Assembly (NCBI GenBank): GCA_010405405.1
Contig: MU004236.1
Location: 2,114,070 to 2,178,069 of the forward strand
Direction of reading: 5' to 3'
Length of the DNA: 64,000 bases
From: Microthyrium microscopicum
Taxonomy: Eukaryota
The position numbers and the translations under genes were made by a program. The stretch's first letter is position 1, and each line of letters opens with the position of its first letter. The notes beneath the pieces are model-generated. The model did no database searches, had not been told where the DNA came from, and saw only the letters and a program-made list of their open reading frames with translations. This document shows, one piece after another, positions 1 to 64,000 of this stretch.

Positions 1-3000
1 TATAATACTATTTATTACTATTAATAAATAAGCTAAGTAAAGAGCTAGGTATTCCTTAATTAGGAAAATAGCTATAAATATACTACTTAGGAACTTTAGA
101 ATTAAGAGTATATATTCTTCTTTAAACTTTATTATTATATAACGTTAATTTTACTCTTTATTAATTACTATATTTACTTAATTATCCTCTAAATAAACTT
201 TAATCCTCTCTACTAAAACTACTACTCTTAAGAATATTTCTACTACTATAATTAAAATACTTTTAAATAGTTAACTAGTAGAAGTAGTTACTTAGACTAA
301 AGAAGATATATTAAATATAGGCTCTACGTCCTTTTAACCTTCTTTTTATAAAAATATTAAGATTTATAATAATATTATTATAGAGAATAGCTAAGAAACT
401 TTAGGCTTTACGTCTATTATTTTAGCTACTACCTATATATTTAGTACTAAAGGTTTAGGCGTAATACTCTAAATATAACTTCCTAGTAGTTAAATAACTA
501 CTATATTACTATTAAGTATTATTAAGAATATATTTAATAATAAGCATTTCTAAGTAAATTAAGGCTAGGCTATTATAAATTCTAAAGAGAAAAAAGTAGT
601 AAAAAAAGTAGCTAATAAGCTATAATACTAAAAAAATTATAATAAGAAAGTAAGGAAGGTAATAAAAGCTATACTTTAGGGTAAAAAACCCTTTAAACTA
701 TATAAGAAGTATTAGTCTCTTAAGTATTAGATAATAAGATATACCTTACTTAAGCTTAGTTATAAAGAGAGGAACGTTTATTATATTATATATAAGGCGT
801 TAAAAAAGAAGAGGAAGGCTACTATCTTATTATAAAGAGTTTTAAAAAAGGCTTCTAACTTAAAAGAAGCCCTAGTATAAGCTAGAGCTAAAAAAAAAAG
901 ATTATTTTAGAATCTTATAAGGGCTTATATAGCTAGAAGTTAATATAACTTCTAAAGCCTATTAAAATAGACTTTTAGACTACTTAGTAAGGTATCCTTA
1001 GATATATCTTAAGACTTAAGATAGATAAAGATAGATAAAAGCTATTTTTTCCTATAGCTAGTTATTATATAAATAATAATATTAAAAAAGTAATACTTAA
1101 AATAGGTAAGGTTATTACTAAAGAAGTTAACTAAGTCTTCTACTTTAATAGGCTAAAGAATTTAGTTATTAACCTAAATTTAAAGGCTATAATTAATTAC
1201 CTTATAACGTTAGAGCTACTTATTTCTCTAGATTTAGGTAGTAAATTATTTTTAGTCTATTCTTAGATTTTTAAAATAAATAACCTAGTTATATTCTTTA
1301 CTACTACTATTTATAGCTTTAAGGTAGTAGCTCTTATAGCTAGTTTTATAAAATTTAAAGTCTTCTAAGAATAGAGCCTTAGGTTTTAGCTTAGATATAA
1401 GTATACTATAATAATTAAAGGAAATTATTATATTATTATTTTTAATAAAGCGCTAAGAGTTTCTAAATTTTTGTTTAGTATTAATATTTTTAGAAAAAAT
1501 AAGAAAAAGCTTTTATTTAGGATAGAAAATAATAAGCTTACTTAATATCTAGTATATTATACTATAAAGAAAATAGATAATTATTATCTTATAGCGTATA
1601 GAAATCTAATATTAGTATCTATTCTTTAAAGTAATATCTCTAACTTAGGTAAGCTTACTTAGTATAAGTCTAATATTAATATCTTATATATAACTAGTTA
1701 TTTAAATAAATAGTTTTAATATAAGTATTCTTAATATATCTTCTATAACTAATTCTACTTATTAAGATAATTTATATATATATATAATAACTAAAAAGAT
1801 TAATATTATACTATTATAAGAAACTTAGCTTACTCCTAAAGTAATTAATAAGTTTTATATAAAGTTCCTTCTATTTAGGATTAAGGGCTTAAAGCTTAAT
1901 AGAGTAAATAGTAGAATTACTATTATAATAAATACTTATATATATACCTAGTCTCTAGACCTAGATACTATAATATTTAATAAGTTAGCTAAAAACCTTT
2001 ATAGTACTCTTTATATTATTTATATAAATAATAATATAAGAATACTATATTATATAATTAAGTATAAAGAGACTATAATAAGAATTAGTTATATATACCT
2101 ATTATTATAAGCTATCTAGTAAAAACCTTAGCTAACCTAATAGACTAAAAAGATTAAGGCTCTTTTAAACTATTTCTTATATAATATTATCGCTAAGGAT
2201 TAGAATAATGTCTTAGATCTAAGAGATTCTACTTCTATAAAGACTATAATATTAAGGCTAACTAATAAATTAAGAAGCTTTATACATATCTTAATAAAAG
2301 ACTACCTAATAGTTAATAAGTAGAGAGAAACTTACCCTAACTTAATTACTTATTTATAGTAGTAATTTAAAACTTAGATTACTTAAAGTAAGGCTACTAA
2401 TAATACTAATAATAACTAAACTAATACTAAAGATAACTCTTTATAACTAAGGGTCCTTAATTAGTTATAAATTAATAAAATTTATATTAGAGATAATTAG
2501 ATATTTTTATTATCTAGCTAGGATATATAGAAGAAGGTAATTAGAACTAACTACTATATTATTTCTTTCTAACTTAAGTTTCTATTCTAAAGAATATAAA
2601 GGCCTAAGTAGTTTAGAATTAATATAAACTTACTAAAATTATATAAAGTAAATTAACTACCTTTTAAATAAATTAAAGCTTTAAAAGAGCTATCTTAAAA
2701 AGATCTTTTTAAGTTATAATAAGGCTTTAAAAAGTTTATAGAAATTATATATAAGGAAGCTAAGATAAAGTCTATAAAGTCTAGAAATAAGCTTTATAGA
2801 ACTCTAAAGTCTAGAAGAGATAATATATATAGAAAAAAAGGAAACTATATTAATAAGGACTAAGACCTATAAAAGTAATTAGAATTTATTATTATAAGAA
2901 AGAGAGCTTTAAATAAATACTAGTAGTAATACTACTTATATAACGTTTTTATAAAATATATACTATTAAATAAAAAGCTAAATTAATAGTTTTATATAAA

Positions 3001-4965
3001 AATAAAAGCGTAGTAAGATATAAATATTATTATCTTAAGAGATACTAAGAGAATTATCTATAAGAATAAAGAAAATTTACTTTCTATTATATATAAGTTC
3101 TATATAAAGCTATTTAGTATAAAGATTAGTAATAAGAATACTATAAAGACTCTTCTAAAATACTATATAAAGAAGATTAAATATAAGTATAGAAGTACTT
3201 TAGTATAAAGAATCTTAAGACATAATATTTAGACTTTAATTAATTAGTTAGCCTTAGGTAAGTTACTTAGATTAGATAGTCTTATATTAAAGTTTTATAA
3301 GTTACTTTAGAAGTAAATTAAAAACTATAAAGATAGAAAGAATACTACTTTAGTCTTTTACCTTTTAGAAAGAGTTTATAAGAAAATTTAAACCTAGAAA
3401 GTACTATTAAAAGACTTTACTAAAGGTATATTAGCCTTTCTATATAAGAAGGGTAATAAGTTAGATATTAGGAATTATAAACTATTTTCTATTATAAATA
3501 TAGACTATAAGATATTTATAAATATACTTATATATTATCTTAATAAGGTATTNNNNNNNNNNNNNNNNNNNNNNNNNNNNNNNNNNNNNNNNNNNNNNNN
3601 NNNNNNNNNNNNNNNNNNNNNNNNNNNNNNNNNNNNNNNNNNNNNNNNNNNNNNNNNNNNNNNNNNNNNNNNNNNNNNNNNNNNNNNNNNNNNNNNNNNN
3701 NNNNNNNNNNNNNNNNNNNNNNNNNNNNNNNNNNNNNNNNNNNNNNNNNNNNNNNNNNNNNNNNNNNNNNNNNNNNNNNNNNNNNNNNNNNNNNNNNNNN
3801 NNNNNNNNNNNNNNNNNNNNNNNNNNNNNNNNNNNNNNNNNNNNNNNNNNNNNNNNNNNNNNNNNNNNNNNNNNNNNNNNNNNNNNNNNNNNNNNNNNNN
3901 NNNNNNNNNNNNNNNNNNNNNNNNNNNNNNNNNNNNNNNNNNNNNNNNNNNNNNNNNNNNNNNNNNNNNNNNNNNNNNNNNNNNNNNNNNNNNNNNNNNN
4001 NNNNNNNNNNNNNNNNNNNNNNNNNNNNNNNNNNNNNNNNNNNNNNNNNNNNNNNNNNNNNNNNNNNNNNNNNNNNNNNNNNNNNNNNNNNNNNNNNNNN
4101 NNNNNNNNNNNNNNNNNNNNNNNNNNNNNNNNNNNNNNNNNNNNNNNNNNNNNNNNNNNNNNNNNNNNNNNNNNNNNNNNNNNNNNNNNNNNNNNNNNNN
4201 NNNNNNNNNNNNNNNNNCTACTCTTTAATTTAAGGTAATAAAAGAGCTACTATTAGAGATTTATAAGTATACTATAAGAAGTAAAGAGAAAAAGCTAGTA
4301 CCTTTAATATAGTAACTATTATTAGTTTGTCCTATTTAATAGCTATTATTAAAAGTATTAACTTCCTTAAATTACTCTAAGTATAACTTATATAGAGTAT
4401 TAAGATATAATATATAGATATTAAAACTAAGATAGATTCTATAAGGATATATAATCCCTAGATAATAAGAATAGTAAAATCTTTTAAAGAACTCCTTAAA
4501 GTAATAAAAAAGTAAGAAGTATTATAAAAGAAATAGTTTAGTATAAATAAGTCTATAAACTTATTCTATATTAAATAACCTATTACTATAAATAAGATAT
4601 TATCTATTCTTTTCTAGTTCTATTTCTAAATTATAAGTATAAGAAATAGTAGAGCTAATACTTATAGCTTTAAGTCTTTTAATTAGCTATAGTATAATAA
4701 GGTAAAGACTATTAGAAATATTTAAAACCTAGTTTAATAAAAAGTTATTATATTTAATAACTATTCTTAAAGATAGGTTAACTTTATACTATTAGTAATA
4801 AAAAGATTCTATAAATAATTTCTACTATAGTAGAGAAACTTATTAAAATAAAGAGAATTAGGGAACTTAATACTTTTTACTTATAATTAATATTTTCTAA
4901 AGTTTTATAATAGTAATATAATTTATCCTTTAGCTATTATTAACTTTAAGAAACTATACTAAATA
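1..4965 (+). mobile_element. RIP-degenerate non-LTR retrotransposon (L1-like LINE), 5' part: ORF1 zinc knuckle, APE endonuclease, RT
   Basis: 701-742 reads YKKY*SLKY*IIRY (de-RIP CKKCQSLEHWIIRC, CX2CX4HX4C); ~2338 *LNYLF (RLDYLF, endonuclease); ~3257 GKLLRLDSL (GKSPGLDGL-like); 3422-3515 KGILAFLYKKGNKLDIRNYKLFSIINIDYKIF (RT start). The RT core probably falls in the N-gap. Confidence 0.8.
3553..4217. other. Assembly gap (N run)
   Basis: Run of N characters. Confidence 1.
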
Positions 4966-5325
4966 TATTAGAGATTAGAGTTATAGAGTAGGTAAGAAGG
5001 TTATAAGATACTTAATAGATTAAGTATATAGAAATAGGGATAGGAGTAATTACTAAGGAACTATAAGGAGATTCCTTAGCCTCTATCTTATTACCTAGGA
5101 ACCTCTAAGGTTTCTCTCTAAGCTAGAGTAGTCTATCTATAAGCTAAGGTACCTTAGAGGTACGCTTAGCTACTAATTATAATAGTTAGGAACCTATTAG
5201 TTCTCTTAATTATAGAATATACTAAAGCTAAAGAAGTAGCTCTACTAGCTTCTAATAGCTATTAGGCTAAAGTACTTAGGCTATAATACCTATCTTAGGG
5301 AGTCTATTAGGTTTAATTCCTAATA
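4966..5325 (-). repeat. 3' LTR of Gypsy element A
   Basis: Near-identical to 21068-21427; ends TA...TA (RIP of TG...CA); purine-rich tract adjacent on the minus strand. Confidence 0.9.
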
Positions 5326-8300
5326 TTATCCTCTTAATAAGGACCTAAACGTCCTTATAGGTTTCTAAAGGGTTAACTACGTCTTAATAGTACTAATATA
5401 CTTTAGAATATATTATATTATAATAGTATAAACTACTTAGCTACTATCTAGCTAGCTAGATAATAATCTTAGTAAATCTTAGTAAACTTATTATTAGTTT
5501 TAAATATTACTTAAAGGAGTACTCCTTAAATAACAATTTATAAAGCTAAACGTTACTATTAGGTACTTATTTAGGTTTATCTAGGTTTATTAAGAACTTA
5601 GGCGTTTTTAAGTTTCCTTAGGCTATTATCTTAAGCCTACCTAATCTATAGGTTATTACTTACTAAAAGTAACTTCCTTCTTTAGAATCTTTACTTATAG
5701 TAAGGATTAATATTAAAGCTTTCCTTAATAGGAAGTACTTAATAAAGTAAGTATTTACTCTCTACTAACCTAATTAGATAGGAGGGTATTAAATAAGGTA
5801 TATTTAATCTTATAATTATATACTTCTTCTAATTCTTCTTTATCCTACTTTTATAGAATTAAAGTATATACCTAAGTAAACCCTAGCTAACTAAGTAAAG
5901 CTAACCTTTATAAATAGGGCTATAGTATAAGAATAAGTCTTAGCTAGTAGTCCTAATATTTTACTAGTAGCTTCCTTATAAATCTACTTAGTATACTTTA
6001 TACTCTTTTATACCTATTCTTTCTAATAGTTACTATAAAAAATAAAGTAAAAGCTAATAAGGCTCTAAATAAACTTAGTCTATCTTTATCTAACGTCTCT
6101 AAGGTTTCTAAGGATACCTCTAAGGTCTTTAAGAATACTATTACTTTATTAAAGACTCTAATTACTAGTATTATAAAATTAGCTAATCCTACTAATACTA
6201 ATACTACTAAAAAGGTAACTAATAAGGTTAAATTCATTAATAGTATCTAAATTAATGCTAATAATAACTATATTAAACTATTAAGTTTAGGCTACTCCTC
6301 TTTAGAGCCTTCTAAATCTAAGAAGATTAAAAAGGATACTACCTAGGCTAAGAAAAAGAGAAAAGCTCCTAAATATAACTATAATAGCAAATCTAAATCT
6401 TCTTAGCCTAATGCAAAGTAAATATATAATAATAGTATTATATATACTAATAAGGCTTAGGCTTAGTTTAAATTATACTAGACTTTTTTTATTTATAACG
6501 TATTAATTAATTATAGTTAGTTAGGTAGCAAACGTCTTCTATATAACTCTAATAATAATAAGATAGAATTATCTAATATAGATAAGTCTATTCTATATAA
6601 GAATAAGGCTAAGTTAATTATTAAATAGTTTCTTATACTTAATTTATATTAGTAATATACTAAAGTATACGCTAAGATCTTCCTATATACTAATCTAAAG
6701 AATTAGTACTATATAGCTTCTAAGGACTATATATTAGCCTTTAAGGTTTAAAATAATTACTACTATATAATCTATAAAACTACTAAGTCTTATTAGTAGT
6801 ATCTTAAGATAAGTTATTCCTAATTAATTTAATTTAAATTTAATTATTACTAATCGTTTCTTAGGTTATCTTTTATAAGAAGAGTATTACTAAAGACCTC
6901 CTTTAGAAGCGTTATAACGTAATAAAGATTTATATACTTTATTAGTAAACTTATAATAGTAATTTAAATAAGTATAATATAAGTTAGCTCCTTTATACTA
7001 AAAAGGTAGTTTATATTACTAATAAGGACGTTATAAAAGCTATCTAGACGTAAGTAAACTCTCTTATTATACTTAGGTTTAAATTAATATAAATAGATAT
7101 ATTTATATTAACGCTATAAATAATACCTTCTCTCTATATTCTAGTATTACTAAGAGTAAATATAATAGTATCTATATAATATTAGTATATTATAAAAATA
7201 GCAAAAAAGTTCTTATAACTAAGAAGGCTATCTATTACTCTAAAGTAGCTCTACTTAGAGCTATTATTAGTATTACTTATATTAAGCGCTATAATAACCT
7301 CTACGCTTATCGTTATAAATTTAAACTACTTATAAATAGTAGCTAAAAAGGTATAAGTACTTCTAATTATATTACTTAGATTCTAATTAACTCTATTTTA
7401 GATTATAAGTACTTTATTACGTTAAATTAATAATCTTACTAACGTTATAAAAATACTTACTTCTTAGTAGGCTAATAGTGCTAAAAAGAAGAAGAAGGCT
7501 TTTAATATAAGTTAGTTTATAACTCTTTAGAGCTAGATTAATAAATATAAGCTTAGAATAAATAAGTAGATAGTTCTTTATTACTATCTAGTTATAATAG
7601 GTTAAATTAATTCTAAAGATAATAATTTAGAGTCTAAAGAATTTAAAGAGTCTAAAAAGTAAATATAGTATCTAGTAGATATATCTAGTATTAGGTTAAT
7701 ATGTCTAGTATTTAATAGATAAAGTTAGTTATATTTTAGGTTTATTATAAGCTATTTATTAGTGCTTAGTAGCTATTAGGTTTTATTTAAACTAATTTAT
7801 ATAAATAATATAAGATAGTTTCTTCTAATAAAATACTTTCTTAAATTTCTAAGTCCTCTCTTATAAACCTAAATAGTACTTAGGGATATATTCCTATAAA
7901 CCTAAAATTATTATTTTAAGGTATTTAAAGAATACCCTTTTAAGGATTAATAAGTAAAGCTAAAGTAATACTAATAGTTTTAGGTTTAGGTTTAAAATTA
8001 GTTCTATATCTAGTTCTAAATTTTCTCTAAGTCTTTTCTATTTAGACTATATTTATATATATATTTATAGGAACCTATTTATTCTAAGGTATTATAATAG
8101 TATTATCTAGGTACTATTTAGTTTTATTTAAATAGGCTTATCTTAATTATAAGTAAAGTAAATTATTATTATACGTCTATATACGCTATAGAGTAACTAT
8201 ACTTTTATACTTATCTTTCCTATAAAAAAAGGCTTATTCTAAGTCTTATTATAACTATTTTAGTCTACCTAGCCTTTTCTTAGCTAATATAGGTTTAGTA

Positions 8301-11300
8301 AGTACTAAAAGCTTTTTTAAACGTCTCCTTAGCTTCTTAAGCTCTAGATAAAGTTTATTTAAGTTAAGTTATTCTAATTTATATTTAGTTACTCCTATTA
8401 GAGCTAATTTAGCTAGGGAAATACCTTTTTTCTTTAACTTCTCTTAGTAGCACTTTAGCGTAATTAAGAAGAAGTTACTAGTAAGTTCTTAGCTTATTTT
8501 AGATATAGAGTAGTTTTTCTACTTTACTTTATAGTAATAAGTATTATCTTTATTAACCTTATATTTAATTATATCTTTAACCTTATAGTAATTAGTCTCT
8601 TTAAGGTCTAAGGTTTCTTAAAGTAAGACTATTTATTATAGGAAGTATATATTAAATATATATTATTATAATAAAGAGATATAGAAGACGTTATAAACTA
8701 AAGCGTCCTTAAGTAAATTAATATAGTACGTATTATAGTTAATAACCTTTATTACTTTAAAGGAGCTTATATACTTAATATCTAGTTTTTTTTTAGACTT
8801 AGCTATTCTAATATTCTTTATATTAAGTAGAACTTAGTTATTTACCTTTAAGGTAACGTCCTTATAGCCTTTATTATAATATTTAGCTTATAGAGTTTAA
8901 ATATTCTTTAGATAAGCCTAAAAGGCTCTCTAAAAGAATAGAATATATTCTACTAATTTCTTTACGTTAAAAGTAGTACTTATTAGATACTCTTTAGATA
9001 CTTTTAGTACGTATAGGTATCTATCTATATATACTATAAATAAAGTAATACTAGTTAAGCTATATATACTATTATTATATATAAACTTAGTAAGATTAAG
9101 CTTTTTAGCTTAATTATCCTACTCTTAGCTATAGTAAATATATAGATAGTACTTAATCTCTTAGTTTTAATGCTCTATTTACCTATCTATTTAGGGTTAG
9201 AACGTAGTAGATAGCTTCTATTAGATCTCTAAGTAGTAGAGAAATATATTCTAGAACTTAGAAATAAATATAAAGCCTTTATTAGATATAGTTATATTTA
9301 GTACGCTATAAAGTTATACTACCTTATATAAGAAGAGCTTAGTAAAATTATTTACGTCTATATTTTTATAATAAAGTACGTAATAAGCTATTTTAGTTAG
9401 TTTATAGATAACTACTATAATAGAGTTATATAGCTACCCTTAAAAGACGCTTAGAGGTAAGTTAGTAATAAAATTAACTATAATATCTTCCTAGGGGGCT
9501 ATTAGTACTAATAGGGGCAAAAAGAGCCTATTTTAGCCTTATTTAATAGACGTATTTTATTTATACTCTAAATAAGCTATATAGTACTCTTAAATATCCT
9601 TATTAATATTATTCTAAGTATAATAATATTAAATCTTTTCTAATATTTTACGTTAGCCTCTATAGCCTCCTTCTAAGGAGTTATTATAGAAATATTAAAA
9701 GACTTAGACTTTACTATTTTCTATAGTAACCTCTATTTATAGATAGGTCTATTTATTTTCTATTAGCTTAGTAAGGGAGCTATTAAGTACGTCTAGCATA
9801 GTAATAATATCTACTTCTTAAGAATTATTTCTTAGGTACTATAATAAGGTACTAATAAATATAACTAAGGCGTTAATAAACTTAACTAGGTCTTTATTAG
9901 GCTTAGAGGCCTTAAATAGTTATAGTTTATCTTAGATAAGGTTTAATAAAGTATTTATAGTTCTTTTCTATTTTATATTATCTAAGGAGATATAGTTTAG
10001 TCTCTATAAGAGTCTATTCGTAGAGTTTATCTTCCCTAAATGATACTTAATATTAAACTTAAACTTAGTAAGAAAGTCTACCTATCTTATATATATAGTA
10101 GAGATATTTTAGAATATATTAAGTAAATAAAAGTTTATATAATCTATTAGGACTAAGAACTTTAAAATACTATATAGGTACTTATAAAAGACTCTTATAG
10201 AGTTAATAATAACTAGGAACTCCTACTATAAGGTCTTATAGTAACTCTTAGATCCTAATAGCTTCCTTAAGTAGAACGCTATAGGTTACTATTAGCCTTC
10301 TTAGCCTAGCTTAGTTTACTTCTAGCTTAAAATACTATAGATTACTTACTTAGAGGTATCTATCTCTAAATAAGTCTCTAATATAGGATTATAATAAATA
10401 AGAATTAGTACGTACGTAAAGGTAGCCTTTAGGTTATTAAAGGATTAAATAGCTTTAAAAAGAAGGTTAATTAGAACTAATTCCTTATTACGTAGCTATT
10501 AGCCTTTTAAGGCCTATCTTAGAAGCTTCTTAGTTAAAGAGTTTAATAGAAAAGTAATATAAGAGAAGTTAGTAATAAAACATTAATAGTAGTTTATAAA
10601 GCTAATAAACTCTTTTACTTAGTATATATTACGTAGTATTAGCTAATCTATAATTATTATAATTTATTCTAGTTCTACTATAGTACTATCTAGAATTATA
10701 ACGTACTTAAAGTACTTAGTTTAGTCTATATAAAAGCTATACTTTAATAGCTTAGTATATAACTTAAACTTAATAAGTCTTTTAAGTACCTCCTTTATAT
10801 ATTTAATATAATCTTCTTTATTCTTAGAGAAGATAAGAATATTATTAAGGTAGATAATATAAGTTACGTTAATAAGGCTATATAAAGCTTAGTTAATATA
10901 CGCTTAAAAAGTAGTAGAAGTATTAGTAAGCCTAAAGAGTATTACTTAGTACTTAAAGGATCTATATTTAGTTTAGAACGCTATCTTCTACTTATTACTA
11001 GTATAAATATAAATATAATAGTATACTTTATAAAAGTTTAGGCTTATAAAGAGCTTAGCTTTTAATAGTTAGTTTAATAACTCTTTAATTAATAGTAGAG
11101 TATAATAGTCCTTAACTATAATATTATTTAAGCCTTTATAGTCTACGTATAGACGTAAGGTATTATCCTTTTTCTTTATAAAAATAATTAGGGCTCTAGT
11201 AGAAGACTAAGATTTATAGATAAATCTTTTCTTAAGATCTCTCTTAAGGTATTTATATAGAATAACTAGTTCTACTTTTAATAGGCTATAAATAAGCTAA

Positions 11301-13273
11301 TAAAGTATACTTATACCTAGCTTAAAGTTAATAGCTAGGTCCTATAGACTATATTCTACTAAATTCTATACTTTATTCTTACTAAAGGCCTTTATAAGCT
11401 CCTTATAGTAATATAGTAAGTCTTATAGACTAATATAGTCTAATAAACCTACTAAATACTTAAAGAGCTAAGTAGATTTATTTTAACCTAATTAGAGTAA
11501 CTCTTCTAAGAAGATAGAGCTAATTTTACTATAGTAGTTATCTTCTAGATAAATAAAGGATAAAGTCTTAGCCTTAAAGTCTAGTAAAGGGTTTTAGTCC
11601 TTAAGCTAAGGTATTTCTATAATAATTATATAGTATAGTAAGTCTATAATATAAAATAATACCTTATTAGTCTTTAGAATCCTATTAGAGTTAATTACTA
11701 TAACTTTAGTAGTTACTACTTTATAGATAGCTATAAGCGTATTATTTAGGTACTTAACTAACTTTTTTAAAAGATAATATATCTCTAATTAAAGCTTCTT
11801 AACTAAGGCGTAGTTTATAATATTAAAATAGGCCTTATTATTTATTATTACGCTTTATAGTGTATAATCTTAGCCTACTTAATTCTAAGTAGTCTCTTAT
11901 AAAATAATTTAGCGTAATTTCTTTAATTAGTATACCTCTTTATTTAGAATCTTTTTATTTCTTACTACCTCTAGGACCTAAGTAATAATAACTTTATAGA
12001 AGTTACTAAGGAGGTTAAGAACTAGATTATTTATAATAAAAGCTATAAGATATTAATTAGCTACCTTATAGCTTAGTCTTTTTCCTTAATTTCCTTTAGC
12101 TTTAGGTTAGGATAGTTATAAGCTATATAGCCTATCTTAGTATAGTTCTAGTACTTATTTTTACTAGGATTACTAAAGAATAGCTATTTAACTTTAGACG
12201 TTACGTTACTCTTTAGTTTATCTAGCTTTAAAGCCCTATTAAAAAGGCTTAGTTTAGACTTCTTTAACTTATCTTTCTAAGAACCTTATTAAGTCTTATC
12301 CTCTAGATTTATAAATATTAAATACTATTTAGAGGATTTACTATTTCTAGTATCTTTCTTAAAAGTAGTTAGTATCTTCTAGTTACTAATAAGTCTTAAG
12401 TGCTTTAAAATATATTAAGATAAGGCTTCTTTAGCTATTTTAACTATATAGTCTAGGTTAAAGATTATATTATTTCTAAGGTAAGTAGATAGTCTATTAC
12501 TAAAGAATAATAGGTAAATTAATACGTTATTAATTTTATACTTATAAAAGAGAGGTATGAGCTTATTAAAGTATTCTTAGGAGGTCTTATCTTCTATTAT
12601 AGTAGTTAAGAGGCTCTAAAAGGCTTTATAATATCTCTTAATAGATAGACTAAAGAGTTTAAGGGCTTATTATTTTATAAGAGCTTATATAGGTTTATAT
12701 TAATCTAGTTTAGCTAACTAGGTCTAGAAATTAATATAATTATCCTAAGTAGGTTACATAACCTCCTTATTAAGGTAATTATAGGCTTAGAGAACTACTA
12801 AGTATAAGTTCTCCTTATATTTCTTTATAGTAAGTATATTAGTTATATTAAAGACCTAATCCTTATATTCTTATAGACTTTTAGCTTTATATATCTATAG
12901 TTTATTACTACTATAAGCTAATTTAGAGCTATTATATTTAATATAGGCTAAAATAGCTAGGCTAGCATTGTATTAATCCTATTTATTAATCTATTTAACT
13001 AAGTAGAGTTCTCTACATTTATAAGCTACTTTTATTACTTTAAGTTATTTAATCTTAAGTATATTACGTATTTATTATATTTTAGCTTATAACTATTCTA
13101 ACGTCTCTTTTATATTTATTACTAGTTCTAGATAAGCTTATTCTATATTAGTAGGGTTGCCTATAGCGCTACTTAGTCTTACTAGGGTTAGTATAGCTAT
13201 ATTTAGTATAACTAGATTTAGTCTAGCTAGTTTTACTCTAGGGGCCTTATCCTTAGGTTTTATTAGTTCATTA

Positions 13274-13497
13274 TGTAAGGAATCCTTACAGGTTTAGTAT
13301 TATAGTGTTTAGATGCCAAGATCTAATCCTATAGATAAGATCTCTTTATCCCGTTTAGGGTTAGTATATCTAAAAATATCTTAGGCCCCTACTTCTTTAT
13401 ATCTATAGCTATATTTCTAGATCTCTTCTCTCTATACTTAGATTCTATAATACTAGCTACTTTCTACTTACCTAATTGTGCCCATTAGCTCTTTATA
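13274..13497 (+). repeat. 5' LTR of Gypsy element B
   Basis: Direct repeat of 20770-20993; starts with TG. Confidence 0.93.
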
Positions 13498-16400
13498 TAA
13501 TCTAAGTACCTCTATATTAATTTTATACTCTACGTATACTTACGTATCGTTAATAAACGCATAGAGGCGTTTAGCAATTCTCGTCGTAATTACTATAGTT
13601 ATGCTATAGATTTAGCTAATTAGTATTTAGTAATACTATTCTTAATTAGGTTTAGCGCTTGCTAAAGGTACTAGTAAATTTATAAATACTAACTAGAGCA
13701 ATGCAAATTTAGTATCGTTTACTAGAATAAAGACTACTTAGAGGCCTAAGCTTTGCCTTATAGTGTTCTTCTTAGATTCGTAAAGGTATTTATACTACTT
13801 TTTCTTTATTAACTATAAAATATACTTACTTTATTCCTTATTAAATCTATATCTATTAATCTATTAAATTAGTTCTAATTTATTAAGAAATACTATATTA
13901 TTTAGCTACGTATTACTATAAGTAAGGCGCTGCTTATTCCTAGTCTTAAATTAGTATCCTTAAGTAACTCTTATATTGCCTATAAACGTAGTAGCGTTAG
14001 TATTTAAAGTTACTTAGTTTTACCCTATTGTAATAAAGATAGCTATTTCGCTAAGAAGCTAGTTGTCCTAGATATAGAAATTAATTAATAGTCTACTATT
14101 ATATTAATATTATAGTAAGAGAGTATCTTGGTAGTTAAATCTATTAAAAAGTTACCTCTATTGCCTAAAGCAGCTTTAGACGATAAAGATAAAGAATTCT
14201 TTTGTTAAAATACTTAAGTTAGTATTAATATTTAATAACCTTGCAAGATCGTTACTAGACTATTAACTATAGTACCTATTACGTTAGTAAGCATAATAAA
14301 AGAGCTAGGATTAAAAGATAAAGAGGTATTAACTTTTAATATTATTATTAGTAGTCTACTAGATAAAGGCGCGTTAAAAGTAAGATTGCCTATTAATATC
14401 TACTATTAGCTAGAATTACTAATACGCAAAAAAGAACCTTATAATATTCCTATGTCGTTTCTATCCTATCTACCCTTAGAACTAGTAGACCTTAATAGTA
14501 AAGTCACATTACTTACTAGTATAAAGCCTTTATTTATATAGGTATTATATAGAGTTAGACTAGAGGTAAAGAAATAGATATTAGCAGTTCTTTAGAATAA
14601 TTTTAATAATTCTACTATTCTTTAGAAATATTATGCATTAATGTTTAATAGTAAGTATCTAGATTAATATATTAAGTTTATAGAAGAAGATTAATTCTTT
14701 AAATAACTATATACTACGTTAATAATTAATTAAACTATAGTATTACGTTATTAGTCTACTTAAAAACTTTAAGATTAGCTAGTAGGAGAACTTATAGACG
14801 CTAATATAAAAGTAGGTTAACTAGGTAAATTAGTAGAAGTACTATAGGAAGAGGTAGCTATCTATTAGTAGATAATAATAAATCTTAAAGCGCTTATTAG
14901 CTAAATTTACTATAACTATAAGTTAGTACTAACTACTACTCGTTTAAATAAATAAGCAGCTCTTACTAAATTAGCAAAGAAGTATAACACTAATTTATAA
15001 TATTATAAGTTAATTATTAACCTTTGCTACTAAATCTAAGAGCTTAAGAATAGACTTTAAGTAAATGCAAATTAAGCCTAAGTTAACCTAGAAGATTTAG
15101 AAGATAACCTTTTATTAAGTTGCTCTATACTATAAGTAATATATCTAGTAGTTTTATACCTTTAGCTCTAAGCCTAAGGAATATATTATATCTTGCTATT
15201 ATTAGTAGCTAATAGTAGCTCCCTAGTAATACTTACGAAGTTTAAAGAACTTAGTAATTTTAAAGGTAAACTTGCGTACTATAAATAGTAGAAGGAGAAA
15301 ATATTAAATATACTTCTTAATAAGAATATATATCTTTATATCCTTACTAAAAAGAAGAAGATTAAGTTTATCTATATTTAATGTACTAGCCTAGCTTATG
15401 GCATTATAGTTATATAAAGAGGTTATAAGTTAAAGGACCCTTACTATACTATAGAAGAGATATAGATAGACTTAGATAAATACTATTGCTCTAAGAATGC
15501 TTTTAAAGATGCTAAAGTATAGTTAAAGTCTTTAGATACTAAGATAAAAGATATAGAAGGTCTCTAGGCCTTTATTAGTTGCTTCTTAATAAATTTAGTA
15601 AATATAGAACTATTAGAGCGTAAGAAGATTATTAAATTACAAGATCTTATTAATTATAAGTTTATAAACTTACTAGTAGGCTAGTATTTTAGTAGTTTTA
15701 CTATATTTTGTACTTAACTTTACCTTATCGCGCGCTAAATTAATTATAAGCTTGTTGCTATAAATAATAACTCTTATAGCTATAATAATAATTAGTCTAC
15801 TAATAAAGGGGCCTAAAATAATAAAAATAGTAATGTTAACTAGCCTATAGACGTCTTTAACGCCTTAAAGATAAATAAACATTACGTTTATTATAAATAA
15901 AAGGATTACTACTACTTTAATAAGACTACGCTGTATAAAGATTAGGAACCCTTATTTAATAATAAGATTAAAGCCTTAGTTATATCTTTAGTAGTAATGT
16001 TTACAAAAGTTTAAAAAGAATAGTAACCCTCTATAAAGGATGCTACTAAGGATGATAACTATTAGTCTTTAAACTAGACGCTTCTTTACTAAGCTATAAA
16101 AAGGAGCTAAATAAGACTAAAGCGCATAATAAAAGAAAGAAATGCGCCTTTAACGCTATAACTAAGCGCGCAAAGGAAATATTCTATTAATATAATGAGG
16201 AATAGCGCTAAAATACTAAGAAAGCTAAGGAGATATTTTATTAAGTAGAAGAAGACTATAAGAATATTAAAGAAAAAGCTTAAGAGAAGACTAAGAAGAT
16301 ACTTAGTTACCTTTACTAGTATATTTAACGCCTTAAGCATAAAGATGCTATTTATAAAGGACGCATCTCCTTAGTATACTTATACGTTATCTATATCTTG

Positions 16401-19400
16401 CTAGCCTTTATTATATTAGTAGTATAGCCTTAGAATATTAAAAAGAAAGATCCTATTATTAGATTATAATAAACTACTATTAGCTTAATATTTATACTAT
16501 AGCGTTTAACTTACTTTAATGCTAGCATTTTAATTAATACTAGTAGTGGTATAATAGGAATTATTAATCCTTATTATCTTTAGTAATATAGTATTCTAAC
16601 GTTTTAATTAGCTTATCTATACTTAGTAATACTTGCTAATAGTAAGTTAGTATCTATAGTTAATAAAGCTACTATCCTTAACCTATGTATTAGATACTAT
16701 ATTAAGTAAATTAGTTATTTTATTATAAAAGTAGTCTCTTACGATCTAATTCTAGGAGTATCTTAACTAGATTAATATAAAGTTAATTTATACGGAGGAT
16801 TAAGAACATTAATCTTTTATAGTATAAGATATATTATAAATTATATTATATCGCGACGCCTAATTACTATAAACCTAAAAGGATAATCTATAAACTTAAA
16901 ATTACTTAAGGAATTAGATATTACTTTTATATTCGTAGCGACGTTTAAAAAACTAATAAAGCGTAAAGATGTTGTAGTTAATATATTTTAGCCTAAAGAT
17001 TTTAATAATAAGAAAGAGAAGAAACCTCTTAATAATAAGGATAATAATAATAGGTTTGCTATAAATCTTATAGCATATGCTATATTAGAAGAGAATTATC
17101 TTAAATAGTAAGACAAATAAGACCGCCCTTACCTATTAAAGGAAGAGATTTTAAAACTTATTCTAGAATATTTCTACTAATATTTTGAAGTCTTTAATCT
17201 AAAGCGTTTAGATATCCTTATACTATATTGTGGTAAATATAACTACGCTATTAATCTTATTCCTAATGCTAAAATTCTAAAACGCTAACCTATATTGATG
17301 TTACTAAAGTAAGCGTTAGTTATTAAGTAATATATTAAGAGTTTACTCTAGCGTAGTTTTACTATAGGTTCTAAATCTTAATATACTATACCTATGCTTT
17401 ACGTAAGTAAACTAAGAGGAGGTATCTACGTCTATATTAACTACTATAAATTAAATAATATTACTATTAAAAATAGTAACGTTCTACTACTTCTTAGCGA
17501 GACGCTTATATGCTTTATAAAGGCAAAATATTACTCTAAGTTTAATATTATTACTGCCTTTAAACGTATCTATATTAAACCTAGAGATAAATATAAAATA
17601 GCATTTTTAACACGCTATAGCCTATTTAAGTTTAAAGTGCTACTCTTTAGCTTTATAGGGGGACTAGGGATATTCTAAGTGTATATTAATTATGCGCTAA
17701 TATAGTTTTTAGATAATTTTGCAACTATCTATTTAGATAATATTTTAGTATTTAGCAAAACACTAGAAGAATATAACGCCTACGTATATTTAGTACTAGA
17801 CGTATTAAAACGTATAGGCTTATTTCTTAATATTAAGAAGTTAGAGTTCGCTATTTAAGAGGTGAAATACCTTAGTCTAATTATTACTATAGAAAGTATT
17901 AAAATAGACTCTTCTAAGGTTAATGCCATAGTTAATTAAGAATAACTAAGTTATTTTAAAGATATATAGGCGTTCCTTAGATTTGCGAACTTCTATTAAC
18001 GGTTTATTTTTGATTACTTTACTATAGTAGCACCCTTAACGAATCTTACTTAGAAGGATGCTTTAGCTATATTCCCTTGGGATCTTGATAGGCCTAAAGA
18101 ATAAGCTTTTAAGAAGCTAAAAGTGGACTTTACTAGCGCGCTAATACTTTAACACTTTGACTATACTAAGGAAACTTAAATAGAGACGAACGTATTAGAT
18201 TAAGCTTATGCTGCTATATTGTTATAGAAAGATATAAATAGTAATCTAAGACTAGTTGTCTTCCTCTCTAAAAAGATATTACTAGCGAAATATAATTACA
18301 ATATTTATAATAAGGAATTACTTACTATTATCTACGCTTTTAAGGAATAAGAGCCTAAGTTATTTAGTACTAAAGATGTTATAAAGGTATTCTTAGATTA
18401 TTAAAATCTTTAAACCTTTATAAAGACTAAGAAGCTTATACGCTATTAAATGCGCTAAGCTAAATTTCTATTATAGTTTTACTTCTTAATTAAGTATTGC
18501 CCTAGTAAAGATAATAGTAAAGCTAACGCTTTAACCTAAAGATTATAAGACGTACCTTAGAGTGATAAAGACCTATAGGTTAAGCAATAGTATTAACTAC
18601 TCCTATTCCTATATTAATTTAGTACTAAACGAGCTATTAAGCTAGCTATAATTCTTATTAACCCTATTACCTTATCCTTTATATAGATAGCTATGCTTAC
18701 GTTAGATAAGCTAAATATTACTATAGTAGGGGAGTCTAATTTAGAACTTATTATAAAGAGCTCTTAGAATAGAGCTCTAGCTAGTTTGGATAATTTACTA
18801 CTAGTTAATACTAAATCCTTAGATTTTAACCTTAAGTAGTTTATATAGAAAGTAATAAAAGTGAGTAAAGAAGATGAGTTACTTATTGTAATCTAACTAG
18901 TAAAGATATAAAAAGATTATTTCTTACCCTTTAGTATACTAGATTAGAATTAAATTAAATTAATAGATTATAAGGCTCTACTAAATAGTATCGTCCTCTA
19001 TTAATAAAAGTTATTTATACTAACAACGTATTTACGAAATAAAGTAATAAAATAAGCGTATTAATATAAAGTTATAAGTTATAAAGGAACTATAACAACC
19101 TACTACTACCTTTAACGAGATTATTAGTAGCTAAGAATGTTAGAATATGTTAAAAAATATATTAAAGGTTATTACTATATCTTTATAAAACTAGTACGCT
19201 AAAAGAAGTAAGGGCTTCTTTATTTATTCTCTTTGCTAGATTAGGCTTAGTCTAATATTTTTATAGACTTTACTATTTTATTACTACATTATATATACTA
19301 AGGTATAGTTTATTAGTATATTATAGTTATTATTAATTGTTTGACGTAATTATAATAATTTATTACCCTTCTAAGCCTTTTAGTAGAAATAATAGTTATA

Positions 19401-20670
19401 GTATTTATTAATTAAGTATAGAAGCTATATAGTTAGCTAGATTTAATCCTCTTAGATTAAGGAACTTAATTTATATTTGCCTTTTAGGATTACCTATATA
19501 AACAAATAGACATTATGCTAAGATTAAGCATTATATAGTATCTAGAGTCTAATAGTATTACTAAAATAACTATTACCACTTTAAAATAATATCTTAGATC
19601 CTTTATTAATTAAGATTAAAATAATTAGGTAGCTTTATTATTATTTGCTAAGTTTATAATAAATTCTACTATAAGTACTACTACTAGTTTCGTACCTTTT
19701 AAGGTATAAAATAGTTTTTTACTAAAATTAAGACTTAAATTTACTTATTACCTACTACTAAAAGCGTCCTATGCTTCTATTGTAGCGCGTAAGGAAGTTA
19801 TTACTATAAATTAAGTTTAGGATAGTTATAAGAAGCTTTACAAATTCCTAAAGGAGTAATTAGTTTAGGCTTAAGCTTAGTAAAAGCTCTACGCTAATAA
19901 ATATCATTATCTAGTACTAGATCTCTATCCTAGAGACTAGGTAAGACTTAACGTATATAATTATAATACTACTTATCCTTCTAAGATACTTAATAATAAG
20001 AGTACTAGTTCCTTTAAGGTATTACGTAAAATTAATAAAGTAATCTATAAATTAGATCTTCTTAAATTAATAAAGATGCACTTAGTATTCTACGCCTAGC
20101 TACTATATTTAATTAACAATAATATATACTTATTATAAGAGTTAAATTCTTCCCTAGTAGTTGTTAGTAAGAAGAAAGGTAAAGAAGAATAGCTAGTTAA
20201 TACTATTATTAATAGTAAATAAGATAGTAGGAGTAAGAATAAGGTGCTTAAATATAAAATTAAATAAATAAGATTTTATAACAAAACTTAGTAGCCCTAG
20301 AAAGATGTTATTAACGTACCTAATACTATATTAGAATTCTATAAGCTTTATCCTTAGAAGCCTAGTCTATACCTTTCTTAGTCCCTACTAGTAAATTAAA
20401 TTAAAGAAGAAGATTATGATACTAATAAACTACCTACGAATTAGGATTATATAGTATAAAAAGTGTTATATTTATTTTATTTTTACTAATAGCTTTATAC
20501 CCTTAGTTTAGTTTTTTAATTTATGCTACTAAAGGAATTATAAGATACTACGAACTAGCTTAAATAGATATCCTCTTCTTTATTAAATAGATTTAGATAG
20601 TGCTAAGGTAAGTAGATAGTATATTACTACATCCCTTAGTAGTAATATATATAAAGGAGTTTTGTATTTA

Positions 20671-20730
20671 TATAGACTAGCCTAGCCTAGCCTAGACTAG
20701 CTTAGATTAGACTAGAATAGATTAGATTAA
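20671..20730 (+). repeat. Degenerate 5-mer tandem repeat (TAGCC/TAGAC/TAGAT) in the 3' UTR of element B
   Basis: tagactagcctagcctagcctagactagcttagattagactagaatagattagatt. Confidence 0.7.
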
Positions 20731-20769
20731 GATATAGCCTATAAGGTTTATTTTTAAGGAGGGGAGTTA

Positions 20770-20993
20770 TATAAGGAATCCTTATAGGTTTAGTATTGTG
20801 GTATTTAAATGCTAAGATCTAATCCTATAGATAAGATCTCTTTATTTCGTTTAGGGTTAGTATGTCTAAGGATATCCTAGGCCTCTACTTCTTTACATTC
20901 ATAGCTATATCTCTAGATCTCTTCTCTCTATACTTAGATCCTATAATACTAGCTACTTTCTACTCGCCTAATCGTGCCCGTTAGCTCCTTACA
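20770..20993 (+). repeat. 3' LTR of Gypsy element B
   Basis: Direct repeat of 13274-13497; ends with CA; preceded by a polypurine tract. Confidence 0.93.
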
Positions 20994-21067
20994 CGTTACT
21001 TATAACTAATTATAGTATTTTAAAGAAAAAACTTTATAGGTACTCTATTAGTAAGAAGTAATTATAA

Positions 21068-21427
21068 TATTAGAGATTAAAATTATAGAGTAGGTAAGAA
21101 GATTATAAGATACTTAATAGATTAAATATATAAAAATAGAGATAAGAGTAATTATTAAGGAACTATAAGGAAATTCCTTAGCCTCTATCTTATTACCTAA
21201 GAACCTTTAAGGTTCCTCTCTAAGCTAGAGTAGTTTATCTACAAGCTAAGGTACCTTAGAGGTATGCTTAGCTACTAATTATAATAGTTAGGAATCTATT
21301 AGTTTTCTTAACTATAGAATATACTAAAGCTAAAGAAGCAGCTCTACTAGCTTCTAATAGCTATTAGGCTAAGGTACTTAGGCTATAATACCTATCTTAG
21401 GAAGTCTATTAGGTTTAATTCCTAATA
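21068..21427 (-). repeat. 5' LTR of Gypsy element A
   Basis: Direct repeat of 4966-5325; differences seen are transitions; followed by AAATA TSD. Confidence 0.9.
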
Positions 21428-22480
21428 AAATAATATTTTTAGAAAAGATTTAGAACGAAATACTTAATAAGTATAACTTTAAAGTACTACTTATAATTAT
21501 AGTATACTATACTAGGATAAGAAGAACTATTTTAGTACTATAGATATAGTAATACGCCTAAATCTTTATTAATACTTTAAAGTCTAGTAACTTTATATAA
21601 AGAATACTTTATATAAGAATTATAATAAGTTAAAAACTTAATTAGATTTAACTACTTAAGTTATAGAGCTATAATATATACTATATTAATAATATATATT
21701 ACTATATATAGATTAAATATATAATAGTATAAAAAGTTTAGAAAGAGGCTACTACTATTTAGTACTATTTAACTCTTAAAGAGCTATAATATATACTTCT
21801 TAAGAATATTTATAAAATAGTTACATTTATATATATAGATATTATTAGCTAAGCTTTAGAACTAAAGTAGTAATTTAATATAATTTATAGAACTACTACT
21901 TAGGCTATTTAGAAAGTATATAGAATATACTTATAAAACTATATAATATACTATAAAATACTAAGAGTTATTAGCCTTTATTATATTACTTTAATATAGA
22001 ATAAGATTATAAATAAAAGATCTCTAGTAATAAATAAGTACTATTATAGTATAGTCTATAATCCTATAAACTTTATAAAAAGATAAAAGAAAAGGCTTTT
22101 AAGTATAAAAGTAAAGTATAGCCTAAAATGCCTTACTAGAATAAGTTCTATAAGTTTTATAATAGGAGTACTAATAAGTATAGAGATAGGTAATAAAGAT
22201 AATTTACTTACTAATAAGATTAACCTATTATCTAATAAGTTATAAGAGTAGTTTAAATTAGTTTATATATTATATAAACAAAAGAGTATTAATTTTACTA
22301 ATAAAAGAGATAATAATAGAATAAGATAAGGATTTTATTAATAAGAATAATAGTTATAAAGGTACTTATAGCTATATCTTAATATTCTACTATAGCTCTA
22401 ATAGAAACTAATAATTAAATATAAAGAGGATACTTAAGTTATTATTAGAGTTTAATTCTTCTAGTTTTAGGCTATGTCTA
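21428..22480 (+). mobile_element. Probable 3' continuation of the LINE interrupted by element A
   Basis: The TSD implies continuity with the sequence ending at 4965; same RIP signature; no decisive motif read. Confidence 0.5.
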
Positions 22481-23917
22481 TAGTTAGGCTATAATATAAA
22501 ATTATACCATCCTAATTGGTGCTTAGTTAACTATATACTAATCAAAAACAAAACCATTTACCTCCAAATGCTTAAAGACAAGCCACAAGCAAGATCGTCC
22601 ATGCAGGACCACTGCACATTCTTAGCTACTTTGGGCATATCCACCTGCCTGTAATAATTAGCAAAAGTCGACAAGGGCTGCTTGTGTAGTATGTGTACAT
22701 GCTATATTAAAAAAAAGCCCGCTCCTTGCGTACCTGCGTGAAACCTACCTCGACACGGAACGCGGAGAAGCCTCCCGCTGAACAAGGCTCATGTGCATTG
22801 GTGCAGACTAAAAGCAACAGTTCGATAGTCTACCAAACATTTCTTCTTTGTTGCCAGGCCAATCGAGTCTAGCATTCATTTATCGTATTCATACCTCAAT
22901 AGATCGATTGTAGCTAGGTAGTTATCTCATAGACCACTTCAAAGAATAAGGAATAAGAAGTTCATCGTAAGATAAACTGCATGATCGAGTTATTCTCATT
23001 ACGCTGTAAATATGCTGCTCGACTCGTCCCAAAAGAAGGAACTAATCCCACAATCCCCCCTCCCATTCCCACAGTCTACCAACCACCTGAAAATAATCGG
23101 AAACCAGCATTCCCTTCTTGCCGCAAACTGTTTCACGTTTCGCCTCGCCCCCAGTCCACAAATGGCAGGAAGGTTTTGCTAGTCCTCGATGCAACCAATC
23201 ACCAATGCAGCTTCACAGATTCTTCGGTATTTCCATCGTATCAATGCGCCCAGCGGGGACCTAGGTATGCATTTTTGGTCGTCCTAGCTTTAATGGTCTA
23301 TGATGTCTATATTTGTGCACTTTGCTCGTTTGGTTTGTTGGTGAATTTGAGTTGGTGCGGTCCAGTAAGGGAGGCTGGGAGGGCCAGGGATACGAATGGA
23401 TTGAACGATCGTTACAAACTCAGCCTTGCGCCCAGCCTGAGAGAGGCCCGCTAGTGCGCCTTGGGCGAATGAGGCGTGCGCCCTGAGTGGAGGGCGAGTG
23501 CACTGTGGAGAGGCATAAAATCGATATCACTTCATTGTTGTTACTGTGCAGTTGGTGCAAAAGTTCGCAAACCTTACAATTGAATCAGCCTCGAGGGTAA
23601 AAGACTTGACTCAATGTTCCAGTTCATCACAAGCACAGCGTAACAAAGCATGAGAGCAAACTGAAAGCTATTTCATCATTTCATTCCACGCACCACAAAA
23701 GGCCTGCTAAGAAAGTAGTTATTTTTGAAAAACCATAGGAAAACAATGCCCACTGCAGTTATTCAAATTTCCTGGCTATGAGCAGAACCAAAAACTACCG
23801 CGCAGTGTAATTGCGCAGATCAATATGTGACGCCTTTCGCTAATGCAAATCCGCTGCCCAAGATGCCCATGGCTAAGAATGAACGGGGTCCCCTTTTCGT
23901 GTCCGATTCGCTTGTAC

Positions 23918-24583
23918 CTATGCAGAGTTGTTGAGTTCGTCCTCGGATAGGTCGCGGTGGCGGGCTAGGACAAGGCGTTGGTACTCGACGGGGTCTTTGT
24001 CCCAAAGCTCGGCGGCTTGACCGTTGAGTGGGCTTGCACTGTTGTAGCACGTTAGTTGTAGGTTTTGTGAGATGAGGTGGGGGAAGGTTACTTATTGGGT
24101 TCTCCGAGAAGGCTTTGCAGACTGAGAAGCACGCTCTGAACGTTGTAGATAGCGCTCCACTTATCCTTGAGGATGTCTAGACAGATACGGCCCGAGAAGT
24201 CAATGTTGGGGTGGTAGATTGGCGTCTTGAAGAGCACTGTTGGCGCAGAGTATGGGTAGTTTGCTGGGAAGTCGAAGGAAAGCTTGAAGTTGAGGCCGGC
24301 GTATGGGGTATCTGCCGGGCCAACGATGGTGGCGGTCCAAAGGAGGAGGTTACCGTCGTTTGGAAAGGCGCTGATGCCTGGCGTCGACGACATCATTAGC
24401 GACATCAATTCTGATTGTAGCCTGTGGGTCTGTTAGTTTCCTCTGCTAAGCAGAAGGTGTATCGTGGGTTTCTAACCGCTTGGTGACATTAGCTGTGCCA
24501 TTGGTATTGCGGGCAGGACTCGATGTCTTTGTCATGGTGGAATTGGTTGTGGTGGTAGATGCCTGGTTGAGTAACGAGTCCAT
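23918..24583 (-). CDS. UBC11: Ubiquitin-conjugating enzyme E2-C (UbcH10/Ubc11 type), 3 exons
   Basis: [24 protein letters not shown]...[47 protein letters not shown]; exons 24583-24477, 24421-24092, 24038-23918 with GT-AG introns. Confidence 0.9.
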
Positions 24584-25316
24584 GGAGAGATGTAGTCCTA
24601 GTAGCAGACACGAATAGGTAGAGCGATATTTATGGGCGCGAAGCTAAGCGTAATGCCAGCAACTAGCTTTGATATAAGATTGATGAGGTTCCGACAGGAT
24701 GTAGGGCGCTGCAAGTGTAGGTTCTTTGTTGTAGGAAGTCGAGCTAGGTGAGAGTGGTGGATAAAGAAAGAGATAATGGAGAGAGTCACGATTGGCAAAG
24801 TGAAGGAAGTGAAGATGATTTATTTTAGCAAGTGGTGATTGATCGCTGTTGGTGTTTCTCCAGCCTTGCGCGCGGGTTGCATGGAGCAACAACGAGCACG
24901 GCCAATCGCTGCTTCTGCTTACGCGACATTTTCGCGATCTCGAAACTTCTCCCATTCAATTAACCACCAAATAAAGAAACATACTATTTTATGATTGATT
25001 TCTTATCACCTCGCCTTAAAACTAAAACACTCAACAATTCTCCCATTCACTGGTAATTGTCCATACTGCATTACTACCTATCGTTTCACAAACCAAAAAA
25101 CTCCATGACGCATTAGATGGGTTAGTTCATCAAGCATATGACGATAGGCGAGACTTATTGCATGTTATGTCAATCTAGTATTTTGCAGCAGAAAGGTCCT
25201 AAAGGATATCAGATGTGGTCGCTGCCGAGCCATGCCTTCCAATGGCTTTATTAGTTACACAAAAGGACAAATGATGAAATATTATACAAGTTGATAAGAA
25301 CATTTGATGTGTTGCT

Positions 25317-26759
25317 TCAAAGCCCTTGCTTAGCAAGCATGTCTGGAGGGTCAGTATTGTACGGAGTGGCAAGGAGCTTAGTACATACCAGCAATATGAA
25401 GATAGAGCGCGGTTCCATCAAAACTACATAACATGTTAGCACAGCTCAAATCGGTCCTTTGTTTTCGACAGACTTACTGAGCGGGTGTCCCAGTCAGTAC
25501 TCGAAACCAGTGCTTTACTCGGCTTGTCCAATTGATCAAATCAAGGTGGCTGACGCCGGTTATAGTTCCTTTGTACTCTCCCCATTTACTACTGGGAACG
25601 CTTGAACAGTCGTTAGTATCGTAACGAAGAGAGCAGCAATGCATCACCAACCTAACAAGCCCATCGTTGGGTGCGTTTTCGAGGCGCTTAATAATGTCGT
25701 GAGAAGCTCGAAATACCGAGAAATGAGCAGGCTCTAAAGAAGCTCCATAGGAGTAGTATCTCGGCCGGATCAGCTTCTGTGCGAACTTGTAAGTAGAGAT
25801 ACATACCGAACGCTATCAAGATCTGGTGTTTTGGGGTTGAAAGTTTTAGTCATGTACTTTCGCGTTAGCTGAGTGAATGCACCAGTCTCCAAGCCAACCG
25901 ATTCCATGGCTTTGAAAATCCGAGGGGCATGCTGAGCTGAGTTTAATCAATATATTATTCATGATGTTTGTGGTTCAGAACCTACGTCCAATTGTGTCGA
26001 ACACATAGTCGGCAAACCCAGAGCCACGATGCGGAGTTGCAATCGTTGTCAATGACATTACCTTCACACTCGACGGCTTCAGCTGACTGATCATATATCG
26101 TGAATCGAGGCCGCTGGAAATGGTTGATTAGCGATATGCTCCTCGAATGATTGATATTACACAATACATACCCCTAAGAGAAGTTAGCATGGATAAAGCT
26201 CTCATCAAATAAGAGTCATACCATGCTGTGTCTGCAATAAGTCAGTAATGGCCCGCCATGCTTCCAGAAAGCAACTCACGCAATAATATTGACACTCCGA
26301 CCTCCTGCTTTCTCCTCAATACTTTCAGCAAGTCTAGCCGCACGCGCTTCAATGGATCCAGATGGAGGCACTGAAGTGACGATAACTTCAATCTTTTTGA
26401 GCTGCAAAGCTTCTCGAATACCTCTCCAGTATTCGACGCCTGGCAAAAGATTTCCTGCAAGGCGGAACTCATCGAATCCGAAGAGCCCATGGGCGAGAAC
26501 GATTGGATTGTGCGGTGTTTCTAGGAGCGCAATTAGCTCTGGATATAGCCATCATTTCTGTGAGAAGATGTGATAAAAGTAAATGATAGAGCATGTACTG
26601 ACCGTAAGTATCTCGAAGCTTGCTGAAATCGGTTTTCTGTATCTTTTCTGGCTCTTGTATCTTGGCCTTCTCCATGCAACGCGTCATCGTTGAGAAAGGT
26701 CGCTGGACGCAGACAATCTTGCCGGCGCCGCCCATCCCTCTTCGTAATAAGAGAGACAT
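25317..26759 (-). CDS. TGL2: Triacylglycerol lipase, TGL2-like alpha/beta hydrolase, multi-exon
   Basis: PIVLAHGLFGF...YWRGIREAL...GSIEARAARL...VNIIAHSMGGLDSRY...TPHRG; ends DMLAKQGL*; Arg-rich, mitochondrial-like N-terminus; includes 10-nt and 2-nt exons. Confidence 0.85.
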
Positions 26760-27140
26760 TTTTTAGATAACTTTATCATAGTTCCAAAGGATGAAGACTG
26801 GGTCAAGATATCATCTGTATGATGGAGGTGGGATGGAAGTTGCTGCCGTTGGAGATTGTTGGCGCAATCAATCAAGAAGGGTCGACCTAGAGTTTCTCGT
26901 TTTTCAACCCACCAAAACTACTTCTTGCTGTAGAGGTTATAGATATAAGCTTTTGAAAATATATACACTTTTGAATTATGAGAAGACTGCGAACAGTCTT
27001 CGGCTCTATCATGACATGATTACTGAATAATAAAATTTGCGTCGATTGTGATGTTATCAAAAGTATTAAGGAGTAAAAGCATTACCTACCGGTACCTATC
27101 TATCGTACCTACTAGTACTGATACTAGAAATACTAAAATG

Positions 27141-27960
27141 TTATTGAATGAACGACCAGATTCGATACCACAATCGCCGAGTCCTTGACGGCTGGCCATC
27201 TCCACCAGCAGCTGGAGTAGGCTGAAGCTGCGCAGTTTGATTTGCGAGTTGTATGTGATTCCGCCGCAGCAAGAACTGCGCTCTCCGAACTTCTTCTAAT
27301 CTCCAAGCTTCACTCCGGTCAGCCTGATATAGGTTCTCAATCTCGTCACGGATATCTTGTCTCAGGCTCATTTCTGAATCCATCATGCTGTGCTCGCTCA
27401 CACCCGACGAATCGCTGGCTTCATACTTGTTAGTTTGCTATTTGGCGAAAAACTGGTAACCACTCACTATTTCGTAGAAATCGCGTGTAGAGCTTTCTCA
27501 GATTCTCACTGAAATCGCCAACATTCCTGATCAATCCAAGCTCTAGATATTTCTCGTTCGCCTCCACCCCTTCAAACATGGACTCATAGCGATTGAACGC
27601 ATCCGCATACAATAGGTCATTTCCCAAGACCACTTCGAATGGAAGGTGTTTGAGAACATAAAACTTCTGCCACTTAACGGGGCCATTGTCGCCGGAATTC
27701 CAGAGGATGTTCTTGATTACGCCCTGTGTAGTTTTTCGTGAACCATCAATGAGCTCAAGTTCGGTCTGACGATGTTTTCTGCGGTCAAAAAGCGGCCCAT
27801 ACTTTTTGGCGTATCAGCATGGTTCGAGATTGACATCAGAACTTATCAGGTACGGTATTCGCCGCTTTTGCACCCAATGTGCCTCCAACTCTGAGTTGTT
27901 TCGATCCCACTCATCGTACGCGCAGCCGGTGAGGTAGCAACCTGAACACTGTGATCAATG
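27141..27960 (-). pseudogene. Disrupted retropepsin-like (aspartic protease-fold) gene
   Basis: QLRVGGTLGAKAANTVPD-[frameshift]-SDVNLEPC*YAKKYG...ELELIDGSRKTTQGVIKNILW...FYVLKHLPFEVVLGNDLL; stops and frameshifts present. Confidence 0.6.
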
Positions 27961-28039
27961 CTGTGCGCCAATGATGCCTCTAGCCGGATCCGAGAACTAA
28001 ATCATCAGTTGATTCTGATAACACAGCGCATACAATGAT

Positions 28040-28972
28040 GTGAGGGGTGTTATCCCCGGAGAAGATCCAGACAGATCTGTTGATTCTAGAAGCAGAGCTC
28101 AAAAAGCTCGACAAAGAAACGTGGAATCCAAGCGATCCCCGGATCATTTGAATCTGAAAGATGCACAAAAGGACTGGAGAGAACTCGTTCGGCAAAGTGG
28201 GCTGGGAAATGAGAGGTATAAAAGAAGGATGGAAGTTGTGAAGGAGCTGCGAGAAAAGATTAAAGAATACCGTAAGTATGTAAGTAGAACATTCCACTGT
28301 CCCCACCTCTGATCGTGTTGGGTCCAGATGAAGCCTTGCTGCTGCAAAGACAAATCTGCGATCTAGACAGGCCGCAAAAGAGAACAGTCGAAGCATACAG
28401 AACCTGGTTCGACGGGGAAGAAAGGACGACGACGACTAGAGATGGCGAAACAAAAGCAACGCTGGTACCAGTCCTTGGTGGACCGGCGCGGTCTATGTTA
28501 GATGAACAGATTGAGCCTGATCTCGTGGCTCTTCGACCACCTTCGGACAGGGATGCTCTATCAACGTTTCTGATGAACAACTGGCCTGCAAGAGTTACCT
28601 ACATTACCTCCACAGGCCAGCGCATTGCATACTATAAAGAGCGAAGTATCGCTATCACCGTGGGAGTTGTAAGCACTTTGATGGCCGCGATGCTCCTTGT
28701 AGGATCCGTCGCTGCGTTCTTTTACGTCAAACGTCAGGGTGTCCAATTGGGTATGCTCGGAGGGTTTACGGCTGCGTTCGCCTTGAGCGTGGCGCTTTTG
28801 ACGAATGCAAGGAGAGTGGAGTTGTTTGCTGCTACTGCTGCGTAGGTTTTTCATTCCAAGCAACTGGGAAGATGGATAAGCTGATTAAAGATATAGTTAC
28901 GCTGCGGTCCTGGTGGTTTTCTTGAGCAACAATGCGAGTATTGGAGCAAACTGTGACTGTGTGAATGGGTAG
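28040..28972 (+). CDS. DUF6594-like membrane protein (5' end uncertain, possibly truncated)
   Basis: LREKIKEY/HEALLLQ...DLVAL...DALS, three hydrophobic segments, then TNARRVELFAATAA/YAAVLVVFL; introns ~28272-28327 and ~28843-28896. Confidence 0.7.
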
Positions 28973-29047
28973 AATTGGAGTGTCTCGATCGCAAAGTCGC
29001 CCAAATATAAGCAGTTGATATTATTTGCCGCAATTATCTCGATAAGC

Positions 29048-29635
29048 CTAGTGGCTTGGTGGTTCTGGAGTGACATTGACAACGGCATTCAGCAAGTCAT
29101 CCACGACCTTGGATCCTTTGGCTTTGCCCTCTTTCTTGATCTCGTCCAGCTTTCCGTCCGTCTCTTTGCTCGCATCGTCCTCCATCTTCTTGTTCCCGCT
29201 CGAGTGCTAAAGTCTGTTATCAGCGTCGGTCTAACTCTTTCGTGAGGATCACCGACCTCCTTCTCGAAAGCTTTGAATTCCTTTTCCTTTTGTTCTTTGT
29301 ACTCGTCTATTTCTTTTTGAGCTTCTGTTCTGGCATCCTTTACTCGCTTTGTACGGTCTGGAAGGTTAGGGAGGGAATTGTGTGGTGGGATTTGGAGACG
29401 GACATTCGCGAGCTATGATACCGGTTAGCAGGCAAGCCGGAGGTGTACAAGGGTCAACATGCCTTTCTGGACGATCTTTTGAGCTTCTCGCTCGGCCTAC
29501 TTATGTTAGTCTATGTCACCGATAGCATGATCTATCATTACATCGAGAAGAGTTTGTATGCCAACGGAGTTTTGCGCAGACTAGACAGCGATTAGTCGGG
29601 CCTTCTTCTAGCTTGGAGACTCTCAGCTATACCAT
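29048..29635 (-). CDS. VMA10: V-type ATPase subunit G, 6 coding exons
   Basis: M/SAQNSVGIQTLLD/AEREAQKIVQK/ARE/YRTKRVKDARTEAQKEIDEYKEQKEKEFKAFEKE/HSSGNKK...PEPPSH*. Confidence 0.92.
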
Positions 29636-29905
29636 GATTGCGGGAAAAGAGGGACAGGTTGGCTCTGGGTATGATGCAAGCTGCGCGACTGAAGATAGAG
29701 AAGAGAGGTTATCTCTTGAGTAAGGTAGTTGCACGATCACGGAGGCTGAAGGTGGGCTTCGGAGTTAGCTTAAGCGTGGGGAGGTTTCCAGTGCTGGCCC
29801 AAGCTCCAAACTCTACAATTTATTTAGATTGACTTATTCCACATCCATTGAATATATCCATCTCAGTCCAACCTCACTTGATCCGTACTTTTGCGGTTCT
29901 TCATC

Positions 29906-30196
29906 ATGTCGGCAGCTTCAAAGGCTACTTTGGCTGCTACTACGGTATCGGCCATTGCTATGATCTTATACGTTCATCGGTCGCAAAAGGTCGACCAGTC
30001 GGTATGTTTTATCTTGCCTCCCAGACGCTTGAAGCTTCGCTAAACGAGACAGGCTATGCACGAGGGTGTACTTCGCGATATGGAGTCACAACGATTACGA
30101 CAGGAGCGACAGTTGGACTTTGATGTACAAAAGGCCTTGGAGGAGGAATATCGAAAGGTGCAGACGGTTGATGATGGACGAGGAGGCAAATCCTGA
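29906..30196 (+). CDS. PET117: Cytochrome c oxidase assembly factor Pet117, 2 exons
   Basis: MSAASKATLAATTVSAIAMILYVHRSQKVDQS/AMHEGVLRDMESQRLRQERQLDFDVQKALEEEYRKVQTV; intron ~30002-30052. Not in the ORF track. Confidence 0.88.
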
Positions 30197-31217
30197 GGAA
30201 GCAAAGTTATCTTTGCGTACAATCATCAAACATACAATTGCATCGAATGCGACAATTGCTTTGGACAAGCAAGACTATCAACGTCAAGCACGAGCTGTCG
30301 TCCCAAGCGCCAATTGAGAATTGTCAGCAGGAGTGGCTATGATGTCTCCTGGTCGACCTGGGTCCCGGACATTCTTGAGGCGGAATGCTGCCGGGCGGAG
30401 ACGCAGATGCTTGAAGCATCCCATGAAAGAGTTGTGACTTCCAAAGTTCGGGGCTTGGCGCTTCTAGGCGTGGAATACTACGCAAGTTGATTTCTTGGTA
30501 TTGGAAATCGGCTACGATGGAGAATTTGATGACATGACAGATAGTAGATCTCTTATGCCTATCGTCAAAACTTCTATGCAGATACGATGTTTATATTCCA
30601 AATGTACACAATTTGAGCGAGGCATAATTGACCAGTGAAACTAAGCCTGAAAGAGTTGGTTGAACCGCTGCACGAATGATCAGCCTGTCGGCCAGAATCT
30701 TGGGGGAGCGGGGCGCAGCAACCAGCGATCGTGTTCGCCGCCAAAAATCTCATGTTCATCTCGTTTACGAGATACGCCGTAAAAGGGATGCAAAGGCATT
30801 TGGGCACAGCTATTCCACTTGTGAGCTTGATGGAGCAAGGAAACCTCCATATTTTCGGGCAAGTGCAGGGCGCAGTAAAGTATCAACAAGTCACGACTCG
30901 CAACTCATAAAATCAACCACAAATCCCCCCGTCGAAGATTCCAAAACGTCAATCTGCGCTTACTCACAAACATCCAGACAAGCCGGTACTGCAACTGAGA
31001 CGTGAAGAAACGGCGTCCCTTGGCTCTTGGCATCGATCAACCTCGACATCATAAATATACCGCCACCTCTTCCGTTTGACTGGCCTGCGATTCACGTCTA
31101 TCATCGTCATTGATACTTCACCCTGCATCCTCACACGATCATATAATTGTGTGGTGTCAGACATCTGAGATACATCAACATTCAACTCCATTCTCCACTT
31201 CTCCATAAACACACAAT

Positions 31218-32076
31218 ATGCGTCTACTCGCCTTATGTTTACTAGCCATCTTTGGCTACATCGCTTCCTCTAGCGTCATTTCTGGCCGTTTGGATATCTC
31301 CAAACGCGCCATCAACTCCCACTACGAACGCGATGTCAACTCCATAACTCTCGAAAAGCGCAAAGGTGGCGGCGGCGGTAAAGGTAATTACACTCATTCT
31401 ACATACCACATGATATTAGACTAATTATTTCTCAGGCGGAGGTAGCAGCTCCTCCGGTGGTAAGACCGGTAGTTCAGGTTCTTCAGGTAGTTCCTCCGGC
31501 TCCTCTTCATCGAGCGGAACTAAAGGTTCAGGTTCATCCACCTCATCCAGCGCAGGCGGCACATCTCGCGGCGGCTCCGGCGTAACCCCCTCCTACGGCG
31601 GCGGACGATACTACGGCGGTGGAGCATCAGTTCCATATGCCGCAGGCGCACGCTCATCGCGTGGACTCGCACCGGTTGGCCTCCTAGGTGTTGGCGCGCT
31701 CGCCTTCTTCCCTGGTCTTTGGCTATATGGCGCATATCTGTATCCTTACAGCAGCCCATATAGCTTCCACAACCGCACAAGCAACAACAATGAGACGAAG
31801 CCAGTTGAGTGTTTGTGCCAGGAATACAGCGTCTGTGGATGTGATGAGAATAGCGATTCCACGTATTTGGATAGTGTTATTGGGGATGGAAATACGACCA
31901 GCTTCAATCAGTCGCTCGTTCGCGTGGCCGACGTCAATGGTACTTCAACGATTGTCCTCAATGGCACGCTGCCAAATGGAACGACGGCAAACTTCGCTAC
32001 TTCGATCAGGGGCCATTCATCACTGGGCTTGGTCATGATCGCCTCATCGTTCGCTTGCGCATTTCTTTTGATTTAA
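31218..32076 (+). CDS. Conserved fungal secreted Gly/Ser-rich protein with hydrophobic C-terminus (possible GPI anchor)
   Basis: Signal peptide, LEKRKGGGGG, GGGRYYGGGASVPYAAG, AFFPGLWLYGAYLYPY, CLCQEYSVCGCD, hydrophobic tail; one intron ~31384-31435. Confidence 0.8.
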
Positions 32077-32480
32077 GAGCGTATATTTGCGCCGGTCAAA
32101 CAAGGCGTTTTCGGGGATGTTTTCCTATGGCAACCAGATATTTTTCTGCGATTGCACTGCTTGACAAGATTGTTAGCAAGCTCGGCTTGAACTGTACGAT
32201 ATAGTGCGAGAAAGCCTTTAGAGCAAATGACTTGTAAAGAATTACCATGAACGTTTAGTGTATAGTTAATAGAAATCATCATTTCATTTTGTCGCCATGT
32301 TGGAGTTCTTTGTGAGACGTTTCTTGCCACATGATTGCGCACGCGGAAGAAGCCAAATGTACTCTAGGCCACGAGGAAGAAGGACTCATTTGTTAATTCT
32401 AATTGATGTCTGACGTCGAACTGGACCGTAATATGCAATGATATAGTACACACATCATTTCAGCGCCTACAGCACATCGC

Positions 32481-35136
32481 CTATGCATCACCAGTAGTCT
32501 CCTGCGACAGCAACGACATCTGAGAGTCCTCAAGTAGAGTACTAGCCTCAACCTGTGCCTCCTCTCTCGCTTCAGCATCAGTAGCCGGTTCCGCGTCTTC
32601 GATCGACCTCTCAGCATCTTGCTCTTGCACGTCAACATATGAGGGAGACACCAACTCATCTCCTCCCTCCACCCAAACCTTATTCAACTCATCATCAATT
32701 TCCTTTCTCCGCCTCTTCCACTCATCTACCTTGGACAGCTGCTCGCGCAGTTCAGCAAGTTCTTTAGCAACGGAGGTCTTTTCGGCTGTGGTGCCGATTT
32801 GGTGAAAGTCCCACTCGTCACCGGACTCGCCCATGCCTAGGGTGAGAGTGAAGGAGTGGTATTTCTTCAGTGATGCTCTTGTTGATATTGTGATTAATGC
32901 TATGATACGTCAGAAAATAATCGAGGATGGGGGATAGTAGTTAGGACTTACTGATATCTTTGGCTTTGCATCGCTCGTACAAGAGACCCTCAACGTCACT
33001 GCTAACAGCACTAGTACCCTCATCAATGACCGCATATCGCGGCTCATGATATAGAAGGCGGGCAATGCCCATACGCTGCTTTTCACCACCACTGAGCACA
33101 TCTTTCCAATCTTTCCGCGTGTCCCAGCCACCCTCTCTATCAGGTAGGTAACCGAGCTTTGCCTCCTCTAGCACTTGTAGAAGCTGCGAGTCTCTATGAC
33201 CCGCCTCTTTCATATCCATTGCTGTATGTGGATATATGACTTGATCCCGCAGCGTTCCAGTGCTAAGATACGGTCGTTGTGGTATGAACATGATTCCATC
33301 CTGTCCAGTAATTCGCGGACGACTAACGAGGCCGCGGTAGACGGGCCAAAGACCGGCGACGATACGTGAGATGGCGCTCTTGCCTACTCCGTTTGGTCCA
33401 GTGATTAGGAGATGTTCACCGGAATGGACGATGAATGAGAGCGATTCGATGAGCTCGTCACCGCCCATTGGAAATAATGCTGGTGCGACGATTGGCACGT
33501 TTTCTAGGCGGACGCCATCGAAGCCTTTGTGGACTGTGCCTTGTACATCTGATAAAGAGTACAGCTCTGGTCTTGCTCCGTAGGGTGGGTAGTAGGCGTC
33601 TGCGTGCGTTCGGTGTAGTGTGCTGATAAGGGTATAAACCCGTGATGTATAGCCCGCCAGTTCGGAGAGATCTTTCATAGAGTACATCATCCGACCACCA
33701 GCATCCGCAAGTGATAGCATGAGGCGCTTGTTTGTGATGAAGTCCTGCATCCTAGACCGCTCGCGCTTGCCGCTGGCCGAGACAGACATTTCAGCCATGC
33801 CACCGAGTCCACCCCATGCTGGAAAGAAGACCGGTAAACTGGTAATAAGATATCCATATGCCGACCAGGAGTACTTGAGTACAAAGTCTTCGAGCATGTT
33901 GTAACGAATTTTGAGGTTGTAGATATCTTCCATCCAGTGCTTGAGCTCCTTGAAGCCTTTGTCCAGGAACGTTTTCTCCATTGCTTCTCCGCCATAGAAA
34001 GCGACTTCTTCTGCATTCGCTATCAGTCTCGAGTGCAAGGCTCTGAAATCGCCCTCTTTTCGTCCTTCGACGGCCTTTAGTTTTCCAAATGGTGGGGCCA
34101 GTGCCTTGAGAAGCCACGCGGTGAACAAATAATTTGACATTAGAGCGCCAAATGCCAATGGTCCTAAGGATTTATAGAGCTGGTAATTGAATACTCCTAG
34201 ATCGACTAACGGTTTACCAATTGATGAGTATAGTGACGCCGCCGACTGGCAGAATTGTGTGAGATCTATCGAATATCAGTGAAAGTCATTGATCATATGT
34301 GTAGAGAGCTTACCTTGAGTTATAAACTGGTCAGCTTGCAGGCCTACTCCGCCATCGGTTGTAACAAGCTTGTAATAGTTGAGATTGTCGTTTAGATACA
34401 GATCATGGATATATCGAGTAAGTCTAGTTCGAAAGGCTATCGCAACCTTGGACTGTAGGTATTTGATCATCGCATTGACGTAGGAAGCAACTGTTCCAAT
34501 GCCAATCCATTTAGCAATACCCAAGAGGAAAGCCTTACCATTTCCAGCCACAAGATCTCGCACAATCTCTCCGTCCAACCTTGCAACAACCAGAGACATG
34601 TATGTTCTGAGAACGAGAAACAAGCCATGGCTAAGTAAAAGACCTGTTTCTTTGCTTCTCGGTCTTGGTATCATAATGCTCACCAACGCGAGGAATTGAT
34701 GTAGAAAAGCGAGATTGAGGCCCGGTTTCGTCTGTGGAGGCGGCACTTGTGGATGGTCTCCATCTGACATCCCAGTGATGCGTGGAGGTTGGAGAAAGAG
34801 ACGGCGATGCGCTTCAAAGGTGGTGATCTTTGTGGGATGTATGGTAACTTTGGAGGTCGAGTCTTTGTACGGTACGTATATGGTTCGCGAGCCATCTTTG
34901 CCTTTCAGTCCAGAGTTGCGTCTAAGAAGGCTACGGCCTTTCTCGCGTTCTGACTTGCGCCGATGCGACCATCGATATCCGCCATAGCCTGCGGTGATTA
35001 TGGAGAGAGCTAGGCCAACGGTCGCGATGAGTTTTGTGTTCTTTGGAGTTTTCTCCAAGCGCTCTCGCACAACGGCAGTGTATTTGTTAACGAGAAGTAG
35101 CAATGGATCTTGTTGCAGCTTGGATTGAGCTGCCAT
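32481..35136 (-). CDS. PXA1: Peroxisomal ABCD half-transporter (Pxa1/Pxa2 family), 3 exons
   Basis: EAA-like motif NAEEVAFYGG, Walker A GPNGVGKS, signature LSGGEKQR, Walker B AVIDE; introns ~34266-34313 and ~32900-32951. PXA1 versus PXA2 is not certain. Confidence 0.9.
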
Positions 35137-37782
35137 CTTCGCGCGAGTTGTGGGTTCGATGAGGGGTGACGTAGCGCGCGCGGTTTCAACAGTGGATCAT
35201 GGTGGAGTGGCAGGCACGAAGAAGTTGTCGTGACTATCAGAGCCGATGATGGTAATATCGAGTATAATGGAATATTGAAGTGATAGAAAGGGCAATGGAA
35301 GCAGTGATGATTGACCTCGGACTGACAATGAAGCATGTCGCCCCACGATGTTTGGTTGGGGCTCTGTCAGATGTCACAAGACAGATCAAATGAGATCCCT
35401 GTGATCTTTTGACATGTGAATCCATTGCCCCTTTTCAACTTTCTTAGCATTTTGGTTTGGCTGGCTGCTGGCACGAGGATTGAAAATTAACAACAAAGTC
35501 ATAATTTCTTGGGGTTCCTACGGGCAGTTACCGTGATTGTCGCTTAACGACGCTCCCACCAAGGCTTTATTCTATACTAGGAGTGCGGTCTTCTTCGCGA
35601 GATCAAACAAGATCATTCATGTCTCTGACTTCTTTTTTCAAAGCTGAGTTTTAGTGCTCGAAAGTTTTGAGATCATTGTTCAAATGATTTACGAAAAGCT
35701 CAAGAATCGTCGTGCTTCATAAGGAAAGGTTGGCGACTAGAGTAGTTGATACGCATCGTCAGTTGACAACTGCATGTAAAGTACAGTAAGTTCTACATGG
35801 GAGGACAATTGATCTTCCCTAAGCAAAATATGGTTATTTCAGAAGCGATTGAAACTATCAAATCCCGTAGGTCAAAATGTAAGAGTAAGGTACGGTACCG
35901 TATGAAGCATGTGGGTGTGGATCTCCTCAAGTAAAATCACACTTACCAATTCTCGTGTAAATAGGGCCACGGGAGAGTAGAAGCAGAAACACTTTTGAAG
36001 ACCTTCAAACGATTGCAGTCGTTCTAAGCAACTGAAATTAATACCAAAAAACCATTGGCTCATTCATTAAATTCATTGCGGCTCTGCTCCCAATATAACT
36101 TCGGTAACAAATAAGCCTATCAAAAAGAAGCCACCTTAGCTCTTTATATTGGAATCTAGCCCAACGTCAGAAATGTCAATATGCAGATCATTTAAACAAT
36201 AATAACAACGGGCTTGCTAGTGTTCTTTTCGGGATCAATATCATATCAAAATCAATAGCTTACTCCCGACATGGGATTTTCGTGATCAACAAAACCTTGT
36301 CAATTCTAGTGCTTGAATCCTGGAATATGCTGCGGTATTTTACCGTCTTCTCAACGGCTAGCTAGCAGGCAGTGGCCGTTGGGGAGGCATGATTTTATGT
36401 CCCGAACGTTGGCTGGGATGAAGGATGATGGCAGGGGGTATGGCGATGTCCACATTGATCTTCGACGTTGAGGTCCTGGTTCAATTGGAAGCGCTAAATT
36501 CGGATTGATACTGGTAACTAGGTAAACTGGGATTGAAGCTCCCCATTCGTTGGTGATCATTGATGTCACAAATGGCGTGTTCTGCCTGTGAACGCTTGCT
36601 CTGGCAGCACTGATAAGGTCGTCTTGAGTCCTGTGTTTACTGAAACTGCAGAGTGATGCCGAGCACGACGATTTAATTGTAACTCCGAAATCGTGTGAAA
36701 GGCCATATATTGTTTGCTGGGAAAAGCAAGCTAGATATAGAAATGGTAACACCAGACCGAAGCTTGATCCTTACAAAAATGCTTAGATAGAAAGTACTTA
36801 CACAGGTACGGATTGTACGGAGTAGGAGGTAGCTCGGACAAACAGATTGTAAGTAACGCAAAAGCGTACAGTATTCGCAGTTGTGAGATGTACTTGGGTA
36901 ATACCCTATTCTACGAAGGCAAGTCGAAGATGCGGGTGCAATACGGGCTCACCAAAACGGAGAAGAGTCTCGGCCAAGTCATACAAAAGTATATGCAGTG
37001 CGCTGTTCAATCGTATTGAATCAGTCTAGTAGTTCGTGATGTTTATTCTCGTTACAAGGTCCATGCCTCTGGGTCACTTTGGACATATCCCTGGTTTAAT
37101 TAGAGTCGAATAAGGTTATATTGAACATTCTTATTCCTTATCGCGAGGAACATGGTATTCGAATGCGGAATAACCAACCAGTAGCAACTAGGAATTGCAG
37201 TTGACCGAAAGCGCCAGGCTTCCAACATTCTGACAAGAGAAGTTGGACTTTCCCGAGACATGCAGGAGTTCGTGCAGTAAAGATCGAGCTAGATCTAAGC
37301 AAGCGCCTTCTCAATTATGCGATGTTGGCGGTAAACTCGTTCAGGCTTAAAGATGTTTTGTCAATCTGCGAATTGAATGCTGCTGGGTGGCTGGATTTGA
37401 AGGATTTGATAAGAGAGGCTTGTTCTTGAAGCGACGGCGCAGTTGCTTCGTGCTCGATAATGGAGAAAGCAGAGCTCGATCTGTGCAGACACTCAGGCAG
37501 GCGGTTGTATATAACGCGCTAACAGTGAGCACGAGTCGGAAAAGCCATTACTATAAGCACGCGAGCTATGTTCCTGTGGTAATTTGGAGGCATAAAGTAG
37601 CAGGGCCAATACTGGAAAGGCAGTTGGTACAACCATCCCAGCTCCCACGCTCGGTTTTGACACGTTGTATCTGCAGCGAACAAGGAAGGCTTGAAAGGTT
37701 TGGAAGAAGTTGGCAGGCTAGAGTATTGGTACCGAGTGACTAAGGACGTCGGAAACGCGGAGTAGGGGATGAAATACTTGGT

Positions 37783-37818
37783 GGTAACTTGGTAACTTGG
37801 TAACTTGGTAACTTGGTA
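37783..37818 (+). repeat. 8-bp tandem repeat (GGTAACTT)x4.5
   Basis: ggtaactt ggtaactt ggtaactt ggtaactt ggta, upstream of BST1. Confidence 0.85.
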
Positions 37819-38370
37819 CATGATGGATGTAGGTAGGAGATAATTGTGCAAAAATATTTTGATGAAGAGTGCTTGGTTCGGCTGTCGCGGAAGCTTGACC
37901 TTGACTGGGGGAACGATAGCTTGATCTTCTTCTCCATACTAGTAGCTATTCCTTATGTCTGTAATCTGTTTAGCCAATGACTTGTAGTTGGTACATAAAT
38001 CCAAGCGACCAGACTTTTTGGTGGAGTATGAGCGGCGAGATAGATAGGATTATTCCGACCAACGGGACCAGCGAACCAACGTTGAACGATCAACGATATT
38101 GCCACATAGACTGTGCCAAAGTTTGAATTGTAGACCACACAGCCCAAGTCGAAACGGAAGCTGCGCACTGACACCCCCTTCCCAATTCGGCATCGTTCCA
38201 TCGCGACCCCCAGCCAACCCATCTTTGCTAGTATCTTTTGCTACCTCTAAGGTAATACGGAAGGGGATTCGAGTCTTTTGCCCACCTTACTTGATCCTCC
38301 TTCTCCCCCTCTACCGCTGCCATAATCCTGCCCATTGTCTTCGAACTGGTCCTCAGCGGGACAATTTTAA

Positions 38371-41300
38371 ATGCGAAGACGACCTTCCGCGTCCACCACC
38401 GATGAGGAGGACGATAGCCCTTCCACCGCGAATACCTCAAAATCCTCCGTCTCTCCTCCATCTACCTCTCCCGATAGACCTGCGAAAAATACTAGATCCA
38501 AGCAATACCTTAATCCTACACCTCCTCCTGCTTCAGCCAAGCGGAAACAAAGTCGGCGGGCCGACTCTTCAAAGCAGAACTGGAAGGCTTCGACGATAGC
38601 ATCTTCAGATGGGCTCTCTCTTTCCGAACGCGACCTGACCTCATCACATATGGCGCAATTCAGCGGTATGGCTAAAAGAGCCAGGTTACGAAACCCTTGG
38701 GCCATGTCATGGCTGTCATTGGGCACTTTGGTCACTGCCGTGACCTTGGTACTGTGCCTATACCAGTCCTTTACTTTGCGCCAATTGGATCCAAAGGGAG
38801 GCAGCATGTCATACATGGCCAGCTCATTTGTGAACTTTGGCGATTTTGATACAGAACACACGCGCTTTGCGACCAAGTACTCGTTACATTTATACCGCGA
38901 ACTTGGAGTGGACGAAGATCCTCGAGTAAGACCTACAGGCGCATTGGAAAGTATTGGCAACTAACTCTTTTTAGGTCAAAGGTGTTCCAGTTCTGTTCAT
39001 ACCAGGAAATGCTGGCAGCTACAAGCAGGTTCGATCACTTGCCGCCGAAGCCGAATATTATTTTGATCAAGAAATTCGACACGATTCAAGCGCTCTGGAT
39101 GCTGGAAAACGCGCTTTGGATTTCTTTACCGTTGACTTCAATGAGGATTTTACAGCCTTTCATGGTCAAACGCTACTTGACCAAGCCGAATATCTAAATG
39201 ATGCGATTGCTTATATACTATCGCTATATCACAACCCCGAGAAATCGAGAAAGGACCCAAAGTTACCCGATCCGAGTTCCGTAATCCTCGTTGGACATTC
39301 AATGGGTGGTATCGTTGCTCGTACCATGCTCACGATGCCAAATTACCAAACAAATTCCGTTAATACCATAATTACATTATCCGCGCCTCACGCAAGACCT
39401 CCCGTCACCTTTGACTCCCAGATGGTACAAACATACAAAACAATCAACGACTACTGGAGGCGATCGCATTCGAAAGAATGGGGCATGGATAATCCTCTAT
39501 GGCACGTCACGCTAATCTCAATCGCTGGTGGAGGATTAGACACCATTGTACCGTCTGATTATGCTAGCGTTTCTTCCCTAGTTCCAGAAACCCATGGATT
39601 CACGGTTTTCACGTCGTCGATACCCAATGTCTGGACTGGCATGGATCATCTTGCTATCACATGGTGTGACGAATTCCGTAAAACAGTAATCAGGGCAATA
39701 TTTGACGTATTGGACGTTGCTCGTCCAGCCCAAACGAAACCTCGCGGGGAACGAATGAGGGCCTTTAAAACGTGGTTTTTGACTGGCTTGGAAGATATTG
39801 CGGAGAAAAGTCTACCGCACACTGGTAAGGCTGATAAGCGCCATGTATTTCATATTTCTAACCATATTACAGAGCCCAAAACTCTTCTCACACTCGAGGA
39901 CGGAGGAAATACCATGCTCGCGCAAGGCGAAAGACTAGTCATCCGCGCTCTTGGCCATCAAAGTGGCACCAAGGCCTATTTTCTACCCGTTCCCCCTCAA
40001 GGCACTTCAGAAGGACGAAAGTTTACTATGCTTACAAGCGCGCATGTCGATCATCAAGGGCACAGTGATCAGATCGAGATTCTATTCTGCAGTGTGTTTC
40101 CTCTCCAAGCTGGACACTCGGAAAGTTTGTTCTCCATGAACCTGGATCTTTCTGGCGATGCACATGGATCCGGATCCACTCGATTGGCGTGCAAAAATGG
40201 TGGTATGGATGCAATTGCTCTACCTGCATCAACATCGCATTCGCAATTCCCGTTCGAGAAGACTCGTCCTTATACGTACTTCCAATACGACCTGGAAACC
40301 CTCGCCGAGCATCAGTTCATTGCGATTGTCGACAAGGCTGAAACTGTCAGCTATGACTTTTTGATCGCCGAGTTCAGCGCACGATCTGAGTCTCGAGTAT
40401 TCTCCAATGTGGATACTCAACAACTCTTGAGCTCAGGCGTGCATTGGACACTTCCCGCAAATCGTCCTATGCTGATGGATATCAACCTCCCTGCCTTGGA
40501 GTCCAGCCTTTTCTCCTTCCATCTTTCCATCTCGCCAAACAACTGTGGCGCCGAAACTTTGTTTCGACCATTGGTTCGACAATACATATCTGATGTTTTC
40601 GAGTCCAAATTTTTCGTCAACGTTGAAGAAGTAGATGTGAACCTGCACGGTGTTGCGCCATATATGCCACCATCAATGAGAGCCAAGGACAAACAGCATG
40701 GACTATCATTCCAACTTTGGTCTGATCCTACGTGTGCAACACCTCTCAATGTTTCTCTTACTTTAGACATTCCCGGAAGTTTCGGAAAACTCTGGATGCG
40801 CTACAGAACTCTATTTGCTACTTTCCCGTTGGTGATGGTCGCATTAGTACTGTCCCAGCAATTCCGAGTTTATGACGAATCTGGACTGTTCATGAGCTTT
40901 GCTGAAGGTTTGAACTTGAGTCTTCAGCGTGAAATTCCAGCTCTCCTAACATTCATAATCTTTATAATTGCGGTCATGTCAAAATCATCGACAACCTTGG
41001 AGCAGAATGGCGAATTGATGGATTGGTTTGCTCAATACCGCAGCAATGCCACCGAGTCAATGTCCGACTACACTATGAACAACCTTCTCTTTGGCTCCCA
41101 TGACCCCTTTTTCTGGTTCCTTGTCCCGGTTTTCGGCGTAATATGCACTGGCCTTTGCATTGCCATTAATTATGCTATCCTCATTGTCACCTATCTCTTC
41201 ACATTACTGCTTGCTCAATTGATGTCCCAGAGTAAAACCGAGGACTCAAGGTACGTCAGATTTACCGTTCTTAAAAAACATTGCTAATAACATAACAGAA

Positions 41301-41908
41301 AGCAAGCTAACCCCTCTTTTGCCATCACATCAACAAAGCAACGAGTGATCACAACTAGTCTATTACTGGCTCTCGTTGCAACCGTTCTACCCTACCAATT
41401 CGCCTATCTCGTGCTCTGTATAGTCCAAATCGTCACGACGATCCGGGCGTGGAGACTATTACGAGAAAACCGGACTGACTACACCTATAATTTTTACAAC
41501 TACTCGCACTCCCTCTTAGTCCTAATGATATGGATCCTACCAATCAACCTTCCCGTCCTCGTGGTTTGGGTTCGCAATCTTGCCGTCCAGTGGCTTACAC
41601 CTTTTTCCTCTCATCATAACATCCTCTCAATTGTACCATTCATCTTTCTTGTGGAAACAGCAGCTACTGGCAAACTAGTGCCACAAGTCTCCTCGCGGCT
41701 ACGATATGTCACCCTGACAACTCTTCTCGTGTTGGCATTCTACGCTGCCGCCTATGGCGTGAGCTATGCTTACACTCTTCATCACGTCGCCAACCTCTTC
41801 TGCGCCTGGCTGGTTCTAGTCCTCTGGTTCTCTGGAAAACTGGAGATCGAGAAGACCATTGATAACGTAGTTTCCGGACACGACGAGAAGAGCAAAAAAC
41901 GACCATGA
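38371..41908 (+). CDS. BST1: GPI inositol-deacylase (PGAP1 family), about 4 exons
   Basis: KYSLHLYRE, VPVLFIPGNAGSYKQVRSLA, DFNEDFTAFHGQTLLDQAEYLNDAI, VGHSMGGIVAR, multi-TM C-terminus with WILPINLPVLVVWVRN. Confidence 0.95.
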
Positions 41909-43699
41909 GCCAGCCACTCACATCAGTCACATGGTATCCGAAGGACACATCACAAACCATGGCAAAAGGTCTTCTCAAAAAGGGTAAAAAGGGTCACGCC
42001 GTGCCGTCAGCACAACCCAAAGAAGACAAACCAGAATGCCAAACAGAAGCAGATGGCACTCAACCACCACCCAAATCCACCTGCCACACCACCACAACCA
42101 CTGCATCCATTCATACTAGTAACGATTGATACCGACTCTTCGCACTCAGTTCTTCGTAATTACCTCTCGCGCACATATACCCCGTTTATAATCATTTATT
42201 TTCTTTCAATTGTAAATGTACATATCATTCGTATCAAACCGTTCTATATTTCTTCTTCTTCCGCGCTAGCTCTCGCGCCCCCCTTTTTTATCACTGTTTA
42301 CTTTCTTCTTTGGCTGTGCTGCATCAGCGGGTTTCTTTAGCATGGTGGGATTGTAGCGTGCTGCGCAAACTTTGGGTCGTTTGTTGAATGTAATGACCGC
42401 GCTGGCTGTATAGGGAGGCAGGGTTGATGTTTGGTGGGTGGATTGGGTGAGTAGATGATTAGATGGTGTGTGGTGCGCAGATAATGTATATAGAGGACTT
42501 TGAAACACTACATTTCAGCATTGTTACATGTGTTATTGGTGTGAGGGTGTGATGGCGTCTGGTGATGTGTGCTAATGATTTGTTTGGGCGAAGGTTTGCT
42601 TGTTTGTTGGGATGTATTGGAATGGCTTCAGGTATTTATGCTGCTCTGATCTCGGATTTGGAATGTGCTGACAAGCTTACATAGGCATTCTCATACTTGC
42701 CGTTACCCAAGGCTATGGTCCTGTATTCTGGCTTGATGGTTTACCTTTGAACTTTCTGAAGGGAGTCGTGGGAGCATATCTCGAATGAATAGGACTCCTT
42801 GATATGACCTATCTATGGAGGCATATCTAGCCTCATTTGCCGACTTGACTGTTTATTTTCGACGATGCGCTTTTCAAGCTCTGTCGTCTTCGACCCTCCT
42901 GAAAACAAACAAACAACTATAAATACAAGCACAAACTCTTCGAGGGTCCAGAACTCGAAGCCCGAAGCAATGATGAAAAGCCAGTCAACTGCAAACTGAA
43001 TTTTGAAACCTTTTGTAGAAGGATCTTCGGTCTAGTTTCCAACATCCATCTGGCTTTCAGAGATCACTTACCTCTTCGAAGGTTATATAACCTATTTAAT
43101 TTTTGCCCCTTCCCGGCTTACGAAGGCTCTAGACAGTCAACGAACCCTGACTTTTAGACGATGGAAGCAATTTCAAAATTTGGCAACCGGTTCAATCGTC
43201 CCAAAAGTCTGGTCCTTACCAAGCTCACTCACGCCAAATTACCCCATCTTCAGCGTATTCAAAGTTTCGAACCAGTCGAGCAATGACATGGCATTACAGC
43301 ATATATACTCTGGATCCTGGCCTCTGAACCAACAATAACCTGAAGCCAAGGCACGGCTGCCCATATTCGACTATTTGCGTGAGTTTGACACTGGTATATA
43401 CCTGGGACAGCTTCACACAAGCAATTCCAAATGGTACGTTACTACCCTAATATATACCTGGGAGCACCTATCACTAATGTCATCCCTAGTATCTAATGAC
43501 ATCGCCAGATTACTATCTCAGAGCTCGCGCCGGGATGGTGACTCAAAGGTAATGGAAACGATCGATATCCACCCAGTTTTTCATCTTCAGGCCACCAGGC
43601 TCCTATGACGACAAAGGTCGTCGCGATTCCAACTTTTGGACACCAAACATGAAGCGTGTGCGCGTACAACGACATCTCGGCCGGAAACGCACTGGCATC

Positions 43700-45150
43700 C
43701 TCCTCTGGAGAGTCAATTCCGCAGCGGCAAGGGTCACTATGGCAGCGACGGTTTAGTAACGATGGTTTTATGTGTTTTCCTTCTATACATTCGATTTGGC
43801 ATCATGCCAGTGAACGGTCCATGCCTCGAGAAGCCTGGTTCCAGTTCTCGAACCTCACCAGGAACATCGGCCCCAGGGAAGCCAGTAAACCATGTCGCAG
43901 CTTCGATGAGTTTTATGAGCTACCCTCTATCTCAACCTTCTGGGGTTATAGCGATGTGGACGGACTGGAAGAGTCCATAATCTTCGACGATGAAGTCGTT
44001 TCCACGAAGAACTCCATGAAAACAATAACAAATAGTATGTTGCCATCTCACTGCGTAACTCGGAACTTTCAGCACTAACATTGTTTCTAGTACACGAAGG
44101 CATGCTCCACCGCGGTTCTTCATTACTAGAACCTGAACGGCAACTTCGATTTGAGACTATCGAAAACGCATACAGAAGATAATGAGCAAACTAATGTCCA
44201 ATGTTGGACATATTTCTCGCTGTATGGAAATGCTGCACTCTTTGTATATCCCACCAAGCGAGCAACCAGAAGCGCTTAACTTACTTCGTCAATATTATGC
44301 AAGCTTGTTCCACCACTTTATTAATCACTCTTGGTCAAGATTCAGTGACCAAACCAGGCAACCTAGTCAAAACGATTGGCTTGACGAACCCTGGCCTCGG
44401 TTTATGCTGAGGACAGCAATCTTCGGAGCCAAAAGTTCTAGGTGAGGCGGGCCGATTTATTTCCTTGGAGGGCGTCCGCAAATTGGAAAGACATGACACC
44501 TTCACGATTCTCGGACATCGACCGACTTCCTTGCGATTGGGACGCTGCCGTTCGGCCTGTGATTGCGAAGTTGTTCAACTCTTCGACAAATCGGCCTTCA
44601 TACACGGCATTAGTAGACCTACCGTGTCCGACTGCTTGAGGACAAGCGGTAGTCTTCTAAGCTACAGGTTTATCTGGTGCCGACATGTATGTCGACTTTG
44701 CGTATAGACATGATGTCAAGACGACGATTTGATCCGCAATCACGTCCTCCGCATTTGCCACGGCCAAGCTCTTCGAATTAGCAAATATAGGGGCCAAATT
44801 CACCGTTCTAAGAATCTGGAGCTGCCAATATGCCTGGCCTGCTCTGTTAGACTCTAACGGCGATGCAAATCACTGCTATGCCTTTTCGGACACTTCAAAG
44901 CGAACCTGGGAATTCAATTTCCTACCCAAGAGCAGACCAATAGTTGTTGATATATTGTATCAGGAAGTCAACAACCCGCTCCATGATGAATTCGGTCCGA
45001 GGCAAAACGCGGGCGGTGCCGTGGCAGTGTTCGCTGACGTAGTTCTTGTTATGGCGAAGGACGAGTTCCATTGTCTGAAGCTGATTGCGTATGCAGCCTT
45101 TGCTCTACAATATCACACTTTGTACAAGGTCGATGGGACTGTAAGACAGA
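43700..45150 (+). pseudogene. Deleted, frameshifted paralog of the 46212-50536 gene
   Basis: Collinear blocks IWHHASERSMPREAWFQFS, WDAAVRPVIAKLF, AKFTVLRIWS, KRTWEFNFLPK, DVVLVMAKDE in changing frames with stops. Confidence 0.75.
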
Positions 45151-46211
45151 GTGGCGTGCTTTCTTTGCTTGTCTGTCTTTGTTCTTGGCCATGTTGATGC
45201 TATTTTTTGTACTTCTTCAAACACCAAGGAGGGATTGTTTTTACAGATTGTGAGTCTTCCTTTACTATTTCGATACGAAATCGCTCTAATCAGCCTCGTA
45301 AGCAAAGATGCTAGTACTGACTCCTTGCTATCCGGAAATCACAATCCAGGCAAGTTTGCGAAGCCGGACAACAAGGTCGATGACAGTCACATTCCGAGAA
45401 AGTAGCCTTTGCTATCTTGCTTCAACATACATCCAGCTCTCTAGACACTACATATTCTCTTCGTGTCTGACTCCCTGCGACTCTTCATTCAGGAGGACTT
45501 GAATTTTGATAGATTGCAAGACGTCAAGTTCGATACCGACTGACTCCCTATATCGTGAGCGCAAACGCAGAGCAGGATGATAAGCTGCCATGGCATTCAG
45601 TCGAGTACTGGGCGGTTCCAGTAGGATAAAGCTCCAACACATTCGATGCTGGAATTCTTGGTTGCTCAGGCATAGCTACACATCTCCCAGGGCGAGATAC
45701 ATATCTCTCGATACAACTTGGGGAAAGAAATTCTTGATCGTCCATAACTAGACATGTTGTTCAGTGCGGAAGCTTTCCAAAACGTCCTATAACATGGCCT
45801 ATCATGAGAGTGCCCGTCTCTTCACCTGGGAGGTATCGGGACGATTTGGTGAGGTGAGCTTCAGTCACTGCGGCGTCTCCAACGAGATGCTCTCACAACC
45901 ACCTCGAATATGCCTGGTAATGGAGTCCGAGCGTCTTCGTAAGGTTGCTGTTAATATGATCTAGCGTGTTCATGAGGTCGATGTTGCTCTACCTTCCCGC
46001 ACTCGCTTGCTGTTGTTCTACTAGCAACTCTCTCGCTGTTGTTCTGCTTTCCCACACGCTCATTTCCCATCGTTGCGACTTGGTTAAAGAACGCCGCGCT
46101 CTCCACTACGCTTACCATTTGCTCATTATATCCATCCTTTATCAATCTGCTTCTCCCATCGCCATTCCGCCAAAGTAGACTATAAGCTCCCATCCTACGG
46201 TCACTGTCGCT

Positions 46212-49200
46212 ATGGAGCAGTGTCAGGCTCTCAACCACCGCTTAGAGCCATGTACCTCACTAGTGGCAGCAGCGGACAAAAAGTTTTGCCCCAAGCACTA
46301 CAAAGTGTGCTATGGTAAGTTGTCAAGGCAAGTAAACCATATGAATAATCTGCTAACCGATCCCTCAAGACACGTACATTAGTTACAAGCGATCTAATGC
46401 CGAACTCGATTCCTTGCGGAACAATTTGCCATCGTATTTCAATCCTCCCATAATCACCATTGAGAATGGTAACTATCATGGCCTCAAGCTCAACGACTTA
46501 AATGTGATCCATGAGTACCTTCATCGTCGACACGCCCTTCTGGACAAAGTGATCCGAGCCCGAATGCTCCACTCCACTCGGTTTTTTTCTTGGACTCTGC
46601 ATGACCAGTCCACAGAGCCTGATGGTCATGCGAAATACGTCGAATATTTGAAGACCGACAAGAACTCAACTCTGCGAGCTTTACAAAATCTCCTTGCTAG
46701 AATTGACGAGGTGACGTGGGAAAACGAACAGTGGTATGCATGGGTTAAGGAGCAGCAGCAACTTGAAGCTGTCTTAGAAGACGAGGAACTTCGGAAAGTG
46801 AAGGACGAAAACAAGTTATACCAACAGCACCTGAAGGCTGTGAAGATATTTCTGTCTAAGAGTCACCGAAAGCAAGAGGAGAGAAAGAACGAGGACATCG
46901 AGGAGATTTGGGAAATGACCATGACGACGCGTTTTGGCAGTAACAAGGAGACTTGGGATCTGGTTGAAGCTGCCCTCGCTGAAGAGCGAGCCGATTGTAT
47001 CGAAATGATCAAGCTCTTTCTCTGGTTGGCGGATGAAGATCAGAATCCTAAGCCACTGGTAGTGCCACCGGTCAATCTCCTCGAACATTTCCATCTATCG
47101 AGTACCGCAGCTTCTCAGAAAGACGAAGTATCCCAGAGGGACGAGACCTCCCGAAAAGAACACACCGACCAACAGGAAGAGGCTGCCCAGGAAGGGAAGA
47201 AAAACAATCCAAGAGGAAAGAAGGCAGGCGAGAAGTCTGCATCAAAGGAGCCTCATCTCGTCGCCTCATGTAGCAAGTCCGACTCCAAGGGCCATAGCAA
47301 CCTACCTGGTAAAGACGATCCCGCCAAATCAGCCGTTCCGATTCCCAAAGACAGCATAGAATCCCGCCACGATATGCAGAAGCGTTTAGAAAGCGGTGTC
47401 CGATCTCATTGCGGCTATAAGGACGTACCACCAATGAGACCTGATCAAGTTGAGGAAGAACTGGCCAATGTCCAGCAGATAAAGAAGCTGCTCTTTTGTC
47501 GGCACCTCCTTTCCCACGGCTCTTTGTTTCGCATTGCAGTGAAAGCCATGAGCATCGAAGAGTTCCTGGCAAACAAAGATCTGGAGGTCTCAGAGCTTCA
47601 AAGTCTTTGCCTCCGTTTGGTTAATCCTTCATTTGAGGAAATACGGGATGCCTGCGCAGACTTTCATCGCGTCAACGATTCAGCTCCAAGCGGCGCTGAG
47701 AACCAGCTCGATTCCACAGGGAAAGATGTGACTACTAAAGTCTCTCATGGTCGCAAGGATTCGAATGCGCTAAATGTCCCAATGAAGTCTCCCAGCCTCA
47801 GCCAAAAGCAAGCGGCCCAGAAGGCCAAGCCAAAATCAGCAGGAGCAAAGACGCAGCTCACGGTTGTTGGCTTCTCAATCTGGAACCACGCGAGCGAGCG
47901 ATCGATGTCGAGAAAAGCATGGCTACAGTTCTCAATCTTGACCACAAACTGCGACTTCTACACTGCTATCGGGCTGTGCCGAAGCTGGGACGAATTTTCT
48001 GAGCTAAGCGTACTCTGTACTTCCGACTATTTTTTGAGCCCAACTTGGTGGCTGTGGTCTGCTCATGAATGGAACCTTGGATTTGGAAACTGGCGCAAAC
48101 TTGGGTTCATTGTGTTTGATGCAGAAAAAAATGCCCATGAACGCTGTTTCGATACCGAAAAGGACCAGAAACAGAAGAAGAAAAACAAACAGCAACAGGG
48201 TTATTGGATTCTACAGACGCGATCTTACATTGCTGCCTATGTCAAACGTGACGATCCATATACTCAGCGATTGATCGAATATCTTCGATTACAGCCCTCG
48301 CTCACTCAACTCCTGGTTCGTGATGCTGCCGACGGCAAGATCATAATATCTCCAATTCCGGATCAACTATGGCTAAGCCGGGAGAAGAAAGGTAGTGGCT
48401 TATCGTCCAAGCAAGACTGGAAAGTTTCGAAAAGTCTTGGGCCAGAGTTCTTCGCTCTGCAGGCTAGCAAACGAAAATGGAAGTTCAACTTCCACGAGTA
48501 CTATGAGGTTTACGTTCTGGATCCAATTCCTGGTCGAGATCTAAAATGCGAAGGCGGCCTTGAAGCCATGATTGGACGGGTATGTTATCAATCATTTTTT
48601 CTGGTGGTCATCACTAACCACTATGTAGGCGCTTGTCCATGCCTACCGCATCCGCAGCAATCTTGATTATATAAATTCTGACAAGAAAATCCTGGAGACA
48701 CTGTATCGAGACTCAACAACAGGACGTGCCATGGACAAAATCACCGCCGGCTGCGAAATATCTCTTTGGGATGAATCGCTCGAGTTCAAGGGGAAGCAAA
48801 CGGCATTCTTCGAGTCAGCTTATCTAAAAGAACTTGATAAGCAAAGACAGGACGGCAATGGCATATTGTGCCTTTCGCCCTGGTTCACCGAAACTGATGC
48901 TGAGGAGGAGTCCATTCTTTCGCAGCACAAACTGGACTCGCAACACACTTGGCCTGTTTTCCCCATACAAAACGACGCCGAATTTCTGCAAGCTTTGTCT
49001 CTATCCCAGCGAGACTCACAAATGCTTCAGAGCCGCGTCGCCGGGTATTTTGAATCATTTTCCAAATCGCAAAACCCAACTTTCTTAGCAGCTGTTGCAA
49101 CAGAAGGCTTTGATACAGCAATGAAAGTTTTGAGTTGCTGGAAAAGAATTGGCACAGACCAAGAGACTTACAATTGCTGCATCCGAGTTCTTCATCAGCT

Positions 49201-50536
49201 CCGAGACAAATATACTGACAGTATGATTATCATGCAATATATGCTCTCCGTGGTGAAGACTGCCAAAAGTCGCGATCTTGAAGCCAAGGTCTTTTGGGCA
49301 CTTGCAAACTACTTGATGGAATTTGGACAGCAGGCCTTGGGTCTAGTACTCCATGTGTGGACACAGATCAAGTTTGAAAATTCCATCGAACGCGAGGCAA
49401 AAGTGCTCACGTCAAACAAAATACGAGCTGTGAATTCTGTCTATAAATTCCAGTTACACCGCGCAGCGACTCTTCTCGACAAATCAAACCAAGAACGATT
49501 TGAGGCAATGCAAGCTCGCGTTCAGCTTTGGACTCGAAAAATCATCCCAATTTCAGGCCATATGGTCTATTGTATCGAGCTGCTCGAGAGACTGACGATT
49601 CGACCTCTCATGGACGCCTCTCGTATTCGTCTGGTCTGCGAGTGTTATGCTTCAATGATTCGATTCTTTCACGGCCCTTGTTGGGCAAGCTTTAGCAACG
49701 ACTATAGAATCCCACTGGAGAAAACCTACAAAGATAAGGCAGCAGATAACAAGCTCCGAACTGAGCAGCGTGAGCGAAGTCTCAAGCACCCTGTACAGAG
49801 AACAGGGTACGTCCCCGAGAACGCAATCAAAGCTCGTGAATTATATACGGATCCCCTGAACCAGATATACGTTGAACGAAAAGATTCCCCAGCAGCAGAT
49901 GCTGTAGTTCGACCTGTCGTTGCTACTCTATACGCAACAGGTTTGATTCGACCTTCCCAAAAATACTGGGATCGCGGAATTGGAGATGTATTTGGGTGCG
50001 CGGTCTCTCTGACCGAACCTGGACTGTCGTCGGACTTTGCCATAGACTATAGCGTCGAACATACCGAGCCAGTGCTTTGCGATCTTCTACAATCCGCCCG
50101 AGATTTCGCCAAGGAGTATCCAAAGGCTCGATTTACTATTCTGCGAGTGTGGTCAATGGCATACCTCTATCCGGTAGCAATGGCTCTCGACATCTCTGAA
50201 AAGGTCGTCTTTGCGGACTATCAAGACCGAACCTGGGCTTTTGAACTTCTGCCGAAAGGACCATCTTTTGTGATGGGGCTACTTGACGATAATGTCGGTT
50301 TCTTGGCAAAACACCTTGTGAGCCGTCTTGGTCCGGACGCAGGCAAGATCGTCAACCGAGGAGATGTTGTACTTGTCATGGCAGAAGATGATGGCAAGTG
50401 CCTAGTCAACAGTGTGGTCACCTCTATCTCGCTTCAGTATTCCGGCTTTTTGGAAGTGGATCTGGACAACTCATTCATAAACGTCAACCTGGACTTCTTG
50501 ATTGACATGGATCCGAAATACCTTGGTGTGAATTAG
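46212..50536 (+). CDS. Uncharacterised large fungal protein (~1406 aa), 3 exons
   Basis: Exons 46212-46314, 46370-48579, 48629-50536 join in frame through canonical introns; N-terminal Cys/His motif CQALNHRLEPC...FCPKH; charged coiled-coil-like region; C-terminal domain RPVVATLY...RFTILRVWS...RTWAFELLPK...EVDLDNSFINV. Confidence 0.8.
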
Positions 50537-50631
50537 AGACAGATGAATCGTCGAAGGACTCGGCATGTACATACAGCAAGCGGTGGAGCAATCGAGTACA
50601 TTATTATATACAAAAACACAATTCTTCTAAA

Positions 50632-51582
50632 ATGTCTGGTTTCGAGCCCCCTGACGACATATTTTCTATAGGTATGGCGTGTCAAACATGCGCCGCGATG
50701 ATACTCCATTTCTCGGGTTCTTGCTGGGCTGAAGTAAGTGCAGAGTATACGCTCAAACTTGAAAAGTGTCCCGACGATGAAGCTGTTGGTCTCGCACTTC
50801 GGAAAGATCAGCTGGGCAGAAGCCAGAATCATCCCTTGGAGAGATCGGAGGAGGTTCCAGAGAACGCTGTGACAAGTCTGGGCGAATATTCGCAACCAGA
50901 TGTTCAGGTTTTCATGGAAAGTCGGAACTCAAGATTGGCAGACAGGACAACCCGTCCAGTCATTGCCCACTTGTATAAGGAAGGCCTTATCAAGTCTTCG
51001 TATGATCCCGCTCCTCCCCAAGAAACCAATCCGGCAATTGGAGTGGCGATTGCTTTAACCGAGCCAGGCCGATCGCCTGCCTTCGCCATCTCCTACAACT
51101 TCTCTGTTGTGAAGGAGAACCCCAACAATCTAGTTGAAGAAGCCAAGGCGTTTCTCAAACAGAATCCAGGGGCCCGCTTCTCTATTCTACGTCCTTGGTC
51201 GTTTTCCATGTTCTTCCCAGCTAAATTCGGCGAGGCGCTTCGCAAAAAAAGCACATTCGTCGACATGCCAGGACGAACGTGGGAGTGTGAATTCCTGCCT
51301 AAGGAATCGCCATACTCTGACTGGTACATGAAACAGAATGTGGAACAGGAGATCGAGCGCTACACGATACTACTGCCACAGGAACGTAGCAAGGTTCTCC
51401 ACCGACGCGATGTCATTCTAGTCATGGCAGAGAACGAGATAGATTGTCTGCGTGATACCATGAAGACTGCTTGTGCTCTTCAGAGTAGCCGCCTCTTTGA
51501 GCTCGATGTGAACAAGAGCTTCTTCAACGTTGATGCCGAGTTCCTGGAGAGGATGGATGCGCGGTACCTCGGAGTGGTTTGA
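50632..51582 (+). CDS. Stand-alone C-terminal-domain paralog of the upstream gene (316 aa)
   Basis: Intact ORF aligning by eye to the last ~310 aa of the upstream protein (RPVIAHLY, RFSILRPWS, RTWECEFLPK, DVILVMAE, MDARYLGVV vs MDPKYLGVN). Confidence 0.7.
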   Translation: MSGFEPPDDIFSIGMACQTCAAMILHFSGSCWAEVSAEYTLKLEKCPDDEAVGLALRKDQLGRSQNHPLERSEEVPENAVTSLGEYSQPDVQVFMESRNSRLADRTTRPVIAHLYKEGLIKSSYDPAPPQETNPAIGVAIALTEPGRSPAFAISYNFSVVKENPNNLVEEAKAFLKQNPGARFSILRPWSFSMFFPAKFGEALRKKSTFVDMPGRTWECEFLPKESPYSDWYMKQNVEQEIERYTILLPQERSKVLHRRDVILVMAENEIDCLRDTMKTACALQSSRLFELDVNKSFFNVDAEFLERMDARYLGVV

Positions 51583-51982
51583 AATGACGAAGTTGAGGGC
51601 AAGATAATGAATTGAGGGCGATATATGTACAGGTTTCAAAGGCGTTCAATAGACTCTAGAGTATACCAGAATCAGAATTGATACAGCATTTTTGAGTTCA
51701 AACTCCACTATGATTACTGACACTGAGTTCCTGATAATAGTTGGTAGTATATATAACTACCGTTGCTTTCGCAATATCCACCAGATCGTGCGTATTAGCA
51801 TTCGTGATTCCACGGCCACTCTTTGCTCTAGTTGCGATTCATTGTTTTCAAGGGATTAAGATTTGTGCCAAACATAGCAAGTACAAGAGTCACAAAATCG
51901 ACCACGAGAAACAACAATACCCCAAACGCCGTACTTAACAAGCAATCCGGCAAAATCAGCGGCTCCCGCGAATTGAAGTTAC

Positions 51983-52759
51983 CTACTTCATCTTCTCATC
52001 TTGCAACTGCACACTTTTCCTTTTCCCAGACCCAAGTCCAAAAACCTGCCCAAAATAATCACCAACTTCCTCTCTGCTTACATGCGGTGAGCGTGCCCTG
52101 CTCTGCACCGGAGACATTCGGAATATCTGGCTCTGTGCCGTCAAACTACGACTATGTCTCTTCGGCCGCGGCGTGCTCACGCCTGGCGATACAGCTGGCA
52201 ACACCAGGCGAGAATTGATATTCGTCCACCGGGCCTCATCTGCTATTGCATCTTCGTCGGCGGCCAGATCGCGCCATCCACCCACACCTTCGTAATCTCG
52301 ATCTGGCAGACCAGCACCAACTAGTGAAGCGAACGAGTCTGAACGAGTAGGCGCATCGGCCGGACTGCCGGGGATAGATGTGAGCGAGGTTGAAGAGCGG
52401 ACGCTGGGGGTAGTGCTGCTAAATCGCCGTGGACCGCCAGCTAACGGTGTGATGAATGAGTTTTCGGGGGACAACCGAGTAGTAGATCGGATAACTGTAT
52501 GTCGCGAGTCGGAGCTGCCATTGCTGCCATTGGTAGAAGAGGAGTGTCGTCTAGGTTTGGCGTAGGATGATTTGGTCGTCGATTTGGGTGGAATGATGTA
52601 CAGTGAGCTGCGAACGAGGGCTAGACCGACATCGAAATAGACGATGCAGACGCGTAGAAAGAGAGTGAAGGCAGCGACAATGGTAGTTAGAGCAGCGAAT
52701 ATGGCTAGAGGAAGTGAGAGGAGAACGATGCAAATTGGCAAAAGATAGCGAAGAACCAT
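51983..52759 (-). CDS. Hypothetical protein with N-terminal hydrophobic segment and Ser/Arg-rich tail
   Basis: Long ORF; N-terminal TM-like stretch; motif DRDYEGVGGWR...WTNINSRL. Start chosen at the second ATG. Confidence 0.7.
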   Translation of the reverse strand: MVLRYLLPICIVLLSLPLAIFAALTTIVAAFTLFLRVCIVYFDVGLALVRSSLYIIPPKSTTKSSYAKPRRHSSSTNGSNGSSDSRHTVIRSTTRLSPENSFITPLAGGPRRFSSTTPSVRSSTSLTSIPGSPADAPTRSDSFASLVGAGLPDRDYEGVGGWRDLAADEDAIADEARWTNINSRLVLPAVSPGVSTPRPKRHSRSLTAQSQIFRMSPVQSRARSPHVSREEVGDYFGQVFGLGSGKRKSVQLQDEKMK

Positions 52760-53348
52760 TATGGTGTCATAACATGGTGATCGCAAACGTTTTTCAACGA
52801 AACCCCAAATTGGAAAACTAAGATTCCCAAGAAGTTTGAAGGACGATAAGAGGTGAAGTTGATGATAGGAGCTAGGATAGAAATATCTTTATGGCCCTAT
52901 CTACATGTAGTGCGCCATGCCGGCTATCCGCCCTCCGCCTCAATGGTGGCCAGGGTGCTGGTAGTAGTTTCTATTATTAAGAGCTCATGATCCACGAGTA
53001 ATGCATCTAATGGCATGTGGCATTAGTGGGATCGAACATAATCTTTTGCAACAACAACAATCGAAGTCTTGATTTTTCAACTCAAGACGACTCTGGGCAG
53101 ACATTGCCAACTTAATATTCATGACGTTTCCCCGCACTCTACGTCAGCCTTGTGACCAGCCTGATCCGCAAAAAGCAACCACCAATCATTTTCCACGACC
53201 AGTCATCGACCCAAACAGTTTGATGCAAATGGCAAAGACCTTTCTCCATGATTGTTAGCAAACTCGATGAATGTGGCGAATTCTTCCGGGGATAGTGACC
53301 TTCTAGCTCTTTCGCAAGGCAGGTCCATCTACTCCGTCATCTATCACT

Positions 53349-54554
53349 ATGGGGGACAATAAAGATGCGGATGCCTTTCCATGGCATCTAGGCGTATTCG
53401 ATGCTCATTGCCACCCAACTGACATCAATGCTTCTATCGCAAAAATTCCAGACATGAAGGCTCAAACATTGGCTCTCATGGCAACACGTGGGGAAGATCA
53501 AGAAATGGTTCACGAAGCAGCTCAGAATCTCGGTCCCAAAGGCACCACCCTCGACAAGAACGTTCGAGTACTGCCATCATTTGGCTGGCATCCTTGGATG
53601 GCTCACTTACTATTTGATGATACTCAATTTGATGGTCGAACGACACTCACTCAGGATGAAAGGAGAAAGCACTTTGACTCTGTGCTCACGCCTGCTCCAT
53701 CAGATGACTCGTTTGTCAAGGCACCCGAGGAACTGGTCGCGCTCTCAACATATCTCGGCCAGCAACGCGAGTATCTACTTCAACACCCCCTCGCCATGGT
53801 TGGCGAAGTAGGAATCGACAGGAGATTCCGCATACCCACACCGTGGACAGCAGAAGAGTTCCAGAAGCGAACAATGCTACGAACTGGCGGCTCAAGAGAA
53901 GGTCGCGGGCTGTCTCCTCAAAGTGTATCCATGGAGCATCAACTCAAAGTTCTAGAAGCCCAAGTACGTCTGGCTGGTGAACTGGAGAGACCTGTAAGTG
54001 TCCATGGAGTACAAGCTCACGGGGCATTGTTCGACTTCTTCAACAAACTATGGAAAGGGCACGAGATAGAGAGCAAAACCAAAGCAAAACGAAGAAGAGC
54101 AGAAGCTCTAGAAGCCAAAAACGTCGCTGCTCAAAAGGACGATGATTCACCCCCAGCGACTGAAGAGACTAAGGCGGATACTCAAACTACTACAAAGCCG
54201 TTTCCACCACGGATATGTCTTCACTCCTACTCAGGACCAGCCACGAATCTGAAACAATATTTCAAATACACAGTTCCCAGCAAAGTCTATGTCTCCTTCT
54301 GTATGGAAATCAACTTTGCTACAAATGGTGGAGTATCGAAGGCAGAAGAATGTATAAAGTTTCTGCCGGCCGATAGAATCTTGATAGAAAGTGATTTGCA
54401 TAGAGCTGGACCAGAGATGGATCAGAAGCTAGAAGAAATAGCGCGAAAGATCTGTGACCTGAGAGGTTGGAGCCTTGAAGAGGGCGTCAAAATTCTCGGC
54501 GAGAATTGGAAAAGCTTTGTATTAGGATCGACAGATAAACAACAGGAGAAGTAA
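53349..54554 (+). CDS. TatD-family metallo-dependent hydrolase (Cut9-interacting Scn1-like)
   Basis: FDAHCHP, FGWHPW, VGEVGID, VSVHGVQAHG, CLHSYSG, ILIESDL; single 401-aa ORF. Confidence 0.88.
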   Translation: MGDNKDADAFPWHLGVFDAHCHPTDINASIAKIPDMKAQTLALMATRGEDQEMVHEAAQNLGPKGTTLDKNVRVLPSFGWHPWMAHLLFDDTQFDGRTTLTQDERRKHFDSVLTPAPSDDSFVKAPEELVALSTYLGQQREYLLQHPLAMVGEVGIDRRFRIPTPWTAEEFQKRTMLRTGGSREGRGLSPQSVSMEHQLKVLEAQVRLAGELERPVSVHGVQAHGALFDFFNKLWKGHEIESKTKAKRRRAEALEAKNVAAQKDDDSPPATEETKADTQTTTKPFPPRICLHSYSGPATNLKQYFKYTVPSKVYVSFCMEINFATNGGVSKAEECIKFLPADRILIESDLHRAGPEMDQKLEEIARKICDLRGWSLEEGVKILGENWKSFVLGSTDKQQEK

Positions 54555-55258
54555 TACAAAAAGCTTCCTGTGGTATTCTGTGATATTGTTTCAAGGCCAT
54601 TGATAGCGTACGAATGTTCTTAACAGAGCGTATTATGCAAACACGCCACTGGTCAGTGTCCTTGTAGTTTGTCAAGCTCTGTATCATGGAATTTCTGGAA
54701 AACGAACCTTGAAAGAATGGGCAAATGAGATCTGTGATAGTAAGGACAATGTAAACAAGACTGTTCTATCCAATGAGGAGGTATTCTAAAATTGCTTTTC
54801 CAGGGGATATTCTGCAACACCATTTGCATCACGAAGTGGGTCTACCAAAAACAGATGACGATAAAACCTGGCTTGCATAATGATCTACCCGTACGCACGA
54901 GCTGCATATTTTTCTTATTGGTAAGATGCTATCCATAGAGCTTTATCCTGTCACGCTTGTCAAGCCGAATGTTTACATAACTGACACTGATGGTTCTAGA
55001 AAAGGAACAATGCGCTGAACATTTTCGATTCAGATGACTTCTGATCTCAGGGCCCGTGATGAAACATTGCAAGAGAGTGCTCTGAGGTTGTAATGGCGCT
55101 TGCAATGTAACTCCCAGAGGTCATAAAAGTCAGATATCCAGCCAGCGTGTGAAGGCTTGATTCTTACCGTGTCTTTACGATATCATATTCTACTCTTTAC
55201 TTTCTTGTTCATATAGAGCGTAGCTCATTTACTTCTTGTATTTACTACCATTTTCAAT

Positions 55259-56159
55259 ATGAGATTCCAAACATTTGTATCTATTGCGCTTGCCGCTGGC
55301 TTCGTTGCTGCTCTGCCTACTCCTCAGGAGGATGTGAACTCCATCCTCGCAGCTCTCGAGGCAAACAGGTAAGCTCTAAGACTCGAGTATTTGCGACCAT
55401 CTACTTACATGTGTAGCCCCGAGGATGCCAGTGCCGCACGTGGTGGTCCGAACAAGCGTCAAGACGACATCGCTTCTGTCCTTGCAGCTCTTAAGGCCAA
55501 CAGGTACATATCAAACCACCCATGATCCGGGGAAAGCAAGATAGCTGACAGACTGTAGCCCCGAAGATGCCAGCGCCGCTCGTGGTGGCCTAAACAAGCG
55601 TCAAGGTACGCAAGCACTCAGAAATACAAGTTCAACATCTGACAGAGTGATAGATCTCAGTGATATCACATCACTTCTCGGGGGCGGAGCCGCCGGAGGC
55701 GCTGGAGGTGCTGCTAATGCGGATCCTCTTGATGCCATCACTGGCCTCATCACTAAGCGTCAAGACGACGTTGCTTCCATTCTCGATGACCTTGAGAAGA
55801 ACAAGTGAGTACAACTAAGCAATACGTCTCTTTGCATTGCTGACATGTGGCAGCCCAGATGATGCCAAAGCCGCCCGTGGTGGCTTGAACAAGCGTCAAG
55901 ATGACATTGCCTCTGTTCTCGCTGACCTCGAGAAGAACAAGTGAGTATGGAAGAGCAGTACAAGATCGCATTGCTGACATTAAGTAGCCCAGATGATGCT
56001 CAAGCCGCCCGTGGTGGTTTGAACAAACGCCAGGACGACGTTGCCTCCATTCTCGATGATCTTGAGAAGAACAAGTAAGTTGACTCGAGCCAAAAAATGT
56101 TTACATTTCTGACATGCATCAGCCCAGATGATGCCAAAGCCGCCCGCGGGGGATTGTAA
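55259..56159 (+). CDS. Secreted Kex2-processed repeat protein (peptide precursor), 201 aa, 7 exons
   Basis: Exons 55259-55368, 55417-55503, 55559-55605, 55654-55804, 55854-55940, 55988-56074, 56123-56159, all with GT-AG introns and branch-like sites, total 606 nt in frame; signal peptide plus KR-separated repeats. Confidence 0.88.
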
Positions 56160-56808
56160 AGGCTAGAGAAGGTGTTTAAGTCCTCGCTATCCTTGAGAAA
56201 ACAAGTAAGTAGATGCCCTGTACATTGGCAGCTGAGATCTAGAGCTAATGGTCTTAGTCCTACTGATTTTGCTATCGTTGGCTCGATTTAGATGGAGAGG
56301 ATGGGAGCATTAGATATTGGTGAATGATTATTCGCACAGATACCTAGCAGTCTGCAATATATAGGCCAGAAACGATAGCCTTGACTTTGGAACTCAATCA
56401 AAGAATGGTCATGTGAAAGTGATATGCCCCTTTTCATCAGATCAAGGACGCGACTGACTACCAATGGCAATCGATGAAGGTATGTAGTTACAAGTAAGAG
56501 CCTGTTCAATAGGCATACGACTGATGCCAAAATGAGTATGAAAAGTGAATGGACAGCTCGCAGAGCTAGTCTGGTCGAATTCGTGGAATGAAGTATCGTG
56601 AAAAGGAACGTTTAAACTGTCCTTGGTATTGATTGGCCAAAGGCTTCATCAGACAGAGACCCTGTAAAATGCACATCGGAAGCTGCAACTTTTTTGCCAT
56701 CACCAAAAAGATCTTTTGAATCTTTTCCTATCCAGCCCACAAGCAGAAGATTATCTCTGTTCCGCACTACTTCTACCATATCCAGAATTCCAGCAACTCT
56801 TTATAGCC

Positions 56809-57248
56809 ATGGCCTCCGCCGTGGCCATCGGATTCGGCATTGCCGCAGCCGCCTTCTTCGTGAGTCCACCATCTCAATACATTCAACCGGCATATACTAA
56901 CATCCCCAGGGCCGAGCCGGTCTTGTCGCCATGCGCAGATGGCGCGGTGGCACTGGTGTACTCGCGCGCGGATACTATAAAGGCGGCTTCGAGCCCAAGA
57001 TCAACCGACGAGAGGCAGCGCTCATCCTCGAACTTCCGTACGTCCCTACCCATCGCAGTGCGCAGATCTATGGCGCAAACAATTGGAGAGGATACTGACG
57101 GGTAAATAGTGAACGGGGTATCAATAAAGATCTATTGCGCAAGAAGCATCGCCAGCTCATGCTGCTGAACCATCCGGATCGCGGCGGTAGTCCATATCTT
57201 GCTAGCAAGATCAACGAGGCCAAGGAGTTTCTAGATAAGGCGACGTGA
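56809..57248 (+). CDS. PAM18: Mitochondrial import motor J-protein Pam18/Tim14, 3 exons
   Basis: [19 protein letters not shown]...[32 protein letters not shown]. Confidence 0.93.
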
Positions 57249-57793
57249 AATACGGCGGAAAGAAAAGCTGTACGATCATGTCGGATGTATGGTTGATTTG
57301 GATTGTCGTTAGATGCATAGCGTGGTGTTTGGTGGGTTTTATTGCATAGCATGGCAACTTTGCTATATTACAAACTCTGCTCTGTGAATGGGATATGTCA
57401 TTGAACACATCATATTGTATTCGGCATTTGATAATGTCGAGATTTTACTATTTCCCTGTTGTGGGTTCTCGCATTGTGACAGCAAACAACTTCTTGCGAC
57501 CATACGACTCTATAAAAATGTGAACCAAGTGCTACTTTACAAGCTCCATGCTTGCTTTTGATTTCCATGAAGACCTTTTCATATATTTGTTCCCTCAGAG
57601 GTATCAATGTTGGAACATTTAGTAGAAGGAGTGACAGTATTTTTGTTGGCGCATCTTGGTGGAAATGGAGGCAGTTGCATCATGCGGCAGCTTCACTGCA
57701 CGCGCGATGTTCTTGAGTACGCGCCGCCAACCTTTTTCTTCTCTGCGCAACATTCCTCAGATCTTCAAAGCTGCCCCATACTTCGCTCGCGCA

Positions 57794-59175
57794 ATGCAAT
57801 CGGGTAAGTCTTCTACTCCTACGTCTTCTTCATCACATACTAATGTGGTATCGTAGTTGAAGAAATCCTAGAGCAGGCTGCAGGTGGCGGCTCAATCCAG
57901 AGGTACACCGTACACTTTTACGACTCGATGCGCTTTGTACTAACAGATGCAGCGATGACTGGTCTCGAGTCCGCGACTTTATCTTAAACAGAATAGAAAC
58001 AGCAGGTGCTCTGCAAGACTCATCCTTGATTTGATCACTGACAGCAACAGCTTGTATCCGACGAATTTCCTTCACCTCCGTCTTCCCTAACCTCACCACC
58101 ACAACCGCCAGCGCAAGCGATATCCTCCTCCGAGACGGACCTCAACAGCTCGCCAACGATAACTAGAAGCTCTCGCGTGACGCCAACACAAGAATTAGAG
58201 TCAACGGATAAGGAAAATGCCCCTCCGCAGGTCACCTCAAATGCAACCTTGGATTTCTTCGGACAAGCTCAGTCGAAGCCATCACCATTAGATATTGCCA
58301 AAGGCCTTCAAGCCGACATTCGAGATAGCTTGTCTAGAGGGTTTCCTACATACCCTCCCCATACCATCCAGCGACTTTCAGAATTAATACTCTGGCCGAA
58401 GCGAGAATATCGGTACCTTCCCGCTTATCTACAAGCCCTCAATCGCGTTGTGAGCGTAACAAGCAATACATCGATATTTCCTTTACCACATCACACGGCT
58501 CCTCAGTCAGCGACAGCTGGCTTATTAGTCAATGGAAATATTGACTCGGCATTAGGAAGCGATGAAAGCCTAGGTGGTGCTCTTCTCACTCCAATTCCAT
58601 GGCTGACAGCAAATTCGCCGTCAACAGATGCAGATCGCGACCTACAGGATACGGCCCAGCGACTACATGACCAGCACGCCATCGATACACCGAGCTCTAG
58701 CGATACTGTGATGTCAAATGGCGAAATTACACCTGAGAGCTCGACCGACGAACCTGGATCGCCTTCTAGCGTAGAGGCCGCTCTACGGGCTGAAGGTGCT
58801 GTCACACAAGGTGAGCTATTGCGCCTAGAGCAAGAGGCCGGTGTGGTGCCTGTTCCTTCAAGACATGGAATCATGGATGATGATTTGAACATTATGGACA
58901 CGGCTGACGACGATGCGTCAGATGGACATGCACCACCGACTACTACCGCTGCAGCAGAAGAGTCTGAAGAGATTCCTCATGCGCGAGGCCCGGAGGAGAT
59001 TGGGGTTGAAGATATGGGGCCTCAATCCGGCGCCCCGGGTGGCGTGGAAGGGATTTTGCGAGAACACCAAGCTCATGAGCCGACGCAAGGGCAGACAGCG
59101 GAACAGGAGAGTGATACGGGCATGGACGTGGACACTAAGGCAGAGGAGACAGCGAAGGAAGCGGACACATCTTAA
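57794..59175 (+). CDS. Protein phosphatase 4 regulatory subunit R2-like protein, 4 exons
   Basis: FPTYPPHTIQRLSELILWPKREYRYLPAYLQALNRVVSVTS matches the PPP4R2 core; acidic low-complexity tail; three short 5' exons inferred. Confidence 0.75.
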
Positions 59176-60544
59176 AGTGTTTAGCTTGGATAGGCTCTCT
59201 TATTTGTAGGCTAGTATTTGATATGCCTATGCAGTAGGGGGTTGATTCCAATCAACGAATTAATGAATTGATACCAAAAATGCTACTAGTAGTTTAAGTG
59301 ACTTGCTTTTTACAAAGGTTCCCTGCATCAAGCAGACCCTCTCTACGCTCGATATTCGGGGTGACCAGAAAAAGGCAAAAGCGTTGCAACGGCCTCATCG
59401 GAATTGATCCGATGGCTCGTTGAAAACCCCATTAGGCAACCGCTATTGGTGCGCATCGCAATACAAAAGGTGGACTAGGCTCAAGAGCTTGATGCAAGGC
59501 GCCACATGAGCAGGGATTGATAAATTGCTCTGGTGAGACCAGCCCAGCCTTGCTTGGACTTGATTCCAATGCGAAAGCTTACAAGGTAGAGCTCTGCCGG
59601 TTCCTGGACACGAAAAAACGGGACCTTTGGGATAGAGGATCATCGCTGCTTGGTCTGCCGACCCTGCCTCTGACTCTTTGCAAGCACGACATGATACAAG
59701 TAAAGAGTAGCCTGGTTAGGCGGCGGTCGAGCTCGTCACCTACATGTACCCCCATTGCTTCGTGGCCTACAATTGGATCGTGATGCAAAGCATTGGGACA
59801 CATCATTTTACAATGTCTTGAAAAAAGTCTGCAATACAAGGTATATAGCTCTTGCCAGGCTGAGCTTGGTAGGACTCATTAATTCAATCGGAAAATGGGG
59901 ATGGAAGATCATGGATTCTGCTATCAGCCTGGTGAGACAAGCGCAAGCACAGGCCGCCCCTGCATCAAAACCCCTAGACAAGCGAGTTGCACTAGTCCCG
60001 ATACAGGTTTAATGAGTGCCCAGATCCCGTGAAACCGCGCGACTTTCCTGTCATGAGCAACGCGTGATTGGACGTCTGTCCGGCAAAGTCGCGTTTTCTC
60101 CCCGGGACTCACCATTTTGCCCATAGCAGGCATCACTCAACAAGCTATCCCGCGCCTTTGTACGCCTCTTAACGGGCTGAAAGTATCTTTCTCGCTTCTC
60201 CTATCGGGCCTCTGACCAGGCTGTGTTTCCTCTACGTTTCTGCTGGTATATAACTATCAAAGGCTTGCCTCGTAATGCTCCGTCTTTTCACTTCCTGCAT
60301 CTTTGACTCGTCCGCCTTGTCTCCCACGTCCCTAGTAGTAAGTTCCCTCGCAGGCTTCCCATTTCAAAGCCTCTTGGATTTTTATTCGTAGTAAATACAT
60401 ACCCTTGTAAGGAGGTGTTGTCTAGTTATTGTTTTGGTACTTAAGTACCTCTTCCCTCCCCTTTTTGTCACCCTCTTGTTCGGCCCTCATCCCGTTCCTT
60501 TCCGTACTATCAACCTTCCATCCATACATCCATCCCCAGCCACC

Positions 60545-61516
60545 ATGTTTTCCACCGGCCGTCGACAGGAAAGTTTCTCAACAAAGAATCGAGCTGCTAA
60601 AGCCTCGTTCTCGAAAAAACGATCATCATTCAAAGCCGGATCATCTCGGCGTTATGAACAAGTAGCTCAGGAACAACTTGCACAAGCTGAATCAGCGAAT
60701 GCTCCTCAAGTATCTCCGTATGTTTCACCCTGATTTTCTGATTCGATTCATCTCTAACAAATATCAGATCTCTCACAAGTGCCATCATTACACTCTCAGT
60801 CGGAGCAGAACAACGACTTTTCGCCGCCCATGAAGAAGTTATCTCAAACTCCCCATTCTTCGCCCAACTCTGCCAACAGAAGTTCTACGAATCCAACAAA
60901 CGCATCGATCTCCCCAACGAAGAACCAGAGATATTCTCCTGTGTGCTTGAATACCTGTACAAAGGAGACTACTATCCACGCCTAGAATTCAACAAACGCC
61001 GCAACAGCTGGGCTCTCCAAGATGCTGCCGACGCAGCAGCCCGAGCCGGCACCACAGAAGTGACCATGTATGACAACGGAACGCCAGTTCGTATTCTCAG
61101 AGATACCGTCATCTACGTAAGTCTTCTCCCTTTCAGCGGGTTGGGCGAAATCTAATACCTCCAAGTGTCTGGCCGACAAATACGGTCTTCCTGAACTACA
61201 GCATCTAGCTCTGAAGAAACAAGGTCTCCAGTCCGGAATCTCATGTGCTACAATCCTCAACTCAGGACGTTTCGCCTACGCCCACACGCCCGACAGCGAT
61301 AGCCGTCTGCGAGCTCACTATCTCGCACTCATAATCCGCAGCCGCGCTACATTCAAGCGCTCCGGCACAATGCAGATGGAGATGGAGCGAGGAGGTCGTC
61401 TATTCTTCGACCTTTTCGTCGCCATGGTCAATCACATGGTAAGCACACTCACCCACCACATAATCCTCACCGATTCCTAACATTTCCCACAGGATGACTT
61501 GACCAAAAGTCCCTAG
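60545..61516 (+). CDS. BTB/POZ-domain protein, 4 exons
   Basis: IITLSVGAEQRLFAAHEEVISNSPFF...IDLPNEEPEIFSCVLEYLYKGDYYP...IY/CLADKYGLPELQHLALKK. Confidence 0.85.
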
Positions 61517-62789
61517 ATGAAGCTTTCTTAGATAGAAACGCTTGATATACACACCACTCTCCATCTCCCTGGTAGCTCCCCTACCAGTCTCCTCTTCTTC
61601 TCTTCAACTGTAAATATTATATACCCCTTAGAGCTGCTCCACCGCGCCATCACAGCACCAGCACGCCAAAATCATTCTCTTCAATTCTGTACACTACCGC
61701 CAGATCACATGGCGAAACCACTTAACGACAACTCCTCGCTTCCCAGCACGGCGAGTTTGAGTTTTATTTGACGACTTTCTAACTTTTCTCGACGGTCTTT
61801 GCCCGTTCACCAAATTTTGTAGCAGCTTAGGTGTTTTCATAAAAGATAAAGCGACAAAAGAGTACCGCTTCGCTATTTTGTTGGAATGAGATTGGATTCG
61901 GTATATTTATCCGACAGATATACTTCGCGGAACTGTGGAATTGGGCACGATTGGGATTTATCGAGTGTCAAATTGCTGGGTCGCTGAGGGCGCTGGAATA
62001 TCTGCTACGCGCAAAATTGGCATCTTTCACTGGTGAAAGACCGCTGTTATGCAGCTTAATGTTGCTGTTTCTTGAGATTTACAAGTAATAGCAGTCTCCT
62101 TGTATGGGGTACTTTGTCACATTTTAGAAAGCAGAAAATCTACAAATGATGAAATCGCTTGACTTTTGCAATTGTCTGAATTGTTTGTATAGTTTTGTGA
62201 TGCGCCATGATACTCGAGACTGAATGCATCAGCCGCAGCAGAACAGGATGGGCTGGTGGCAAAAGAAGGGGGCCCGGAATCAAAAACTCTTCAGGAGAGG
62301 AGTCCATAGGGTATAGCTTTGCCTCACTATTTCCTAATCAGGTAGAAAAGCCCAAACCCCATCATCAGAGCGTTCTTGGCTTGTGGTCGAGTGAGAGGCA
62401 AAACGTTAATAATCCAAGATGAATGGTTGGTCAGACTACCTAGTGAGTCAGACCGTCCCGATACCTCCTGGGATATGCCATGTTGAGTATATGCTCAAAG
62501 AGCAAGGAAAATGACTGCAAAATGCTCCGCGGGCTGCCAACTATGGTGCCCAAAGCGTGAGCTTACTTGGTCTAGACGATGAAGCTGAGATATGCAAGGC
62601 TGGCCTTTCATGGATGGATCGGCGAGATATGGTCTTTGTTAGCAGAATGGATAGTGGTCCTTGAGCATGCACATGCAGTAGTCGGATCTTCAGGGGGCAC
62701 GGGTATCCATGTACGACTCATGGAGGCCGCGCTGGTCTGTTTTGTGGAATGGTATGCTTTGATGGTGTGAAGGTTGACGGGTAGCGGCC

Positions 62790-64000
62790 TCAAGTTTTTG
62801 TTCCAGGGAAGGGCTGGTTCTTGCTTAGGACGACGATCCCACGCTCTCGGTGGATATAACCTTTCATGAGATCCTACGGAACCTGTTAGCTGGATCATGT
62901 TGTGATTGGGTTGGCGCGGCTCATGTGACTCCTCTGCCTAGCCAGGCACCGGCCGCTGGCGATGAGGTCTTGATATGAAACCAAGCATAGAAGACCACGT
63001 CGAATATAGAGAGCATTCGACTTACCTTGTACATCATATTGGCCAATAAGCACTCTACCTCGTCTCGGTCGATGGTCTCCCCAGAGTTGGAGGCTTTGGA
63101 GCTCAGGCGAACAGCAGCCACGAATTCGGTAATAGGAATTCGTGTTCTTCTCTTGCGATCGGCTTCCGTTTGGCCCTCCAGGAGTGGCTCGTACCCGCCA
63201 GTGACAAAGACTTTTCGTAATAGGTTGCGCAGTGCAATGTCCCTTGCGCGTTCCAGGGTCAAGTAAATGCGACGTTTGACAAAGTATGGCTCGCCGGCCT
63301 GCAAGGCTGCATCAAACTCGGCCAGTGAAGCGTGTTTGATAGCCGCAGCCAATGGCAGAAATAGTGAAGCTAATTGTGGGAACGGTGCCAAAAGTTGTGG
63401 GGTTGGAAGTTGATGTGAGGTGAGAATATGACATGGAATAAGATATGTCAAGATTAGTCTGCAACTTGTCAGTTATGTCTGCCTGCTCTGTTCTTGTGCG
63501 AAATACTCCTGGTTTTTGGTTGCTTGGGGATGACATTTTTCAAATGCTTCTTTTAGAAATTCTTCAGCCTGGAGAATCATGAGTACAACGTTTTAGTAAT
63601 GTCGATCTGCGCCATACTTTACTATAATCCTCCTCAATAAAACTCATTACGCCAGAATAGTAGTTGAATGTAACCTGATGTGATAATGGATATTGATTAA
63701 GGGGCGGCAGCTCAGTTACACTCACTGAGCGAATTAGACTTTTGCAAAGATTGAGAGAATTGAGCTATCACGAGTTAGCAAGTCACATCTCAACCAGGCA
63801 GTGATCTGACAATACCTGAAAGTAGATTTTGAAGCACAAGTTGGCCATGTTGTATATTCCCCATTTTCGAGATTGTTCTATTGGAGCACTGCTCTGTGGT
63901 TAGTATACTATATTGTAATAAATCGTGTCCACTTGCCGATCATTTGCACAAGAACCAAAGACAGAGTTCATGACCCTTGCAGCATCTTCTAACTTTTCCA
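62790..64000 (-). CDS. CSN12: PCI-domain protein Csn12/PCID2-like, 3' part (5' end outside window)
   Basis: [92 protein letters not shown]. Confidence 0.85.

Follow-up and report, generated by a model that had tools for sequence, protein, structure and literature searches.

Kex2-processed repeat proteins (KEPs) form a known class of fungal proteins, of which there are hundreds of types. In the definitions of Le Marquer et al. 2019 (PMC6339444) and Umemura 2020 (PMC7329392), they are recognised in silico by a signal peptide and at least three similar fragments bounded by KR, RR or KK (PMC6339444 section 24; PMC7329392 section 13). The units are at least 8 aa long and no repeated sequence exceeds 100 aa (PMC7329392), and the repeats make up at least 15% of the protein (PMC6339444). 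Membership of the KEPs is a matter of architecture and does not imply homology. An X-Pro or X-Ala dipeptide after KR is a recognised signature of Ste13 (PMC6339444 section 24 and the available text of PMC9769878). Peptidomics in other fungi has demonstrated both KEX2/KEX1/STE13 processing and pyroglutamate on KEP-derived peptides, and the functions of most of these peptides are not known, as given in the available text of PMC9769878. In Fusarium graminearum, six KEP genes were deleted singly without a sexual-development defect, according to the accessible part of PMC10589705. Most KEP types are narrowly distributed or stand-alone, and 22% of KEP genes have a DUF3328 gene nearby, according to the accessible part of PMC7329392. 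PMC8329847 and a Zymoseptoria preprint deal with KEPs in passing only.

The precursors of ustiloxins and phomopsins (the dikaritins) have the same combination of a signal peptide and KR-delimited repeats. Dikaritin macrocycles need aromatic cross-link residues. Yeast alpha-factor and the alpha-type pheromone precursors of Pezizomycotina would share with the protein described below the same maturation route through signal peptidase, Kex2, Kex1 and Ste13. The repellent precursor Rep1 of Ustilago maydis and Candida albicans Ece1, both cited in the available text of PMC9769878, are likewise polyproteins that yield several peptides of tens of residues, longer than pheromone cores and different from short cyclic ones.

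Here we describe a gene of this architecture on the + strand at 55259-56159 of the window, by which we mean the whole 64,000-nucleotide stretch of Microthyrium microscopicum DNA that was analysed. Like KEPs, its product has an N-terminal signal peptide, by inspection, and similar KR-bounded units that fill most of the protein, and some of its relatives carry a Ste13-type dipeptide after KR. Unlike the KEPs described in the main texts of PMC7329392 and PMC9769878, its units are each split by an intron, with the exception of one Gly-rich unit.

Gene structure and expression

Removal of six introns from 55259-56159 leaves a 606-nt frame that codes for 201 aa and a stop. The seven exons were located by placing the exon peptides of an earlier sequence-only reading in three frames and were joined by coordinates. 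That reading had proposed six short canonical introns and a KR-delimited protein, and the translation obtained here is identical to its own, with five KR sites. It had also described the gene as invisible in the ORF track. Indeed, no single ORF spans the gene among the stop-to-stop pieces of the + strand: the ATG sits inside a 51-aa piece and the longest pieces there are 87 aa. An in-frame stop precedes the gene at 55214-55216. All six introns begin with GT, end with AG and carry a branch-type motif, CTGAC or CTTAC, near the 3' end. Their G+C content is 0.38-0.47, compared with 0.56 in the exons. The features of the locus are listed below together with the evidence from assembled contigs of DNA runs X1 and X3, from which the window may itself derive, of metagenome run X6 and of run X5, which is labelled RNA by guess.

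54751..54998, + strand: two GT..AG introns upstream of the start codon, 54751-54803 and 54920-54998, that flank a 116-nt exon; both joints are present in the X5 contig covering 53000-55804
55259..55368, + strand: exon 1; holds the start codon, the signal-peptide-like N-terminus (from residue 1 to about residue 19-22) and the first half of unit 1; ends in phase 2; joined to exon 2 in an X5 contig
55369..55416, + strand: intron 1; 48 nt, GT..AG, CTTAC; absent from an X5 contig, present in DNA runs X1 and X3
55417..55503, + strand: exon 2; 87 nt; second half of unit 1, KR, first half of unit 2
55504..55558, + strand: intron 2; 55 nt, GT..AG, CTGAC; absent from an X5 contig
55559..55605, + strand: exon 3; 47 nt; second half of unit 2, KR, Gln codon; ends in phase 1
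55606..55653, + strand: intron 3; 48 nt, GT..AG, CTGAC; absent from an X5 contig; lies before the Gly-rich unit, at a position unlike that of the other introns
55654..55804, + strand: exon 4; 151 nt; 35-aa Gly-rich unit, KR, first half of unit 4; six synonymous differences in X6
55805..55853, + strand: intron 4; 49 nt, GT..AG, CTGAC; X5 loose end at 55804 equals the first 16 nt of exon 5, the same as in exon 7
55854..55940, + strand: exon 5; 87 nt; second half of unit 4, KR, first half of unit 5
55941..55987, + strand: intron 5; 47 nt, GT..AG, CTGAC; absent from an X5 contig
55988..56074, + strand: exon 6; 87 nt; second half of unit 5, KR, first half of unit 6; one synonymous difference in X6
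56075..56122, + strand: intron 6; 48 nt, GT..AG, CTGAC; X5 loose end at 56074 equals the start of exon 7
56123..56159, + strand: coding part of exon 7; second half of unit 6, TAA stop at 56157-56159
56160..56290, + strand: 3' UTR with a decayed extra repeat unit; its intron (56205-56257, 53 nt, GT..AG) is still spliced in an X5 contig

Run X5 contains 57% of the sampled words of the window. Its contigs on 53000-58000 have no differences to the window and lack exactly introns 1, 2, 3 and 5. They break at 55804 and 56074 with 16-letter loose ends that equal the start of a following exon and so point across the other two introns; the loose end at 56074 fits exon 7 alone, and the one at 55804 fits exons 5 and 7 equally. 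X5 also lacks GT..AG segments in the neighbouring genes, and the DNA runs X1 and X3 retain all introns; X5 therefore behaves like a transcriptome assembly. The sequence-only reading had named reads across the splice junctions as one check and the lack of a spliced transcript as a refutation; these contigs provide a spliced sequence, with X5 taken as RNA by guess. The contigs give no transcript level, ends or strand. We count the splice pattern as observed: the gene is real, it is expressed and it has seven exons. One X5 contig spans both the TatD gene and the repeat gene, which makes it one contig over two genes and no proof of a single transcript. No long ORF lies between these two genes, and the two introns within 54751-54998 belong either to a long 5' UTR of the repeat gene or to the 3' UTR of the TatD gene.

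Duplicated exon-intron units

A repeat finder reports a 64-nt unit in five copies, spaced by 134-142 nt and by 295 nt across the Gly-rich unit. Exons 2, 5 and 6 are in phase 2 at both ends, and each takes in the C-terminal half of one peptide, the KR site and the N-terminal half of the peptide that follows. Exon units and peptide units are therefore out of register, and each main-type peptide is encoded across an intron. The Gly-rich peptide is the sole peptide of the protein that is encoded without an intron inside it. Exons 5 and 6 are identical at 74 of 87 nt, with nine synonymous and four non-synonymous codon differences, and the alignment of the introns between units reaches only about 60% outside the branch-site region. 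These figures agree with the duplicated exon-intron units of the sequence-only reading. The array expanded through tandem duplication of a segment of about 135 nt, composed of one 87-nt exon and one intron of about 48 nt.

The decayed unit after the stop codon resembles the junction of exon 5 and intron 5. The intron of this remnant is still spliced. The array was therefore formerly longer by at least one unit. Metagenome run X6 has two contigs of 151 nt on parts of the gene, with 10 differences in one and 3 in the other. Among the eight differences listed, all seven exonic ones are synonymous third-position changes and the remaining one lies in intron 6. In the DNA runs, a second locus of this genome contains part of the Gly-rich unit (55701-55765) in at least two copies, 111 nt (37 codons) apart. 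The KR-Gln junction of this second locus is not interrupted by an intron, and X5 has loose ends of a similar kind. With one intron per unit and exons out of register with the peptides, the gene in the window is a clean example of array growth through the duplication of an exon together with its intron.

The protein and its predicted peptides

The N-terminus, judged by inspection, consists of Met-Arg, about 17 uncharged and mostly hydrophobic residues, small residues at -3/-1 (V-A-A), and then L-P-T-P-Q; the complete relatives described below begin with the same pattern. Two X-Pro dipeptides lie between the likely signal-peptidase site and the first Gln. The five KR sites bound six units, of which five are alike and one is Gly-rich. 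The five related units, with about 27 aa each, account for some two thirds of the 201 residues. The protein thus has the number of fragments, the unit length and the repeat coverage of the published in-silico definition of KEPs (PMC6339444 section 24; PMC7329392 section 13), which bears out the Kex2-repeat architecture that had been proposed for it.

The predicted peptides are 26-35 aa long (five of 26-27 aa and the Gly-rich one of 35 aa), have a net charge of -2 to -4 and are free of Tyr, Trp, Phe and Cys. The first helix is amphipathic (hydrophobic moment 0.35-0.57 over 11 residues). The five shorter peptides have a mean hydrophobicity of about -0.2 to 0.0, the Gly-rich one of 0.34. The likeness to Rep1 and Ece1 is drawn at the level of architecture. 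The window peptides are strongly acidic and hydrophilic; membrane lysis or the formation of hydrophobic surface films is accordingly not suggested.

A widespread and unnamed family

Searched among longer proteins, the 87-aa read-through ORF gave no match among the best 8000 candidates, a list probably crowded by Gly/Ala-rich words, so that the result weighs little. A profile built from a 41-column alignment of the window exon-unit stretches matched five proteins, with E values from 2.5e-20 (P0001) to 8e-4. The profile of these five proteins in turn matched 50 cluster representatives at E<=1e-3 in a set of 1.84 billion; 33 of the 50 reach E<=1e-10, and 10 reach E<=1e-30. It also matched 43 proteins in a 90%-clustered collection. 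The window protein belongs to this family by its significant profile match and by the shared core, S-I-L-A-A-L ... N-N-P-E-D-A. The named members come from Alternaria dauci, Coniothyrium glycines, Phaeosphaeriaceae sp. PMI808 and Aaosphaeria arxii, all of which we take to be Pleosporales, and from Diaporthe australafricana, five Apiospora species and Gaeumannomyces tritici, which presumably represent other orders, including the Diaporthales. Thus only 11 proteins from a handful of genomes bear a species name among the matches in two very large collections, and all of them are annotated as "hypothetical" or "uncharacterized". Three of the 50 matches are doubtful: P0051 and P0052 (E about 4e-4 to 9e-4) have unrelated domains and are probably false members, and in P0015 the repeats stand at the end of a P-type ATPase model that is probably a fusion of two genes. 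The linker and unit counts given below leave out P0015, P0051 and P0052 together with the duplicates P0053 and P0054.

The sequence-only reading had not recognised the peptide family and had held that a clear match to a characterised family would remove its novelty. No such match was found: there is no significant relative in Pfam (all matches below curated cut-offs, best E 0.014) or in the PDB (best E 0.4), NCBIfam gave one sub-threshold match only and the protein atlas gave no usable match. The family also appears without a name in what has been published. A full-text literature search found no description of it, its core is not among the conserved motifs listed in section 10 of PMC6339444, and six short core strings are absent from two supplement files of the same paper. 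Table S2 of PMC7329392, which gives accessions and no sequences, contains none of the entries looked for, namely the Gaeumannomyces member EJT75726, the genus names Aaosphaeria, Apiospora and Coniothyrium and the strain label PMI808. The lack of a named relative has held up, but the peptides are not a private invention of this genome. Judged by the profile matches, this unnamed and poorly annotated family is shared, in conserved form, by at least two classes of Pezizomycotina. In this respect it breaks with the pattern of narrow or stand-alone KEP types stated in the accessible part of PMC7329392.

Constant cores, variable linkers

We took 162 core units from 63 proteins. They follow the 22-residue pattern D-D-[LVI]-x-S-I-L-A-A-L-E-x-N-[NS]-P-[ED]-D-A-x-A-A, with the consensus D-D-L-x-S-I-L-A-A-L-E-x-N-N-P-E-D-A-x-A-A and with single positions conserved in 88-100% of the units. 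Behind the core comes a variable linker with a dibasic site at its end. Unit 1 of the window protein shares 19 of the 22 core residues with units of P0058, P0009 and P0063, one of which is a Phaeosphaeriaceae protein. Of 152 units, only 27 are closest to another unit of their own protein; the core is thus kept constant across species and not homogenised within genes. Gly-rich units like the third unit of the window protein also occur in the distant members P0020 and P0037. The number of units varies among members from two to five or more.

The linkers between cores vary freely in length and sequence. Nevertheless, [KR]R is present in 60 of 70 inter-core linkers from 49 family proteins (window excluded), compared with a mean of 12.0 (sd 3.0, maximum 23) in 1000 composition-preserving shuffles. 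With the window included, 64 of 74 linkers are dibasic, nine more have a single Arg and one has none; the Gaeumannomyces protein has single Arg sites only. In 38 of the 64 dibasic linkers Gln follows the last dibasic site, and several members have a dipeptide between KR and Gln (AP-Q four times, EA-Q and DA-Q once each). Several members also retain KR and a tail of 2-3 residues after the last unit. Such a comparative pattern is what a polyprotein cut by Kex2, Kex1 and a Ste13-type enzyme should look like.

AlphaFold2 models based on family alignments were obtained for P0007 (pLDDT 72.1, pTM 0.36) and P0020 (pLDDT 67.5, pTM 0.31). In both models the helices are locally confident and interrupted at N-[NS]-P, the global fold is not confident, and the Gly-rich unit of P0020 has a pLDDT of about 40. 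In the P0007 model the helices continue through the KR sites, which, if real, would lower the accessibility of these sites.

Genomic context

Among 99 stop-to-stop ORFs of at least 70 aa at 42.8-63.5 kb of the window, the only domains found are TatD_DNase, PPP4R2 and BTB/Skp1_POZ. There is no DUF3328 or other tailoring domain in these ORFs, as the sequence-only reading had observed of the neighbourhood. It had named TatD and PAM18 as the neighbours. A TatD-type gene is present, and the Pam18-like J-domain neighbour is a 45-aa exon fragment with an HPD motif, whose match to Pam16/DnaJ lies below curated cut-offs.

Eleven homologous loci on metagenome contigs have 62 ORFs of at least 130 aa. Forty of these were scanned for domains, and the 22 that overlap the repeat gene on either strand were left out. 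The 40 flanking ORFs contain no DUF3328 or tailoring domain. The neighbours include an Asd-4-type domain, ATP synthase subunit c, ankyrin proteins, MFS transporters and one sulfotransferase, and no synteny with TatD or Pam18 was seen at the 11 loci. At 10 of these loci all repeat units lie in one open frame, and at the remaining one, L010, there is a single change of frame, behind the first unit. The gene in the window therefore differs from these loci in having one intron per unit. In a few database proteins, P0027 for example, a lone intron is read through at another position.

A probable new type of Kex2-cleaved precursor

The published in-silico definition of KEPs fits the protein, its family combines an invariant core with free linkers, dibasic ends, Gln or Ste13-type dipeptides after them and a variable number of units, and we therefore read it as a peptide precursor. 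The probable explanation, in our view, is an expressed seven-exon gene of a filamentous ascomycete that encodes a 201-aa pre-pro-protein, cut by Kex2 into linear, acidic peptides starting with Gln, and that represents a new type of KEP. The N-terminus would direct the protein to the ER. In the late Golgi, Kex2 would cut after each of the five KR sites and Kex1 would trim the basic residues. A Ste13-type dipeptidyl aminopeptidase may take off the X-Ala or X-Pro dipeptides in some relatives, and in the window protein such an enzyme may remove the two X-Pro dipeptides before the first Gln. The expected products are five linear peptides of 26-27 aa, with a net charge of -2 to -4, and a sixth, Gly-rich one of 35 aa; all six would start with a Gln that is probably cyclised to pyroglutamate. 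Each of the shorter peptides would fold into two helices, first a short amphipathic one and then an Ala-rich one, with a kink at N-[NS]-P between them. Outside the cell they may act as unmodified ligands of a conserved partner, that is, as signal or protein-binding peptides, and not as cyclic RiPPs. We infer the release of the window peptides by Kex2 from the dibasic sites that are kept in otherwise variable linkers.

The main rival is a secreted protein that remains uncleaved, either an acidic helical-repeat protein or a largely disordered one (for example a matrix, wall-associated or ion-binding protein), in which the KR pairs are simply part of the repeat. The helices that cross the KR sites in the P0007 model would suit such a protein, as would the member without dibasic sites and the 10 of 74 linkers that lack them, and the cleavage assumed under the KEP reading is itself predicted. 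Several observations speak against it: dibasic pairs are kept at the ends of freely varying linkers far above the shuffled number, Gln or X-Pro/X-Ala-Gln comes after them, several members keep KR and a short tail behind the last unit, the number of units varies, and the pTM values of 0.31-0.36 give no sign of a packed repeat fold. We consider an uncleaved protein unlikely. A remnant that is transcribed but has no function and yields no protein of consequence seems hardly credible to us: the decayed unit in the 3' UTR does indicate an array that is eroding at its end, but the 201-codon frame is intact over seven exons, the differences seen are mostly synonymous and the core is identical to that of distant relatives at up to 19 of 22 positions.

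The two remaining alternatives accept a peptide precursor and differ in the kind of peptide. A precursor of cyclic, modified RiPPs of the dikaritin (ustiloxin/phomopsin) kind, with its tailoring enzymes encoded elsewhere, would share the signal peptide and the KR repeats, and the share of KEP genes with a nearby DUF3328 gene, given above, lends some weight to the comparison. Unlike in dikaritins, there is no DUF3328/UstYa gene or other tailoring domain in the vicinity, either in the 99 ORFs around the gene or in the 40 ORFs at the homologous loci; the units, at 26-35 aa and predicted to be helical, are far above the length of a dikaritin core; and a short aromatic core is absent, as the predicted peptides have no Tyr, Trp, Phe or Cys. 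Such a precursor is quite improbable. An alpha-factor-type mating pheromone precursor, which the KEP architecture and the Ste13-type dipeptides after KR in some relatives would also fit, strikes us as more improbable still. Unlike alpha-type pheromones, the predicted products are 26-35 aa long, acidic and, in the models, helical, and they lack the short core with Trp and Cys of Pezizomycotina pheromones. In addition, the core is nearly invariant across two fungal classes, whereas pheromones are expected to diverge between species. We know of no link between this family and mating.

Significance

The gene in the window falls into a blind spot, being invisible in the ORF track and hidden from ORF-based and many annotation-based surveys. 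Catalogues built on annotated secretomes probably under-count small, intron-split genes of this type.

An extracellular signalling role is a step that we infer purely from conservation and architecture. Beyond the single gene, we suggest, as a speculation more likely to fail than to hold in full, that the family is an ancient peptide-signal system of Dothideomycetes and Sordariomycetes that annotation has largely missed. Each precursor would release several copies of a nearly invariant, pyroglutamate-capped, acidic helix-kink-helix peptide together with a Gly-rich companion, which recurs in distant members and at the second locus, and the peptides would be read by a conserved receptor or enzyme. 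In the lineage of the window, the 87-nt exons, which have the same phase at both ends, would let the number of units change by exon duplication or skipping with the frame intact. The core is almost invariant from the Pleosporales to Apiospora, Diaporthe and Gaeumannomyces, which argues for a conserved molecular target and makes this family a good candidate for peptidomics and gene knock-out.

Genomic setting of the repeat gene

The left part of the window, positions 1-22000, shows a pronounced dinucleotide bias of the RIP type, with TpA/ApT at 1.66-1.75, compared with 0.70 in 24000-64000, and (CpA+TpG)/(ApC+GpT) at 0.02-0.13, compared with 1.29. The features of this part and of two further genes are as follows:

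1-22000: AT-rich block, G+C 0.15-0.26
3553-4217: run of N inside the AT-rich block
38975-41905 (+): gene for a GPI inositol-deacylase of the PGAP1/Bst1 type, split between two ORF fragments
46357-51579 (+): three long ORFs in a chain (769, 635 and 358 aa)

The deacylase gene matches PGAP1 with an E value of 1.2e-92, and a second domain and a transmembrane domain are also matched. The three chained ORFs probably constitute a single large gene, for which no Pfam match at E<=0.01 was found.

Two stretches flank the repeat gene itself:

54555-55258: region between the TatD gene and the repeat gene, bridged by a contig of X5, a run labelled RNA only by guess
56160-56290: decayed extra repeat unit, 3' of the repeat gene stop codon

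The region upstream contains no long ORF. The X5 contig that joins the two genes does so across two GT..AG introns (54751-54803 and 54920-54998), which are spliced out of it, and the connection may represent a long 5' UTR, an intron-bearing 3' UTR, or an assembly artefact in which transcripts that overlap were merged. Downstream, splicing of the intron of the decayed unit (56205-56257) persists in X5.

Homologous loci

The Pleosporales-type homologues of the repeat gene on metagenome contigs (L001, L003, L006, L008 and L010) have a common neighbourhood that is unlike that of the window. It includes a gene with an Asd-4-like domain (L001, L003, L006), a gene for ATP synthase subunit c (L001, L003) and a large ankyrin-repeat gene (L001, L008, L010). 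Among the database hits of the family profile, the 1252-aa protein P0015 appears as a P-type cation ATPase fused to the repeat family, the latter at residues 1104-1251; it is probably a gene-caller merger of two adjacent genes.

A second locus with Gly-rich units

At least two partial copies of the Gly-rich unit, matching window 55701-55765, were found at a second locus of the same genome, on other contigs in the DNA runs X1 and X3. The copies are spaced by 111 nt (37 codons), and one is identical to 55701-55765 over 65 nt. The loose ends of the locus continue into the next unit, with a KR-Gln junction that lacks an intron, and similar loose ends are seen in X5. The second locus is probably a paralogous precursor built of Gly-rich units.
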